Part shown: one piece after another, positions 1 to 64,000 of the stretch | How positions within the stretch are numbered: position 1 is the first letter of the stretch | Layout of the letters: the number at the start of each line of letters is the position of its first letter | Source: Octopus sinensis | Taxonomy: Eukaryota | Assembly (NCBI RefSeq): GCF_006345805.1 | Contig: NC_042999.1 | Coordinates: 132,866,001-132,930,000, forward strand | Direction: 5' to 3' | DNA length: 64,000 bases | The notes under the pieces: model-generated | The model's database searches: none | What the model saw: only the letters and a program-made list of their open reading frames with translations | Told to the model about the DNA's origin: nothing | Made by a program: the position numbers and the translations under genes

Positions 1-245
1 GTGTGTGTGTGTGTGTGTGTGTGTGTTGTGTGTCTGTGTGTGTGTTTGTACCTTACCACCGCTTAACAACCAGTCTTGGTATGTTTATGTCCCCGTAACC
101 TAACAGTTCGGCAAAAAAGACCGATAGCATACGTACTTGTTTTTTTTTTTTAAGTCATGGGGTCAATTTGTTCGAATAAACCCTTCAAGGTGGTGCTACA
201 GCATGGCCGCAATCATGTGATTGCAACAAGTAAAAGAGTTACAGA
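1..245 (+). mobile_element. SINE family A, 3' half (starts inside its internal GT microsatellite)
   Basis: Matches the 3' body of full copies (e.g. 28472-28872 reversed): ...ttcggcaaaa..gaccgatag...cagcatggccgc...caagtaaaagag. Confidence 0.8.
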
Positions 246-453
246 GTAATGGTAAGATATTAAAGTACAAACCCCTCACTGAAATACAGAAATAAGTTTA
301 TTAATTTCAATACTTGAGAGTGAAGTTTAGATAGTGGTAGCCAGAGCTAAGAATCTATTCCTTATTCTGGGTACCCAAGTTCGAATACATCTGTAACATC
401 GAGTAGCTGAATGATCTTATGCCTCGGTTGTAACAGAGTTTCCATAATGGAAT

Positions 454-847
454 CTTTTATCTTTTACTTGTTTCAGCCCTTTGATTGCGGCCATGCTGGG
501 GCACCGCTTTGAAAGGTTTTTGTTGAACGAATAAACTCCAGGGCTAATTTTGTAAGCTTAGTACTTATTTTATCGATCTCTTGTCAAACGGTGGTGGGGA
601 ACAAACACAGAACAAAGACATACCCTCATAGACACACACATACACATACATACACACAAACCCATACACACGCATATCCGGAATATACATGTTTCTTTCG
701 GTTTCCGTCCACCAAATCCACTCGGAAGGCTTTGGTCTGTCTTAGGATATAGTAGATGACACATCCATGGCGCCATGCAGTGAGACTGAATCCGGAACCA
801 TGTTTCTGGAAGGCAAGCTTCTTTCCACACAGCCATGCCTGCGCCTA
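454..847 (-). mobile_element. SINE family A, full-length tRNA-derived SINE with internal (CA/TA)n
   Basis: Minus-strand head with Pol III A/B-box-like motifs (ggttccggattcagtctc), conserved mid domain, microsatellite, AAAAGA-type tail. Confidence 0.85.
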
Positions 848-1354
848 GTGATTGCGATAATAACTTCATATAACGCAAGTAATGTATACATGGAAATAGC
901 CAGTTTATTTCGTACCATAGCATTTAATAGAATAAGTGTCTCTCAGAGCAAGAATGAATTAGATTGCAAATTTTGTTTCTCTTTATATAATCATTGACCT
1001 TTGTATCGTCGTCAGTTTAACTTTGTCATTCAGTTTTCTTATGTTTGATCTGGCGGTTCCCATAATCCCTGGTGATTATTGTAAATATTCATGAGTGGAG
1101 TTATATCATAGCATGATTATCTTAGTCAACCGTCTGCAAACACTCAGAATAAAAGCCTTTTGATTAGGTGGAATTATTTGCACTAACAAGAAACAGCCTA
1201 ACCTATTTCTCTTTATTATGTCAACAGAAATCCTTGTCTTTAAAACTGCTTATTGTTAGTAGAAACGTAACCCAGTTGCATAACTTCTAATCAATGGAAG
1301 CTCAGTCGATATCGTACCTCATAGTCAATAGATGTTGTTCTTAGAGTAGCAATT

Positions 1355-1670
1355 AGTTCTTAGAGTAGCGCCGGGCTCACAATCATGAGGTAGTGGGTTC
1401 AAATCCCGGCCTGGGCTGTGTGTTGTGTTCTTGAGCTAGACACTTTATTTTCACGTTGCTCCAGCTATAGGAAATAACTTTCAACGTCACTGGTGCCAAG
1501 CTCTATCGGTCCCTGCCTTTCTCTTGGACAACAACGGTGGCGTGGAGAGTGAAGACTGTTATGCATAGGTGACTGCTGGTCTTCGATAAACAACCCTGCC
1601 CGGGCTTGTGCCTCGGAAGAGAACTTTCTAGAAGCAATCCCATGGTCATTCATGACCGAAGGGGAACTTT
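1355..1670 (+). mobile_element. SINE family C (tRNA head + gtgttgtgttcttgagc domain)
   Basis: ggttcaaatccc B-box; homologous to 39845-40177, 52110-52390, 60765-60925. Confidence 0.8.
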
Positions 1671-2079
1671 TTTTGGTGTAACACTTGGTTAACAGAAACT
1701 CTGTTAGTAGTGTTACTCAATGTCAATTAACAAATTCGCTTATATTTTCCCACGTATTCTGCAAATGCCCTGTCCAAAGCATTCCACATGGACAAAGAAA
1801 AGATGACTATTAAGTTGGTCAATGAATGCTCAACACAAACCAAATCTATGAAGCAGGTTTTAGTTCGCTCTAAAAACATTTCCCATTCTATACTTTAATA
1901 GAATCAAAATAACTAAATGCACAAACGCATAGACTACCATCTTACAGACCATATATGCAAAGTTTCTTCTGACGTTGGATTTTAGTAATTTGTAGAATAC
2001 TTCCAAACCACAGTAATTCAAAAGAATAAGTAGATCTTTTTCTTTTTATATATAATAAAGACCCAAACAAAGCGAGAAG

Positions 2080-2175
2080 CCACTTACTGTAAAAGACTAT
2101 GAAGAAGGAGAAAGGAATGAATTTAGTTTAGACTTGAATGTGTTCAGGTCATAAGAAGGAAGCAAGCAATGAGAT

Positions 2176-2214
<39 letters not shown>

Positions 2215-2530
2215 AAAGTCTGGCAGTTTGTGGAAGCACAATAGCATTTGGATGAAGACGCAGTGAGTTTCGAGCCAGGTGAGATGACCCAATGGGATCT
2301 GGAGTTAAGAAAGTTCCCCACAACACTTCCTGTAGCAACAACAATAGAGAAGATCAAAATGGTGGCGTCACGTCGATGTGACAAGGATTGCAGAGTTGAA
2401 GCAAGAGAGGGAACAATCAAATTAGAGACTCGCTTGTCAACCCGGTCAAGGAGATCCAAGTGACAAGATGGTGTACTTACCCAAATATGACAATAATATT
2501 CCATACAAGGATGAATTGGAGGTGTTAATT
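2080..2530 (-). mobile_element. L2/CR1-clade LINE 3' fragment, degenerate, with (GA)n insertion
   Basis: MEYYCHIW...LDLLDRVDKR...TLQSLSHRRD...PSYDLNTFKSKLN resembles the post-RT C-terminus of L2/CR1/Jockey-group LINEs. Confidence 0.7.
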
Positions 2531-4180
2531 GGGAAAGACTGGCGATTCATCTGCGGGAGGTATATCGTTGCTCAGCTTAATTTCAAGAAAGTTGACATTT
2601 GAAAATATTATTAAAGGCGAGGCGTTCACATTTTGCATGCATTTACCGCTGTAATGACGGAAACTCAGCCCTACTTAGTTGGTCTCCACTGTTAGCAGGT
2701 GAGTATACAAGCAAGAAGAAATACGAAGAAAAATCGAACAAACGTAGTTATAGAATTTGATATTAAGTGACTACCGATGTGTAGTTTGTAGTTGGTATTG
2801 AGATCTAATCTCACTGGATCGATATCGGATCCTATAATCACTTGCAGTAAAAAACAAAACAAATAAATAAATTGAAGCGATATCGAAGAACGGGTGAAAA
2901 TACTATAAGAATGACGAATGACAACAGGGAAATTATGAAATGATTTTAGGATCGAAATAATTACAACAGTGATATGATGATATAGCGGTTTGTTACTGTT
3001 GGTGTAACAAACCGCAATAAAAAGTTGTGACTTCCCGACGTGATCTAAAAAAAAATAGCAAACACCACTTATAAAAAATAACAAAATAACATTTTTAAAA
3101 AATGATAAACACCGACAAACCGGTGAAAAATTAAATAATATAATAAAGATAGATTGCAGATTTATTGCATAACATTTTATGAACAGAAATAGTTAAAAGT
3201 AAGGTTGTGGAGAAAAGAACGCTGAAGAAAAAGAAAATAATTACTACATTAGTTTATTTATGTACATTTAGCATTTATAGTACAATTGGAAAGTAAAGTC
3301 ATTTTGTCGTAGAGAATTACGACTTAAACGTCACACTAGCTAATCCTTCATACTAACTACTAGAGTTCACAACAATTCAAATAAGTCTTGTTGGATTTTT
3401 ATCATAGACATGGCATAAAAAATAGCCAATATCGCAAAGAGTGAGTGTCGTGGAGTTTAATAACGTCCCATAAACACTAAAGTTTTTCCCAAAATCCAGG
3501 GTTTTTATAACTGCTCAACTTGACTTTAAAGAATTGAAATCGCATAAAAATATTCTTTTACTAATTTTTAGAATTCCTATATGAGCAGTTATTTCAGCCA
3601 ATGTGAAGACGACAATCATATTTTCTCGGCAATACGACATTACGTCATATTGCCAGCTGCCACAAATTGGTGTCACTGTTTGAATGGCTACACGCTACAA
3701 TGAGAAGATGATTACGATATTATAACAAGTGTAAGATGATGACTACTGCAAAATCAGGACAACGGCAATTTCAACAAAGAAATGATAAAATGAGTGAAAA
3801 GTGAGCAGGGTAAATGAATGATGACAACGGTGAAATTATGACAGCAGAGAGAGGATACATCTGTTGGTTTGTAAGAATAAAAGACGGCCCATTGGAATGA
3901 TATGGCAACTTTGGTATAGATGGCGCAGTGGTAAGGTGCAAAGTTGATAGGCATAGCTCAGTGTTAGGATTATAATAGATGTATTAGTTGTGAAGTTGGT
4001 TATTGCTAGCAGATTGCTAAAGATCTGGAGCGGTCAGTTTGGTGCAGACAGTTTAGTAGTGAGGTTCGTCGAGGCTGCTGCATTCTAATATAGTGAGCGT
4101 TCTATACAAACGAACATCATACAGGCACCAACACCACTCACACACACATGCTCATACATATAGATATATTTGATAGTCAT

Positions 4181-4447
4181 TAAGTTACGGAGAAGTAAAC
4201 AAACCAGCATCGGTTGTCAAGCGATGTTGGGGGAACAAACACAAACACACAAACATATGCACAAACACATATACATATATACGACGGGCTTCTTTCAGTT
4301 TCCGTCTACAAAATCCACCCACAAGGCTTTGGTCGGCCCGAGGCTATAGTAGAAGACACTTGCCCAAGGTGCCACGTAGTGGGACTGAACCCAGAACCAT
4401 GTGGTTCGTAAGCAAGCTACTTACCACACAGCCACTCCTACGCCTAT
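4181..4447 (-). mobile_element. SINE family A, head and middle
   Basis: Near-identical to the head of 28472-28872. Confidence 0.85.
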
Positions 4448-5387
4448 ATACATATATTCTACTTATATATATGTATATATATATAGATACATACACACAT
4501 ACATATATATGCATACACACATACATGCACACATACATATGTGCATGTGTGTATATGCGTGTGTGCGTATCTATCTATCTCTATATATCTATATCTATAT
4601 ACGATTTTCTACTATTTCAATAATAGATTAAAAAAAAATATTTAAAAATGGACAAAATGTGGAATCGGAACTCTCATCCACCTGCGACGAAACTTAGAAC
4701 TTTAGCCATTCAAGCAACACTGTATTTATAATATTTCTTCAAAATTTTCGCTGTTTATGCATCGTGTTAATCACCATCTTTAAGTTATATTAATGTCACA
4801 TGATAAGGTGAAGTTCAGTCGAATGTAACGGCATGAGAGAAGTTACAAAAAAAAAAAAAAGAAGAAGAAAATTCCCCGAAAAGATAAATAATTTAATACA
4901 TAAATATAAATTTGCTGACTGACATGTTGTTAATGTTAAAGAATGCTTTATGTAATAAACACATCTGTTCGATATATTAAGGCGAGAAAAAGAAAGCAGG
5001 CTGTTTTGAGTAGATTCCATGACAGGTATATTAAGATACGAGCTTTATAATGGCGTAGTTGCTCCTTAAAACAACACTTGATAACACATACGAAGGAAGG
5101 ATAATATATAACAGCACTAAACTAGAAAGCAGCAACAAAAAATCTCTTTAATATGCTAGTCGTATTCTCTTTCAACTGCTGCTTTCAAAATGACGGCATA
5201 TCGTATTTTCAACATCTGGAATGCTATATATTCATCATGAGATTCTATATTTCTTTACCATTCCTATGAAACCAGAACTTTTTTCTTTCCATCTAATCAT
5301 CTCACCATTTTTACACAGACTTTATTAATGGCTTCAGTCAAATTACCCTATTTGTCTTTCTCCATCTTTTTTCTTTTCAGAATATCC

Positions 5388-5515
5388 CTTTCTTCTTCTT
5401 CTTCTTCTTCTTCTTCTTCTTCTTCTTCTTCTTCTTCTTCTTCTTCTTCTTCTTCTTCTTCTTCTTCTTCTTCTTCTTCTTCTTCTTCTTCTTCTTCTTC
5501 TTCTTCTTCTTCTTC
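5388..5515. repeat. Pure (CTT)n microsatellite
   Basis: Direct read; explains the poly-S and poly-E ORFs. Confidence 0.95.
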
Positions 5516-5814
5516 CCCAAGTCTCTCGTTCATCTCTTTACTTTTCTCACTCTATCAATGATTCCAATTTTTTTAAATCAGAAATCCTAATTCAGTTTCT
5601 ATTCATTTCATTCCTCAATTCTTTCTGATTCTTATCAATCTCCCCCAGTTTTACCTTTCAACTAAATACTCACTCTCTAATTCACGTACTCACTCACTTA
5701 CTCACTCACCTGCTCACTCATTCATCCCCCCGTTCTTTTTTCTTTTTCCTATCAGTGTCCTCATATGTACATCGACATACTCTTTAAAAATAATAATAAA
5801 AAAATAAATAAAGC

Positions 5815-6095
5815 TTCTTCCCGAGTCATATAGACTAATAAGGCCGGTCCATCGTATTCTGTGGCGTATATGTTCTCCATTGAAAGGGCATCCCGTCTGC
5901 CCGTCACAGGAATACTAATTTTTTACAGCTGAGTGAACGTGAATGCTCATTTTTTCAAGCTGAGTTGATGTGAAATGAAGTGAACGTGAAGTGGGATGTG
6001 AAATTAAGCATTTTGCTAAAAAAAAAAAACATATCGCCCGGCCCAGGGATTGAAGTCACCATCTTACGATTAGGAGTGCGACTAAACCACGCGCC
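5815..6095 (-). mobile_element. SINE family D, degenerate
   Basis: Homologous to 8935-9185 and 44645-44955. Confidence 0.65.
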
Positions 6096-6177
6096 AATTG
6101 AGCTTAAACTGCACACAATTATCATTAACACCTCTACTGACAACGGTCTCACTACATTACAGTATTCTTTTTTACGT

Positions 6178-6365
6178 GAGGGCGGTGAGCTGGCAGAACC
6201 GTTAACACGCCGGAAAAATGCTTAGCGGCATTTAGTCTACCTTTACGTTCTGATTTCAAATCTCGCCGAGGTCTACTTAGCCTTTCATCCTTTCAGGGTT
6301 GATAAAATACGTTTGAGTCCAGCACTAGAGTCCTTACTGGCTTTGTGCCAAAATTTGAAACCAAT
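6178..6365 (+). mobile_element. SINE family B monomer
   Basis: ggcggtgagctggcagaacc head; gcctttcatcctttc.gggt.gataaaa central domain. Confidence 0.8.
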
Positions 6366-7174
6366 TTTATTTTTAACATGGAAACCACCACTCCGACATC
6401 ATTCGACCCCACCATACTACCAACACAACGTTACTTCCAGCATTACTACACGTACACTACCACCAACACCACTATCAAAAGTGCTTAATGTTTGAAGACA
6501 ATTTCAGCAGAGCCGAATATTCCTACGACATACCTTAACACGAACAGCTGTTCGTCATGAAGCTGAGTTATATCTATCTGTCTGTCTATCTAGCCTGTGT
6601 CTCTATCTATCTGCCTGCCTGCCTGTCTGTCTCTTCCTCTATTATCTATCTAGACACTCAAATACATATATATATATGCTCACTCATACATGCATACGTG
6701 CGCGCACACACGCACACATGCCCACACGCACACACGCATAAGTGTAAATGTAAATGGATTTGGCAATGAGCGTTTCATCTATTTGATTAACTGAACTACC
6801 TCGTCGTGTCTGAGCATTCCACAAACGCATAATTCTGAGGCCAAATCAGTACGACTTTGTGTGTGACAAGGTTGGGCCTTAAAATTACGTATACAGTCCA
6901 ATTGATTTGCTTTTATTTAGTTTCTGGTAGCTATAATTCACACACATTACGCTTTGGTCAAGCCGAAACTAATGTAAAAGATAATTGCATGAAATCCTTT
7001 TTACTTGAATCAGACTAAGAGTCCCATGAGTGCGAAGAGACATTCTTAACCAGTCAGTCCTGCCGTATGTACACACACACGCACACACATATACACACAC
7101 ACAAACACACACAGACACACTCATACACACACACGCACACAAGTGACGATAATTAATAATTAATATTTAATCAC

Positions 7175-7590
7175 GTGCGGGCGTGGTTGCGTGGTTAAGA
7201 AGTTTTCTTCCCAACCGTGTAGTCTTGGGTTCAGTCCCACTGCGTGGCAACTTGGGCAAGAATCTTCTACAATAGCTCTTGGGCGACCATGGCCTTGTGA
7301 GTGAATTTGGTAGACGGAAACTGAAATAAAACTCAGTTTATACATCAAAGTGTGTGTGTGTGTGTGTTGTCTTTGTGTTTTTATTTGTTCCAAACACCGC
7401 TTTGACAACCGGTCTTAGTTTGCTTACATCCCCATGTTTGTTTTTATCCTTAGCGGGTAAGAAAGAGACTGATAGAATAAGTACTAGGCTTAAAAAATAA
7501 ATAATGGGGTCGATGTATTCGACTAAACACTTGAAGATTTGCCCCAGCTTGGCCGCAGTCCGATAATTGAAAGAAGTAAAAGAAAAGGTA
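7175..7590 (+). mobile_element. SINE family A, full-length, diverged
   Basis: gggttcagtcccactgcgtggca.cttgggcaag head, GT microsatellite, gaagtaaaaga tail. Confidence 0.8.
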
Positions 7591-8656
7591 TAAATTTACG
7601 TTACTTTTTTCTTTAAGTAGACTACTGGTTAAATATTACATCATCAAGCACTGACTTCTTGGCTTGAAATCAGTGATGCAGTAAAAAGATTGGGGCATAC
7701 ATCCCCTCATCGAAGCCAGTTGCTCATTGGCTTAGGATAAAAGCGAACAGGCCCTTCTGTGGTTGCTGCAGAGTGAAAGCCTGGGCTTAGCCAATTCCGG
7801 ATAAGTCAACGGGGTAAAGAGGTTTGATGCTGAAAGACTAAAAAAAACCCTACGAAAATTCACTGATTTGCATCCCAGAGCACCCGAAAGACGTATCTTG
7901 ATATCTACAGGTTCATTCAACCGACAGGCACACTATAAATCCAATATACAGGTTTATTCATCTCATAAAGTAGGTCTTGTTTTGCTGATTCACTTACCTG
8001 TTCGTCAGAGATGAATTACATTTTATTTATCGTTAGACGTAAAGAACGCTGACAAACCAACTTACACTAATACACCGAACACATTCCCATCTCTCCCACT
8101 AAAATGCTATTACGTCTCGGAAATTCATATAATAATTAAATTAACTTTCTATTGCCGTTTAACAATCCCTGCTCCCTAATATTATATTTCTTCCATTTAA
8201 TTTTATGATCCTTATGTTTCATTCAGTAATTCTGTTATGCAATTCAGCCGGTATATAAATCTTTCATATATCATTTATGTTATATATTCTTTGCTGTCAT
8301 TAAACTTAAATTCTAAATCATTTAAACAGTAGTATATTTATGTAGTTTCATTATATAGTTTGCATTCTTTATATTTTTCTCATAATATGTTTTAATATTT
8401 CTCTTAACATGTAATCCTGCTTTCTCCAATTTTATGGAATTAAATTTCTGTGACTTCATTTATTTTCCTAACTTTTAGTCTTCATAATACATTAATGTAC
8501 TTCTCTTTATATCCAGAAGCTGGTACAAAAATCAAAGGCATAGATATTTCATAACTTCACCACCAACGAAACAAGAAACATAAAAGAGAGGTTATTCAAG
8601 TTAATAAAGGTAGACACAAGCGACATTATATTGATACAGTAGAATTTTAATTAAAC

Positions 8657-9696
8657 ATGTCTATTTTAATGAAAATACGTGAAAAACAGATTTGGTTTAT
8701 AGGATTGAAAAGATTAGTAGTAAAAAAACATCCATCAATTGGTTATGTATTGCGACGTCTTTTCTGTCACGGTAATACATAATAAGAAGACATGATAAGA
8801 AAACAGTGAAGGAAGCATCAGATATTGTGCATTCAGAAGCAAAAGAGGTCTGGAACAACGCTAAGATACCAATCAGAACAAGCAGCATGTGATTAGCAAG
8901 ATTCGTAAAACGTATAAACAATATAAAATAAATATTCCGTCTCGAGCCATGCCAGGCTTATAAAGGCCGGTCGGTTTCCCGGTTTCAGTGGCGTAGAAAT
9001 TCCCCACCTGGACGGCACGCCGGTCTGTCGCAGGATTACTCATTTTTGTCAGCTGAGTGGACTGGAGAAACATGAAAATGAAGTGTTTTGCTCAAGAACA
9101 CAACGCATCGACTGGTCCAGCAATCGAAACCACAACTTTACGATCATGAGTTCGGCACCCTAACCACTGTGCCACGCGCCTCCACATAGCAATATAGATC
9201 ACCTCAAACAGCAAAATCAAGGAGAAATCAAATTCAAATTGCAAATAAAACCAAATTTAAAGATTGATTGGATGACTTATTTAACATTGGTCATGCTGAT
9301 GCAATGAAAATGATGTCAAACGAAGATCATTTATTTTTAAAGCTCTGAGAGAAAAAGGAAGGCGAGGTTATATGACTGCTATGCACAGGAATTATATTGC
9401 AAAGCAAATGCGTAGAAGAGGAAAGAAGCAAGTAAGAGCAATCAGTTGTTACTTCGGAAAGTAGCAGTGATAAACATTAGTGGCGAGTTGAATGATGAGC
9501 CACAGCCTGGATCATCCAAAAATCCTCCCAGTAAAAGATCAAAAACTCATGAGCAAATATCAGCTGATTTAGTAGCTGCTTTTGATAGAGCTAAAATAAG
9601 CGATCGCAATATAATGATTGTAATATCTGCTACTGTTTCAGTGTGTGGAAAAGATATTCCATAGGCATACGTACATAACAAGTAATCTATATATAT

Positions 9697-9741
<45 letters not shown>

Positions 9742-9898
9742 CCTTAATATATCAACCTGTGGTACTGCCATATATTGTTCAATCAATCATACGGAAAATT
9801 CACTAAGAACGTTTTTACACTTAAGCTCATAATCTGCAGGGGGGATATCTAAAGAATAAAAAAATGTAAAAATCACCCTTATAAAATAGGCCACCCTA
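8657..9898 (+). mobile_element. hATm-like DNA transposon relic: N-terminal transposase fragment, internal deletion, 3' terminus
   Basis: Frameshifted peptide ...SSKKHPSIGYVLRRLF...EVWNNAKIPIR...LDDLFNIGHADAMKM...REKGRRGYM...AAFDRAKISDRN; ends ggccacccta (reverse complement TAGGGTGGCC). Family name is from recall; interrupted by SINE D. Confidence 0.55.
8935..9185 (-). mobile_element. SINE family D inserted in the hATm-like relic
   Basis: ggaggcgcgtggcacagtggttaggg head; ctacgccactgaaaccgggaaacc 3' domain. Confidence 0.8.
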
Positions 9899-10009
9899 AA
9901 ATGTATGTGTGTGTGAATGTGTGCGTGTGTATGTGTGTATGTGTCTATCACATTTCATTGCCTTCTCTTCATGCTCACTTCCCTCCTCTTTTCACTTCAC
10001 ACACACACA

Positions 10010-10172
10010 CATATATATATTTGACAGGCTTCTTTCAGTTTCTTCCTACCAAATCCACTCACAAGTCTTTCGTCGGGCCGAGGCTATAGTAGAAGACACT
10101 TGCCCAAGGTGACACAGTGGGACTGAACCCTGAACCATGTAGTTGGTAAGCAAACTACGTACCACACAGCCA
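10010..10172 (-). mobile_element. SINE family A head
   Basis: gggactgaaccc...gacacttgcccaagg as in other copies. Confidence 0.8.
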
Positions 10173-10317
10173 TGTGTGTGTATGTATGTATATATATATA
10201 TATATATATAATATTATATATATATATATATATACGTATATATCTATATATATACATATATATATACATATATGTATACATATATGTATATACATATATA
10301 TTTATATTTATTTATAT

Positions 10318-10416
<99 letters not shown>

Positions 10417-10444
10417 TATACATATATATACACATATATGTATA

Positions 10445-10700
10445 CATATATGGAACAACTGATGAAGGGAATGTTCTTTATGTAGCATGTGTCTTGTCTG
10501 TTTTCGTTGTTCGATAAAAAAAGTTCGTTTTTATGCTTTCGTTTTTTATGCTCTCGTTTCCCATTTTGTCTACGTGTTTTTTTATGTCCTGTACCCACAT
10601 ATGTATGTATATATACATATATATACATATATATATATGTGTGTGTGTGTATGTGTAGGTATGTACATATATGCATATATTTATATATTATTTATATTAT
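10445..10700 (+). mobile_element. Terminal-repeat remnant of an unclassified (probably PLE) family inside (TA)n
   Basis: Homologous to the arms of 34632-35170 (ctga.gaaggg.aat...gtcctgtaccca.atatg). Confidence 0.5.
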
Positions 10701-10759
10701 TATATAGATAGATAGCTAGATAGATAGATAGACAAACATATTATATATATATATATATA

Positions 10760-10798
<39 letters not shown>

Positions 10799-11523
10799 GT
10801 GAAAAGCAACTTCACATGTGCTTCGGGGAACCTAATATACTCACTAACCTGCTCCGGGTGTCAAGAGCAGTACATAGGCCAAACAAAAAATAGTTTGCGT
10901 AAACGAATGGCCCTGCACAGATCCCAGATAAAAATTCCCCAAAACAGAAAAATAGCTTTTAGCCAACACATAGATACTTGCGCCAACAAAAAAACACCAA
11001 GCTTCAGGATTTTCCCCCTCTACCAATTTAGGGACGATACAACCTCGAGACAACGAATAAGTAAAGAAACTCTCTTTATTACAAAATACAGGCCACTTCT
11101 TAACGGGTCTACGACAAACAATTAATATACCTCAACTTCAGAATAAAAGAAATATTCACACACAAATATTACATTCCAAAGAATCCATTACTAATCACAG
11201 CTAAAATCACAGCTATAATCCATAACATGCCAACTTCAAGTCATACAACACCTCACTACTTAACCCATTCATATTTCCCTTCTCTGTTTTTTTCTTCTTC
11301 TCTCTTCTCTTCATCATCATCAATATCATCATCGTCGTCATAATCATCACCACCATCACCATCATCGTCATCTTCTCCTTCTCCTTCTTCTCCTTCTTCT
11401 CATCATCATTCATCATCATCGACATCGTCATCTTCTTCTTCTTCTTCTTCTTCTTCTTCTTCTCCACCTTCTACCCCTTAACTTTGTCACTAATGTTTTT
11501 TAGTATAACACCTACGCAAATTC

Positions 11524-11951
11524 TATAAACAAGCCTTTCAATAGAAATATTCTCCTGAATTGAACTGCGACTGTTAGCCGCCACTGACCATTCAAAATAC
11601 GACCATCAGGGCACTCCCAGATTCTCCCACCCCCTTTCCTCATCAGCCTTCTTCCTCTACTACCCTACCAAGAACTCACAACGACCTCCAACACACAAGT
11701 GCAAACAAGGGAGTCAGAGAAAGGCAGAATGCCACTTATAAACAAGCCTTTCAATAGAAATATTCTCCTGAATTGAACTGCGACTGCTAGCCGCCACTGA
11801 CCATTCAAAATACGACCATCAGGGCACTCCCAGATTTTCCCACCCCCTTTCCTCATCAGCCTTCTTCTTCTTCTTCTACCCTACCAAGAGCTCACAACGA
11901 CCTCCAACACACAAGTGCAAACAAGGGAGTCAGAGAAAGGCAGAATGCCAC
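11524..11951 (+). repeat. Two-copy tandem duplication, period 213 bp, in the PLE 3' region
   Basis: 11524-11735 and 11737-11951 near-identical. Confidence 0.9.
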
Positions 11952-12033
11952 ATATATCTGAACACTACTATAGAAATATTCCTTTAAAAAAACTTTTCTT
12001 CTAATTTTTCTAAATTTAATTATTTAATCGTTA

Positions 12034-12071
12034 CAGTTGAAAAGGTCTCAAAATGACCGAAACCGGTACTG
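12034..12071 (+). ncRNA. Minimal type I hammerhead ribozyme, U3-A8 core variant
   Basis: CAG-UUGAAAA-GGUC(UCAAAAU)GACC-GAAA-CCG-GUA-CUG: helix I CAG/CUG, helix II GGUC/GACC, palindromic helix III ACCGGU, GUA triplet. Confidence 0.65.
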
Positions 12072-12124
12072 AAATGTTCACTATAAAATTATTTTAGCAT
12101 TTTCTATTTTTGACTTGTTTTTTC

Positions 12125-12166
<42 letters not shown>

Positions 12167-12184
12167 TATATATAATATATATAG

Positions 12185-12215
<31 letters not shown>

Positions 12216-12513
12216 ATATATATAGAAAATTAAAATAACTAAGTCTCTCTAAAAGAGAACAGCGGCAGCGTTCCCGGAAAATAATAGTTATCGCCATACT
12301 AATATGGCATTCTTATAAAAATAAGAAAAAAGCTGTCCGCTTATTAGCTCCATGAGGCCAAGTAGTGTGGAGCGACTGACCTCCCTTGTTCGAAGGTATA
12401 TGGATACAGTTTGTGTATCAAATAGCTAACTTAAGGCGATGGCCTCATGGAGCTAATAAGCGGACAGCTTTTTTCTTATTTTTATAAGAATGCCATATTA
12501 GTATGGCGATAAC

Positions 12514-12639
<126 letters not shown>

Positions 12640-12870
12640 ATATGCGTGTGTGTGTTTGTGTGTCTGTGTTTGTTCCCCCTAGCATCGCTTGACAACCAAT
12701 GCTGGTGTGTTTATGTCCCCGTTACTTAGCGGTTCGGCAAAAGAGACCGATAGAATAAGTACTGGGCTTACAAAAGAATAAGTCCTGGGGTCGAGTTGCT
12801 CGATTGAAGGTGGTGCTCCAGCATGGCCGCAGTCAAATGACTGAAACAATTAAAAGAGTAAAAGAGTAAA
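12640..12870 (+). mobile_element. SINE family A, 3' half
   Basis: Close to consensus, with aaaagagtaaaagag tail. Confidence 0.85.
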
Positions 12871-12874
12871 TGAG

Positions 12875-12926
<52 letters not shown>

Positions 12927-13099
12927 AGCCTTGTTAACGAGAGCATAAGTGTCTGTATGTGTATGAGTATGTATGATGCATATATGGACTGCTGTAACAG
13001 TAATATAAAATTTGCCTTCAGGAATATAAGCATTGGTGGAAGTAGCAGTAGCTATAATATTTGTAGCAAATGCACCGACATTAATTGCAGCTGTTGCAG

Positions 13100-13717
13100 C
13101 AGACAAAACAACAATGTAACTACTGCAGGGAAAGAGGCGACAGGAGCGACATTAGCTAGCGCAGCAGTAACAAACAACAACAACAAAAACAACAAGAACA
13201 ACAACGACAACAACAACAACAATAATGTCAGTAACTGCAGGAACAACAGCGACAACAATGGCTATACAGAAACGCATTGTGCAGTAGTTAGAAGCTACAA
13301 ACAGCAACAACAACAACAATAACTACAATAACAGCGACAATAATTTCGACAGTAGCAGCAACACCGTGATTTCAACCACCAACACCTTTGCATTTGAAAA
13401 CCTTCGTCTCACTTTCATCCTCAAGACACGCTGTCGTAGTAACGGCAGCAGCAGCAGCAGCAGCGACAACAGCGACCGCATTATCATCATCATCATCATC
13501 ATTACCGTCATCATCAAGATCATCGTCGTCGTCATCATCATCATCATCATCACCATCATGATCATAACTATCATGATCATAATCATCATCATAATCATCA
13601 TCATAATCATCATCATCATCATCATCACCACCATCATCTTGATCATAACTATCATCGTCATAATCATCATCATCATCATCATCATCACCACCATCATGAT
13701 CATGATCATCATCATCG

Positions 13718-13756
<39 letters not shown>

Positions 13757-13820
13757 CCACCATCATCATCATTACTATCATCGTCGTCATCATCATCATC
13801 ATCATCATCATAATCATCAT

Positions 13821-13855
<35 letters not shown>

Positions 13856-14560
13856 CCACCTTCATGATCATAACTACCATCGTCATAATCATCATCATCA
13901 TCAACAACAACATCAAAGAACACCAGCTGTAAATTCAGCTTCAGCAACAATAACAACAACGGTTTTACAAAGTAATGGTAACCAGAATTGCAACGGCAAC
14001 GGCAGCGGCAACAAGAACAACAATAATTTCATCACCACCACCACCACCACCACACCACCACCACCACCACCCATCACCATCACCACCACCGCCGCCTCCG
14101 CCGTCGCCGCTACTGCCGCGCCACTGCCGCCGCCTGCTACCGTCACCTCTGCATTTTAAAACTTCACCCATTGCCCTACCCACCGCCGCCCTCACACGCA
14201 CTGTTGTCACGACACCATCACCACTAGCATCATCAACAGCAACAGCAGCCGTTCAAGAATTTGGACCTGGAGATCTCCATTTCCAGCGACTTCGAGGGCT
14301 ACCTCCCAGTGGTGTCGGGCGTCAACGAAGAGCTCTCGACTACAAGCCGACCAAAGTTTTTTTTTTCTCCCGCCCCTAAGCCCTAGCCCATCACCTAATC
14401 ACTAATCACCCTTACCCGTCTTGTTGCTTAGCAACAACAACAACAGCAACAGCAATTATACCAACGGCTTTACATAGTAAATGCAGTAAAAGTTACTACA
14501 ACAACAATAATAATGACAACAACAACAACAGTTAATTTGATAGCAGCAATAATTCTTTCT
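13100..14560. repeat. Compound trinucleotide low-complexity block (AAC/AGC/ATC/ACC)n with higher-order ATC repeat at 13480-13915
   Basis: Direct read; accounts for the poly-D, poly-M, poly-I and poly-P ORFs. Confidence 0.9.
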
Positions 14561-14579
14561 ATTACAAGGCATCAATACC

Positions 14580-15370
14580 AGTACTTGACTGGTAACTATT
14601 TTATCGACCTCGATTAGATGAAAGACAAAGTTGACCTCGGCAAAACTGGAACCTTAGAACTTCAAGTCGGACGAAACGCCGTTAAACATTTTGTTCAGAG
14701 TGTTAACGATTGTACTAGCTTGCTGTCTTTAAACTATCGTTTCTACTAGAGGGAAGAGGGCCGGTCGATTACATTAACCTCTGTTCAGTGCTCAACTGGT
14801 ACTAATGTTATCGATCCTGAAAAGACGAAAGGTAAATTCGACCTCAGCGAAATTTAAACTGAGAACGTAAAATCCGAAGAAATGCCGTTAATAATTTTGT
14901 CCGGCGTGTTAACGATTCTTATTTTTTTATTGCCCACAAGGGGCTAAACACAGAGGGGACAAACAAGGACAGACAAACGGATTAAGTCGATTATATCGAC
15001 CCCAGTGCGAAACTGATACTTATTTAATCGAAAGGATTAAAGGCAAATTCGGAGGAATTTGAACTCAGAACGTAGCGGCAGACGAAATACCGCTAAGCAT
15101 TTCGCCCGACGTACTAACGTTTCTGCCAGCTCGCCGCATCTAAAATATCGTTTCTACTAAAGGGCACAGGGCCTGAAATTTTGAAGAAAGAGGTCTGTCT
15201 TGTCGACTACATTAACCTCAGTTCAGTACTTGACTGGTCCTTATTTAATCGATCCTGAAAGGACGAAAGGCAAATTCTACCACGATGGAATTTAAACTGA
15301 GAACGTACAATCAAATGAAATGCCGTTAAAGCATTTTGTACGACATGCTAACGATTCTGTCAAATCACAG
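14580..15370 (-). mobile_element. Four head-to-tail SINE family B monomers
   Basis: gaaaggcaaa.t.gacc...gaaatttaaact.agaacg recurs at about 14625, 14830, 15040 and 15270. Confidence 0.8.
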
Positions 15371-15929
15371 CCTTTGCAAGCGTCAGCAATAATAATAACA
15401 ACAGCTTCTACAGAGAATATACTGCAAGAATAACGGCGACAGCAGCAACAACGAGAACAACAATTTCAACACCACGGCATGAATACCACCACCACCACCA
15501 CCACCACCACCACCACCGAAATTTTCACTCACACTCACTCTTGAACGCACTCTTCCAGTCATTACAATAACAACAACAACAACAGTTACCCACCAAATAT
15601 AACAATGATTTCAACAGTAACTACATAACCGCCCCCACCACCACTACTACAACCACCACCGCCACCACCACAACCATCACAACCACCGCCCCCGCATTTC
15701 TGATTTCACTTACCCTCACCCTCGTCTTCATAGTTGTATTACTTTCCAACCCAACCCAACCCTTCCCCCATTCCACTCCCACTCCGGCCATCTTACTCAA
15801 CCCCACCCCCACCCCCACCCTACTTCTTCAACACGCCACCACCCAATTCTTCTCCCCCTGCTCACCACCACCACCACCACCACCACCACCCAGCTAAAGG
15901 CAAGGCTAATGTATGATTGATTAACTGTA

Positions 15930-16150
15930 GAATGTACAGTGATTATATTGTCTAAATTGGCTTCGGTGAAGAATTTCAGAATTAATTGCCGAGGCCAAGT
16001 GTTGTGTCTGTTCAGTGAAAACTGCTGCTGACAGAAGCAAGTGGTCATCTGTCAGCCAATGTGTTGCTTGATGCCAAACTTGACACACACTGACAACATG
16101 TCTGTAACACGCACCTTTGATGTTTAACCCAGCTGTCGACTCGTACATTT
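15930..16150 (-). mobile_element. Possible mariner 5' fragment
   Basis: Resembles a mariner 5' non-coding region plus N-terminus (QHLASAINSEILHR); very degenerate. Confidence 0.3.
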
Positions 16151-16323
16151 TCACTCACAACCTTCTCCGCGCCGTTTTTACACTCCTCCCCTTCCTCCCA
16201 CCACCATCTCTTTCAACGCTCGTACACACACACACACACACACAGACATACTTCCTATCCTGCTCTCTCTATCTCTATCTCTAACTTTTTGTCTCTATTT
16301 CTCTCTCTCTCTCCCTCTCTATC

Positions 16324-16413
<90 letters not shown>

Positions 16414-16737
16414 ACTCAAACACACAATCACGCTCTCATTCTCACGCACTTTCACCCATCCCCTCTCTTTTCAAGTTACCGACATTTTTTTCATTTTCAT
16501 CACACTTCAGTCCCTGTCTCTGTCTTTCTCTCACTCCCTAAATCTCACCCGCTTTCCCTATTCCTCTCTCTCTCCCTTTTCCTCCCTCTCTACCCTTTTC
16601 TACCTCTCTCCCTCTTTCCTCTCTTCTTCCCTGTCTCCCTCTTCCTCCCACTGTCACTTTTCCTCCCTCTCTTTCGCTTTTCCTCCTTCTCCTTCTCTCT
16701 GTATCTGTCTGTCTGTCTGCCTGTTTACTTGTCTGTC

Positions 16738-16768
<31 letters not shown>

Positions 16769-17189
16769 TACAGTACCACTTTCATTCGCATGCACTCTCT
16801 GCCCCTCTATTTCCAAGTTCCCGACGTACTCGGTTTTTCATTTTCATCACACGTCAAACATATTCAGTTTCCCTCCATCTTTCTCCCTCCCTCTCCGCTC
16901 ACCCATGTTTCTCTCTCACTTTCTCTCTCTCTTTCTCACTGCTCTCCTTTCTTGCCTTTTCTCTCAGCAAGCACTAAATATTTCTTTGCTACACAAAAGT
17001 AGTCCACTATTATCACTCACCAAAAATTATTATCATTACTTCGTCCTCAGTGACTGTCCTGGATTTCGTGATATATGTATAATATCATGTTATATAATAT
17101 AATGTAATAAAAAATAATATATGTACAACATATAATTTAATATGATATATTATAATATAACAGAATATGTCATATACATGTGTGCGTAC

Positions 17190-17230
<41 letters not shown>

Positions 17231-17239
17231 CACACAAAT

Positions 17240-17396
17240 CAGACTGTTCGTAAGAAGCTGCTTCCCTACCACAAAGTTTCGGGTTCATCCCACTGCGTAG
17301 CACCTTTCAAGTGTTTTTCTCATATAGCTTCATAGTTTCGGGCCGACCAAAGCTTTGTGAATGGATTTGGTAGACGGAAACTGAAAGAAGCCAGTC

Positions 17397-17400
<4 letters not shown>
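17240..17400 (+). mobile_element. SINE family A head
   Basis: gggttcatcccactgcgt...gatttggtagacggaaactgaaagaagcc. Confidence 0.75.
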
Positions 17401-17439
<39 letters not shown>

Positions 17440-17459
<20 letters not shown>

Positions 17460-17550
17460 GAAAATATTTTGAAAATAAATTTCAATGTTGAAGTGAATCT
17501 AACGGATTTTGTGCGTTTCTTAATGGCTTATAAACACCTTCCACGCTACA
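17440..17550 (+). repeat. Unclassified interspersed repeat end in (TA)n
   Basis: gaaaatattttga...ttgaagtgaatc.aacgg...aaacaccttccacgct shared with 61975-62240. Confidence 0.7.
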
Positions 17551-17558
17551 ATATATAT

Positions 17559-17607
<49 letters not shown>

Positions 17608-17611
<4 letters not shown>

Positions 17612-18760
17612 CGTGAACAAAGACTCCTTGAACTTAGATCAACAACACTAATTAAAAGACATTACCGAATCTCATTAATAAATGATGGCATTAAAAGAGC
17701 TAAGGAAATAGATATACTAATGTTAAGGCAAACTAGCCGAAATACTAAACCAGACTTTAAAATTCTCCCGTACATTTCCACACATCACCCTAGAAACAAC
17801 GGAGCCTTCAACATTATCACCCAAAATCTTCCCATCCTCACAGCAGACAAAACAATGAATGAAATTTTAAGCTCATACAAAATTATAAAAAGCAAAATGC
17901 AACCGAAGTCACTGAAAAAAATATTAACCAGCACAAGGCTATATCCACTAACAACAGAGCCAAAAGTGAAAAAATGTGGTCGTCCTAACTGTGGAACATG
18001 CCCCTACCTTTTGGAGGGTTCAGAATTCCACTTCAAACAAGGTGAAGTATTTAAGATCAAATCAAATTTCACCTGCGCCTCGGAAAATCTAATCTATGCC
18101 ATGACATGCTTAGGATGTGGTAACCACTATATTGGACAAACAGGAATATCACTCCGTCGAGGAACCACCATCCACAAAGAAAAATCCACCGCACGCAATA
18201 CAGACAGTTACAGGTTAGTGAACACATAGAAAGGTGTGCTAGGAATCTTAATCTTAATTTCCAAATCTTCCCCTTCTATCAATGTTCACAGAACACCTCA
18301 ATGCAGAACACCTCAATTGAATAAAGAGGCAATTTTCATCAATAAATATCTTACCCAACTAAATATGAACACATAACTCAATACAGAACACTACAAACCC
18401 TTCAATTAATACCACTAACCCCCATACATCCCTTACATCATTCACATTACAATTCTATATCTAACCTAACTGCGCAAAATTCAGAACTACTTACCTCCCT
18501 TACAAATAATCTTTTTACTCGGGAATTATTAGACCTGACACCGTTCATTAACCGGTGTTCATTCAAAGCAATGAATAGTTAACTTACGAAACCGTCGGTA
18601 TGCTGAATCTCTTTAATTATCTCATAATAATGAGTTTTATGACTTTTATTACTTTTATTACTACCTCAGTTCATCTAAATGTATATATCTGTCGTTACTT
18701 TTCATAAAAAGTCTTTTTTTTTATTTACAATGTGCATTTTCGTTGATTTTTCTTAATCCC
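17608..18760 (+). mobile_element. Penelope-like element, 5'-truncated (linker + GIY-YIG + 3' region)
   Basis: ORF 17720-18229: LPYISTHHPRN...KKCGRPNCGTCPYL...SNFTCASENLIYAMTCLGCGNHYIGQT; frameshifted C-terminus to about 18365. Confidence 0.85.
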
Positions 18761-18787
18761 CCCCCCCCCCATATATATATATATTAT

Positions 18788-18824
<37 letters not shown>

Positions 18825-18829
18825 TCATG

Positions 18830-19025
18830 GGTGTGTGTGCCTGTGTTTGTTTCCTGCCATCACTTGACAACCGATTACTTCTGTTTATGTCCATGTACTT
18901 AGGGCTTAGCGGCCTCCAAAAGGAACCGATAGAATAAGTACTAGGCTTACAAGATAAGTCCTAGGGTCGATTTCTTCGACTAAATCCCTTAAGGCGGCAC
19001 TCAATGACTGAAACAAATAAAAGAA
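18830..19025 (+). mobile_element. SINE family A, 3' half
   Basis: gaccgatagaataagtactaggcttac...gactgaaacaaataaaaga. Confidence 0.75.
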
Positions 19026-19046
19026 TACATACATACATACATACAA

Positions 19047-19120
<74 letters not shown>

Positions 19121-19123
<3 letters not shown>

Positions 19124-19500
19124 AATTAAAAAAGGCCCAGAGAAAAGAAAAAGCAAACAAGCGTTTGGACGTGGCACAAGTAATGTATTTTATAAGACGC
19201 TCAGAGAAAAAAAAAAAGAGTAGAAGTTTTGCGTTTCGAGCATAGCTTTTCTTTGGAAACCAAATGAAACAGGCAAGACCAAGACGAAGGAGGAAAGGAA
19301 ATCGCTAACAGTCACGTGTGGTTACATTTTTGAAGTAACCGGAAGTAGGACACCATGTGTGTGTGTTTGTGTATACGCTTGTGTTGGAGAACGTAGGATT
19401 GAAACGTAAAAGACTTCTTTATTTTCTTGAGCGTCAAACTAATTCATCTGCTTGTGGTTCATACACCTGGCTTCGCCTTTTGTTTTTCTATAAATTTCAA
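19121..19500. mobile_element. Degenerate inverted pair of PLE-type terminal repeats with a dead HHR
   Basis: Minus strand 19228-19260 reads UUU-CCAAAGA-A-AAGC(UAU)GCUC-GAAAC-GCA-AAA; the opposite arm has gaaacgtaaaagac near 19400. Confidence 0.5.
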
Positions 19501-19503
19501 CTA

Positions 19504-19573
<70 letters not shown>

Positions 19574-19681
19574 CATATGTATGTGTGTATATGTGTGTCT
19601 GTGTGTGTGTGTATATTAATTTTCAGAATGAGATAAAAATCCAAGGCTGTAAAAGATTAAGTTTAGAACATTTATAAATAG

Positions 19682-19729
19682 GTCTTACAGCTATTTCCGG
19701 AATATTTTATATATCCCTTCATCGGAGAC
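19682..19729 (-). ncRNA. Minimal type I hammerhead ribozyme, CCGAUGA core
   Basis: GUCU-CCGAUGA-A-GGGAUAU(AUAAA)AUAUUCC-G-GAAA-UAGCU-GUA-AGAC. Confidence 0.6.
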
Positions 19730-19972
19730 GGTGTGAGAAATTGGTTAAGCAATAGTTATTTAAGATAAGATATGAAATAGAGAGTGAAGTGGAGGAATGA
19801 AAATAGACGTGAGATATGCATGGATATTGCATTTGTAGATCCATTATTGGATCTACAGATAATGGATCTACAAATAATGGATCTACAGATGCAATATCTC
19901 TGCATATCAGACGCCTATTTTCATTTCACCACTTCACTGTCTATTTCATATCTTTAACCATTTCCTCACAGC

Positions 19973-20020
19973 GTCTGCGATGAAGGGATATATAAAATAT
20001 CCTGGAAACAGCTGTAAGAC
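19973..20020 (+). ncRNA. Hammerhead ribozyme copy with C3>G mutation, probably inactive
   Basis: GUCU-GCGAUGA-A-GGGAUAU...AUAUCCU-G-GAAAC-AGCU-GUA-AGAC. Confidence 0.5.
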
Positions 20021-20294
20021 CTATTTATAAATGTTCTAAAATCTTTCACAGCCTTGGATTTTTATCTCATTCTGAATTTTTATATATATATATACACATG
20101 CTGATATATGACCTACGTTGGATTCCTCATTCGCGTAGTCACCGAACCTGGAGCTTAAAACTATAGTCTGTCCATTACCTCTCATCCTCTCTCTCTCTCA
20201 TCCTTCTCTCTCCTCTCTCTCTCTCTCCTCTCGTCTTATGTATTGTATATATATAATATAAATATATATATATATATTATATATATATATATAT

Positions 20295-20412
20295 ATACGA
20301 CGAGCTTCTTTCAGTCTCCGTAACACTTGCTCAAAGTACCACGCAGTGGGAGTGAACCCGGAACCATATCGTTGGGAACCAAGATTCTTACCACACAGCC
20401 ACGACTGCGTCT
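20295..20412 (-). mobile_element. SINE family A head with internal deletion
   Basis: ccacgcagtgggagtgaacccggaacc. Confidence 0.7.
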
Positions 20413-21938
20413 GTATATACATATATAATCATATGTATGTGTGTGTATGTATATGTTGATATATAAATATATGTACGTATGCACTCACACGCGCATACAT
20501 ATATATGACAAAAGAAAACAAGTTACATAATTATTTTAACAAGCCTACACTATTAGAAAGCATCACTCTCAGAGTTGAGTGCTCGTGGGACAATGCGTTT
20601 CATCGGAATCATTTAAAAATATTTGCCCATTCAAATATACACACACGATACATACATACATATATACATACATACATACATACACAACACACACACATAC
20701 ATACATACATACACACATACATACATACATTTCGCTTAGGCATTGCGAGACTGTAGAACTCAATATACGTATGTTTCAGGACAAATTGTTACATGAGTAT
20801 GTAGCGGTAGTAAGAAAAAGAGATGACACAGGAAAAGCAATGGTTATGTTGTGAACTTCATTAGCTTACAGCTGTTTCTGCTATGACACGCAGTGGACTC
20901 TTTGTACACACACACACACACACACACACATACACACACACACACATACACACACACACACACCACACACGCACACACACAAACGTACATAAACATAAGA
21001 ATTCAGAAACATTAGGAGACATAAAGCAATTCGTTTTTACCTGTGGAACTCGAAGTAGATAAAGTTATAAATAATAGCATTATACACCCAGGACCACGCT
21101 GATACCTTAGGAATAAAATTTAGGATTTCTCGGTTTTCTGGGAATCGATTTTGATAAAACTTTTCCCGGCTGGTTTGCACACTATGGGAACATCACTGTT
21201 ATGTTTTCATTATTCTGTGATTCCCAAGAATACGAGATTCCTTAGAAGTGACAGCAGTATGTAATCTAGCCAGGGATGCAAGACCTTTCTTCGGTATATT
21301 GCATTTTGGCGGCTGCGGTCACTTTAACCTCTTCAGACACCCTAACTGGGCTAACAAGTCTGTCCCCAATGATACCAGCCAACATTGGTGACGATCATCT
21401 CCAAAATAGACCCAACCATTCGCCCAATCGTCAGGTTCGTTAAGGGTCACCCTGGTTTCGTCTGTGAACAGAACACAACTCAAGTTTAACGTCATGTACT
21501 TTTGAGCCCATTAAAGCCTGAAACTTCTGTGAGGAGGCAGTTTCAGGGGTTCTTGCACGGGAGCCATGGCCTCGAAGATGTGACTTCTGCTGGTTTTCCG
21601 TACATGAGGAAGTCCAGAGGCGGTGAAAATGTCCAGGTTTCTCACGTAACTTGCGGCCAGTATTCCTCAAATCCCAAACTGGCACATTGTTGGATGTCCA
21701 CAATCGGATCGTTTCTTCCTTGGCGCTCATCTGGCTAAATAATCAATTATGTCACTAAATGTTATAATATTATTATGGTTATCTGTTAAATATATACTCA
21801 ATGTATGCTCAATATATAACATTTTCTGGAGAAAAATGTCTAGATGGGCGGCTATTTTCATTCAAAAGCTATAAACGTGGTTCACCCAAAAACTGAAAAA
21901 TCTGACACAAAAAAAGAAAGGACGTTACATAGAATAAT

Positions 21939-22318
21939 CTTTTCTACTCTAGGCACAAGGCCCAAAATTTTGGTGGAGGGGGCCAGTCGATTAGATCTAC
22001 CCCCGTATGCAACTGATACTTAATTTATCGACCCCGAAAGGATGAAAGGCAAAGTCGACCTCGGGGAAATTTGAACTCAGAACGTAAACACAGACGAAAT
22101 ACCTATTTCTTTACTACCCACAAGGGACTAAACACAGAGGGGATAAACAAGGACAGACATACGGGTTAAGTCGATTATATCGACCCCAGTGCGTAACTGG
22201 TACTTATTTAATCGACCCCGAAAGGATGAAAGGCAAAGTCGACCTCGGCGGAATTTGAACTCAGAACGTAGCGGCAGACGAAATACCGGCGTGCTAACGT
22301 TTCTGCCAGCTCGCCGCC
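21939..22318 (-). mobile_element. Dimeric SINE family B (3' part of the 5S-SINE chimera)
   Basis: Full head monomer plus headless second monomer, same structure as 63300-63720. Confidence 0.9.
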
Positions 22319-22333
22319 GTAAAGGATAGAAAG

Positions 22334-22453
22334 GTGTTTACAGCACCTAGGTATCCCAAGCGGTCACCCATCTAAATACTATCTAGGCTCGACGTTGCTT
22401 AACTTCGATGATCGGACGAGAACCGGTGTTTTCAAAGTGATATGGCCGTAATC
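22334..22453 (-). pseudogene. Full-length 5S rRNA retrocopy
   Basis: Reverse complement: GATTACGGCCATATCACTTTGAAAACACCGGTTCTCGTCCGATCATCGAAGTTAAGCAACGTCGAGCC...GATGGGTGACCGCTTGGGATACC..GTGCTGTA; metazoan 5S with box A and box C. Confidence 0.95.
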
Positions 22454-22639
22454 ACGTTACATAGAATAATGAAAACAATAATGGTGTTGTCATAGTGTGC
22501 CAACCAGCTGGGAAAAGTTTCATCAAATTCGATTCACAGAAAACCGAGAAATCTTAAATTTCATTCCTAAGCTATTAGCGTGGCTCTGCGTGTATGTTTT
22601 TCTCATGTGTTTCGCCGAATAAAATAACAAGCGATATTT

Positions 22640-23130
22640 CTTCCGCCTCATTATGTTCTGAGTTCAAATTCCGCCGTGGTCGACTTACTTTATCTTTCAT
22701 CCTTTCGACGTCTATAAAGTAAGTTCCAGTTGAACACTGGGATTAATGTAATCACCTAATCCCCCTCCCAGGTCTTGCGGCTGCTGTAGAAAAGGTTAGT
22801 TTTATTATGACGAGGCTTTACCAGAAGCGTAAGAACGTTTGATCAAATGCCTTACGTTATTTGTCCCGAATCCTTGCGTTCTGATTTCAAATCCTACCGA
22901 TGGTAAATTTGCCTTCTATCCTTCTTTCGCCGTTAAGATATAATGTAAAATTTTTGGGGTGGGGCTAAGTACACCACTCCCAAAATTTCGAAGCCTGTGC
23001 TTATGTTTTATTATTATTATTGTTTTTTTATTATTACAATTATTACTACTGTTAATTTAAAGGCGGCGAGCTGACGGAATTGTTAGCACGCCGGACAAAC
23101 TACTTAGTGGCAGTTAGTCCGACTCTATGT
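22640..23130 (+). mobile_element. Cluster of degenerate SINE family B fragments
   Basis: gttctgagttcaaattccgcc...cctttcatcc motifs at about 22655 and 22880; head at 23060. Confidence 0.65.
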
Positions 23131-23278
23131 TTTAACTATCAATTAAGTATAAGTATTACTCAAATATAATCATACTTCAAGGTATTTGACAAGACTTAAA
23201 TTTTTTCCTGAGCATGTTTTATATCTGTTTCAGGCATTGGACAGCGGCCATGCTGGCCTACCCCTGTGAAGAAGGCTG

Positions 23279-23723
23279 GGATCTATTCGGTTTGAACGGC
23301 AGTTTTTTCTAGCGGTACCATATGAAATTGTCACCCATAATTATGACCATGGTATTGATCTATTGTATTTCAATCTGTTTTAGGATTAGGGTTAGTTAGG
23401 GTTAGGGTTAGGATTAGGGTTAGGGGTGGGTGGAAGGGTATCTTTTTTTCTTCACAAATGTAAATAAACCCAATCTGTTTCTTAAACGAGGGACATATTC
23501 ATACGGCACAGAATGTTTTTTTACCTCAATAGTCGTCAGTGATTGGTTGAAATTGCAGAAATTGAAGAAAAGACAACAATTATCTTACAAACTATAGTAT
23601 TTTCTCAATAAAGCCAAGACAAAAAGATTTTTTATAAACACATTCTACCAGTATACGAAGTTTAAAAGTGTTTAGTTACGTGGAAATTATTTTTAAAAAC
23701 TGCCGTTCAAACAGAAAAGATCC
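23279..23723. mobile_element. MITE, about 30-bp TIRs, 7-8-bp TSD, internal (TTAGGG)-like array
   Basis: ggatctattcggtttgaacggcagttttt / aaaaactgccgttcaaacagaaaagatcc; flanks gaaggctg / gaaggctt; TTAGGG units 23380-23425. Confidence 0.85.
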
Positions 23724-23905
23724 GAAGGCTTTAATCGAACAAATGATCCCAATACTTTCTTTTTTTTTTTTAAGTCTGGTACTTATTCTATAAGTCACTT
23801 TTGCCGGATCGCTAAGTTACGGGAACGTATACAAACCGGCACTGGTTGTCAAGCGGTGATGGAGACAAGCACAAAGAAAAGGACTCACAGACACACACTC
23901 ATATA

Positions 23906-23958
<53 letters not shown>

Positions 23959-23962
<4 letters not shown>

Positions 23963-24124
23963 GGTTTGCACACTATAGCAACATCACTGTTATGTTTTCA
24001 TTATTCTGTGATTCCTCAGAATACGAGATTCCTTAGAAGTGACAGCAGTGTGTCATCTAGCCAGGGATCCAAGAACTCCTTCGGTATATTGCAGTTAGCG
24101 GCTGCGGTCACTTTAACCTCTTCA
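23959..24124 (-). mobile_element. Partial copy of the Tc1 deletion derivative
   Basis: About 90% identical by eye to 21167-21335, including the same TIR/ORF junction. Confidence 0.85.
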
Positions 24125-24734
24125 ACAGTTTCCGTATGACAAATTCATTCACAAAGTATTGCTCAGTTCTCTTATAGTGGAAGACATTTACTTTAAGTGC
24201 CACTCACTGTGATAGAACCCGAAACCACATGGTTGCAAAGCGACCTTCTTATCCACGCAGTTCTGCTTGCACTTCTGATACTACAGAAATTCAATTATAA
24301 AGAGAATACCTTCGGTATATAAATTTTCAATGAATTTATACAAACGTAATAAGTGTTTATTAGATGACATTGTGAAGGTGATTAAGAAAAGTCTTATATA
24401 AATTTACAAGCCGAATACCTGAGTAGAAATAAAAACAAAATGAAAAAAGGAAATAAAAGAGGAACAAAGGAATTTGAATAGCAAGTGAATCTCAGAGGCT
24501 AGGTAGAAAGAGTTATGGAGTCAGAAATATTGAATTTTCCATTGCTTTTGAGTAAGCTTAATACCTGCACGAAACTTACCCTCTTTGATGGTGTGCGGCC
24601 CTTACCTAGCACAGCCCTAAATTCTTTCTTTTGAGGCCTCGAGGTCGATTAAATCAGCAGCTATCATGTACTAGGTCGGTTCAATCCCCTAAATCTCTCA
24701 CCCAAAGGTTGTGACTTTGAGTCTATGATAGAAA

Positions 24735-25740
24735 TGTAATGTTCTTTCTCTGGTTCAAATTTAATTCGTTTTCTGCTGCATGTAAAGCCTTTGGTTTGAC
24801 CATCAGCATAAAGAAGACGGAAGTAATCTACCAACCTTGCCCTACTCCTAAACAAATACGAGGGGTCAAGCAGAGGTCACCGTTTCACAATTTTCCTGAC
24901 ACTCCTATACAGGTTGATGGGAAAAGCCTAAATTATGTGAAGTCATTTACATAGCTTGGCAGTAAAGTGAACGTGAGAGCTTTTCTTTTATGATGAAATC
25001 GTCAACCGTCTTGCAAAGGCAATCAACGCATTTGGAAAACTCCGTTCATCACCTATGGAATGAAAGGGGCATCAAACTTGACACCAAACTACAGGTCTAT
25101 AAAGCAGCCATTCTTACTACTCTCTTGTATGGCTCAGAATCATGGATACCCTATAGACGGCACATTAACCAACTAAGCATCTTCCACAAAGACTATCTGA
25201 GGACAATCTGCGGTTATTCACAAAAAGAGTTTCTAAAGCCGACTTGTTTAGATTGGTGGAATTGAGAGCTCCCTCATACAATCACAACTGCGTTGAGCTG
25301 GCCATGTTGTCAGTATGAGTGACGAAAGAATACCCAAAGTCCTCATGTACAGTCAGCTTGAGAGTGGGCACAAGAATATTGGTCGACCATGGCTCAGATA
25401 TAAGGACAAGCTGAAGAGTAACCTCTTAGAGATGAAGAGAGCTCACAGCACCTCAGACCGAACAGCCTTGGAACGAACAAAATGGAGATCGTTGTATCAA
25501 AATGGTATTAAAAGCTTCGTTGCAACCAGCATTAACAGGCTTCGGGGTGCCAGGCAAAGGAGAAAAGCGGCTGCAAATATACCGCGCGCACTGACCTGTA
25601 ATCCTCATACTTGCAACATCTGTGGCCTTCTTTACAAATCGTTGGTGATACTTAAATGTCACATTCGACATAGCATTATGACAGACAAAGAAAGAGTACG
25701 TTGTCGAGTTTCATACGTCGAAACCGACGAGAGAGTACAT

Positions 25741-25742
<2 letters not shown>
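24735..25742 (+). mobile_element. RTE-clade LINE 3' fragment, frameshifted
   Basis: ACKAFGLTISIKKTEVIYQP...TKLQVYKAAILTTLLYGSESW...MSDERIPKVLMYSQL...RPWLRYKDKLK...C-terminal C2H2-like CNIC...H. Confidence 0.9.
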
Positions 25743-25837
<95 letters not shown>

Positions 25838-25879
25838 ATGTATGTATGTATGTATGTATGTATGTATGTATGTATATTT

Positions 25880-26150
25880 CAAATAACAATCAATTCAAAT
25901 AAGCGGAGAATAAAATAAAATAAAATAAAATAAAATAAAAAATAAACAGAGAACAAGCTGATGTGCACAACGAATGTATTAGCTTGATGCTCGGTAAAAA
26001 GCGAGAGGTTGACGTTTCGAGCATAGTTCTTCGTCGGACAGGAGAAAAGGAAAAGTCCAAAGAAAGAAAAGAAATTGCCAACAGCACGTGTGTTGTTACT
26101 AGAGAGAGAGGTGGAGGGGGAGAGAGGGGTAGAGAGAGGGGAGAGAAAGA
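25880..26150 (-). mobile_element. PLE-type terminal-repeat remnant with degenerate HHR (26008-26040)
   Basis: CCGACGA-A-GAAC(UAU)GCUC-GAAAC-GUC; helix I broken. Confidence 0.45.
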
Positions 26151-26214
26151 TGAAGGCTACATATATCCAAAAGATAAACACGTATGTACAAAGATATATA
26201 TATATATATATATA

Positions 26215-28423
26215 CAGGGTGTCCCCCAAAAATGTATGCACACTTTAAACAATTGTAAAGTAGTTGTTTATTAAAAGACACTTCATTTTCAAAATTTAAT
26301 AGAATCTACAGACATTATTTTATTGTTTTGTCAATGCCTGTTTTTAAACTGATGTCCGGTCTGGTCCAGGCACTGCTGACAACGCAAAGGAATGGAATCA
26401 CAAATATCACAAAATAATTTGTTTGGTATTTGTGTGCACTCTCGTCCAATGGCTGCTCTCAAATCAGCGACTTGTATGTTTCATAGCGTAGAATTTGTCT
26501 TTAAGGTATTCCCATAAAAAAGTCTAGTGGTGTGAGGTCTGGTGAATTCAACCATACCTCTTCATCCAATCCACCTGTTTAGCAAGATCTCATCAAGGAA
26601 GGATCTAACATAGCAATGGTAGTGTGGGGGTGCCCCATCTTGCTGAAAATAAAACTCCTCATCTTCAAAGTCTTCTCTAATGCTTGGCATAACAGACTGT
26701 TGCAACAAGTTCAAGTAAACGGGACCAGTCACAGTAGCATAACAAAAGAATGGTCCAATTAATCCTCTTGATTATAAACCACACCACACAAATATCAAAT
26801 TAACATCGTGTTTCACCATAACATGCAGATTCTCAGGACCCCAGTAGGTGCAATTGTGGCAGTTAATTGAACCATTTAATTTGAATGTGGCTTCATCATT
26901 CCACACAATCTTTGTTGGAAAGTGTGCAGCTTCTACACATCATTCCAAGTACCACTCGCAATGCTGCACTCTTTCGTGTGGATCATCATCATTAATAGCA
27001 TGGACTAATCTTGGAATGTAACTTTTCCATTGACAATACTTCAAAATGCATTGGACAGATGATTTTGGAATACCTACCTCATGACTCGCTTTGCCGCACA
27101 GATTTTCTTGGACTTTGGTGATTCATTTCCAGTACTCCTTGCTTTGTTGGGGCTGTTGATGTTCGGGGTCTTCTGGAATGCTTACCGTGGACATTCTGAA
27201 CAGTTCCATCAGCTTCAAACTTATCTGTAATTCAAGTGATAGGGAGTTGCATTGGTGGATCTGTTTGAAACTCCCTCCCCAACTGTTTTTGCACTTCAAC
27301 TGCATTTTCACACTTCCAGTATCATTTTTAGAATGAATTTTCTTTGTTCAAAGCTTAATCTGACTGCCATCATTAAATCCTATAGGTCTCATCTGGAAAG
27401 AAAAAATATCAATTGAGTTATCAGCTGCTAAAGTGTGTATGCATTTTTTTGGGACACCTTCTTCTTCTACTTTGATGATGAGCAGCGTCTGCTGTGACTG
27501 AACAGTCCAATTCTAGAGTGGCAGTCCCTGGTACAGTTGCTGCACACGAACATCGATGGGTACGTGTGGGGTGTTGCCGCAGTTGTCCTCCTCCTGTCCC
27601 GCCTGTCCGACCACAGCTGTGCTCTCCTTTCCTCAGCCATGGAAACGCCTTTCCTCACTGTCCGACGCCAGGCAGAGCGGTCAGCAGCTGTTACCTCCCA
27701 CGTGTCCACACAGATGTTGGCAGTCCTCAGGTCGCGCTTGCACACATCCCTGTATCGTAGCTGTGGACGTCCCTTGGGTCGGGATCCCGTGGTGAGTTCG
27801 CTGTACAGGATGTCTTTAGGCATGCGACCATCCTGCATGCGGCAGACGTGTCCGAGCCAGCGCAGTCGTCTCCGCACGAGGAGGGCATGCATGCTTGGCA
27901 TATTAGTCTGTTCTAGGATGACTCCGTTTGGTACTCGGTCCTTCCAGGAGATGCCAAGGATCCGTTGAAGACACCGCATGTGGAAGCCGCTGAGGCGGCA
28001 TTCTTGCCGGGTGTATGTTGTCCAGCTCTCGCTGCCGTAGAGTAGGGTGCTCAGCACGCAGGCTCGGTACACTGCGATCTTGGTGGTTATTGTGAGCATG
28101 TTGTTTTCCCACACTCTCCTGGAGGGCTTAACCATGGCAGCAGCAGCCTTCCCAATCCGTCTGTTCAGCTCCGGCTCGAGGGACAGGCTGCTGGAGACCG
28201 TCGATCCCAGGTAAGTGAACTCGTTCACCACCTGCAAGCTGTGGTCGCCGACACTGATGCTGGGGACCCCTCCGACGTCCTGGCCCATGATCTCTGTCTT
28301 TTTCAGGCCGATGGTAAGGCCGAACTCTTGGCAGGCATCCGCCAGGGAGCTGACCAGCCTCTGGAGACCCGGCTGGTTGTGTGATGTGAGGGCGGCATCG
28401 TCAGCAAAGAGGATTGGGACACC

Positions 28424-28426
<3 letters not shown>
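26215..28426 (-). mobile_element. Full-length degenerate mariner-like (maT/DD37D-type) transposon, right TIR interrupted by an RTE
   Basis: TIR cagggtgtccc..aaaaatgtatgcacacttt at both ends, TA flanks; peptides [32 protein letters not shown]; DD spacing not counted. Confidence 0.9.
27459..28413 (-). mobile_element. Young RTE (BovB-like) LINE, 5'-truncated, uninterrupted frame of about 315 codons
   Basis: LFADDAAL...FTYLGS...LLYGSESW...RLRWLGHVCRM...CSNCTRDCHSRIGLFSHSRRC; 10-bp TSD ttgggacacc at 27449 and 28414; (GAA)n tail. Confidence 0.95.
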
Positions 28427-28471
<45 letters not shown>

Positions 28472-28475
<4 letters not shown>

Positions 28476-28872
28476 TTACTCTTTTACTTGTTTCCCTTAT
28501 TCGACTGCGACCATGCTGGAGCACCGCCTTTTTAGTCGGGCAAATCGACCTCAGGACTTATTCTTTGGAAGCCTAGTACTTATTCTATCGGTCTCTTTTG
28601 CCGAACCGCTAAGTTACGAGGACGTAAACACACCAGCATCAGTTGTCAAGCGATGTTGGAGGGGTCAAACACAGACACACAAACACACATATACATATAC
28701 ATATATACGACAGGCTTCTTTCAGTTTCCATCTACCAAATTCACTCACAAGGCTTTGGTCGGCCCGAGGCTATAGTAGAAGACACTTGCCCAAGGTGCCA
28801 CGCAGTGGGACTGAACCCGGGACCATGTGGTTGGTAAGCAAGCTACTTACCACACAGCCACTCCTACGCCTA
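28472..28872 (-). mobile_element. SINE family A, full-length, young
   Basis: Best-preserved copy, used as reference for the family. Confidence 0.9.
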
Positions 28873-29575
28873 TATATAACGTCAAATAAATTTACTTTTA
28901 CTTGTTCAAGTTCAAATCATTTAAACACTACGTGTGTATGTGTGTGAGAGAGAGTCTAGTCAACAGATGAGATGCCAAAATTCTCTCAGAAAGCATTGAG
29001 CCGCCCGGTGCTATAGTAGAAATCATTGAATATGTAAAGACAATGAGAAAACATTTCACGTTACGGAATTCCACGTTACGGCATAACTTTCGAGACTTCA
29101 ACGTTTTCGTACCCGTACGTTGTTTACATATATATCATTCCACAAACGACAATAAAAAAAATACACCCAACCTTACAATTTAATGACTGTGCGCGCCAAT
29201 TTTATTACTGTTATTGCTGTATATACCCTACCATTTTTCTCTCTTACTGAATTCCTTACAATATCCGACCTCCTCTTCCACTTTGGTAATAAAAAAAAAA
29301 AACCAAAAACAATTCCACGATTGCTTCAGACTGTTTCTGGTATGTTATTCATACCAGAGCATCATTCTTTCCAATATTGCAGACTTCTTAACAGTCTAAA
29401 ACGCACTTATATATTTCCTGTACAATTCCTTCGAACCATATACTTGTTTTCTGTCAATAATTTTTTTCTTCTTTTGGTCATTCCATTCCTTTAGTTCACT
29501 TCTGCCTGACTTCTTTCTTTCTTTCTTTCTTTCTTTCTCCCCACTCTCCCTCTTTCTTTATATATATATATACAT

Positions 29576-29631
<56 letters not shown>

Positions 29632-29924
29632 GATTGTAAACTCACTCTGATATTTATCATTAGATATATATATATATATATATAAGATTTAATGTGAGAA
29701 AAAGAAAAATAGATAGATAAGTTATTCATCTATCTGTCTTTCATTCTTTCCTTCATTTCTTTCTTTCTTTCTCTCTCTCCCCCCCTCTCTCTCATTTTAT
29801 CTTTTCCATTTTCATCACTTTTTTTCCGTATTTATTTCCTATCTTATATTTCTCTCTCTCTCATTCTTTCCCTGTGCGTTTACTTAGCTATTCTGCCTGC
29901 CTGTCACTCCCCCTTCTATATACA

Positions 29925-29966
<42 letters not shown>

Positions 29967-30479
29967 CCTCTCATTCTCTCTCTAAAATACACATGTAATA
30001 CATCATTGTCTGTACGTATTATGCGTGTACTCCTTTTTCCACCCCTCGTTACTTCGCTCTGTCTGTCTAATCCTTGTTGTGTTCCTCTCTGTATAACACC
30101 GCATTGCATGTCTCTATTCATCCCTCTCCGTCACTGGCTCAGTATCTCGATGCTCAGCCTCTCTTCTACATACAACATACTTCTTCCAGTAAGCCTTTAC
30201 TTCTTTTCTCTGCATTCTCAACCGCCTTTAACCCTCTCTTTCTTTCTTTCTTCCTTTCTTTCTTTCTCTCCTTCCTCTTTCCTCCTTCTCTCTTTCTCTT
30301 TCGTTTTCTCCCTATCCCTGACAGCTTTGATGTTTTCCTTCCGATGTCTCTCACACGTCACTTGAAGTCTCCGTTTATTCAATTCAGCATTTCCTGTCTC
30401 TTAACAACCTCCTTTCCATCCATCTCTTACTCCACACACACGCACGCACGCACCACACACACACACACACACACACACA

Positions 30480-30524
<45 letters not shown>

Positions 30525-30949
30525 CACTTACACGATCACTCATCTTTTTACCACCCGCCAACGTCCATCACCACTCATTTCTTTCATCTCTCACTACTCC
30601 CACTCCTACCATCCAGTCCCCTACTGTTGTATCTTGCTCACATACGACACTTGTACATCTGGTTCGTTTTCTCTCCCACTTACACAATACGCTTTGAACA
30701 TTAGTAGTTGCAGTAATGAATGAATCCCAAGCTCCTGCTACAACTATCCTTATGCAGGGAACATATATAAAATTAGCTTGGCTTATATTGTGGTTATAGT
30801 TCTTAAAGACGACACGCAGGTCATGAGAACGATCGTGGTTTCAACCTAATTGACTCTCATTAATATAAAGCGCAGTAATGTACGAGAAAAGAAATTATGT
30901 AAGAGACCATAGAGCGAACAAATTCATTCTATAGAATAAAATTCGAAGT

Positions 30950-31165
30950 AAGGCGGCGAACTGGCATAATTGTTAGTATGCTGAGCACAATGCTTAGCGG
31001 CATTTCGTCTGTCCTTACGTTCTGAGTTCGAATTCCGCCGGGGTCGACTTTGCCTTTCATCTCTTCGAATTCGATAAAATAGTACCAGTTGAGTACTGGG
31101 GTAGATTTAATCGACTTAGCCTTTCTCCCAAAACTGCTGGCCTTGTACTAAAATTCGAAACCAAC
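30950..31165 (+). mobile_element. SINE family B monomer
   Basis: aaggcggcgaactggc...gagttcgaattccgcc...gcctttcatc. Confidence 0.85.
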
Positions 31166-31419
31166 AAATATAAGGAGCACATACGCATTTATTTGCATAA
31201 GTTCTTAGATTGCGCCCATGCTGTGACATCGCCTCGAAGGATTTAGTCGATCATTAGACACAGGAAATTTGCTTCTTTTTTGAAGTGTGGTATTTGTTCT
31301 ATCGGTTCGGTACTTTTTGCTGAACCGATAAGAACTACGCAGCCATTCTTATGCCCGAAATAATTGTGAAAAATCCTTTAAAAGTGACGTTCTCCAACAA
31401 ATTTACTCTCTTTCTTCCA

Positions 31420-31830
31420 TGACCACCAGTATACTTTGCATAAATTCGGATCTACTAGAAGCCTATTCTCTTATGTTATCTCCAAGCAGGCTCTCAGCCT
31501 AGAGAATTCGTTCCAAGCAGGTTTCTTACCTTAAACATCAGCAAAGCTTTCGATCATATTTAGAATACGAATTACCTATCGGATCTTTCCGGTTACGGGT
31601 TCCATCCGTTTCTCATCTCCTGGACCGGTTATCTTCCTTATGAGGCTGTACAATCGCGGTGTTTGCTGATGGATCTCTTTCTGTTTTATACTTAATCAAC
31701 TCTAGTGCGCACACCGGCTTCGGTTTTGTCTCCCTCCTGTACATTAATGGCCTATTTATCATCATACCCTACAAAGCCTATCCTTACGCAGATGATATTC
31801 CTATATTCCTTCCACATGTCCAACCATGCA
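31420..31830 (+). mobile_element. L2/CR1-clade LINE RT fragment, degenerate
   Basis: NISKAFD, ADGSLS...INS, LYINGL, YPYADD motifs across frames. Confidence 0.7.
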
Positions 31831-31924
31831 TCATTCAAACAAGTTAACACTACACGCCAAACTGGCATTAATTCCAGCAACGAGAACTGCAAAATAAAAA
31901 AGTAAAAAATACGAGAGTCACGCT

Positions 31925-32573
31925 CGGTAATATGAAGAAAATTCATCAGCTTATGCATGAGGATCATCGAAGGACAATCAACGATATTCCTGATGCTGCT
32001 GGTGGTCTCTCATATGGGTCCGTGCAGGTAATCCTACGAAGAAGTGTATTCTTTACGATGACAATGCACCCTGTCACCCTCGCCAAAAACAACACTGTAT
32101 CGCATGGTAGAGATACTAGGGTTGTTTGACAAATCCTTCGTCAACTGGATAGTTTGGGGCTTACATGGAGCTCATCCGGCCTTCAACAGGAGATAATTCC
32201 CATGACAGCTGCTTTTCTACGACGACAATGCACCCTGTCACCCTCTCCAAAAACAACACTGTATCGCTTCTGCACCTGCCCTATTCGCCATACTTAGCAC
32301 CTGCAGACTTCCATCTCTTCCCCAAGATGAAAAGGCAGCTCAAAGGTCGACGTTTTAACACCGTTGTCCAGTTCAAGAGCGAATTGCAGAAGATCTTCGA
32401 CTCGCTTACGGAAAACGACTTCTAGGCCGAATTCTAAAAGTGGCATGAACGCTGGAACCGCTGGATTGTGCGCAAGGTGACTATATCGAAGGAGATGATG
32501 TTAAAACTTAGTTTTAAAAAAAGTTATCTTTTATTCAACATAACTGGTGCGGGAACTTTTTAATACCACTTCG
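31925..32573 (+). mobile_element. mariner (Mos1/DD34D-like) deleted relic with 3' TIR
   Basis: HEDHRRTINDI; DDNAPCH; HLPYSPYLAPADFHLFPKMKRQLKGRRF; ends gaactttttaataccacttcg-TA. Confidence 0.85.
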
Positions 32574-32729
32574 TATGTATGTACGTACATACATACGTTT
32601 GTATGTATGTATGTATGTATGTATGTATGTATGTATGTATGTATGTATGTATGTATGTATGTATGTATGTATGTATGTATGTATGTATGTATTATGTATG
32701 TATGTATGTATGCATGCATGTACATGTTA

Positions 32730-33120
32730 CATGCTATGACTGACCGTAGCTGAGATATGCAAAATACCCATGATGGAAAGAAAGTATGTGACAGCGTGGC
32801 TGGTAACTCTCTGGATACCTCCTGCAAGAAGTACCCGTTCGTTGTCACATCTGTGCAAATAAGTGTAGGTCCCTCGTCGTCGTCATGTATCGTACGCTTT
32901 TTGCAGCGCCTTGATGACAACAACTAAAGTATTTCCGATAGAGCACGAACTCACTAATCGGATGAAGCCATAGAGCTGCTTCATTCTGACTTTCTAATAG
33001 TATTTTCATGGTAGAGATATTGGGGTTGTTTGACAAATCCTTCGCCACTTGGATGGTTTTTGGCTTACAGGGAGCTCATCCGGCCTTCAACAGGAGATAA
33101 TGCCAATGGCAGCCGCTAAT
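32730..33120 (-). mobile_element. Possible degenerate non-LTR RT fragment
   Basis: Minus-strand GFIR...ALQKAYDT resembles the RT DxxKAYD motif; weak. Confidence 0.35.
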
Positions 33121-33299
33121 CCAAATTGTAGGAAAATAAAGACAATGCAGCTCGGAGTCAATCTTGTCTTTATAGCCATTAGATGAAAGGAAAAGACACG
33201 TTTCAATCTTGTCAGATCTCATCAGCGAAGCATATTCACCTTAGTTGGTTGGACGTAGAAGTGATCAGTAAATTTAGAAATAAAGTGATCGTAGTAATG

Positions 33300-33470
33300 G
33301 TGAAGAGGCGCAGCCTAGCCGAATGGTTAAGAAGTTCCTTTTGCTACCACTTGATCCCGGGTTCGATCCAAGTTCGGGGCGTCTTGGGCAAATGTCACTT
33401 TCTATGGCTTTTGTCGATCCATACCTTGTGAATAAAACCTTGTAGACGGAAACTGTATAGAAGCCCTTCG
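33300..33470 (+). mobile_element. SINE family A-like head, diverged
   Basis: gggttcgatcc...cttgggcaaatgtc...gtagacggaaactg. Confidence 0.65.
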
Positions 33471-33834
33471 AATGGATTATACTTTCATTTTAAAAGATAC
33501 AGCCTTGTCACAAACTGTGTCAGTCTCATTCTACCTGAGCATTATATTACGCCTGTGAGGAATGCTCAAACACTTACACCTTAATTCACTTGATCAAAAA
33601 GCTAAATCATCATCGTCTCACAGCGGAGTCACGTCTACGGTAACGGTATTATGCATAACAACAACAGGATCGGAGAAAAATACCCCCAGAGAATTGTCCT
33701 ACTCACTAAATACCCATGCGTTAATTTCTTATGTATGTATTGTAGCGAACTGAAAAAAGAACCATCGATTTATTGCTTGGTTTTGAAATTAGGTAAAACA
33801 AACAACCAGTACGTGTGTTCTAAATTTATGTGTT

Positions 33835-33872
<38 letters not shown>

Positions 33873-34330
33873 CGAGTATGTACGTGTGCATATAAATCTG
33901 TGTGTGTGTGTGTGTGTGTGTGTTTGTGTGTGTGTAAGCGTGCGTGTATATGTGTTCTGGTTTTTTTTTCTGCTGATTTACGTTTTCCAGACGTTTGCTG
34001 ATGTTTTAAGTACAATATACGTTATCCTGTACGTTATATATGTCAATTGTGAATGAAGGCTTTATAACTGTCTGTAACTAGACGACAGAAGGGTAGATTT
34101 ATCATATCGTTTTTTGTTTCAGTCATTAGGCTACGGCGATACCGGGGTATAAATAATCAGAGGTGAGCATAGATAAACTCCGCTAATATGACTGCAACCG
34201 GAATGCCTGCTATGATCTTTAGACGTGTCATCTGAATATTCGTCGTACCCTGTCATTCTTATTTATTCTCTCTCTCTCTCTCCCACTCACACACACAACA
34301 ATATATACATATATATATATAATATATATA

Positions 34331-34368
<38 letters not shown>

Positions 34369-34481
34369 GCAGGACAACCAACCATTTAATTACTATAAAC
34401 AATTCATCTGTGCTGCAGGTTCTTCAAGAAATTGCACAGCCCTAAACCAGTTGTCTATGACAGATATAAGGTTTTGCAATA

Positions 34482-34554
<73 letters not shown>

Positions 34555-34581
34555 CTCTCTATTATATATATATATATATAT

Positions 34582-34625
<44 letters not shown>

Positions 34626-34631
34626 ATATAC

Positions 34632-35220
34632 ATATATTAATAAATAAAACATATGCATATATATATATATACATATATGTACGTACCAACCTCTACATGT
34701 ATATATACACGCATATATGGGTACAGGACACCAAAAAACATCGAACACAATGAGAAACGAAAACATAGACACAAAACCAAGGAACTGGAGATTTTTCTTA
34801 AACAACAAAATAAAATAGAGTACAGGACAAATGACTCAAGGAAAATTCCCCTTCTTCAGTCGCCATGGTTTCATCTACTCTGCGTTTCGAAGGTGAAGGC
34901 GATACGCATCTTCGATAGAAACTTTCCTTCCTGCGAAAAGCAAATCAAATAAAATTTGAGATCTTTTGTGTTATTTGTCCTGTACTCTATTTTTTTTGTT
35001 GTTTAAGAAAAATGTCCAGTTCCTTGGTTTTGTGTTTATGTTTTCGTTTCTCATTGTGTTCGACTTTTTTTTTGGTGTCCTGTACCCATATATGCGTGTA
35101 TATATACATGTAGAGGTTGGTACGTACATATATGTATATATATATGCATATGTTTTATTTATTAATATATTATATGACGGAACGCACGCATCCATTTCTA
35201 AGTAAGATTGTTCTTCTATA
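34632..35220. mobile_element. Fold-back insertion (about 200-bp arms, 140-bp spacer, one-sided tail) in (TA)n
   Basis: 34632-34832 is the reverse complement of 34973-35170. Confidence 0.85.
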
Positions 35221-35951
35221 TATATACATATATATGTATGTGTGTGTGTATGTGTGTGTGTGTGTGTACAGACTGAGAGAGAGAAAGAGAGAGAGAATAG
35301 TGTAAAGAAGCTAACAGAACTCCTGGGGTTTGATATACAGAATATATATACAAGCATACATGTGGATAAAGGAAAGTCAAATACTGAAATGTTTTCAAAT
35401 GATTAATATTCAAGTATATTTCTTATAACTTATAAAATTGTAATGGTAGGGTGGGCTATTTTGGGATAAAATGAAAAGTATGTAAGATTGTTAGTGTGAG
35501 GGAAAATGAGGTGACATGGGGAGAGTGACTGATATCAGGGAAGAGAAGAAAGAGTTGTGTAAGCTACAAATATGGAGTGGCAGTGGGATGAGAACGTTAA
35601 TACAGCTGTCATCCAGGGATACTAACGCACGAACTTTCATCCTGTCTACAAGGTCAATTCGTAGTAGACAATTACTAATGAAAACGGTATTTGTGTGTGT
35701 ATGTGTGTGTGTGTATGTATGTATGTATGTATGTATGTATGTATGTATGTATGTATGTATGTATGTATGTATGTCACATGCTGTCACCTCTAAGAAAAGG
35801 AATGATTTAGATCAAAGGTTTACTCTGTTAACATGTATACATACACACGTATGACATTACGCACATGAATGGAAGTAACTTAATCCTGCAACAACTACAT
35901 TTGTGGTTAAACCAAACTCATTCTTTTTTCTCATCCCTCTCTCTCTCTCTA

Positions 35952-36044
<93 letters not shown>

Positions 36045-36139
36045 ACACACGTCTTTCATGTCATGATCTTTCTTGCTCCGCCCTCTCTGTCTTTTCTCTC
36101 TCTATGTCTTTCATATCATGCTCTTTTTTGTTCCACTGA

Positions 36140-36485
36140 GGGTTAGCATTTAATGTTAGGGGTTCGTGTTAGCACTGAGAATTACAATTTTGAGTTAGGA
36201 TGAGGATTGAGTTTAAACAGAAAATGAAAAGTGATACAAAAGATATGAATTTGTGTACAAATTTTTACTGAGCTGAAATTGCATATGTTTGGAATTTGGA
36301 TATCAGAAAAAAACATATTCTTAAAAGAAGAAAATTGTAAAGGTCTACAAAAAGGATTCATAATCCGAAATTTCGTTAAGTTTTATTTTTTCGAAAAGAT
36401 TTGCTATAAGTTAATTAAAGAGCTTTGCGATGTTACTATAAATTCTGAGGTCCTTAACACGGGCAACGCCGGGTATTTCAGCTAG
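36140..36485 (+). mobile_element. Helitron-like 3' end (5' limit unknown)
   Basis: ACaCGG-GCAACG-CCGgGT hairpin (36457-36474) then CTAG|T at 36482-36486. Confidence 0.55.
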
Positions 36486-36691
36486 TGTGTATGTATGTGT
36501 GTGTAAATGTGTGTGTGTTTGTGTGTATACATATATAGTTAAAATTTACAGAGAACAAAAGACGAAGACAGGTGTAGGAACAACAAACAGGCGTATTATA
36601 TATATGTATACGTATATATATTATATATATATATATTTTGTGTGTCTTTTTTGTTTGTGTGCGTGTGTGTATGCGTGTGTGTGTGTATCTA

Positions 36692-36740
<49 letters not shown>

Positions 36741-37136
36741 TATATATATGTATGTATGTATATGTATATATTGTATATACCCACACACATATAAATAATA
36801 TATATATCGTATATTATATATAAATTATATAGATATGCGTGTGTGTATATATATATATGTGTGTGTGTGTGTGTATGTATATGTGTGTGTGTATATATGC
36901 GTGTATTTTTATTCTTTTATATTCTTTTAATTCTTTCAGTCATTTGACTACGGCCATGCTGGTGCACCGCCTTTAGACGAATAAATCGACCCCAGGACTT
37001 ATTCTTTTTAAGCGCAGTACTTATTGTATCGGTTACTTTTGCCGCCGAACGGCATCGTTTGTCAAGCGATGGTAGGGACAAACACAGACACACACAGATA
37101 TATATATATATATACACACAACACACACGCACACAC

Positions 37137-37170
<34 letters not shown>

Positions 37171-37172
37171 AC

Positions 37173-37209
<37 letters not shown>

Positions 37210-37240
37210 TATATATATATATATATATATATCTATATAT

Positions 37241-37500
37241 TATATAAATTAGAGACAAAACCACTATTATGCAAATCAAACAAAGAAAGACTTATGCCAA
37301 TACATACTAATTTATATAAATTAAAATTTAACAATATTCCAATACCTTCTAGGATGTATTGGCATAAGTCTTTTCTTTGTTTGATTTGCATAATAGTGGT
37401 TTTGTCTCTAATTTATATATTAATATATTTTTACTATAAATTGGATTCAATTTTAATCTGATTTTTCCTTGTAAATTTGGATTTATTCCCTAATATTTAT
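37241..37500. mobile_element. Fold-back (about 65-bp arms) plus tail in (TA)n
   Basis: 37241-37305 vs 37354-37419; same family as 59940-60180. Confidence 0.8.
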
Positions 37501-37501
37501 A

Positions 37502-37560
<59 letters not shown>

Positions 37561-37577
37561 ATATATATTATATAGAT

Positions 37578-38060
37578 ATATTAGTGAATTGAAGAAATGG
37601 CGTTGAACAAAGATTGAACAGAATCGTTTTATTTCATTCTACACGTGTTTCGAAAGGCACAATTTACCAAATTCCGATTGAATAATGAGACCATATTGTG
37701 TCTTTCTTCTTCAGGAAGAAATAGGCAATCCGTTGGAAAAAACAAAAACAGAACAGAGGCGGAGCAAAACAAATCGACCTAGGCTCCTAAGAGCCCATGG
37801 CCAAACTCAATCGGAATTTGGTAAATTGTGCTTTCGAAACACGTGTAGAATGAAATAAAACGATTTCTGTTCAATCTTCGTTCACTCCATTTCTTCAATT
37901 CACTAATAATATTAAATTCAATTATTCGCACCAACGCACGGTTGCAACCCATATGGTTGTACCTCCAACCGTGCTGTCCTTCTGCCTGTGATTTTGCTAC
38001 CAAGATATCGGTTAAACTTTTGATTAATCTGCAACAAGATTATTCATCTTCTATTTCACA
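37578..38060. mobile_element. Non-autonomous PLE-type fold-back element with HHR
   Basis: Homologous to 62408-63063. Confidence 0.85.
37637..37717 (-). ncRNA. Type I hammerhead ribozyme, intact core
   Basis: UUC-CUGAAGA-A-GAAAGACACAAU...AUUGUGCCUUUC-GAAAC-ACGU-GUA-GAA. Confidence 0.8.
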
Positions 38061-38320
38061 TATATATATATTATATATATATATATATTATAATATATAT
38101 ATATATATAAACACACGAGCTTTCTTCCAGTTTCTGTCTGCAAAATCCATTCGCACGGTTTTGGACGGCCCGAGGCTATAGAATGAGGCACTTTCCCGAA
38201 ATGGTACATAAATCGACTGAACCTGGAACCGTGTGTTTGGGAAGCAAGCTTCTTCCCACACGGCCTCACCTGCGCCTATGTAAGCCTTTTTTCTCAAATA
38301 AATTACACTTCATATTCTCG

Positions 38321-38399
38321 GCTCTGATGAAACTATAGGATGTTATTCAGGCACTTAACTAACAGTCCCCTGCATCCTATAGCAGAAACCGCTATAAGC
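38321..38399 (+). ncRNA. Hammerhead-like motif, helix III damaged
   Basis: GCU-CUGAUGA-AA-CUAUAGGAUG...CAUCCUAUAG-CA-GAAAC-CGCU-AUA-AGC. Confidence 0.55.
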
Positions 38400-38449
38400 A
38401 AATAAAGTTCAAACCATAACCATTGTTTTTCTTGTGTCATCTCTTTTTC

Positions 38450-38479
<30 letters not shown>

Positions 38480-38488
<9 letters not shown>

Positions 38489-38650
38489 GGTTCCGGGTTG
38501 AGTCGGGGTTAACCACAGTAAATAAGGTACTCAATACATGGCAGAGTAAATTAATTTATTTTATAGAAGGAGCTTCTACAGGACTAGAACTGTTTCATTC
38601 AACTGATGATTTCATTTGAATGAAACAGTTCTAGTCCTGTAGAAGCTCCT
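38480..38650. mobile_element. Small fold-back (perfect 35-bp arms) plus tail in (TA)n, containing a partial HHR
   Basis: 38568-38602 / 38616-38650; CUGAUGA in the loop; GAAAC-AG..CU-GUA in the right arm. Confidence 0.75.
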
Positions 38651-38685
38651 ATATATATATATATAATATATATATATGTGTGTGT

Positions 38686-38734
<49 letters not shown>

Positions 38735-39418
38735 TGTGTCTGTGTATAGAACAGCATCAGTTATTTAAACTTTTGTACTACATTTCGACTCTTCCTAAGG
38801 CCCCCTTTATAATACCCCACCCATTGCTCCACATCTATTCCTACCCACACTCCCATGATCCTATCTGTTCTATCAGTAGCATTCTCATGTCAGTAGGTCC
38901 GTTTATCCCATTAGGGGCGGTCGGTACTGAAAATAAAACGAGAGGAAGGTGGGCTGTACTCTATACTTACCCTGTTTTTTTTTTCTTTTCAGAAGAAGAC
39001 AATATTTTCTCTTTTCCTGTTGGTATTACTTTCCGTTTTAACACGGACTAACAGCTTAGTGAATTGGCGAATAACGGTGCTTGTATTAGTCGTATAGTTT
39101 CGTTGTTGTTCTTGTTGTTGTTCTTGTTGTTGTTTGTTTTCGTTCACTGCCATGTCAGTCTGAATTACATCAAATCCACACGCACCGCCGCCGCCACCAT
39201 CACCACCACCACCACCACCAACGTCATCGTCACAAGTTAACATACTGTATAACTGCTTCCTTCTGTTTTTGTGGGGTGCTGTTTTTAGAGTTTATTTTCG
39301 TATTTGATCATCACACGGAACGTATCTGTAGAAGTGTTTACACACACACACACATACACACACATAAACACACATGCATATGGATTAAAGATAGAAATAT
39401 ATACGAATACATACAAAC

Positions 39419-39449
<31 letters not shown>

Positions 39450-39479
39450 ATATATATAATATATATATATTTAAAAAAG

Positions 39480-39710
39480 GTTAAGATAGAAAATGCTAAA
39501 AAAATTTATAAAAAAACATTTCAGTACCGGTTTCAGTCATTGAGACTTTTTCACTGTAAGTATGGAAACAATTAAATTTGGGAAAAATTAAAAGAAAAGT
39601 TTTTTTTTTAATATTTGCATAGTTTTCAAATACAAGTGGCATTTTCCATTTTTCTGTCTGTTTCTCTCTCTCTTGTTTACTCTTGTGAATTCGAAGTCGT
39701 ATATGTATAC
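39480..39710 (-). mobile_element. Solo PLE 3' end (family of 10797-12120) with HHR remnant at 39522-39556
   Basis: Aligns to 11900-12110; CAG-UGAAAA-AGUC(UCAAU)GACU-GAAACCGGUA-CUG. Confidence 0.75.
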
Positions 39711-39734
39711 ATGTTATATATACCATATATAATA

Positions 39735-39784
<50 letters not shown>

Positions 39785-39797
39785 ATGTATGTATGTA

Positions 39798-39835
<38 letters not shown>

Positions 39836-39844
39836 ATAAAAACA

Positions 39845-40177
39845 GGTAAAGACCCCCTTCGGTCATGAGTGACCATGGGATTGCACCTAGAAAGTTACCC
39901 TCCTAGACACAGTCGGGCAAGGTTGTTTATGGAAGACCAGCAGTCGCCCATGCATACCAGCCTCCCCTCTCCACGCCACCAGTGTTATCCAAGGGAAAGA
40001 CACGGTCGATACAGCTTGGCACCTGTGACGTCGCAACTCATTTCTACGAGCTGAGTGAACTGGAGCAACGTGAAATAAAGTGCCTTGCTCAAGAACACAA
40101 CACGCAGCCCGGTCCGGGATCGAGCTCACACCTCACGATCGTAAGCTCGACGCTCTAACCACTGAGCCATGCGCCTT
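39845..40177 (-). mobile_element. SINE family C, full-length
   Basis: aggcgcatggctcagtggttagagcg head; gagctcgatccc B-box-like motif. Confidence 0.9.
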
Positions 40178-40199
40178 CTGTGTGTATGTATATATACAT

Positions 40200-40615
40200 C
40201 GTTTATTTGTTTCAGTCATTAGACTGCGGCCATAGAGGAGCATCACCTTCATGAATTTTTTTATCGTACTTATCAACCCCAGTACTTATTTTTAAAAGCC
40301 TGGTACTTATTTTATCGGACTGTTTCACAAACCCGTGAAGTTACAGAGACGTAAGCACACCATCACCGGTCGTGACGCGGTTGTGGTGGAGGTGGAGGGG
40401 GGACGAACACAGACACAAAGACACACCCTTATGCGCGTGCGCACACGCAGACACACACAAACAGACACATATTTACATATATGCGACGGATTTCTTTCAG
40501 TTTCCGTCTACCAAATCCACTCACATGACTTTGGTCATTCCGTGGCTATAGTAGAAGACACTTGATAAAGATGCTACACAGTGAGACTGAACCCGGAACC
40601 ATGTGCATGCGAAGC
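40200..40615 (-). mobile_element. SINE family A, diverged
   Basis: Head, microsatellite and 3' body recognisable. Confidence 0.75.
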
Positions 40616-40619
40616 AATA

Positions 40620-41640
40620 CTTGACTGAAGATTGAAGGCTTCGAAGTCTAAAATAGCATGTTATAAAATATCCACGTTTGAAACAGAATTAGAGGAATAT
40701 TTATGAACTCATAGCTCACAAATTCTACCTCCATAAACACGTCCGTGTTTTTTGTATCGTCTTCTAAATGCTTTACGTTCTTGTCCCAGTTGGTATTTTT
40801 CTACATATAATATATATAGCGGCGTTCGTACCCTCGTTGGCCTTATGTAAGTACATATTCCTGTAAATTGGTACGACTCTACACACTGTCTCTCTCTCCT
40901 ACATTTCTCTGCCTTTCACACTTTGCACTCTACTTTGATCTGTCCCCTTCTCTCTTTCTACTTCTCCTCCTTTTCTCTTTTCTTGCCTCTGATTCCTTGG
41001 TCTACTCTTCCCCCACTCCCTCGCATTTCACTGTCTTTCTCACTTTGCATTCACAAGCCAATCCTTGGCACGCACTCTTTCTCCCCTCTTTAATTCCTTC
41101 TTTTTCCCTTTTTTCCCCCCCCCTTTGTTGCCTTCGTCCCTCTTTCTCTCTCTCTCTTTGTTTCCTTTGCCCCCTTTCTTTTCTCTCTCTTCCCTCACGT
41201 GACCGCTGGTCAAAATCAGCCTTTTGGCCTCCGACCACTGCCGTGAGAACACCGTTGTCTTCGTCTGCCGATAAAGGCATTTTTTCAAAATACGCCAGCT
41301 AAACTTGTACTGTTTATTAGTCGTAAGACACCCGCTGTTTTTGTCCTGTTTTTACCATTATTGTTTTTTGTATTTTATATTCGTGTGGCATCGTCCGTTT
41401 TTCAGTCCGTTTCGTATACATTCGATCCTTCTTCCAAGAAATCTAATGCTCATAGCTCAGTTTTTCCTTGGGGCTGGCTGGATCGGGGCGATCTCAAGAT
41501 TAATCAGTCGAAATTGCTAGGATGATCCGGTTCTTGACTGAAGATTGAAAGGCTCGAATGTCCGTCGTGTTTTTTGTATCGTCTTCTAATGTTGTTACGT
41601 CCTTGTCCCAGTTTGTATTTTCTACATATAATAGACATAT
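40620..41640 (+). mobile_element. Two related terminal-repeat remnants (40620-40815 and about 41200-41635), probably PLE-derived
   Basis: Shared ttgactgaagattgaa.ggct.cgaa...gtgttttttgtatcgtcttctaa...ttgtcccagtt.gtattttctacatataat. Confidence 0.6.
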
Positions 41641-41643
41641 ATG

Positions 41644-41727
<84 letters not shown>

Positions 41728-41839
41728 ATAATACATACATACATACAATATATATATATGCATATTAATATATATATATACATATAATATAATTATATAT
41801 ATATACATAGATATTTATATATATACATACACACATATA

Positions 41840-41875
<36 letters not shown>

Positions 41876-42072
41876 AAAAGTTAGGGGTTGTGAATCCAAC
41901 CAAGAGCTAATATCTATCCAATATATTACTGGTAGAATACCCAACTATTAATACAATAAATAAATAAATAAATAAATTAACATAACATAATATCTAAAAG
42001 TTGATGAATCACCTATTGATCACCTCCATTTTCTTATTGCTCTCTTTCTCTCTCTCCTCTCTCTCTCTCCTA

Positions 42073-42107
<35 letters not shown>

Positions 42108-43208
42108 CATACACTTTGTGTTATGGAGGTAGAATTTGTGAGCTATGAGTTCATAAATATTCCTCTAATTCTGTTTCAAACGTGGATATTTTATAACATG
42201 CTATTTTAGACTTATGGATATATACGAAAATGGGACCTTATAAAAGATGTGTATATACTCAAGTACAAAAATGTGAATAAAAATTTAATTTAATTTCATA
42301 AATTGATTTAAAATTTAAAATTCTTAAATTTTAAAAAATCATTTAAAAAATTGATATTATATTATAGGAGAATTAAAAAAGAAAAGAGTCGGGTCGGCTA
42401 GGTTGCATGCATATAGATCTATGTTTATTTGTGTGTATATAGGTTTATGGGCTTATATTCGAAAATATTTTGTGGGCATCCTGGTTGGAGGCAGGAAAAC
42501 TTTGTGATAATTACTGCAGTATATTATAGGGATGGCTTGTGGTGTAGGCGGTCAAATACTTGCATGTTTGTTAAGCAGAGATAGCGGTTGCAATAACCGA
42601 CTAAGGGATAAAATATCCGTATATTTATGTTATGCCGAGAAGCTGCAAAAGGACAGGCGGCCTCGTACCACTTATATCATAGTCTTCTCGCCCGCACCCT
42701 TTACTTATTTACTTATTTTTATTTTTTATTTACATACCCATTGAAACGGTTTTAACTTATGCCCTCGATTCAAATATAATCGACCAATTGTAGAGATCGC
42801 TGGACTTAGACCCGTCTCATTGCGGACAATAGGTGGTGTTCTCTGTAATATTTCTGTAAGTACACTATCATAAGAACCCTACGGTAATGTTTTGGACAAT
42901 CAACTAGAGTTATTTACATTAGCATAAGAAATGCCCTTTCATAGTCATGTTAGTAATTTTCTTGTATTTTTTCTTTTTTTCTTTTTGCTAATTTCTTCTC
43001 ACAGCATTTAAAACATCTTGGTTCCCCCTTTATATTGAAAAAACCCGAAATTTTTTCCCTAGACCATTGCTAGCACAGTCTTTTACCTACGGACTTCGAA
43101 GCCCTATGATGGAAGATTTTTATGTTTTCAATATATTGGTCTTCCAGACCTCTTCTCTAAGCCATGTTTTCTTTCCTATTTTCCTCTTCCTTTTGTTTAT
43201 TTTGGATG

Positions 43209-43320
43209 CCTCTGATGAAGCTCCGTGTTCTAGTTCGAATGTCCTATGAAGATGAAGAATATTATTTTCGAATTTATTTGTAGGCACTGACTGTCATCGG
43301 AAGTGGAAACGGCCGTAAGA
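43209..43320 (+). ncRNA. Candidate hammerhead ribozyme with a large helix-II insertion
   Basis: CCU-CUGAUGA-A-GCUCCG...CGGAAGU-G-GAAAC-GGCC-GUA-AGA. Confidence 0.45.
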
Positions 43321-43449
43321 ACTGTGATGTCACATAAATGTTAGGTCATGTTTCATGTTTTGCATTAGATAATAAGCTTTAGATGTGGTCTAATTGATTT
43401 GTTGCTGATCTGAGGTTTTCTCCCATTTTCTGATGATATATATATATAT

Positions 43450-43745
43450 AAATGTAATATGTGACAATATTCGTAGCCATGATAAACTCCGAGTTTTGGA
43501 TGCCGAGGTGGAAACCGCCATCTTTCAGTTATCCGGACATAAAAATATGATAGTAAGAGATAGTATTTTTCCGATGGCCGGATAACTGAAGAGATGGCAG
43601 TGTGGTTTTCTACCTCGCATCCGGAAACTCAGAGTTTTCATGGCTACCGAATAAGTGTCACATATTACATTTACAGATAATTCCTCTATTTACATATATC
43701 GAGGTCGCTTTCATTCTTTTATTGTCTTACCATTTGTATCAATAT
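43450..43745. mobile_element. Imperfect fold-back (43450-43672) plus tail in (TA)n
   Basis: aaatgtaatatgtgaca... / ...tgtcacatattacattt. Confidence 0.75.
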
Positions 43746-43750
43746 ATATA

Positions 43751-43784
<34 letters not shown>

Positions 43785-43845
43785 AATATATATATAATAT
43801 ATATATATATATGTATATATATATGTGTGTGTGTATGTATATTTA

Positions 43846-43891
<46 letters not shown>

Positions 43892-43939
43892 GGGGGGAGA
43901 GAGACGAGAGACACGAAAGAGACAGACAGACAGATAGAC

Positions 43940-44131
43940 AGATAGATCTTTTCTTTATCTTTTGTTTGTTTCAGTCATTCGAGTGCGGCCATGCTGGGGC
44001 ACCACCTTGAAAGGTTGTAACCGAACAAATCGACCCAGGAATTATATTTATAATATATATATATATATCTATATATATATATTATATACTAATACGACGG
44101 GATTCTTTCAGTGGCGTCTACGAAATCCACT
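43940..44131 (-). mobile_element. SINE family A, cut by the assembly gap
   Basis: gcggccatgctggggcaccacc. Confidence 0.75.
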
Positions 44132-44231
44132 NNNNNNNNNNNNNNNNNNNNNNNNNNNNNNNNNNNNNNNNNNNNNNNNNNNNNNNNNNNNNNNNNNNNN
44201 NNNNNNNNNNNNNNNNNNNNNNNNNNNNNNN
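44132..44231. other. Assembly gap (100 N)
   Basis: Direct read. Confidence 1.
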
Positions 44232-44510
44232 GTAGTATGGACATCCAGAGAGGGAAGAAAGACGGAAAGGAGAACAAAAATTCAGGAAAATGTGGAAAGC
44301 ATGAAATGAATGTAAAAAAGTGGTAATATAAGAGAAAATAAAAATACAACAAACGGGACAGTTTATGCGAACAAGTTCAAGGTTGAAAGTTCAAGGTGAG
44401 AAATGTGTAGACATATGTATATATATATATATGTGTGTGTATATATATATATTAAAGATTTGTAGGTACGTGGTACTTCGTTATCCAAACACTATATTCT
44501 ATAAGGTATT

Positions 44511-44623
44511 CTAAATATTTTCATTAGTCAGTACCACGTTCTATTCCGTCAGCCAGCACTCATAATAATGAAAGAGCACTGCTGTTGTAATAGAACGTGA
44601 TACTGACTTATGAAAACATTTAG
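44511..44623. repeat. Short imperfect fold-back (about 35-bp arms)
   Basis: ctaaatattttcattagtcagtaccacgttctatt / aatagaacgtgatactgacttatgaaaacatttag. Confidence 0.7.
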
Positions 44624-44644
44624 TGTACTTTATAGTATACTGTG

Positions 44645-44955
44645 TGGAGGCGCCATGGCCCAGTGGTTAGGGCAGCGAACACGCGGTCAGAGGATCGATG
44701 TTTCGATTTCCAGACCGGGCGTTGTGTGTGTTTATTGAGCGAAAACACAAAAGCTGCACGAGGCTCCGGCAAGGGATGATGGCTATCCCTGTTGTACTCT
44801 TTTGCCACAACTTTCTCTCACTCTCTCTTCCTGATTCTTGAGTAACGCTGTGATGGACTGGCGTCCCGTCCAGCGTGGTGGGGTGGGGGGACCTATACGC
44901 CACAGAAACCGGGAAACGGGGCCCATGAGCCTGGCTAGGCTTGAAAAGGACGGCG
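44645..44955 (+). mobile_element. SINE family D, full-length
   Basis: ggaggcgccatggcccagtggttagggc head; gtttcgatttcc B-box-like motif. Confidence 0.85.
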
Positions 44956-45134
44956 TGTAGTATACTTTGTTTGCATAATGAAGTATTACGTACGCACAAA
45001 TCTTTAATGTTTACATACCAGCCCCAGGAATGAGTCTAATATGTAAATTGGTATGTCTAATAACTTAACACCGATGTATGCGGTGGCTATATAAGCAATG
45101 TGTTCAGAGACGGAAGTGGGTTAGATTGGTGCTG

Positions 45135-45312
45135 AAAAAGGGGCCAGTCGGTTAGATCTACCCCAGTACGCAACTGGTACTTAATTTACCGACATCGAAA
45201 GGATGAAAGGTAAAGACGACCTCGGCGGAATTTGAAATCAGAACGTAAAGACAGACGAAATGCCGCTAAGGATTTCGCCCGGTGTGCTAAAGTTTCTGCC
45301 AGCTCGCCGCCT
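45135..45312 (-). mobile_element. SINE family B monomer
   Basis: Close to consensus. Confidence 0.85.
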
Positions 45313-45439
45313 TATACATACATTTATATTGACTGAGGAAATATGCTGGGTACGTCTTTTTGGGGAAGAGTCGTTAGGCCGTCTGACAGGAAATTCTCTC
45401 CTTTTTTATTCTGCATATCAAGGTATAGCTAAAATGGTT

Positions 45440-46480
45440 TCGTGATATTTAGATTTACATAATTTCTTCTGATTTACACTGTTATAGGCTATGTACGGTG
45501 GTGTCACAGTTGACAAGGGAAATGTGCACATATGGATGAAAAAGTTTAAAGAAAGGAAAGAAACATTGATGACAAACGCCTTTGTGGGGATCCATCAACT
45601 ACGAATGTCGGCACGAATCGCCAACGACGATATTTCGAGTTGACGAACGAGTCCCAGTCCATGAGTATGCTATACATCTAAGCTCTGGTTACAATACAAC
45701 ACGTAAGAAAGTAGAAGACTTTTGCGATCGGAACTTGCTTGAAAAGTAGGTACCATAGCAGTTGTCATCAGATTTGAAGGATACAAATCAGCTGTGATCT
45801 ATTGCAAGCGTTTGAAACCATTTATTTTTCCGATCTGATGACAGGAGATGAAACATGTTAACGAACTCAGTTCATGGAATAATGACACACTTTTCTCCCA
45901 AAGTCTAAGATGTCCAAGTGAGCCTATGATTGGCACAAAAAGTCGTGGTGACTATTTGAGGTGGTTTGGAGTTGCGTGAAAGTGGCGTCATTCTCCTTGG
46001 ATCTCTGAAACGTGGCTGTACCGTGAACAGTAAACAGTATATTGAGACACTACAACAGCTTAGAGCCATTATGAAAAAGAGGATGACCAACAATTAGAAA
46101 ATGGCCCACATTCACCATGACGATGCTTGACTACACGTATCTTTGGCAACAAATTTGGCAATCAGTAAAATCAAACTGGTCAGTGGTTTCCTTCATTCGT
46201 CGAAAGCTTGGATCTGGTGCCTTCCATCTTCCACCCGTTAGGTCCAATGAAGGATAGTCTTCGAGGAAATGATTTGGCAACACATACGTAGTGAATTTAG
46301 CTGTGAAGAAATGGGTACAACAGTGTACACCGATTTTTTTCTCAAAGAAACTTCGAGAGATGATTTGCACGAAAACACAAATGAATCGCTTGTGATGGAG
46401 ACCTTTCAATAGTACCTGAGTAGTTCCTTTCAATTAAAGAAGTGATTCTCTAGCAACATATTCAGTTTGAACGACCTATG
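45440..46480 (+). mobile_element. Old mariner (DD34D-like) relic
   Basis: MTGDET, GVILL...GCTVNSKQYIETL, IHHDDA, DLVPS.FH.LGPMK...LRG across frames; TIR-like tttgaacgacctatg end. Confidence 0.7.
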
Positions 46481-46505
46481 CCACATTTAAATTATTTTCT
46501 GTCCA

Positions 46506-46613
46506 ATGCTCATTCAAACATCCATCCATCCATCCATCCATCCCTCCCTCCATCCATCCATCCATCCATCCATCCATCCATCCATCCATCCATCCATCCA
46601 TCCATCCATCCAT

Positions 46614-46702
<89 letters not shown>

Positions 46703-46722
46703 AATCTATCTATCTATATCTT
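46506..46722. repeat. Compound (TCCA)n(TCTA)n microsatellite
   Basis: Direct read. Confidence 0.95.
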
Positions 46723-48223
46723 TTAAGTCAATAATCACAATGAGGCTACAAAATGGTATTATCTCGAGTTCTGTGTTTTAAGTATTGACAGACTTTTTAA
46801 TATAAAGACTACCAGTAATATAGACGGCTTTTGAGTACATGACGATACCTTCCTTGTTGCAGACAGAATCAGTGTGACCATGAAACTAATAATCATTTAA
46901 TGATGAGAACAACACATACCTGTAATTATTTACTTGGTTCTTGGAATAATAGGTTCGTTGGAATGATAAATCAAAATACAAGTTATGATTATACTTTTTG
47001 AAACTGAATTTTTAGGAGTAAGGCCAGAAGTTTTCCTAGTCCGAATACTTAAAGCAGAAGGGACTCTGATAAAAAGAACCAAGGGTGATCAGATTGTGTT
47101 AAACTGGGCAACAGATTTTCTCTATCCTCCCCAAACGGTTTCAGTCTCTCCGAAAGTATTCTTCACAGTTTCCATCTAATAAATTTTAAAAAGTGTTGGT
47201 CAATCCTAGGTTAATGCATAAGATATTTAATCCAGTTCCTGTGAACCTGAAACTGTTTAGTTTAGAAAAGGGCTTCTTATCGACACTACTCTCCAAAATA
47301 TCGATACGATATTAACAGTTATATCTTTTAATGGCGATTCCGGCATTTCTTTGAACAACGAGACGTATCGTTTCAAAATACGAGCCACCAGAGTTCGAAT
47401 ACATGTATTTATTTTATACTTAACAATTAAGCTTATACGGATTACACATACTGCAAAATGAGTAATCCAAAACGAGCCCCCACTGGAATCATTATGCTAC
47501 AAACACTGACTCATATTCAGCAGTCAAATAGCCTATTTCGTATTTATATTTTGAAATGCGTTAAAAATGATCTTGTGATAATTATAAGCTCCCGAGCGAG
47601 TCCTGTGCAAGTTTTTATAAACGGAGGTGTCATATGCATGTAGTATTGTATGCTTGTATGGTTTTATTTTCCATCATTTCAACCCTACTCACATATCTCA
47701 CACTTATTCACTCCTTACCTTCTCATCTCTTACTATCCCTCCCCACTCTTCTCTCATCCTCCCCTCACGGTATCTTGACAACCAACTAACACTACTTTTC
47801 TCACTTCTTTCACCCTTTCTTCACTTTATTTTCACTCTTTTCACTTTTCTCTCTCATTTTTCTTCCTCTTTTACTTCCTCTCATTTTCTCTTCCTCATTC
47901 TAAACATACACAACTTCTCCCCGCCCCAACCATCCACAAATACTACCAATACATTCTCAAAGTTTCATTCACACCACAAGACCCTTTCGAATGAGCAACA
48001 GAGAATCCATGGCTGCATACTTTGAAATGACTAAACATGAACTACTACTGGAACTTATATACAATGTACAGGAAACTTTTACCACTTCTATACATCACTT
48101 TCCTCGAATAATGGAACTGCAACTACAATATCTTTATATATTTAATATTTTACTTCTACTTTCATTCTCTTATTTCCCTCTATATTCCGTATCTCCTCCT
48201 TTTCCATAATAATTCCTTATTTC

Positions 48224-48273
48224 GGACTCCGATGAAGGGATATACATAATATCCCAGAAACAGCTGTAAGACT
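48224..48273 (+). ncRNA. Minimal type I hammerhead ribozyme, CCGAUGA core
   Basis: GGACU-CCGAUGA-A-GGGAUAU(ACAUA)AUAUCCC-A-GAAAC-AGCU-GUA-AGACU; same family as 19682-19729. Confidence 0.6.
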
Positions 48274-48346
48274 ATATCTACATCTTTTTCTTTATAAATG
48301 TCCTGTAAACTCCTCACAGCTTTGGCTTTGTTCTCTCATTTTTCTA

Positions 48347-48405
<59 letters not shown>

Positions 48406-48539
48406 TACACACACACACATATATATATGCATGCATGCAAATACAAGATCGACATGATACTCTCCACTCGTATCACTATCGAACCAAGAGTTTAACTTAG
48501 CGTTACCTGCCGCTCATTTGGTCTTCTAGATACCAATAC

Positions 48540-48578
<39 letters not shown>

Positions 48579-48593
48579 CACACACACACACAC

Positions 48594-48650
<57 letters not shown>

Positions 48651-50166
48651 AACACTCACATGTACGTATGTATGTATATACGTATGTATATACATACGAA
48701 TGTATTATTAATATTTAGCATAAGCAACAGAGTGACTCAAGACCCGAGAGTTTCTTACGTTTGCACTTGTCAAATTTAGTTACAGGTCGAAAAGCTGTGG
48801 TTTATATAGCCAGTCAAAAATTACAATTCCCTGGATCATTCTAGAGCGAATTTTTTAAGTATTTATATTGTCAAGTGGCTAATTAATATTTTACAAATAC
48901 ATATAAACACATATTTGTGTGTATGTGTGTGTTCATGTGCGTGTGTGTGTGTGTGTGTTTGCGCGTGCCTTGTGTGTATGTGTGTGTGTGTGCGTGCGTG
49001 TGTGTTTGCGCGTGCCTTGTGTGTGTGTGCGTGCGTGTGTGTTTGTGTGTGTGTGTGTGTCTGTGTGTGTGTATTTGTTATCTATACATGTGTATATGTA
49101 CATACCGCAAACAAAGTTTATTGAATGTTTTTCACATAGATTCTAATTTTCTGCGTAGCCGGACTATTTTTCGACTTTTGCGAATACTATTATCGCGTGG
49201 TTATTGCTGAAGCAGTTAGTTCCATAACAGACAGAACCCATAATTACATCTATAACGCTAAACCTATAACACGTCTTTAATATGTGCAGATCATTATCAG
49301 TTCGGTAAAGATATTTTATTTATCATTTACCTTTATGCCAACGTTTACTGGACAGCTGATTTTTACTACTCTACACAATTTCCTTACTCCGTCCATGATC
49401 ATTAATCTCGAAGTTGTATATATGCATATATTCTACAGAGATTGTTTTACAATATATACAGAGATTTTTACAATATATACCATCACTATTCTCATACATT
49501 TTGGGTTAGTTCGCCTTCTGTCTCACGAAACTTTTTTTATTTTAATCTTCAGGACCATCCTTTCAACGATTTGCATTGTGTAATGTTTTGGACACTAAGC
49601 TATGTCTCATATGTGGATAATAACAAGATAACATTTCCCTTATAATGTGGATTACTTCGTTGGTGCTAATTTCACAAAATCAAAATGAGTTGTCATATCC
49701 AGGTGTTTTATGATGATCCATGTTTCCCTTGTGAGTCACATATTTTCATGTTATTCCAATTCTTAGATTGGAAAAGCATATCCGTCAAAATGAGAGATAA
49801 TATGCTTGTTATTGATCCAAGTGGACTACTCTGGTATTTTGTCATTGTCATTCTTATGTTTTCTGAAAACATAGCAGTGTATGATCATGTGCAGATTAGC
49901 AGAATGTATAATTCTGGTCACTAGCCTGGGAATACTTCTCAACCTTAATAATACTACTTTCCTCATGTATGCAAATGAGCAGACTTACCCCATAGATGTA
50001 AATCAATGCTCATTGGTTAATGCAGTAAAATGGATTATAATGCGATATTCACATGTTGTTCGGATCGATGCCCAGCATCTGTCTCATCGATGAATTAGAA
50101 ACAATCATTGTCATTACAGATGCAGAGATTTCTGTTGATAGTTAATACTTTCATCTAGCATCCAAT

Positions 50167-50613
50167 GAGAAGCCTAAATTTGATTTCAAATTTTGGCACA
50201 AGGCCAGGAAATTTCGGGGAAGTGTTTAACTGATACTTATTTCATCCATCCAAGAACGATGAAAGGCAAAGGTGAACACAGCGAAATTTGAACTCAGAGC
50301 ATAAAGAGGATGAAATGCCGCTAAGCATTTCCCCCCGGCTTGCTAAAGATTGTGCCAGCTACCAGCTTAGAGAAATCTAAATATTGGTTTTAAATTTTGG
50401 CACACAGTCAGCATGTTCGGGAAAAGGGATAAGCCGATTACATCGATCCCAGTACTTAACTGGTACTTATGTTATCGATCGCAAAAGGATGAAAGGCAAA
50501 TTCGACATGAGCTAAATTTGAACTCAGAAAGAAAAGACGGACGAAATAGTGCAAAGCGTTTTGCGCGGCGTACTAACGATTAAGTCGTCTCACTACCTTA
50601 GAGAAGCCTAAAT
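50167..50613 (-). mobile_element. Two SINE family B monomers in tandem, delimited by three copies of one 13-bp site
   Basis: gagaagcctaaat at 50167 and 50601, gagaaatctaaat at 50370. Confidence 0.8.
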
Positions 50614-50980
50614 ATAGAGATTTGGGGTAGTTAACCTATTGTAGACAACGATTTAGTGTACTCCTAGCGCTCCTAGGAACAAAATTTTTCAAGCAGGTAT
50701 TTTCGTCCATCTTTAGGACATCGAAGAAATAGACAAGCCATTGATAGACATTTTGGTAGACGTACTTCTAGTTTTCCTCATTTTATAATCAGGTCTGAAT
50801 ATTTTGGCCCAAATCCTTCAATATATCAATTAATGGTATCGTATTCACTTCAAGGCCATTTTCATATCATTCATATTTTGGCAAGTATTTTCAGGAAGAA
50901 GCAGTGTGGCAGTCAAGTTAGTGTTTCTAACTTCCTGTGAGCTAATCTCAACACTTTCAGATTTATACATACACACACAC

Positions 50981-51037
<57 letters not shown>

Positions 51038-51348
51038 TACATACATATATATACAAATACACACACTTGTGTGTGTATACATAGATACAGAATTTTCTTT
51101 AAACGTTACTAACAATCTCAAGCTCTAGCGATACAATAGTTTTGCAGATTTGTATAACATGCGATGTGTCTGCATCATTCTTTGAGGATCAGTGCATACC
51201 ATTAGACATATTTGAAAACCAAGACGCTGAACTATGAGAAAACATGCGAAAACTGAAAAAAAAAAATCAACAAAAACGCGAAGTTTGACACAGAAAGTGG
51301 AACCAGAAAAAAGTAAGAAAACTGCGATCTCGTTCTCTCTCTCTCTCT

Positions 51349-51386
<38 letters not shown>

Positions 51387-52109
51387 CACACACACACAGT
51401 ATACTAGATCGTTCTTGATAATGCAAGGCCTATGTGGACCTTATATCTCTTTGCAGCGAATCACGCAAAGCTTTAAAAGGCTGACAAGAACGTAGTTTGA
51501 ATAGTTACAGTTTGAACACAGCACGAAAAGAGCACCACAACACAGAAAAGGTCATTTTATTGTAAAGTACATAGTCCTTACCACATGTTTAACTACTCTC
51601 AGACACATTTGAATCATTCAAGAACATTGCAGCTCATGCGAGAACAACACAGCACTCTCAGATTACTACTACATCTTTAGAAGACTATAAATATCTGTAG
51701 GTAACTGAAAAATCTCCAATACACAAGTCTAGTGCATGTAGAAAACGCTACAACAGCACAATAAAACGCTACAACAGTACTACAACGTGGTCTTAACTTT
51801 CCTATATCTTCCACCTGGTCCAAATCAATACATACAGCTCACAAATAACTGCTACATCAGTAAATTCATCCGTCACAAACACTGTAGTTGGGTGGTTTCT
51901 ATAAAGCAACAGAAACGATTGCGGGTCGATCAAGTCTACTTTGTATGTCTTTAACTAAGGTCATCTCTAAAACTCATTAGGGAGTGCCGCTTATACGCGG
52001 ACACTCGACTTGCTATACATAGTAATGGAATCTGTCCTGAATTACATCTTATTGAAGTATAAAAATACATTAGAAAATATAGACCTAGATATAGAGAAGG
52101 GTAAAGGGT

Positions 52110-52390
52110 AAAGGGGTAAAGACCCACTTCGGTCATGAATGACCGTGGGATTGCATCTAGAAAGTGATACTCCGAAGCACAAGTCCGGATAATGTTGTTT
52201 ATGGATAACCAGCAGTTACCCATACATACCAGTCTTCTCACTCCACGCCACCGATGTTATCCGAGGGAAACGCAAAGGCCGATACAGCTTTGCACCAGGG
52301 ACGTCGCAACTCATTCCTGAAAGTAAGTGAACTGGAGCAACGTGAAATAAAGTGTCTTGCTCAGTAGCACAACATATAACTCAGTCTGAG
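52110..52390 (-). mobile_element. SINE family C, head truncated
   Basis: Homologous to 39845-40177. Confidence 0.8.
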
Positions 52391-52831
52391 AATCGCTTTG
52401 TGATCCCAACGCTTCTGATATAGGAAAAGACGTGTTGATAACGTTTGGGCTGCCTTTGACTGTAACCTTATCTCAGGTGTATCAGGGATGACCTGCAGTT
52501 AATCAACAAAAACAACAAACAATATTCGAACAGAATAGGGTATATAGAAATTTTATTACGTATACATTATGACTCTACTGTAACTCCTTTGGCAATCCGC
52601 AAGGTGTAATGCACAGTGTGGTTGTAAACGAAGCGTAGGCCTGGTCTAACATGGGATATCAGTAGTTCATACCAAGTCAATTAACCTAATTTCTGAGTTA
52701 TAGGTATGCTTGATCATAACTGACCCAGGGCTACACAGTAACAGCACATCAACGCACACTTGTCTCTGTGTGCTTTTGTATCTATATAGCTATGTACATA
52801 TATTAGCATAGTCCAAGTATCTACATATATG

Positions 52832-52896
<65 letters not shown>

Positions 52897-52903
<7 letters not shown>

Positions 52904-53294
52904 TAAGGGTAGAAATTGATATTAATCAATTAAAACCAGTGGACTAGCATATTTTTTTTTAAATCCGAAGATTAAAAATTTTATACATACAAAATTTAGA
53001 GGAATGACCACTAATAGTGGACAGCCTGTATGCTAGAAATAGACGTCAAATTCGCCATTTACCACGAAGAATGTGTTCTCAAGAAAAAATTCTGCAAAAA
53101 ACCAAAGTGTAAAAATAAGCAAGACAAATGAAAATATACGAAATAAAAAAAGTACCTATGTACTTTTTCTTGAGAACACATTCTTCGTGGTAAATGGCGA
53201 ATTTGACGTCTATTTCTAGCATTACAGGCTGTCCACTATTAGTGGTCATTCCTCTAAATTTTGTATATATATATTATATATATAATATATATAT

Positions 53295-53371
<77 letters not shown>

Positions 53372-53735
53372 ATTAAATAAGGGTAGAAATTGATATTAAT
53401 CAATTAAAACCAGTGGACTAGCATATTTTTTTTTAAATCCGAAGATTAAAAATTTTATACATACAAAATTTAGAGGAATGACCACTAATAGTGGACAGCC
53501 TGTATGCTAGAAATAGACGTCAAATTCGCCATTTACCACGAAGAATGTGTTCTCAAGAAAAAATTCTGCAAAAAACCAAAGTGTAAAAATAAGCAAGACA
53601 AATGAAAATATACGAAATAAAAAACGTACCTATGTACTTTTTCTTGAGAACACATTCTTCGTGGTAAATGGCGAATTTGACGTCTATTTCTAGCATTACA
53701 GGCTGTCCACTATTAGTGGTCATTCCTCTAAATTT

Positions 53736-53737
<2 letters not shown>
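52897..53737. repeat. Tandem duplication (period 474 bp) of a fold-back-plus-tail element
   Basis: 52897-53263 and 53371-53737 differ at one seen base; each contains about 100-bp inverted arms. Confidence 0.9.
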
Positions 53738-53803
<66 letters not shown>

Positions 53804-54540
53804 GAGAGAATATAGATATAGATATATATTTAGATAGATAGATAGATAAATATGCGTATGTGTTTATGAACATATGATGTATGTATATATATATACGTGT
53901 ATGTGTGTGTGTGCGTGCGCGTCAGAATATATATGTGTGTTCATATATAAAATATTCATGGCTGAAGTGATTCACAATTTAGAGTTATAGAAATCGACAA
54001 AGCGCAAAATATCTGCAAATAGCAACAGTTCATACACATTGGTAAATTACTCAGAACAGCCAAATTTTTCGAGTGAACTTCACAATTAATATTGGTTCCA
54101 ACCAGCTACAGGTGTTTTTAATATTTGTTCTATTAAATTACTTCAAAGTTCAGTAGTATTGTGTGCAGAAGCATAAATTGCAGACAATAAAGGATTCAGT
54201 CACGGCAATTGCTGCCGATGGCGTCTAACTTCTTGTTTTCCGCTTAAATTCATTTATATTGTCGAATGCTGGCTTTCATTGAACTATTATTGTTTAGAAT
54301 TTAGTCAGCCTAAAATATGGTTTTCAAAAGGCCTATTCACAGAGTGGAAATGTTCTGAATGCTATTAAGTAAAAGATTTATTTTTAAAACTGAATCACAA
54401 TTTGAGAAAATAATGCATTGATATACGGATACAGTTCATGTTTATACCTCATAAAACAAGCTCGTGCACACGGACACACAAAGACCACACACACATATAT
54501 CTAGATGTATGTATGTGCTTGAGAGCATTTACATGTGTGT

Positions 54541-54573
<33 letters not shown>

Positions 54574-54599
54574 ATTATGAGATATATGAATGAATTGTA

Positions 54600-54982
54600 T
54601 ATACTGCCACCTCTTGATAGCTTCCATACTTCAAATTCCGCCTGAGTCGACTTTGCCTTTCCTCCTTCCTGTGTCGACGAAATGAGAACCAGTTCAGCAC
54701 TGGGATCAATGAAAGCGGTACACTCCCACTCCTGAACTTGCTAGCTTTGTGAACAAATTTGAAATCAATATGACATGCAAAGTGGCGAACTGGCAGAATC
54801 GTTAGCACACTGGACAAAAAAGCTTAGCAGCATGTTCGTCCGTGTTTCCGTTCTGAGCTCAAATGCCGTTGGGGTCGAGTTTGCCCTTCATCCTTTCGTG
54901 ATCGATAAAATTAGTACCTGCAGAGTACTGGGGAGGGGGTCAGTTTAATCGACTATCCTACTCCACCAAATTTTAGGCCTGT
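54600..54982 (+). mobile_element. Two diverged SINE family B copies
   Basis: gtcgactttgcctttc at about 54645; gtggcgaactggcagaatc head at 54782. Confidence 0.7.
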
Positions 54983-55039
54983 AGATTTTGATGGTCACGA
55001 GCAAGACTTGCTAGTCATATAAGATCTCATGACAGTATT

Positions 55040-56840
55040 TATTAATTGAAGAGATAACCTTCTTCTGCAAAGAAGTGGTAATCAATCTTTATCGAAAGGT
55101 ACTAGAAATACACGGAAACCCATTCTCCCTGAACATAGAAATTAACTGGAAGAGATATCTAGATGACTGCTTCATTCTTTGGCATGAAAGTATAGAGAGA
55201 CTTAAAGAATTTTAAGCACTTCTAAATGGACTTGACATAAACATTCAATTTACGATGGAATAATAGCCATAAACAACTTCCATTTCTCGACATCCTCATT
55301 AAGAAATGCAACAACAAAATAGAAACAGATATATGCTATAAGCCCACAGACTCCAAGCTATATCTACCGTTCAACTTATGCTACTCAAGACACACCAGAA
55401 TGAATATCCCAGCCAGGCAAAAAGGATTCGTACTATGGTATCTGATACAGGCACAAGGGACACACGACTACATGAACTAAAGGATACACTCATCAGCAGG
55501 AACTACCCACCATTACTAACTGATGTAGGTTTTCAATATGCCCTACAACTTAACATCCACGAACTCAGACAACCCAAACTAAAGAAGGATTTACAACCAA
55601 AAGTCCTACCATACGTGTCCGCACACAACCCCCTAAACAACGAGGCCTTCGACACCATCCTCCAGAACATTCCTTTACTAAAAAGGAACCATAGAATGAA
55701 TCAAATCCTCCAAACGCACACCACCATAAAGACCAAAAGACAACCCAAGACAGTGAAAAGTCTTCTAATACAAGCCCAAGTACACTCGTCAACAACATTG
55801 AAACCGATAGTAAAAAAATGCAGAAGACCTAACTATGGTATATGCGTCAACCTAATTGAGGGATTGGAGTTCTCCTTCAAACAGGGTCGACGTTTTACAG
55901 TGAAAAACAACTTCACATGTGCTTCGGAAATCCTAATATATGTTTTGTAAATATTTGAGCCTATAAAAATACTGAAGATAACTTGCTCAGGTGTCGAGAG
56001 CAATACATTGGTCAAACTAAAAGCTGTCTACGCTGGAGGATGACCATACATAGATCCCAGATTAAGATACGGGAATACAGAAAATAGCATTAAGTGGACA
56101 CATCGACATTTGCGCCACTAACGAACAACCCAACTTTAGAGTTTTTACACTCTATAGATTCAGGGACAATGCAACCTATAATCAGCACATTAGCAAAGAG
56201 TTATACTTTATCGCAAAATATAGACCTCTTTTGAATGCTTCCACCACAGATAGCACTACTACAAGGATCTTAGAATAATACCCACGCAAATATTAAAAAT
56301 GATAGATATATTAAGAACAGTCGCATGAATTTAGTTAGAAGAGTTCCTACCACTACAACTACAACCACAACAGGTAAGTTTTAGGTCACTTGAACATTAA
56401 AGATTCCACGAGCAGTCTACTACTGTGTCATACCACTCCCGTGTTTTTCTTTTCTTTCTTCTTCTTCTTCTCCTCCCCTCCTCCTCCATCGCCACCTCCT
56501 CCTTCGCCGTCTCCTTGCTCGGCTACTGCTGCTTAAATCAATCAAACTTCAGAACCAACATTTCTTTGCACCCAGAAACACTGTCTTCAGATCTGCTACT
56601 ACCTATCGAGCCTTCACAAAGAGAAAGAGAGACAGAAAAGACGAAAATGTCCTAATTATTTGAAGACTATGGAAATATTTACAAAACATTTCATTAATTT
56701 TTTCTTCAATTTAATTGGTTTTCCTGTTTTACTCTTAATTGAAAAAGTCGAAAAGATTGAACATGGTACTAAACTTTACAAAATGCATTTCATGATAAAA
56801 TTATTTTAGCATTTTCTACCTCGTCTTAGTTTACTTATAT
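55040..56840 (+). mobile_element. Penelope-like element, 5'-truncated, with RT (RYLDD), thumb, GIY-YIG and 3' region; several stops and frameshifts
   Basis: WKRYLDDCFILW...IQFTME...LPFLDILI...TDICYKPTDS...NNFTCASEILIY...ITCSG..EQYIGQT...KYRPLLNA; 3' end homologous to 11950-12120. Confidence 0.9.
56736..56771 (+). ncRNA. Degenerate HHR retaining the UUGAAAA core
   Basis: UUGAAAA-AGUC(GAAAA)GAUU-GAAC-AUG-GUA-CUA; one core A lost. Confidence 0.4.
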
Positions 56841-56909
56841 ATATAAATATTTTATCGTTATCATTTACTGGTTTGAGCCAGCGGCTGAAACCATGGTGAA
56901 GCACCGCCA

Positions 56910-57058
56910 TTCAGTGTGTTTGGGTTTTCTCTCTGTACTGTTTTTGATGCAGTTGTGAGCCGGACGGAGCTGCTCTTCTTTGTGCTTGCTGTCATGAAGT
57001 GGGTTCATCTGGAATGCCAGATGAAAATTTTTCCAGACGTTCTTTGAAAACCTCCACA
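56910..57058 (-). mobile_element. CR1/L2-type LINE extreme 3' fragment
   Basis: VEVFKERLEKFSSGIPDEP resembles FK..LD.FL..IPDEP. Confidence 0.55.
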
Positions 57059-57061
57059 TCT

Positions 57062-57226
57062 ATAGAATGAATCAAATCCTCCAAACGCACACCACCAAAA
57101 AAACCAAAAGACAACCCAAGACAATGAAAAGTCTTCTAATACAAGCCCAAGTACACTCGTCAACAACATTGAAACCGATAGTAAAAAAATGTAGAAGACC
57201 TAACTATGGTATATGCGTCAACCTAA
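57062..57226 (+). repeat. 165-bp direct copy of PLE segment 55691-55855
   Basis: 4 mismatches counted. Confidence 0.9.
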
Positions 57227-57599
57227 ATGGAGTTCTTGGGCAGAATTTTGAAATGTTGCAGACTCTTGAAACCTAAGCCGTTACAGTATTGGATTGTTGT
57301 TCTAGAAGGAGGAGGCGGGATATTTGTTACTATGCAGTGCCGTCCAGTTCGGTGGATGGCATAGCTTTAATTCTAAAGTTGGAATCCAGACCTTCCAGGA
57401 TTTTCCATATGTATCACTGCACGTATGTATGTATATATATATATGTGGATTTGCGTGGATTCAGTGGACTCCCAGTCGAGTAACGTTACACGAAAGATCT
57501 GGGTACGTTTATTTAAAAAGCCACAAACACCTGCAATACTAGCAAGTAAATCTCTATAAGAGATGTAAGTAGTAACTATACTGAGAAGTAATGTTTATC

Positions 57600-57764
57600 G
57601 CCACATCAATATGGCTGTTCGACGTTACTACCGTTTTTAAACCAAGAACTACAGCTGGTTATCGATGCAATATACCGGATAGAGATTGCATCGATAACCA
57701 GCCGAAGGAGTCTCTTACTGGGCTTAAAAACGGTAGTAAAGTCGAATAGTCATATCGATGTGGC
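57600..57764. repeat. Nested fold-back
   Basis: Outer arms about 45 bp; inner perfect 18-bp stem 57654-57671 / 57685-57702. Confidence 0.8.
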
Positions 57765-58009
57765 ATTAAAAATTACATGTAACAATGTTTTATTTAAAAT
57801 AAGTGGAACGCATATTTTCCTACTGAAGTAAATATTTGAGCCTATAAAATACTTATGATAATTTTCTTTTCACCTATTTATTTATATATTATTCATATGA
57901 ATTTTAAAATTATATATCACATAACCGTTACAATGTTGATATATAATTTGTGTCGTGTAAACTTGTATTGTGTGTAGTCGTTTTTATATTGTATTCTTTC
58001 TACTACAGG

Positions 58010-58410
58010 CTCATGGCGTTGGGATTAGGTAGGAAGGGTGCTAGTCGATTAAATTGACTCCAGTGCTCAACTGGTACTTATTTTAGCGACCTAAACTGGC
58101 GGAAAGACTCAATAGACCCTAGGAAAATTTGGTGTGGATTAAATGCCGTTAAGAATTCTTTACGAGCAAAAGTTTCTGTCAGCTCACCGCACCTTCGTCT
58201 AAAACAGTTACAAGGCCTGAAATTTTGAGGAAGAAAGGTAGTCGATTAATGGACCCCAGTGTTCAACTGCTACTTATTTTATCGACCCAGAAAGAATGAA
58301 AGGCAAAGTCGACTTCGGCAGAATTTGAACTCAGCAAAGTCAGAAGAAATGCTGCTAAACATTTTCTCCGGCGTGCTACCGGTACGAGTATTACCTGCTC
58401 TCCGCCTTTA
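58010..58410 (-). mobile_element. Two SINE family B monomers in tandem
   Basis: cagtg.tcaactg.tactta motif twice. Confidence 0.7.
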
Positions 58411-59109
58411 TATTGTATATAATATATTAGCTTGCAATAATAGGAAAACTATTTCGACTGCCTCTAACTACTAGAATTTCAGTTTGCCAATAATGATTAG
58501 TTCAGATCACTAGAATATGGTGATCACTCTGTCAAGCAGTGTGACAGTACTGTGAGATAAAAGTTTATCGATTGACTCATATCACACACTACTCTATAGA
58601 TGGGATAGTATAATCGCCATATAAGAACTGTGTTGAAATATATACCCTAAATACAATTATTAAACCAACTCAATCGAACAATATTATATATTTTGACCGA
58701 TGTAACATACGCCATCTTGGATTTTCCTCACGATTTTTCTTTAGCGTGGAGGAGTGTAAAATTATTTATCAAATACTCTGGGGAAAACATTGCTATTTTA
58801 ACGCATAAACGCGCATACATACATGCATATATGTATGTATGTAAGTATGTATGTATGTATGTATGTATGTATGTATGTATGTATGTATGTATGTATGTAT
58901 GTATGTATGTATGTATGTGTGTGTGTATGTATATATGTAAGCATGTATGCATGTATATGTGTGTATATATATATATATTATATATATATATATAATATAT
59001 ATATATATATATACATTAATATGTATGTATGCATATATGTATGTGTATAAGGTTGTGTGAACGGAGTCTATTCGTGTCATTCGTGGAGTGGCGGGTGGGG
59101 GTGGGGGAT

Positions 59110-59375
59110 GAATGAAAGAATAAAATGGAAGAGGAGAGAGTGTCAAGTTGTTTGGTCGTCTGCAAATATATTGGATTACAATTGTCGGATAAAAACGCTT
59201 AATCCAGTACTGACATGCCGCTTGGACAATGTTATGTTTTCCCTTCTTCATCACACTAGTGAACAGGGTTGCTTTCAACAGACGACCAAGATTGATGGAA
59301 GTTCTCATCAAGAAACGTCAGCGGACGAATCGAGTTGGCTAAGATTGATGAGGGCATTTTACTAAACCGGCCTAT
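59110..59375 (+). mobile_element. Possible BEL/Pao integrase C-terminal remnant
   Basis: WKRR..V...ANI...and GRIELAKI....L.RPI loosely resemble the end of the Pao polyprotein. Confidence 0.3.
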
Positions 59376-59899
59376 ACGTTCTCTCTGTCTGTCTCTGTCT
59401 CTCTTCCCTCCCCCTCTCTCTCCCTCTTGTCTATCCACTTTTCTCGCTCTTGCACCTCACAGAAAAAAAATGCAAATCCTTTACCTAAACACATTAAGAC
59501 GGAAAACTATCCAAAACCTTCTTAGCGTAACATTCTCAATGTTCTCATTCCATTTACCATTTCCTTTCATCTTATGTTTTCTTCTAGCCTTCTATACTAA
59601 ACTTCTTTTTCGATTACGTGTCTGACAGCACCATAATCACCGTTACCATCCTCACTGTCGTCGTCATCTTCCTTATCATCATCATCACCATTGTCGTCGT
59701 TGTCTCGTTGTCATTATCATCATCGTCGTCGTCGTCGTCATCATCATCCTATTTATCATCATAACCATTCACATTTCTTCATAACAATCACACTGAATTA
59801 GATTATATGTATGTCACTGTATGTCACAGTATGGTTCTCTTAGTTTGTCTGCCTGTCTGTTTGTCTGTCCCCCCTCTCTCTCTCTCACACACACACACA

Positions 59900-59938
<39 letters not shown>

Positions 59939-60177
59939 ATATATAAATTAGAGAAAAACCACTATTATGCAATTCAAACAATGATAGACATAAACCAAAT
60001 CATAAATAAAAAATAAATATATTTTAAAACAAATAACTAAATCACAAAAAGTACAAAAATGAATAAGCAATATATAATAAGTAAAAAGAGAAGTACATAT
60101 TATATATATTTATATTGTGAAATTTAATTTAATACTAAATTGATTTTTTCCCTGTAAGTTTGGAGTTATACTCCCTA

Positions 60178-60245
<68 letters not shown>

Positions 60246-60297
60246 CTACATATGTGTATGTGTGTATGTGTCTGCGCGTGTATCTATGTATATATAT

Positions 60298-60560
60298 GTT
60301 TCAAGCTACTTGGCTTTTATCAATGGGAGTTACCAAGGAGACGCAGCTAAAAGTTGCCTCTCTTAGGTACCACCCATTGATAAAAGCCAGCTAGGTTGAA
60401 ACATCAATGTCTGTACAGGTAGATGGCGACACTGAACAAATATGTTACTTTCACACCTTTTTAACACAATAGATATGTTTTCTCTACGGTAACTGCAGTG
60501 AATTTGCCTTTTACCAGTTGAACTATGTAATAAGCATATTTCAACTAACCTAAACTTTAC
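60298..60560. mobile_element. Fold-back (60298-60402) plus tail next to (TA)n
   Basis: ggcttttatcaatggg / cccattgataaaagcc; GAAAC-AUCAAU-GUC half-HHR at 60398-60411. Confidence 0.6.
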
Positions 60561-60764
60561 TTATGCCCAAACACTATGTGTCGCTAATATTTCGTTATAC
60601 AGATACATGTATATATATGTGTGTGCATCTGTGTGTGTTCGCGCATATGATCTATCAGACTGTTGGATGTTGTTATACAGCTCTGGTCGCAATGCGCTTT
60701 GCATTGTTTTAGCTTTCGAAAGATGCCACACCTCTGGATAGGCGAGAAGAGCAACAGCTCTTCT

Positions 60765-60925
60765 TATCGGAAGACTAGTCCGTTGTTGGGATTACCCAGT
60801 TCCAACTGAGGGAACGTGAGCAGCATGAAATTATTTTGCTCAAGAATACAACACGTAGCCGGTCTTGGAGACCTCGATCTCAAGATCGTGAGTGCAACAT
60901 GCTTAACCACTAAGCCACGCACCTT
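60765..60925 (-). mobile_element. SINE family C/D head
   Basis: aggtgcgtggcttagtggttaagc. Confidence 0.7.
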
Positions 60926-60964
60926 CGCACACATAGACACACACACACACACACAGATATATAG

Positions 60965-61021
<57 letters not shown>

Positions 61022-61673
61022 AGAGACAGAGAGACAGAGAGACAGAGAGACAGACATACAGACAGAGACACAGACAGACAGATATGAAACGTTTACTGAA
61101 ACTTGAGGTTGCTCGAATGGGTTCATGCTCATTACCTGTTTAATAAAACCGAGAAATTCCGTGTAGTGGACTCATAGAAAGTCGGATTCTCGACTTTGAA
61201 TAAATGTGTATATTTATTATTTCTCTCTGTAGTACAAGACGAACAGTTTCCAAAGGAGAGAGTTTGTCGATGCCATAGACCGTAGCACTGGGTCGATATT
61301 TTGTTTTATCAATCCTGGGGGAAAGAGAGCAAAATAGACGTTTGTCGGAATTGAACTTAGGATGTCAACTGATGGAAGAAATACCACCAGATATTTCTTC
61401 GTCGCTCGAACGATTCGGCCAATTCAATGTCTTCGGCGATATTTCCTGCTAAATAACAACGGTTTAATAAATATATAACCAGTAATGTTCAGACTAGTTC
61501 TGCATTGGTGCTCGTTTTCTATCGATCTGAAAGTATAAAACCTTGCGTTGCCTTCAGTCCTATTTCGACTCGGAAAGTAAACAATCTGAACAGTGACTGT
61601 AAAGGCGATTTTTCCGAGGCTCAAGCGATTTTACGACATCGGCGCATTAGACGATAATATGTGCGTGTGTGTT

Positions 61674-61752
<79 letters not shown>

Positions 61753-61974
61753 CTATTGGGACTTTGGGTATATGTGGATTATAGTATGTCGTTTAAAGCA
61801 CATTCACTGTTTGGGTTACCTGATGTCATCCACAGATATGATATAATTTTCACGGGATTTACGTCAGGGAATCTGCAGTGTTTATTAGATTTAGTACGAA
61901 TCTTTATTCAGCACGAGGATCGTTTCGAGCCATCCTGCATCTGTCCCATTGGAGTAGGATATTGTGTTTCAAAG

Positions 61975-62233
61975 TGACGAAAATATTTTGACAAAAATTA
62001 AATTTAAATATTGAAGTGAATCTAACGGTTTTTTTTTGTTGTTTTTAAATTATATGATGCAGCACGGATTTTAGCGACGAAAATATTTTGACAAATTAAA
62101 CTTAAATGTTGAAGTGAATCGAACGGCTTTTGTGTGTTTCTTAAATGGCTTACAAACACCTTCCACGCTGCAATTGTTTTCGTTCCAGCACACGATCTCA
62201 GATCAAATCACTTGCTATGCGAGTACATCTCCG

Positions 62234-62240
<7 letters not shown>
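61975..62240 (+). repeat. Unclassified repeat end with an internal ~100-bp tandem duplication
   Basis: cgaaaatattttgacaaa twice; homologous to 17440-17550. Confidence 0.7.
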
Positions 62241-62314
<74 letters not shown>

Positions 62315-62367
62315 CATATATAAATACATATACATATATATATATACATAAATATATAGATATATTT

Positions 62368-62408
<41 letters not shown>

Positions 62409-62471
62409 ATATTATTAGTGAATTGAAGAAATAGAGTTGAACGAAGATTGAACAGAAATCGTTTTATTGCA

Positions 62472-62551
62472 TTCTACACGTGTTTCGAAAGCCACAATTT
62501 ACCAAATTCCGATTGAATAAGGAGACCATATTGTGTCTTTCTCTTCAGGAA
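62472..62551 (-). ncRNA. Type I hammerhead ribozyme, intact core
   Basis: Exact reverse complement of 62769-62848. Confidence 0.85.
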
Positions 62552-62768
62552 GAAATAGGAAATCCGTTGGAAAAACAGAACAGAGGCGGAGCAAAACAAA
62601 TCGCAAAGAATGACCGCTGCCTGACCTGTTAAAATCTTCAACGCACCCACCACCCGTTTTCAACATACATTGATAAACAGTTTGGCCATGGGCTCTTAGG
62701 AGCCTCGTTCGATTTGTTTTGCTCCGCCTCTGTTCTGTTTTTGTTTTTTCCAACGGATTTCCTATTTC

Positions 62769-62848
62769 TTCCTGAAGAGAAAGACACAATATGGTCTCCT
62801 TATTCAATCGGAATTTGGTAAATTGTGGCTTTCGAAACACGTGTAGAA
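62769..62848 (+). ncRNA. Type I hammerhead ribozyme, intact core
   Basis: UUC-CUGAAGA-GAAAGACACAAU(31 nt)AUUGUGGCUUUC-GAAAC-ACGU-GUA-GAA; G10.1-C11.1 pair; palindromic helix III ACACGUGU. Confidence 0.85.
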
Positions 62849-63089
62849 TACAATAAAACGATTTCTGTTCAATCTTCGTTCAACTCCATTTCTTCAATTC
62901 GCTAATAATATTAAAATTCAATTATCCGCACCAACGCATGGTTGCAACACCATATGGTTGTACCTCCAACCGTGCTGTCTTCTGCTGTGATTTTTGCTAC
63001 CAAGGTATCGGTTAAACTTTTGATTAATCTGCAACAAGATTATTCATCTTTCTATTTCACAATAATATATATATATATATAATATATAT

Positions 63090-63131
<42 letters not shown>

Positions 63132-63299
63132 ATATATATATGTATATGTATACATGTAGACATATTATATGCATGTGTGCGTATGTGTGTACGTGCGTGC
63201 GTGCATGCAATTTTGTATGTACATATGCATACAATTTTTAGTAAAAGTTTTAGTTATGCCATTTCCAGAAAATGCTTCAGAACAAACCACTAAGTATAT

Positions 63300-63720
63300 T
63301 CTTTTCTACTCTAGGCACAAGCCCCGAATTTTTGGGAAGGAGTCAGTCAATTAGATCAACCCCAGTACACAACTGGTACTTAATTTATCGACCTCGAAAG
63401 CTTAAAAGGCAAAGTCGACCACGGCGAAATTTGAACTCAGAACGTAACGGCAGACGAAATACCTATTTCCTTATTGCCCACAAGGGGCTAAACATTGAGT
63501 GGACAAACAAGTAAACACAAACGGATTAAGTCGATTATATCGACCCCAGTGCGTCACTGGTACTTAATTTATCGACACCGAAAGGATGAAAGGCAAAGTC
63601 GACCTCGGCGAAATTTGAACTCAAAACGTAACGGCAGACGAAATACGGCTACGCATTTCGCCCGGCGTGCTAACGTTTCTGCCAGCTCACCGCCTTCGTT
63701 TCTACCAGCTCGCCGTCTTA
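63300..63720 (-). mobile_element. Dimeric SINE family B
   Basis: Same dimer as 21939-22318 but with no 5S attached. Confidence 0.9.
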
Positions 63721-64000
63721 ACCACGAATTATATTGCAGTCAGTAAGTTAAAACTAGATTCCAAACTGTCGATTTAGAGTTATTTTAATAACAATATGTG
63801 GTTGCGAGTTAGGAAAGTTTGAATTTGTTATAATATTTTGTCTCCTATCTCCATTCATATCTAGTTTCACACAGATTTTTGAATGCTTTACGGGTGAAAT
63901 CTTTGGGGAAATTCCAATTCTAATCATCTTCGTTGATTCAACGAAGATCTTGGTTTCTTATGAATATCTAAAAGATCGGTTTAACATGTTGTCTAAAAAG

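What the first reader, a model, noticed from the sequence alone, without database searches (positions are those of the whole stretch)
21939..22453. 5S rRNA-SINE chimera retroposed as one unit (candidate nascent 5S-headed SINE)
Seen: on the minus strand, a full-length 5S starting at its +1, a short linker with only T3 runs (cacc-TTT-ctatcc-TTT-ac), then a complete dimeric SINE B. The 515 bp are bounded by a perfect 17-bp duplication acgttacatagaataat (21922-21938, 22454-22470). Known: Pol III stops at about four or more T; 5S-derived SINE3 families and RT template-switch chimeras exist in other animals. Inference: either read-through from a terminator-less 5S copy into a SINE, which gives a new 5S-promoter SINE with tandem Pol III promoters, or a template switch during retroposition.
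Basis: partly seen in the sequence, partly recalled or inferred. Interest (0 to 1): 0.85.

Follow-up and report, generated by a model that had tools for sequence, protein, structure and literature searches.

The report
5S rRNA–SINE chimeric retrocopy
A full-length copy of 5S ribosomal RNA, a 14-base filler and a complete two-unit SINE sit inside one 17-base target-site duplication, so they most likely entered this animal genome as one reverse-transcribed piece; this kind of chimera is already known, and nothing here shows that it has multiplied.

Summary
On the minus strand, a perfect 17-bp direct repeat (22470-22454 and 21938-21922) encloses three things:
- a full-length 5S rRNA copy (22453-22335; Rfam 98.8 bits, model positions 1-120);
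- a T3-only linker;
- a complete dimeric tRNA-type SINE (22320-21939).

The repeat is a genuine duplication of locus-specific sequence.

The best explanation is one LINE-driven retroposition of a composite cDNA. The reverse transcriptase probably switched template from the 5' end of the SINE RNA to the 3' end of 5S RNA. Three results favour this over Pol III read-through:
- the linker is nearly a copy of the SINE's own core motif (4 of 2000 shuffles score as well);
- other composite SINE units in the window also lie within single duplications;
- a second dimer copy carries an extra 23-nt head fragment.

One rival remains open. The 7 nt after the downstream repeat equal the first 7 nt of the linker, so the SINE could have a 24-26-bp duplication that the 5S entered separately.

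The "nascent 5S-headed SINE" claim is unsupported. The window holds one copy. The source genome is in no searchable collection. The copy has a T4 stretch 25 nt before the tail.

This is a new member of a known kind, comparable to AmnSINE1, HaSE3 and L1 chimeras.

The parts
22454..22470 (-). Upstream copy of the target-site duplication, ATTATTCTATGTAACGT. It directly abuts 5S position +1.
   Evidence: exactly two copies in the window, none other with up to 3 mismatches. Searches show that the last 6 nt are locus-specific, not part of repeat X.
22335..22453 (-). Full-length 5S rRNA copy of 119 nt, starting at +1. Three base pairs are non-canonical. It is a retro-pseudogene, not a gene in an array.
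   Evidence: RF00001, 98.8 bits, E 2.4e-20, model positions 1-120, not truncated. It is the only 5S in the window.
22321..22334 (-). Filler or linker, CCTTTCTATCCTTT. It has two T3 runs and no T4. It matches the SINE core motif CCTTTCATCCTTT with one extra T. Its first 7 nt equal the 7 nt after the downstream duplication.
   Evidence: 4 of 2000 shuffles reach the score against the SINE. One search gives the 7-mer frequency as 1.3e-4 per position. One search shows the linker is unique in the window.
22105..22320 (-). Left unit of the dimeric SINE: tRNA-type head starting ACGGCGGCGAGCTGG, core domain, and its own tail-like end ...GTAGTAAAGAAAT. It lacks 16 nt (near 22288/22289) that other copies have after CACGC.
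   Evidence: alignment with the copies at 63301, 14755 and 45140; contig L003 from another sample carries this unit on its own.
21939..22104 (-). Right unit of the dimeric SINE. It is 5'-truncated (starts at GGTATTTCG), has the core domain, and ends in the 3' tail ...GCCTAGAGTAGAAAAG with no poly(A).
   Evidence: The same unit junction and the same 3' end occur in the copy at 63301-63696.
21964..21967 (-). The only run of four T in the 515-nt chimera, 25 nt before its 3' end. The other copies that align here lack a T4: the 63301 dimer reads AAAAATTCGGGG and the 30998 monomer AAAACTGCTGG. Two more monomers read from their printed sequences have AAAATTTCAGG (T3).
   Evidence: One search lists the T runs. 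Searches show the other copies.
21922..21938 (-). Downstream copy of the target-site duplication, ATTATTCTATGTAACGT. It directly follows the SINE 3' end.
21915..21921 (-). CCTTTCT, immediately after the downstream duplication and identical to the first 7 nt of the linker (8 of 9 over CCTTTCTTT against CCTTTCTAT). It is followed by a run of seven T (CCTTTCTTTTTTTG).
22460..22595 (-). Older repeat 'X', the insertion target. Other copies lie at 21082-21340 (+) and 23958-24100 (+).
   Evidence: (85.5% over 138 bp).

Best explanation
A single LINE-mediated (target-primed) retroposition event inserted a composite cDNA into the end of an older repeat and created a 17-bp target-site duplication.

Inferred steps:
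1. The partner LINE's reverse transcriptase started on the 3' tail of a dimeric tRNA-type SINE RNA and copied it to its 5' end.
2. Instead of finishing, it switched template. It first copied a short stretch that looks like the SINE core (CCUUUCAUCCUUU). It then moved, possibly through CCUUU microhomology, onto the 3' end of a 5S rRNA molecule.
3. It copied the 5S to its first nucleotide.

The result is a 5S retro-pseudogene fused head-to-tail to a full SINE.

Shown: the anatomy, the single duplication, the full length of both parts, and the recurrence of composite SINE insertions in the window.
Inferred: the order of the jumps and the identity of the enzyme.

In its present state the locus is most likely an inert one-off insertion, not an active master copy.
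For: - Full-length 5S from +1 and full-length SINE from its consensus 5' end to its consensus 3' end, in the same orientation.
- Both are enclosed by one perfect 17-bp duplication of locus-specific sequence.
- Neither part alone has a duplication of its own; the best direct repeat is 8 of 9, at chance level for that scan.
- The linker equals the SINE core motif with one extra T, and the alignment extends to 20 of 24 columns. Only 4 of 2000 composition-preserving shuffles score as well. A read-through flank would not be expected to look like that.
- The reverse transcriptase, or the system, makes composites repeatedly in this window:
  - two SINEs at 58409-58000 lie inside one 12-bp duplication, ATACAATATAAA;
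  - the dimer at 63718-63301 carries an extra 23-nt copy of the SINE head inside its 14-of-16 duplication;
  - a three-SINE array at 15352-14554 has a 10-bp repeat at its ends;
  - the same left unit is joined to differently truncated right units in two dimers.
- In the SINE-SINE junctions at 15160 and 58210, the upstream unit ends in TTTT a few bases before the next unit begins. Here the linker likewise ends in TTT just before the SINE start.
- Literature: template switching to 5S rRNA is the accepted origin of 5S plus tRNA-SINE chimeras (PMC3272025, PMC4758252, PMC5786205) and of 5S/L1 chimeras (bioRxiv 10.1101/2025.02.02.635956).
Against: - The first 7 nt of the linker also equal the 7 nt that follow the downstream duplication. 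That 7-mer occurs at 1.3e-4 per position in the window. Under this model it must be coincidence or an unexplained microhomology effect.
- A 14-nt templated filler requires two jumps rather than one.
- The 5S genes' own 3' flank in this species is unknown, so the linker could still be a natural pre-5S trailer.
- No second copy, source locus or empty allele could be examined.
Confidence: 0.55

Rival explanations
1. Read-through or family model. Somewhere in the genome a SINE sits 14 nt downstream of a 5S copy that lacks a T4 terminator. Pol III starts at 5S +1 and reads through into the SINE. The LINE machinery then retroposes that transcript. This locus would be a daughter copy, possibly one of an amplified 5S-headed SINE family with tandem type 1 and type 2 promoters.
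For: - There is no T4 anywhere between 5S +1 and element position 486, so such a transcript is physically possible.
- The 5S starts exactly at +1.
- The SINE part lacks 16 nt of its tRNA-like head. This recalls the loss of the tRNA promoter part described for 5S-headed Deu-SINEs (PMC4758252, citing Nishihara 2006).
- A SINE of another animal with the same core domain contains a 5S-like stretch (L001), so 5S material has entered this SINE superfamily elsewhere.
Against: - The window has a single junction, against about 15 SINE copies.
- The linker resembles the SINE core rather than arbitrary flank.
- This copy has a T4 stretch 25 nt before the tail, which would truncate its own Pol III transcripts.
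- Retroposed 5S copies are thought to be weakly transcribed without upstream elements (PMC3272025).
- No other junction copy was found, but the searches were nearly blind to this genome.
Confidence: 0.2
2. Two events. The SINE, with a short 5' filler, inserted first and made a 24-26-bp duplication, ATTATTCTATGTAACGTCCTTTCT(A/T)T. Later, or during repair of the same event, a 5S cDNA was captured between nt 17 and 18 of the upstream copy without a duplication of its own. It may have been primed by pairing of the 5S RNA 3' end (CCUUU) with the target.
For: - The repeat can be extended across the 5S: CCTTTCTAT after the 5S against CCTTTCTTT after the downstream 17-mer (8 of 9, with the first 7 identical). 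Each begins exactly at its junction.
- The 7-mer frequency is 1.3e-4 per position.
Against: - As a free local alignment, the linker-to-flank similarity is not significant in this pyrimidine-rich context (349 of 2000 shuffles).
- It requires a duplication-less, tail-less insertion of a precisely full-length 5S within one specific 26-bp target.
- It requires a duplication longer than any other seen here (10-17 bp).
- It leaves the linker's similarity to the SINE core as coincidence.
- The implied nick site (GAAAGG^ACG) does not resemble the AT^ sites inferred from the other three insertions. That inference was read off the flanks shown.
Confidence: 0.15
3. RNA ligation before reverse transcription. 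A cellular RNA ligase (RtcB-type) joined 5S RNA to the 5' end of a SINE RNA, and the fused RNA was then retroposed normally.
For: This mechanism was shown experimentally for U6/L1 chimeras (PMC6789731). It predicts a full-length 5' small RNA, the same orientation and one duplication, as seen here.
Against: - There is a 14-nt filler between the two RNAs, resembling SINE core, rather than a clean end-to-end joint.
- From background knowledge, 5S RNA is not known to carry the 2',3'-cyclic phosphate end that makes U6 a ligase substrate.
Confidence: 0.05
4. A DNA-level accident or chance adjacency. On this view the 17-bp repeat is not a target-site duplication but belongs to a segmental rearrangement or an assembly artefact.
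For: The region is repeat-dense. Copies of repeat X lie on both sides, within 1.6 kb, in opposite orientation to the copy that flanks the chimera.
Against: - The repeat abuts the transcript's +1 and the SINE's consensus 3' end to the base.
- The 17-mer is unique to these two sites.
- Its length matches the duplications of other SINE insertions.
Confidence: 0.03

Closest known systems
Bipartite chimeric retrocopies made by LINE reverse-transcriptase template switching (U6/L1, U3/L1, 5S/L1 and 5S/Alu type chimeras of mammals; Buzdin et al., cited in PMC4758252; catalogue in bioRxiv 10.1101/2025.02.02.635956)
   Same: - The small Pol III RNA is at the 5' side and the retroelement at the 3' side.
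- One target-site duplication surrounds both.
- Each insertion is a separate event.
- Switching to small RNAs is preferred.
   Different: - The 3' partner here is a complete non-poly(A) SINE, not a 3' fragment of L1 with poly(A).
- The host is an unidentified non-mammalian animal with a different LINE partner.
- In the mammalian catalogue the 5S pieces are mostly truncated and antisense. Here the 5S is full-length and sense.
- A 14-nt templated-looking filler is present.
AmnSINE1 and 5S-headed Deu-SINEs (Nishihara, Smit & Okada 2006, as summarised in PMC4758252 and PMC3272025)
   Same: The architecture is a 5S rRNA sequence fused to the 5' end of a tRNA-derived SINE. This is the proposed first step before the 5S promoter takes over.
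   Different: Those are amplified, conserved families in which the tRNA part is partly lost. Here there is a single copy, with an almost complete tRNA-type head (minus 16 nt) and no evidence of amplification.
HaSE3 of Helicoverpa armigera (PMC3272025; PMC5786205)
   Same: It is an invertebrate example of a 5S head joined to the body and tail of a co-resident tRNA-SINE (HaSE1). It is explained by template switching from SINE RNA to 5S rRNA.
   Different: In HaSE3 the 5S replaces the tRNA head and central domain, and HaSE3 is multi-copy in several moths. Here the whole SINE is retained and only one copy is known.
SINE3 of zebrafish and the megabat and springhare 5S SINEs (Kapitonov & Jurka 2003; Gogolevsky et al. 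2009; cited in PMC3272025)
   Same: They have a 5S-derived head carrying the type 1 internal promoter and a LINE-recognised tail.
   Different: Family status (many copies, a consensus, subfamilies) is their defining property, and it is not shown here.
RtcB-ligated U6/L1 chimeric RNAs (PMC6789731)
   Same: The end product is the same: a small RNA fused 5' to a retroelement within one duplication.
   Different: The mechanism is RNA ligation rather than cDNA template jumping. It predicts a clean joint, and here there is a 14-nt filler.

Membership tests
LINE-mediated chimeric retrocopy (template-switch type) | The 5' part is a copy of a small cellular RNA that starts at the RNA's first nucleotide. 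| tested here: met
   The 5S covers model positions 1-120 and starts at 22453, directly after the duplication.
LINE-mediated chimeric retrocopy (template-switch type) | The 3' part is a retroelement in the same orientation that ends at its normal 3' end. | tested here: met
   The SINE aligns to the very end (TAGAGTAGAAAAG) of the independent copy at 63301.
LINE-mediated chimeric retrocopy (template-switch type) | One target-site duplication encloses the whole composite, and neither part has its own. | tested here: met
   The 17-bp repeat is perfect (17 of 17) and unique in the window. Repeats around each part alone reach at most 8 of 9. Caveat: the 8-of-9 repeat around the SINE sits exactly at the junctions (see the two-event rival).
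LINE-mediated chimeric retrocopy (template-switch type) | The two parts are not adjacent at any source locus, so the fusion arose at the RNA or cDNA level. | not testable with these tools
   The source genome is absent from all searchable collections.
SINE3 / 5S-headed SINE family | A 5S-derived head containing the internal control region. | tested here: met
   The whole 5S, including model positions 50-97, is present. Promoter activity was not tested.
SINE3 / 5S-headed SINE family | A 3' tail shared with, or recognised by, a partner LINE. | tested here: inconclusive
   The tail is the one used by other mobilised SINE copies. No LINE with that tail was found in the window.
SINE3 / 5S-headed SINE family | Many dispersed copies share the head-body junction and have different target-site duplications. 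| not testable with these tools
   There is one junction in 64 kb. Genome-wide searches were impossible or uninformative.
SINE3 / 5S-headed SINE family | Pol III transcription runs from the 5S promoter through to the tail. | not testable with these tools
   Sequence evidence only. There is no T4 until element positions 487-490. That T4 lies 25 nt before the 3' end and would cut off the tail.
Functional 5S rRNA gene | A tandem array or gene context with a T-run terminator directly after the 3' end. | tested here: not met
   It is a single copy flanked by a duplication and followed by ACCTTTC, with T3 only. Three base pairs are non-canonical.
   The copy at 63301-63696 shares the unit junction and both ends, and has its own 14-of-16 duplication. 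Related units occur in contigs from other samples.

The most novel reading that the evidence does not exclude
This locus belongs to, or founded, a 5S-headed SINE lineage that is still at the earliest stage. A complete 5S (type 1 promoter) would sit in tandem with a nearly complete tRNA-type SINE (type 2 promoter), amplifying in an invertebrate genome. That would be a living example of the intermediate postulated for AmnSINE1-like families.

The foreign SINE in L001, which shares the core domain and carries a 5S-like segment, hints that 5S material has been recruited more than once in this SINE superfamily.
Probability: 0.13. Interest if true: 0.6.

Novelty: new member of a known kind. Interest (0 to 1): 0.33.

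Why it matters
5S-headed SINE families are thought to begin as exactly this kind of accident: a reverse transcriptase jumps from a SINE RNA onto 5S rRNA. Almost all known cases are old families in which the original fusion has been eroded. A clean copy bounded by its duplication preserves the joint, because the full 5S, the filler and the full SINE are all intact. It therefore gives sequence-level clues to how the jump happened, such as microhomology, multiple jumps and the use of U-ended Pol III RNAs.

If the junction proved to be multi-copy, it would be an early-stage 5S-headed SINE in an invertebrate. If it is single-copy, it is an ordinary though tidy chimeric retro-pseudogene.

Tried and rejected
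**Copy number of the junction**
- A protein search with the 51-aa ORF spanning 5S, linker and SINE found no candidate. This negative is weak. A later profile search recovered a SINE ORF (P0121) that shares several 5-residue words with that query, so the word index is incomplete. In addition, the junction frames lack start codons.
- Exact DNA scans with a 23-nt SINE head word found nothing in the viral, metagenome or prokaryote-genome collections.
- A 24-nt core word hit only one metagenome contig, L001, from a different animal.
- The single HMMER representative search was not run. The junction ORFs are not callable as genes, and the database holds almost nothing from this genome.

**Finding the source genome**
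- An exact look-up of a 273-aa LINE ORF found nothing on record.
- Its best homologue is only 65% identical, and that contig (L002) has no SINE.
- A profile of SINE-derived ORFs found six weak hits. The ones looked up come from two Logan runs and one ENA metagenome. The run accessions could not be traced in the literature.
- The organism remains unidentified. The 5S looks arthropod-like to me from memory, and I gave that no weight.

**Ideas rejected**
- That the SINE head is itself 5S-derived: no significant similarity.
- That the SINE heads are recognisable tRNAs: ARAGORN finds none.
- That other small-RNA chimeras lie in the window: all other Rfam hits at E<=1 fall below their gathering scores; most are miRNA models and the ones I checked sit on microsatellites.
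- That the 17-mer is merely the end of repeat X: its last 6 nt are locus-specific.

**Uninformative**
- Folding the 5S plus linker (z-score -0.35).
- The bacterial promoter and terminator scan.
- Pfam on LINE and Penelope-like ORF fragments: no hits.
- A literature search for the SINE sequence strings: nothing.

Full report
**1. What is in the sequence**

Read on the minus strand, the interval contains four things in order.
- A 119-nt 5S rRNA copy lies at 22453..22335. Rfam RF00001 scores it at 98.8 bits against a gathering score of 38 (E 2.4e-20). It covers model positions 1-120, is not truncated, and has three non-canonical pairs.
- Then come 16 nt, CCTTTCTATCCTTTAC, whose only T runs are T3.
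- Then comes a 380-nt SINE that ends ...GCCTAGAGTAGAAAAG at 21939.
- A BLAST of the 515 nt against the window shows that positions 136-515 form a repeated element. A second copy with the same two-unit architecture lies at 63301-63696 (84.8% over 396 columns). A related dimer lies at 14755-15137, and about a dozen single units are scattered through the window.

The alignment shows that the chimera's SINE starts at the family's 5' end. The consensus start is AAGGCGGCGAGCTGG and the chimera reads ACGGCGGCGAGCTGG, so the 'AC' is probably SINE. The SINE also stops at the family's 3' end. It lacks 16 nt that the other copies have after CACGC.

The 5S is the only credible RNA-family match in the 64 kb. 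All other hits at E<=1 fall below their gathering scores; most are miRNA models, and those I checked lie on microsatellites.

**2. The duplication is real**

ATTATTCTATGTAACGT occurs at 22470-22454 and 21938-21922 and nowhere else, even with three mismatches. One copy touches 5S +1 and the other touches the last base of the SINE tail.

The upstream flank (22460-22595) belongs to an older repeat, 'X', with copies at 21082-21340 and 23958-24100. Those copies continue ...CATTATTCTGTGATTCC... At this locus the sequence reads ...CATTATTCTATG followed by TAACGT. Both 17-mers contain the locus-specific TAACGT. So they are a duplication of this site and not two ends of X.

The length fits other SINE insertions in the window:
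- 14 of 16 for the dimer at 63718-63301;
- 12 of 12 for a two-SINE unit at 58409-58000;
- 10 of 10 for a three-SINE array at 15352-14554.

**3. One event or two**

A scan for direct repeats around the 5S alone or the SINE alone finds nothing better than 8 of 9, which is the chance level for that scan.

One of those 8-of-9 matches deserves attention because of where it sits. The 9 nt after the 5S (CCTTTCTAT) resemble the 9 nt after the downstream 17-mer (CCTTTCTTT), and the first seven are identical.
- That 7-mer has a frequency of 1.3e-4 per position in the window.
- In this pyrimidine-rich context a free local alignment of the linker against the flank is not significant (349 of 2000 shuffles).

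Formally, the SINE plus a 5-7-nt filler could have a 24-26-bp duplication that the 5S interrupts. I keep this as a rival at about 0.15, for four reasons:
- it needs a duplication-less, tail-less insertion of an exactly full-length 5S into one particular 26-bp target;
- it needs a duplication longer than any other seen here;
- its implied nick site is unlike those of the other insertions;
- a bare 5S RNA has no tail for a LINE that evidently recognises a specific, non-poly(A) SINE 3' end.

**4. Template switch or read-through**

Four observations point to template switching.
- The 14-nt filler CCTTTCTATCCTTT is the SINE's own core motif CCTTTCATCCTTT with one extra T. That motif is present in both units, at 22233-22221 and 22049-22037. 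The alignment continues into the head, for 20 of 24 columns. Only 4 of 2000 composition-preserving shuffles of the linker score as well against the SINE. A random 5S-gene flank would not be expected to look like that.
- Composite insertions are the rule in this window. Examples are the two-SINE unit within one 12-bp duplication, the three-SINE array, and the dimer family itself. In that family a complete left unit with its own tail-like end is joined to a 5'-truncated right unit. A second, independent dimer joins the same left unit to a differently truncated right unit.
- The dimer at 63301 carries an extra 23-nt copy of the SINE head inside its duplication. This is the kind of short added piece expected from a reverse transcriptase that keeps jumping after reaching a 5' end.
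- In the SINE-SINE joints at 15160 and 58210, the upstream unit ends in TTTT a few bases before the next unit. In the chimera the filler ends in TTT immediately before the SINE start. This fits jumps onto the U-ended 3' termini of Pol III transcripts.

Read-through remains possible, because there is no T4 between 5S +1 and element position 486. It explains none of these four points, however. Ligation of the two RNAs before reverse transcription, as shown for U6/L1 (PMC6789731), predicts a clean joint and is less likely.

**5. Is it a nascent SINE family?**

This could not be tested genome-wide. The source genome is in none of the collections I could search.
- The junction ORF found nothing (this is a weak negative, as explained under 'tried and rejected').
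- The SINE head word is absent from the viral, metagenome and prokaryote contigs.
- The core word hits a single foreign contig.
- The best homologue of a local LINE ORF is only 65% identical.
- A profile of SINE-derived ORFs recovers six weak hits; the three looked up come from two Logan runs and one ENA metagenome.

Within the window there is one junction among roughly 15 SINE copies. The copy also has the only T4 of the element at 21967-21964, 25 nt before its 3' end. No other copy that aligns there has a T4: the 63301 dimer reads AAAAATTCGGGG and two monomers read AAAATTTCAGG. A Pol III transcript from the 5S promoter would therefore tend to lose the tail needed for mobilisation. Retroposed 5S promoters are also considered weak without upstream elements (PMC3272025). 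I put the chance that the junction is multi-copy at roughly 0.13-0.2.

**6. Comparison with what is known**

The structure works like the bipartite chimeric retrocopies made by LINE reverse transcriptases. These include the U6/L1 and 5S/L1 chimeras (bioRxiv 10.1101/2025.02.02.635956; Buzdin et al., cited in PMC4758252).

It has the architecture proposed as the starting point of 5S-headed SINEs:
- AmnSINE1 and Deu-SINEs, in which 5S is fused to the 5' end of a tRNA-derived head that is later partly lost (PMC4758252);
- CoeSINE5 (PMC5786205).

It meets the structural criteria of a chimeric retrocopy. It does not meet, or cannot be tested for, the criteria of a SINE3 family, namely copy number and transcription. 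It is not a functional 5S gene.

It differs from the mammalian 5S/L1 chimeras in three ways. Those are mostly truncated and antisense; here the 5S is full-length and sense. The 3' partner here is a complete non-poly(A) SINE. And there is a templated-looking filler.

**7. Verdict**

This is a new member of a known kind. Its interest is moderate to low, as a tidy, well-preserved example that could inform the mechanics of template jumping. Its interest would rise if the junction proved to be multi-copy.

The host organism was not identified. The window is 37% G+C, about 9% perfect microsatellite, rich in LINE and Penelope-like fragments, and has a 100-N gap at 44132-44231.

Noticed in passing
L001 (metagenome contig Ga0066187_1002493), 6395-6613: A SINE-like element from a different animal shares the ~50-nt core domain (GGTCGACTTTGCCTTTCATCCTTTCGAGGTCGATAAA) and begins ..TTACGGCGGCG, like the chimera's SINE. 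It has consensus-like A and B boxes (TGGCATAGTGG and GGTTCGACTCC, judged by eye). Between them are 50 nt that are 78% identical to positions 42-91 of the window's 5S (0 of 1000 shuffles score as well). Rfam does not call it a 5S. It may be a tRNA/5S hybrid SINE head.
   Followed up: partly
window 58000-58409 (-): Two SINE units joined head to tail lie inside a single perfect 12-bp target-site duplication, ATACAATATAAA. This is a composite retroposed as one unit.
   Followed up: partly
window 63696-63718 (-): The dimeric SINE copy at 63301-63696 is preceded by an extra 23-nt partial copy of its own head (AAGACGGCGAGCTGGTAGAAACG). This lies inside its 14-of-16 duplication, AATATAATTCGTGGTT / AATATACTTAGTGGTT.
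   Followed up: partly
window 14554-15352 (-) and 50190-50597 (-): There are head-to-tail arrays of three and two SINE units separated by only a few bases. The first array has a 10-bp repeat, ATTATTGCTG, near both ends, with about 13 unexplained nt before the first unit. At least two tail types exist: ...TAGTAGAAACGAT and ...GTGCCAAAATTTGAAACCAAT.
   Followed up: partly
window 22288/22289 (-): The chimera's SINE lacks 16 nt of the head (approximately CGGGCGAAATGCTTAG). The deletion ends at GGTATTTCG, the same point where the 5'-truncated right unit of the dimer begins. This may be a preferred break or jump point.
   Followed up: no
window 21082-21340 (+), 22460-22595 (-), 23958-24100 (+): An unclassified repeat 'X' has three copies within 3 kb (85% identity). 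The copy that served as the insertion target diverges from the others after ...ATTATTCTATG.
   Followed up: partly
window 10799-11125, 17720-18229, 55378-55950 (+): ORFs with a motif like ...NFTCAS.NLIY..TC..C...YIGQT... look to me like the GIY-YIG end of Penelope-like elements (from memory). Pfam gave no hit for the two tested.
   Followed up: partly
window 44132-44231, and the window as a whole: There is a 100-N assembly gap. About 9% of the window is perfect microsatellite of 12 nt or longer, including (TA)n, (CA)n, (CT)n and (TATC)n. These produce most of the sub-threshold miRNA hits in Rfam.
   Followed up: no
L003 (ENA ERZ23499275 scaffold_366940), 150-377: The left unit of the dimeric SINE, including its ...GGGTAATAACGAAAT end, occurs on its own (about 80% identity to the window copies) in a metagenome scaffold. 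This supports the view that the 'dimer' is a fusion of two once-independent SINEs.
   Followed up: partly
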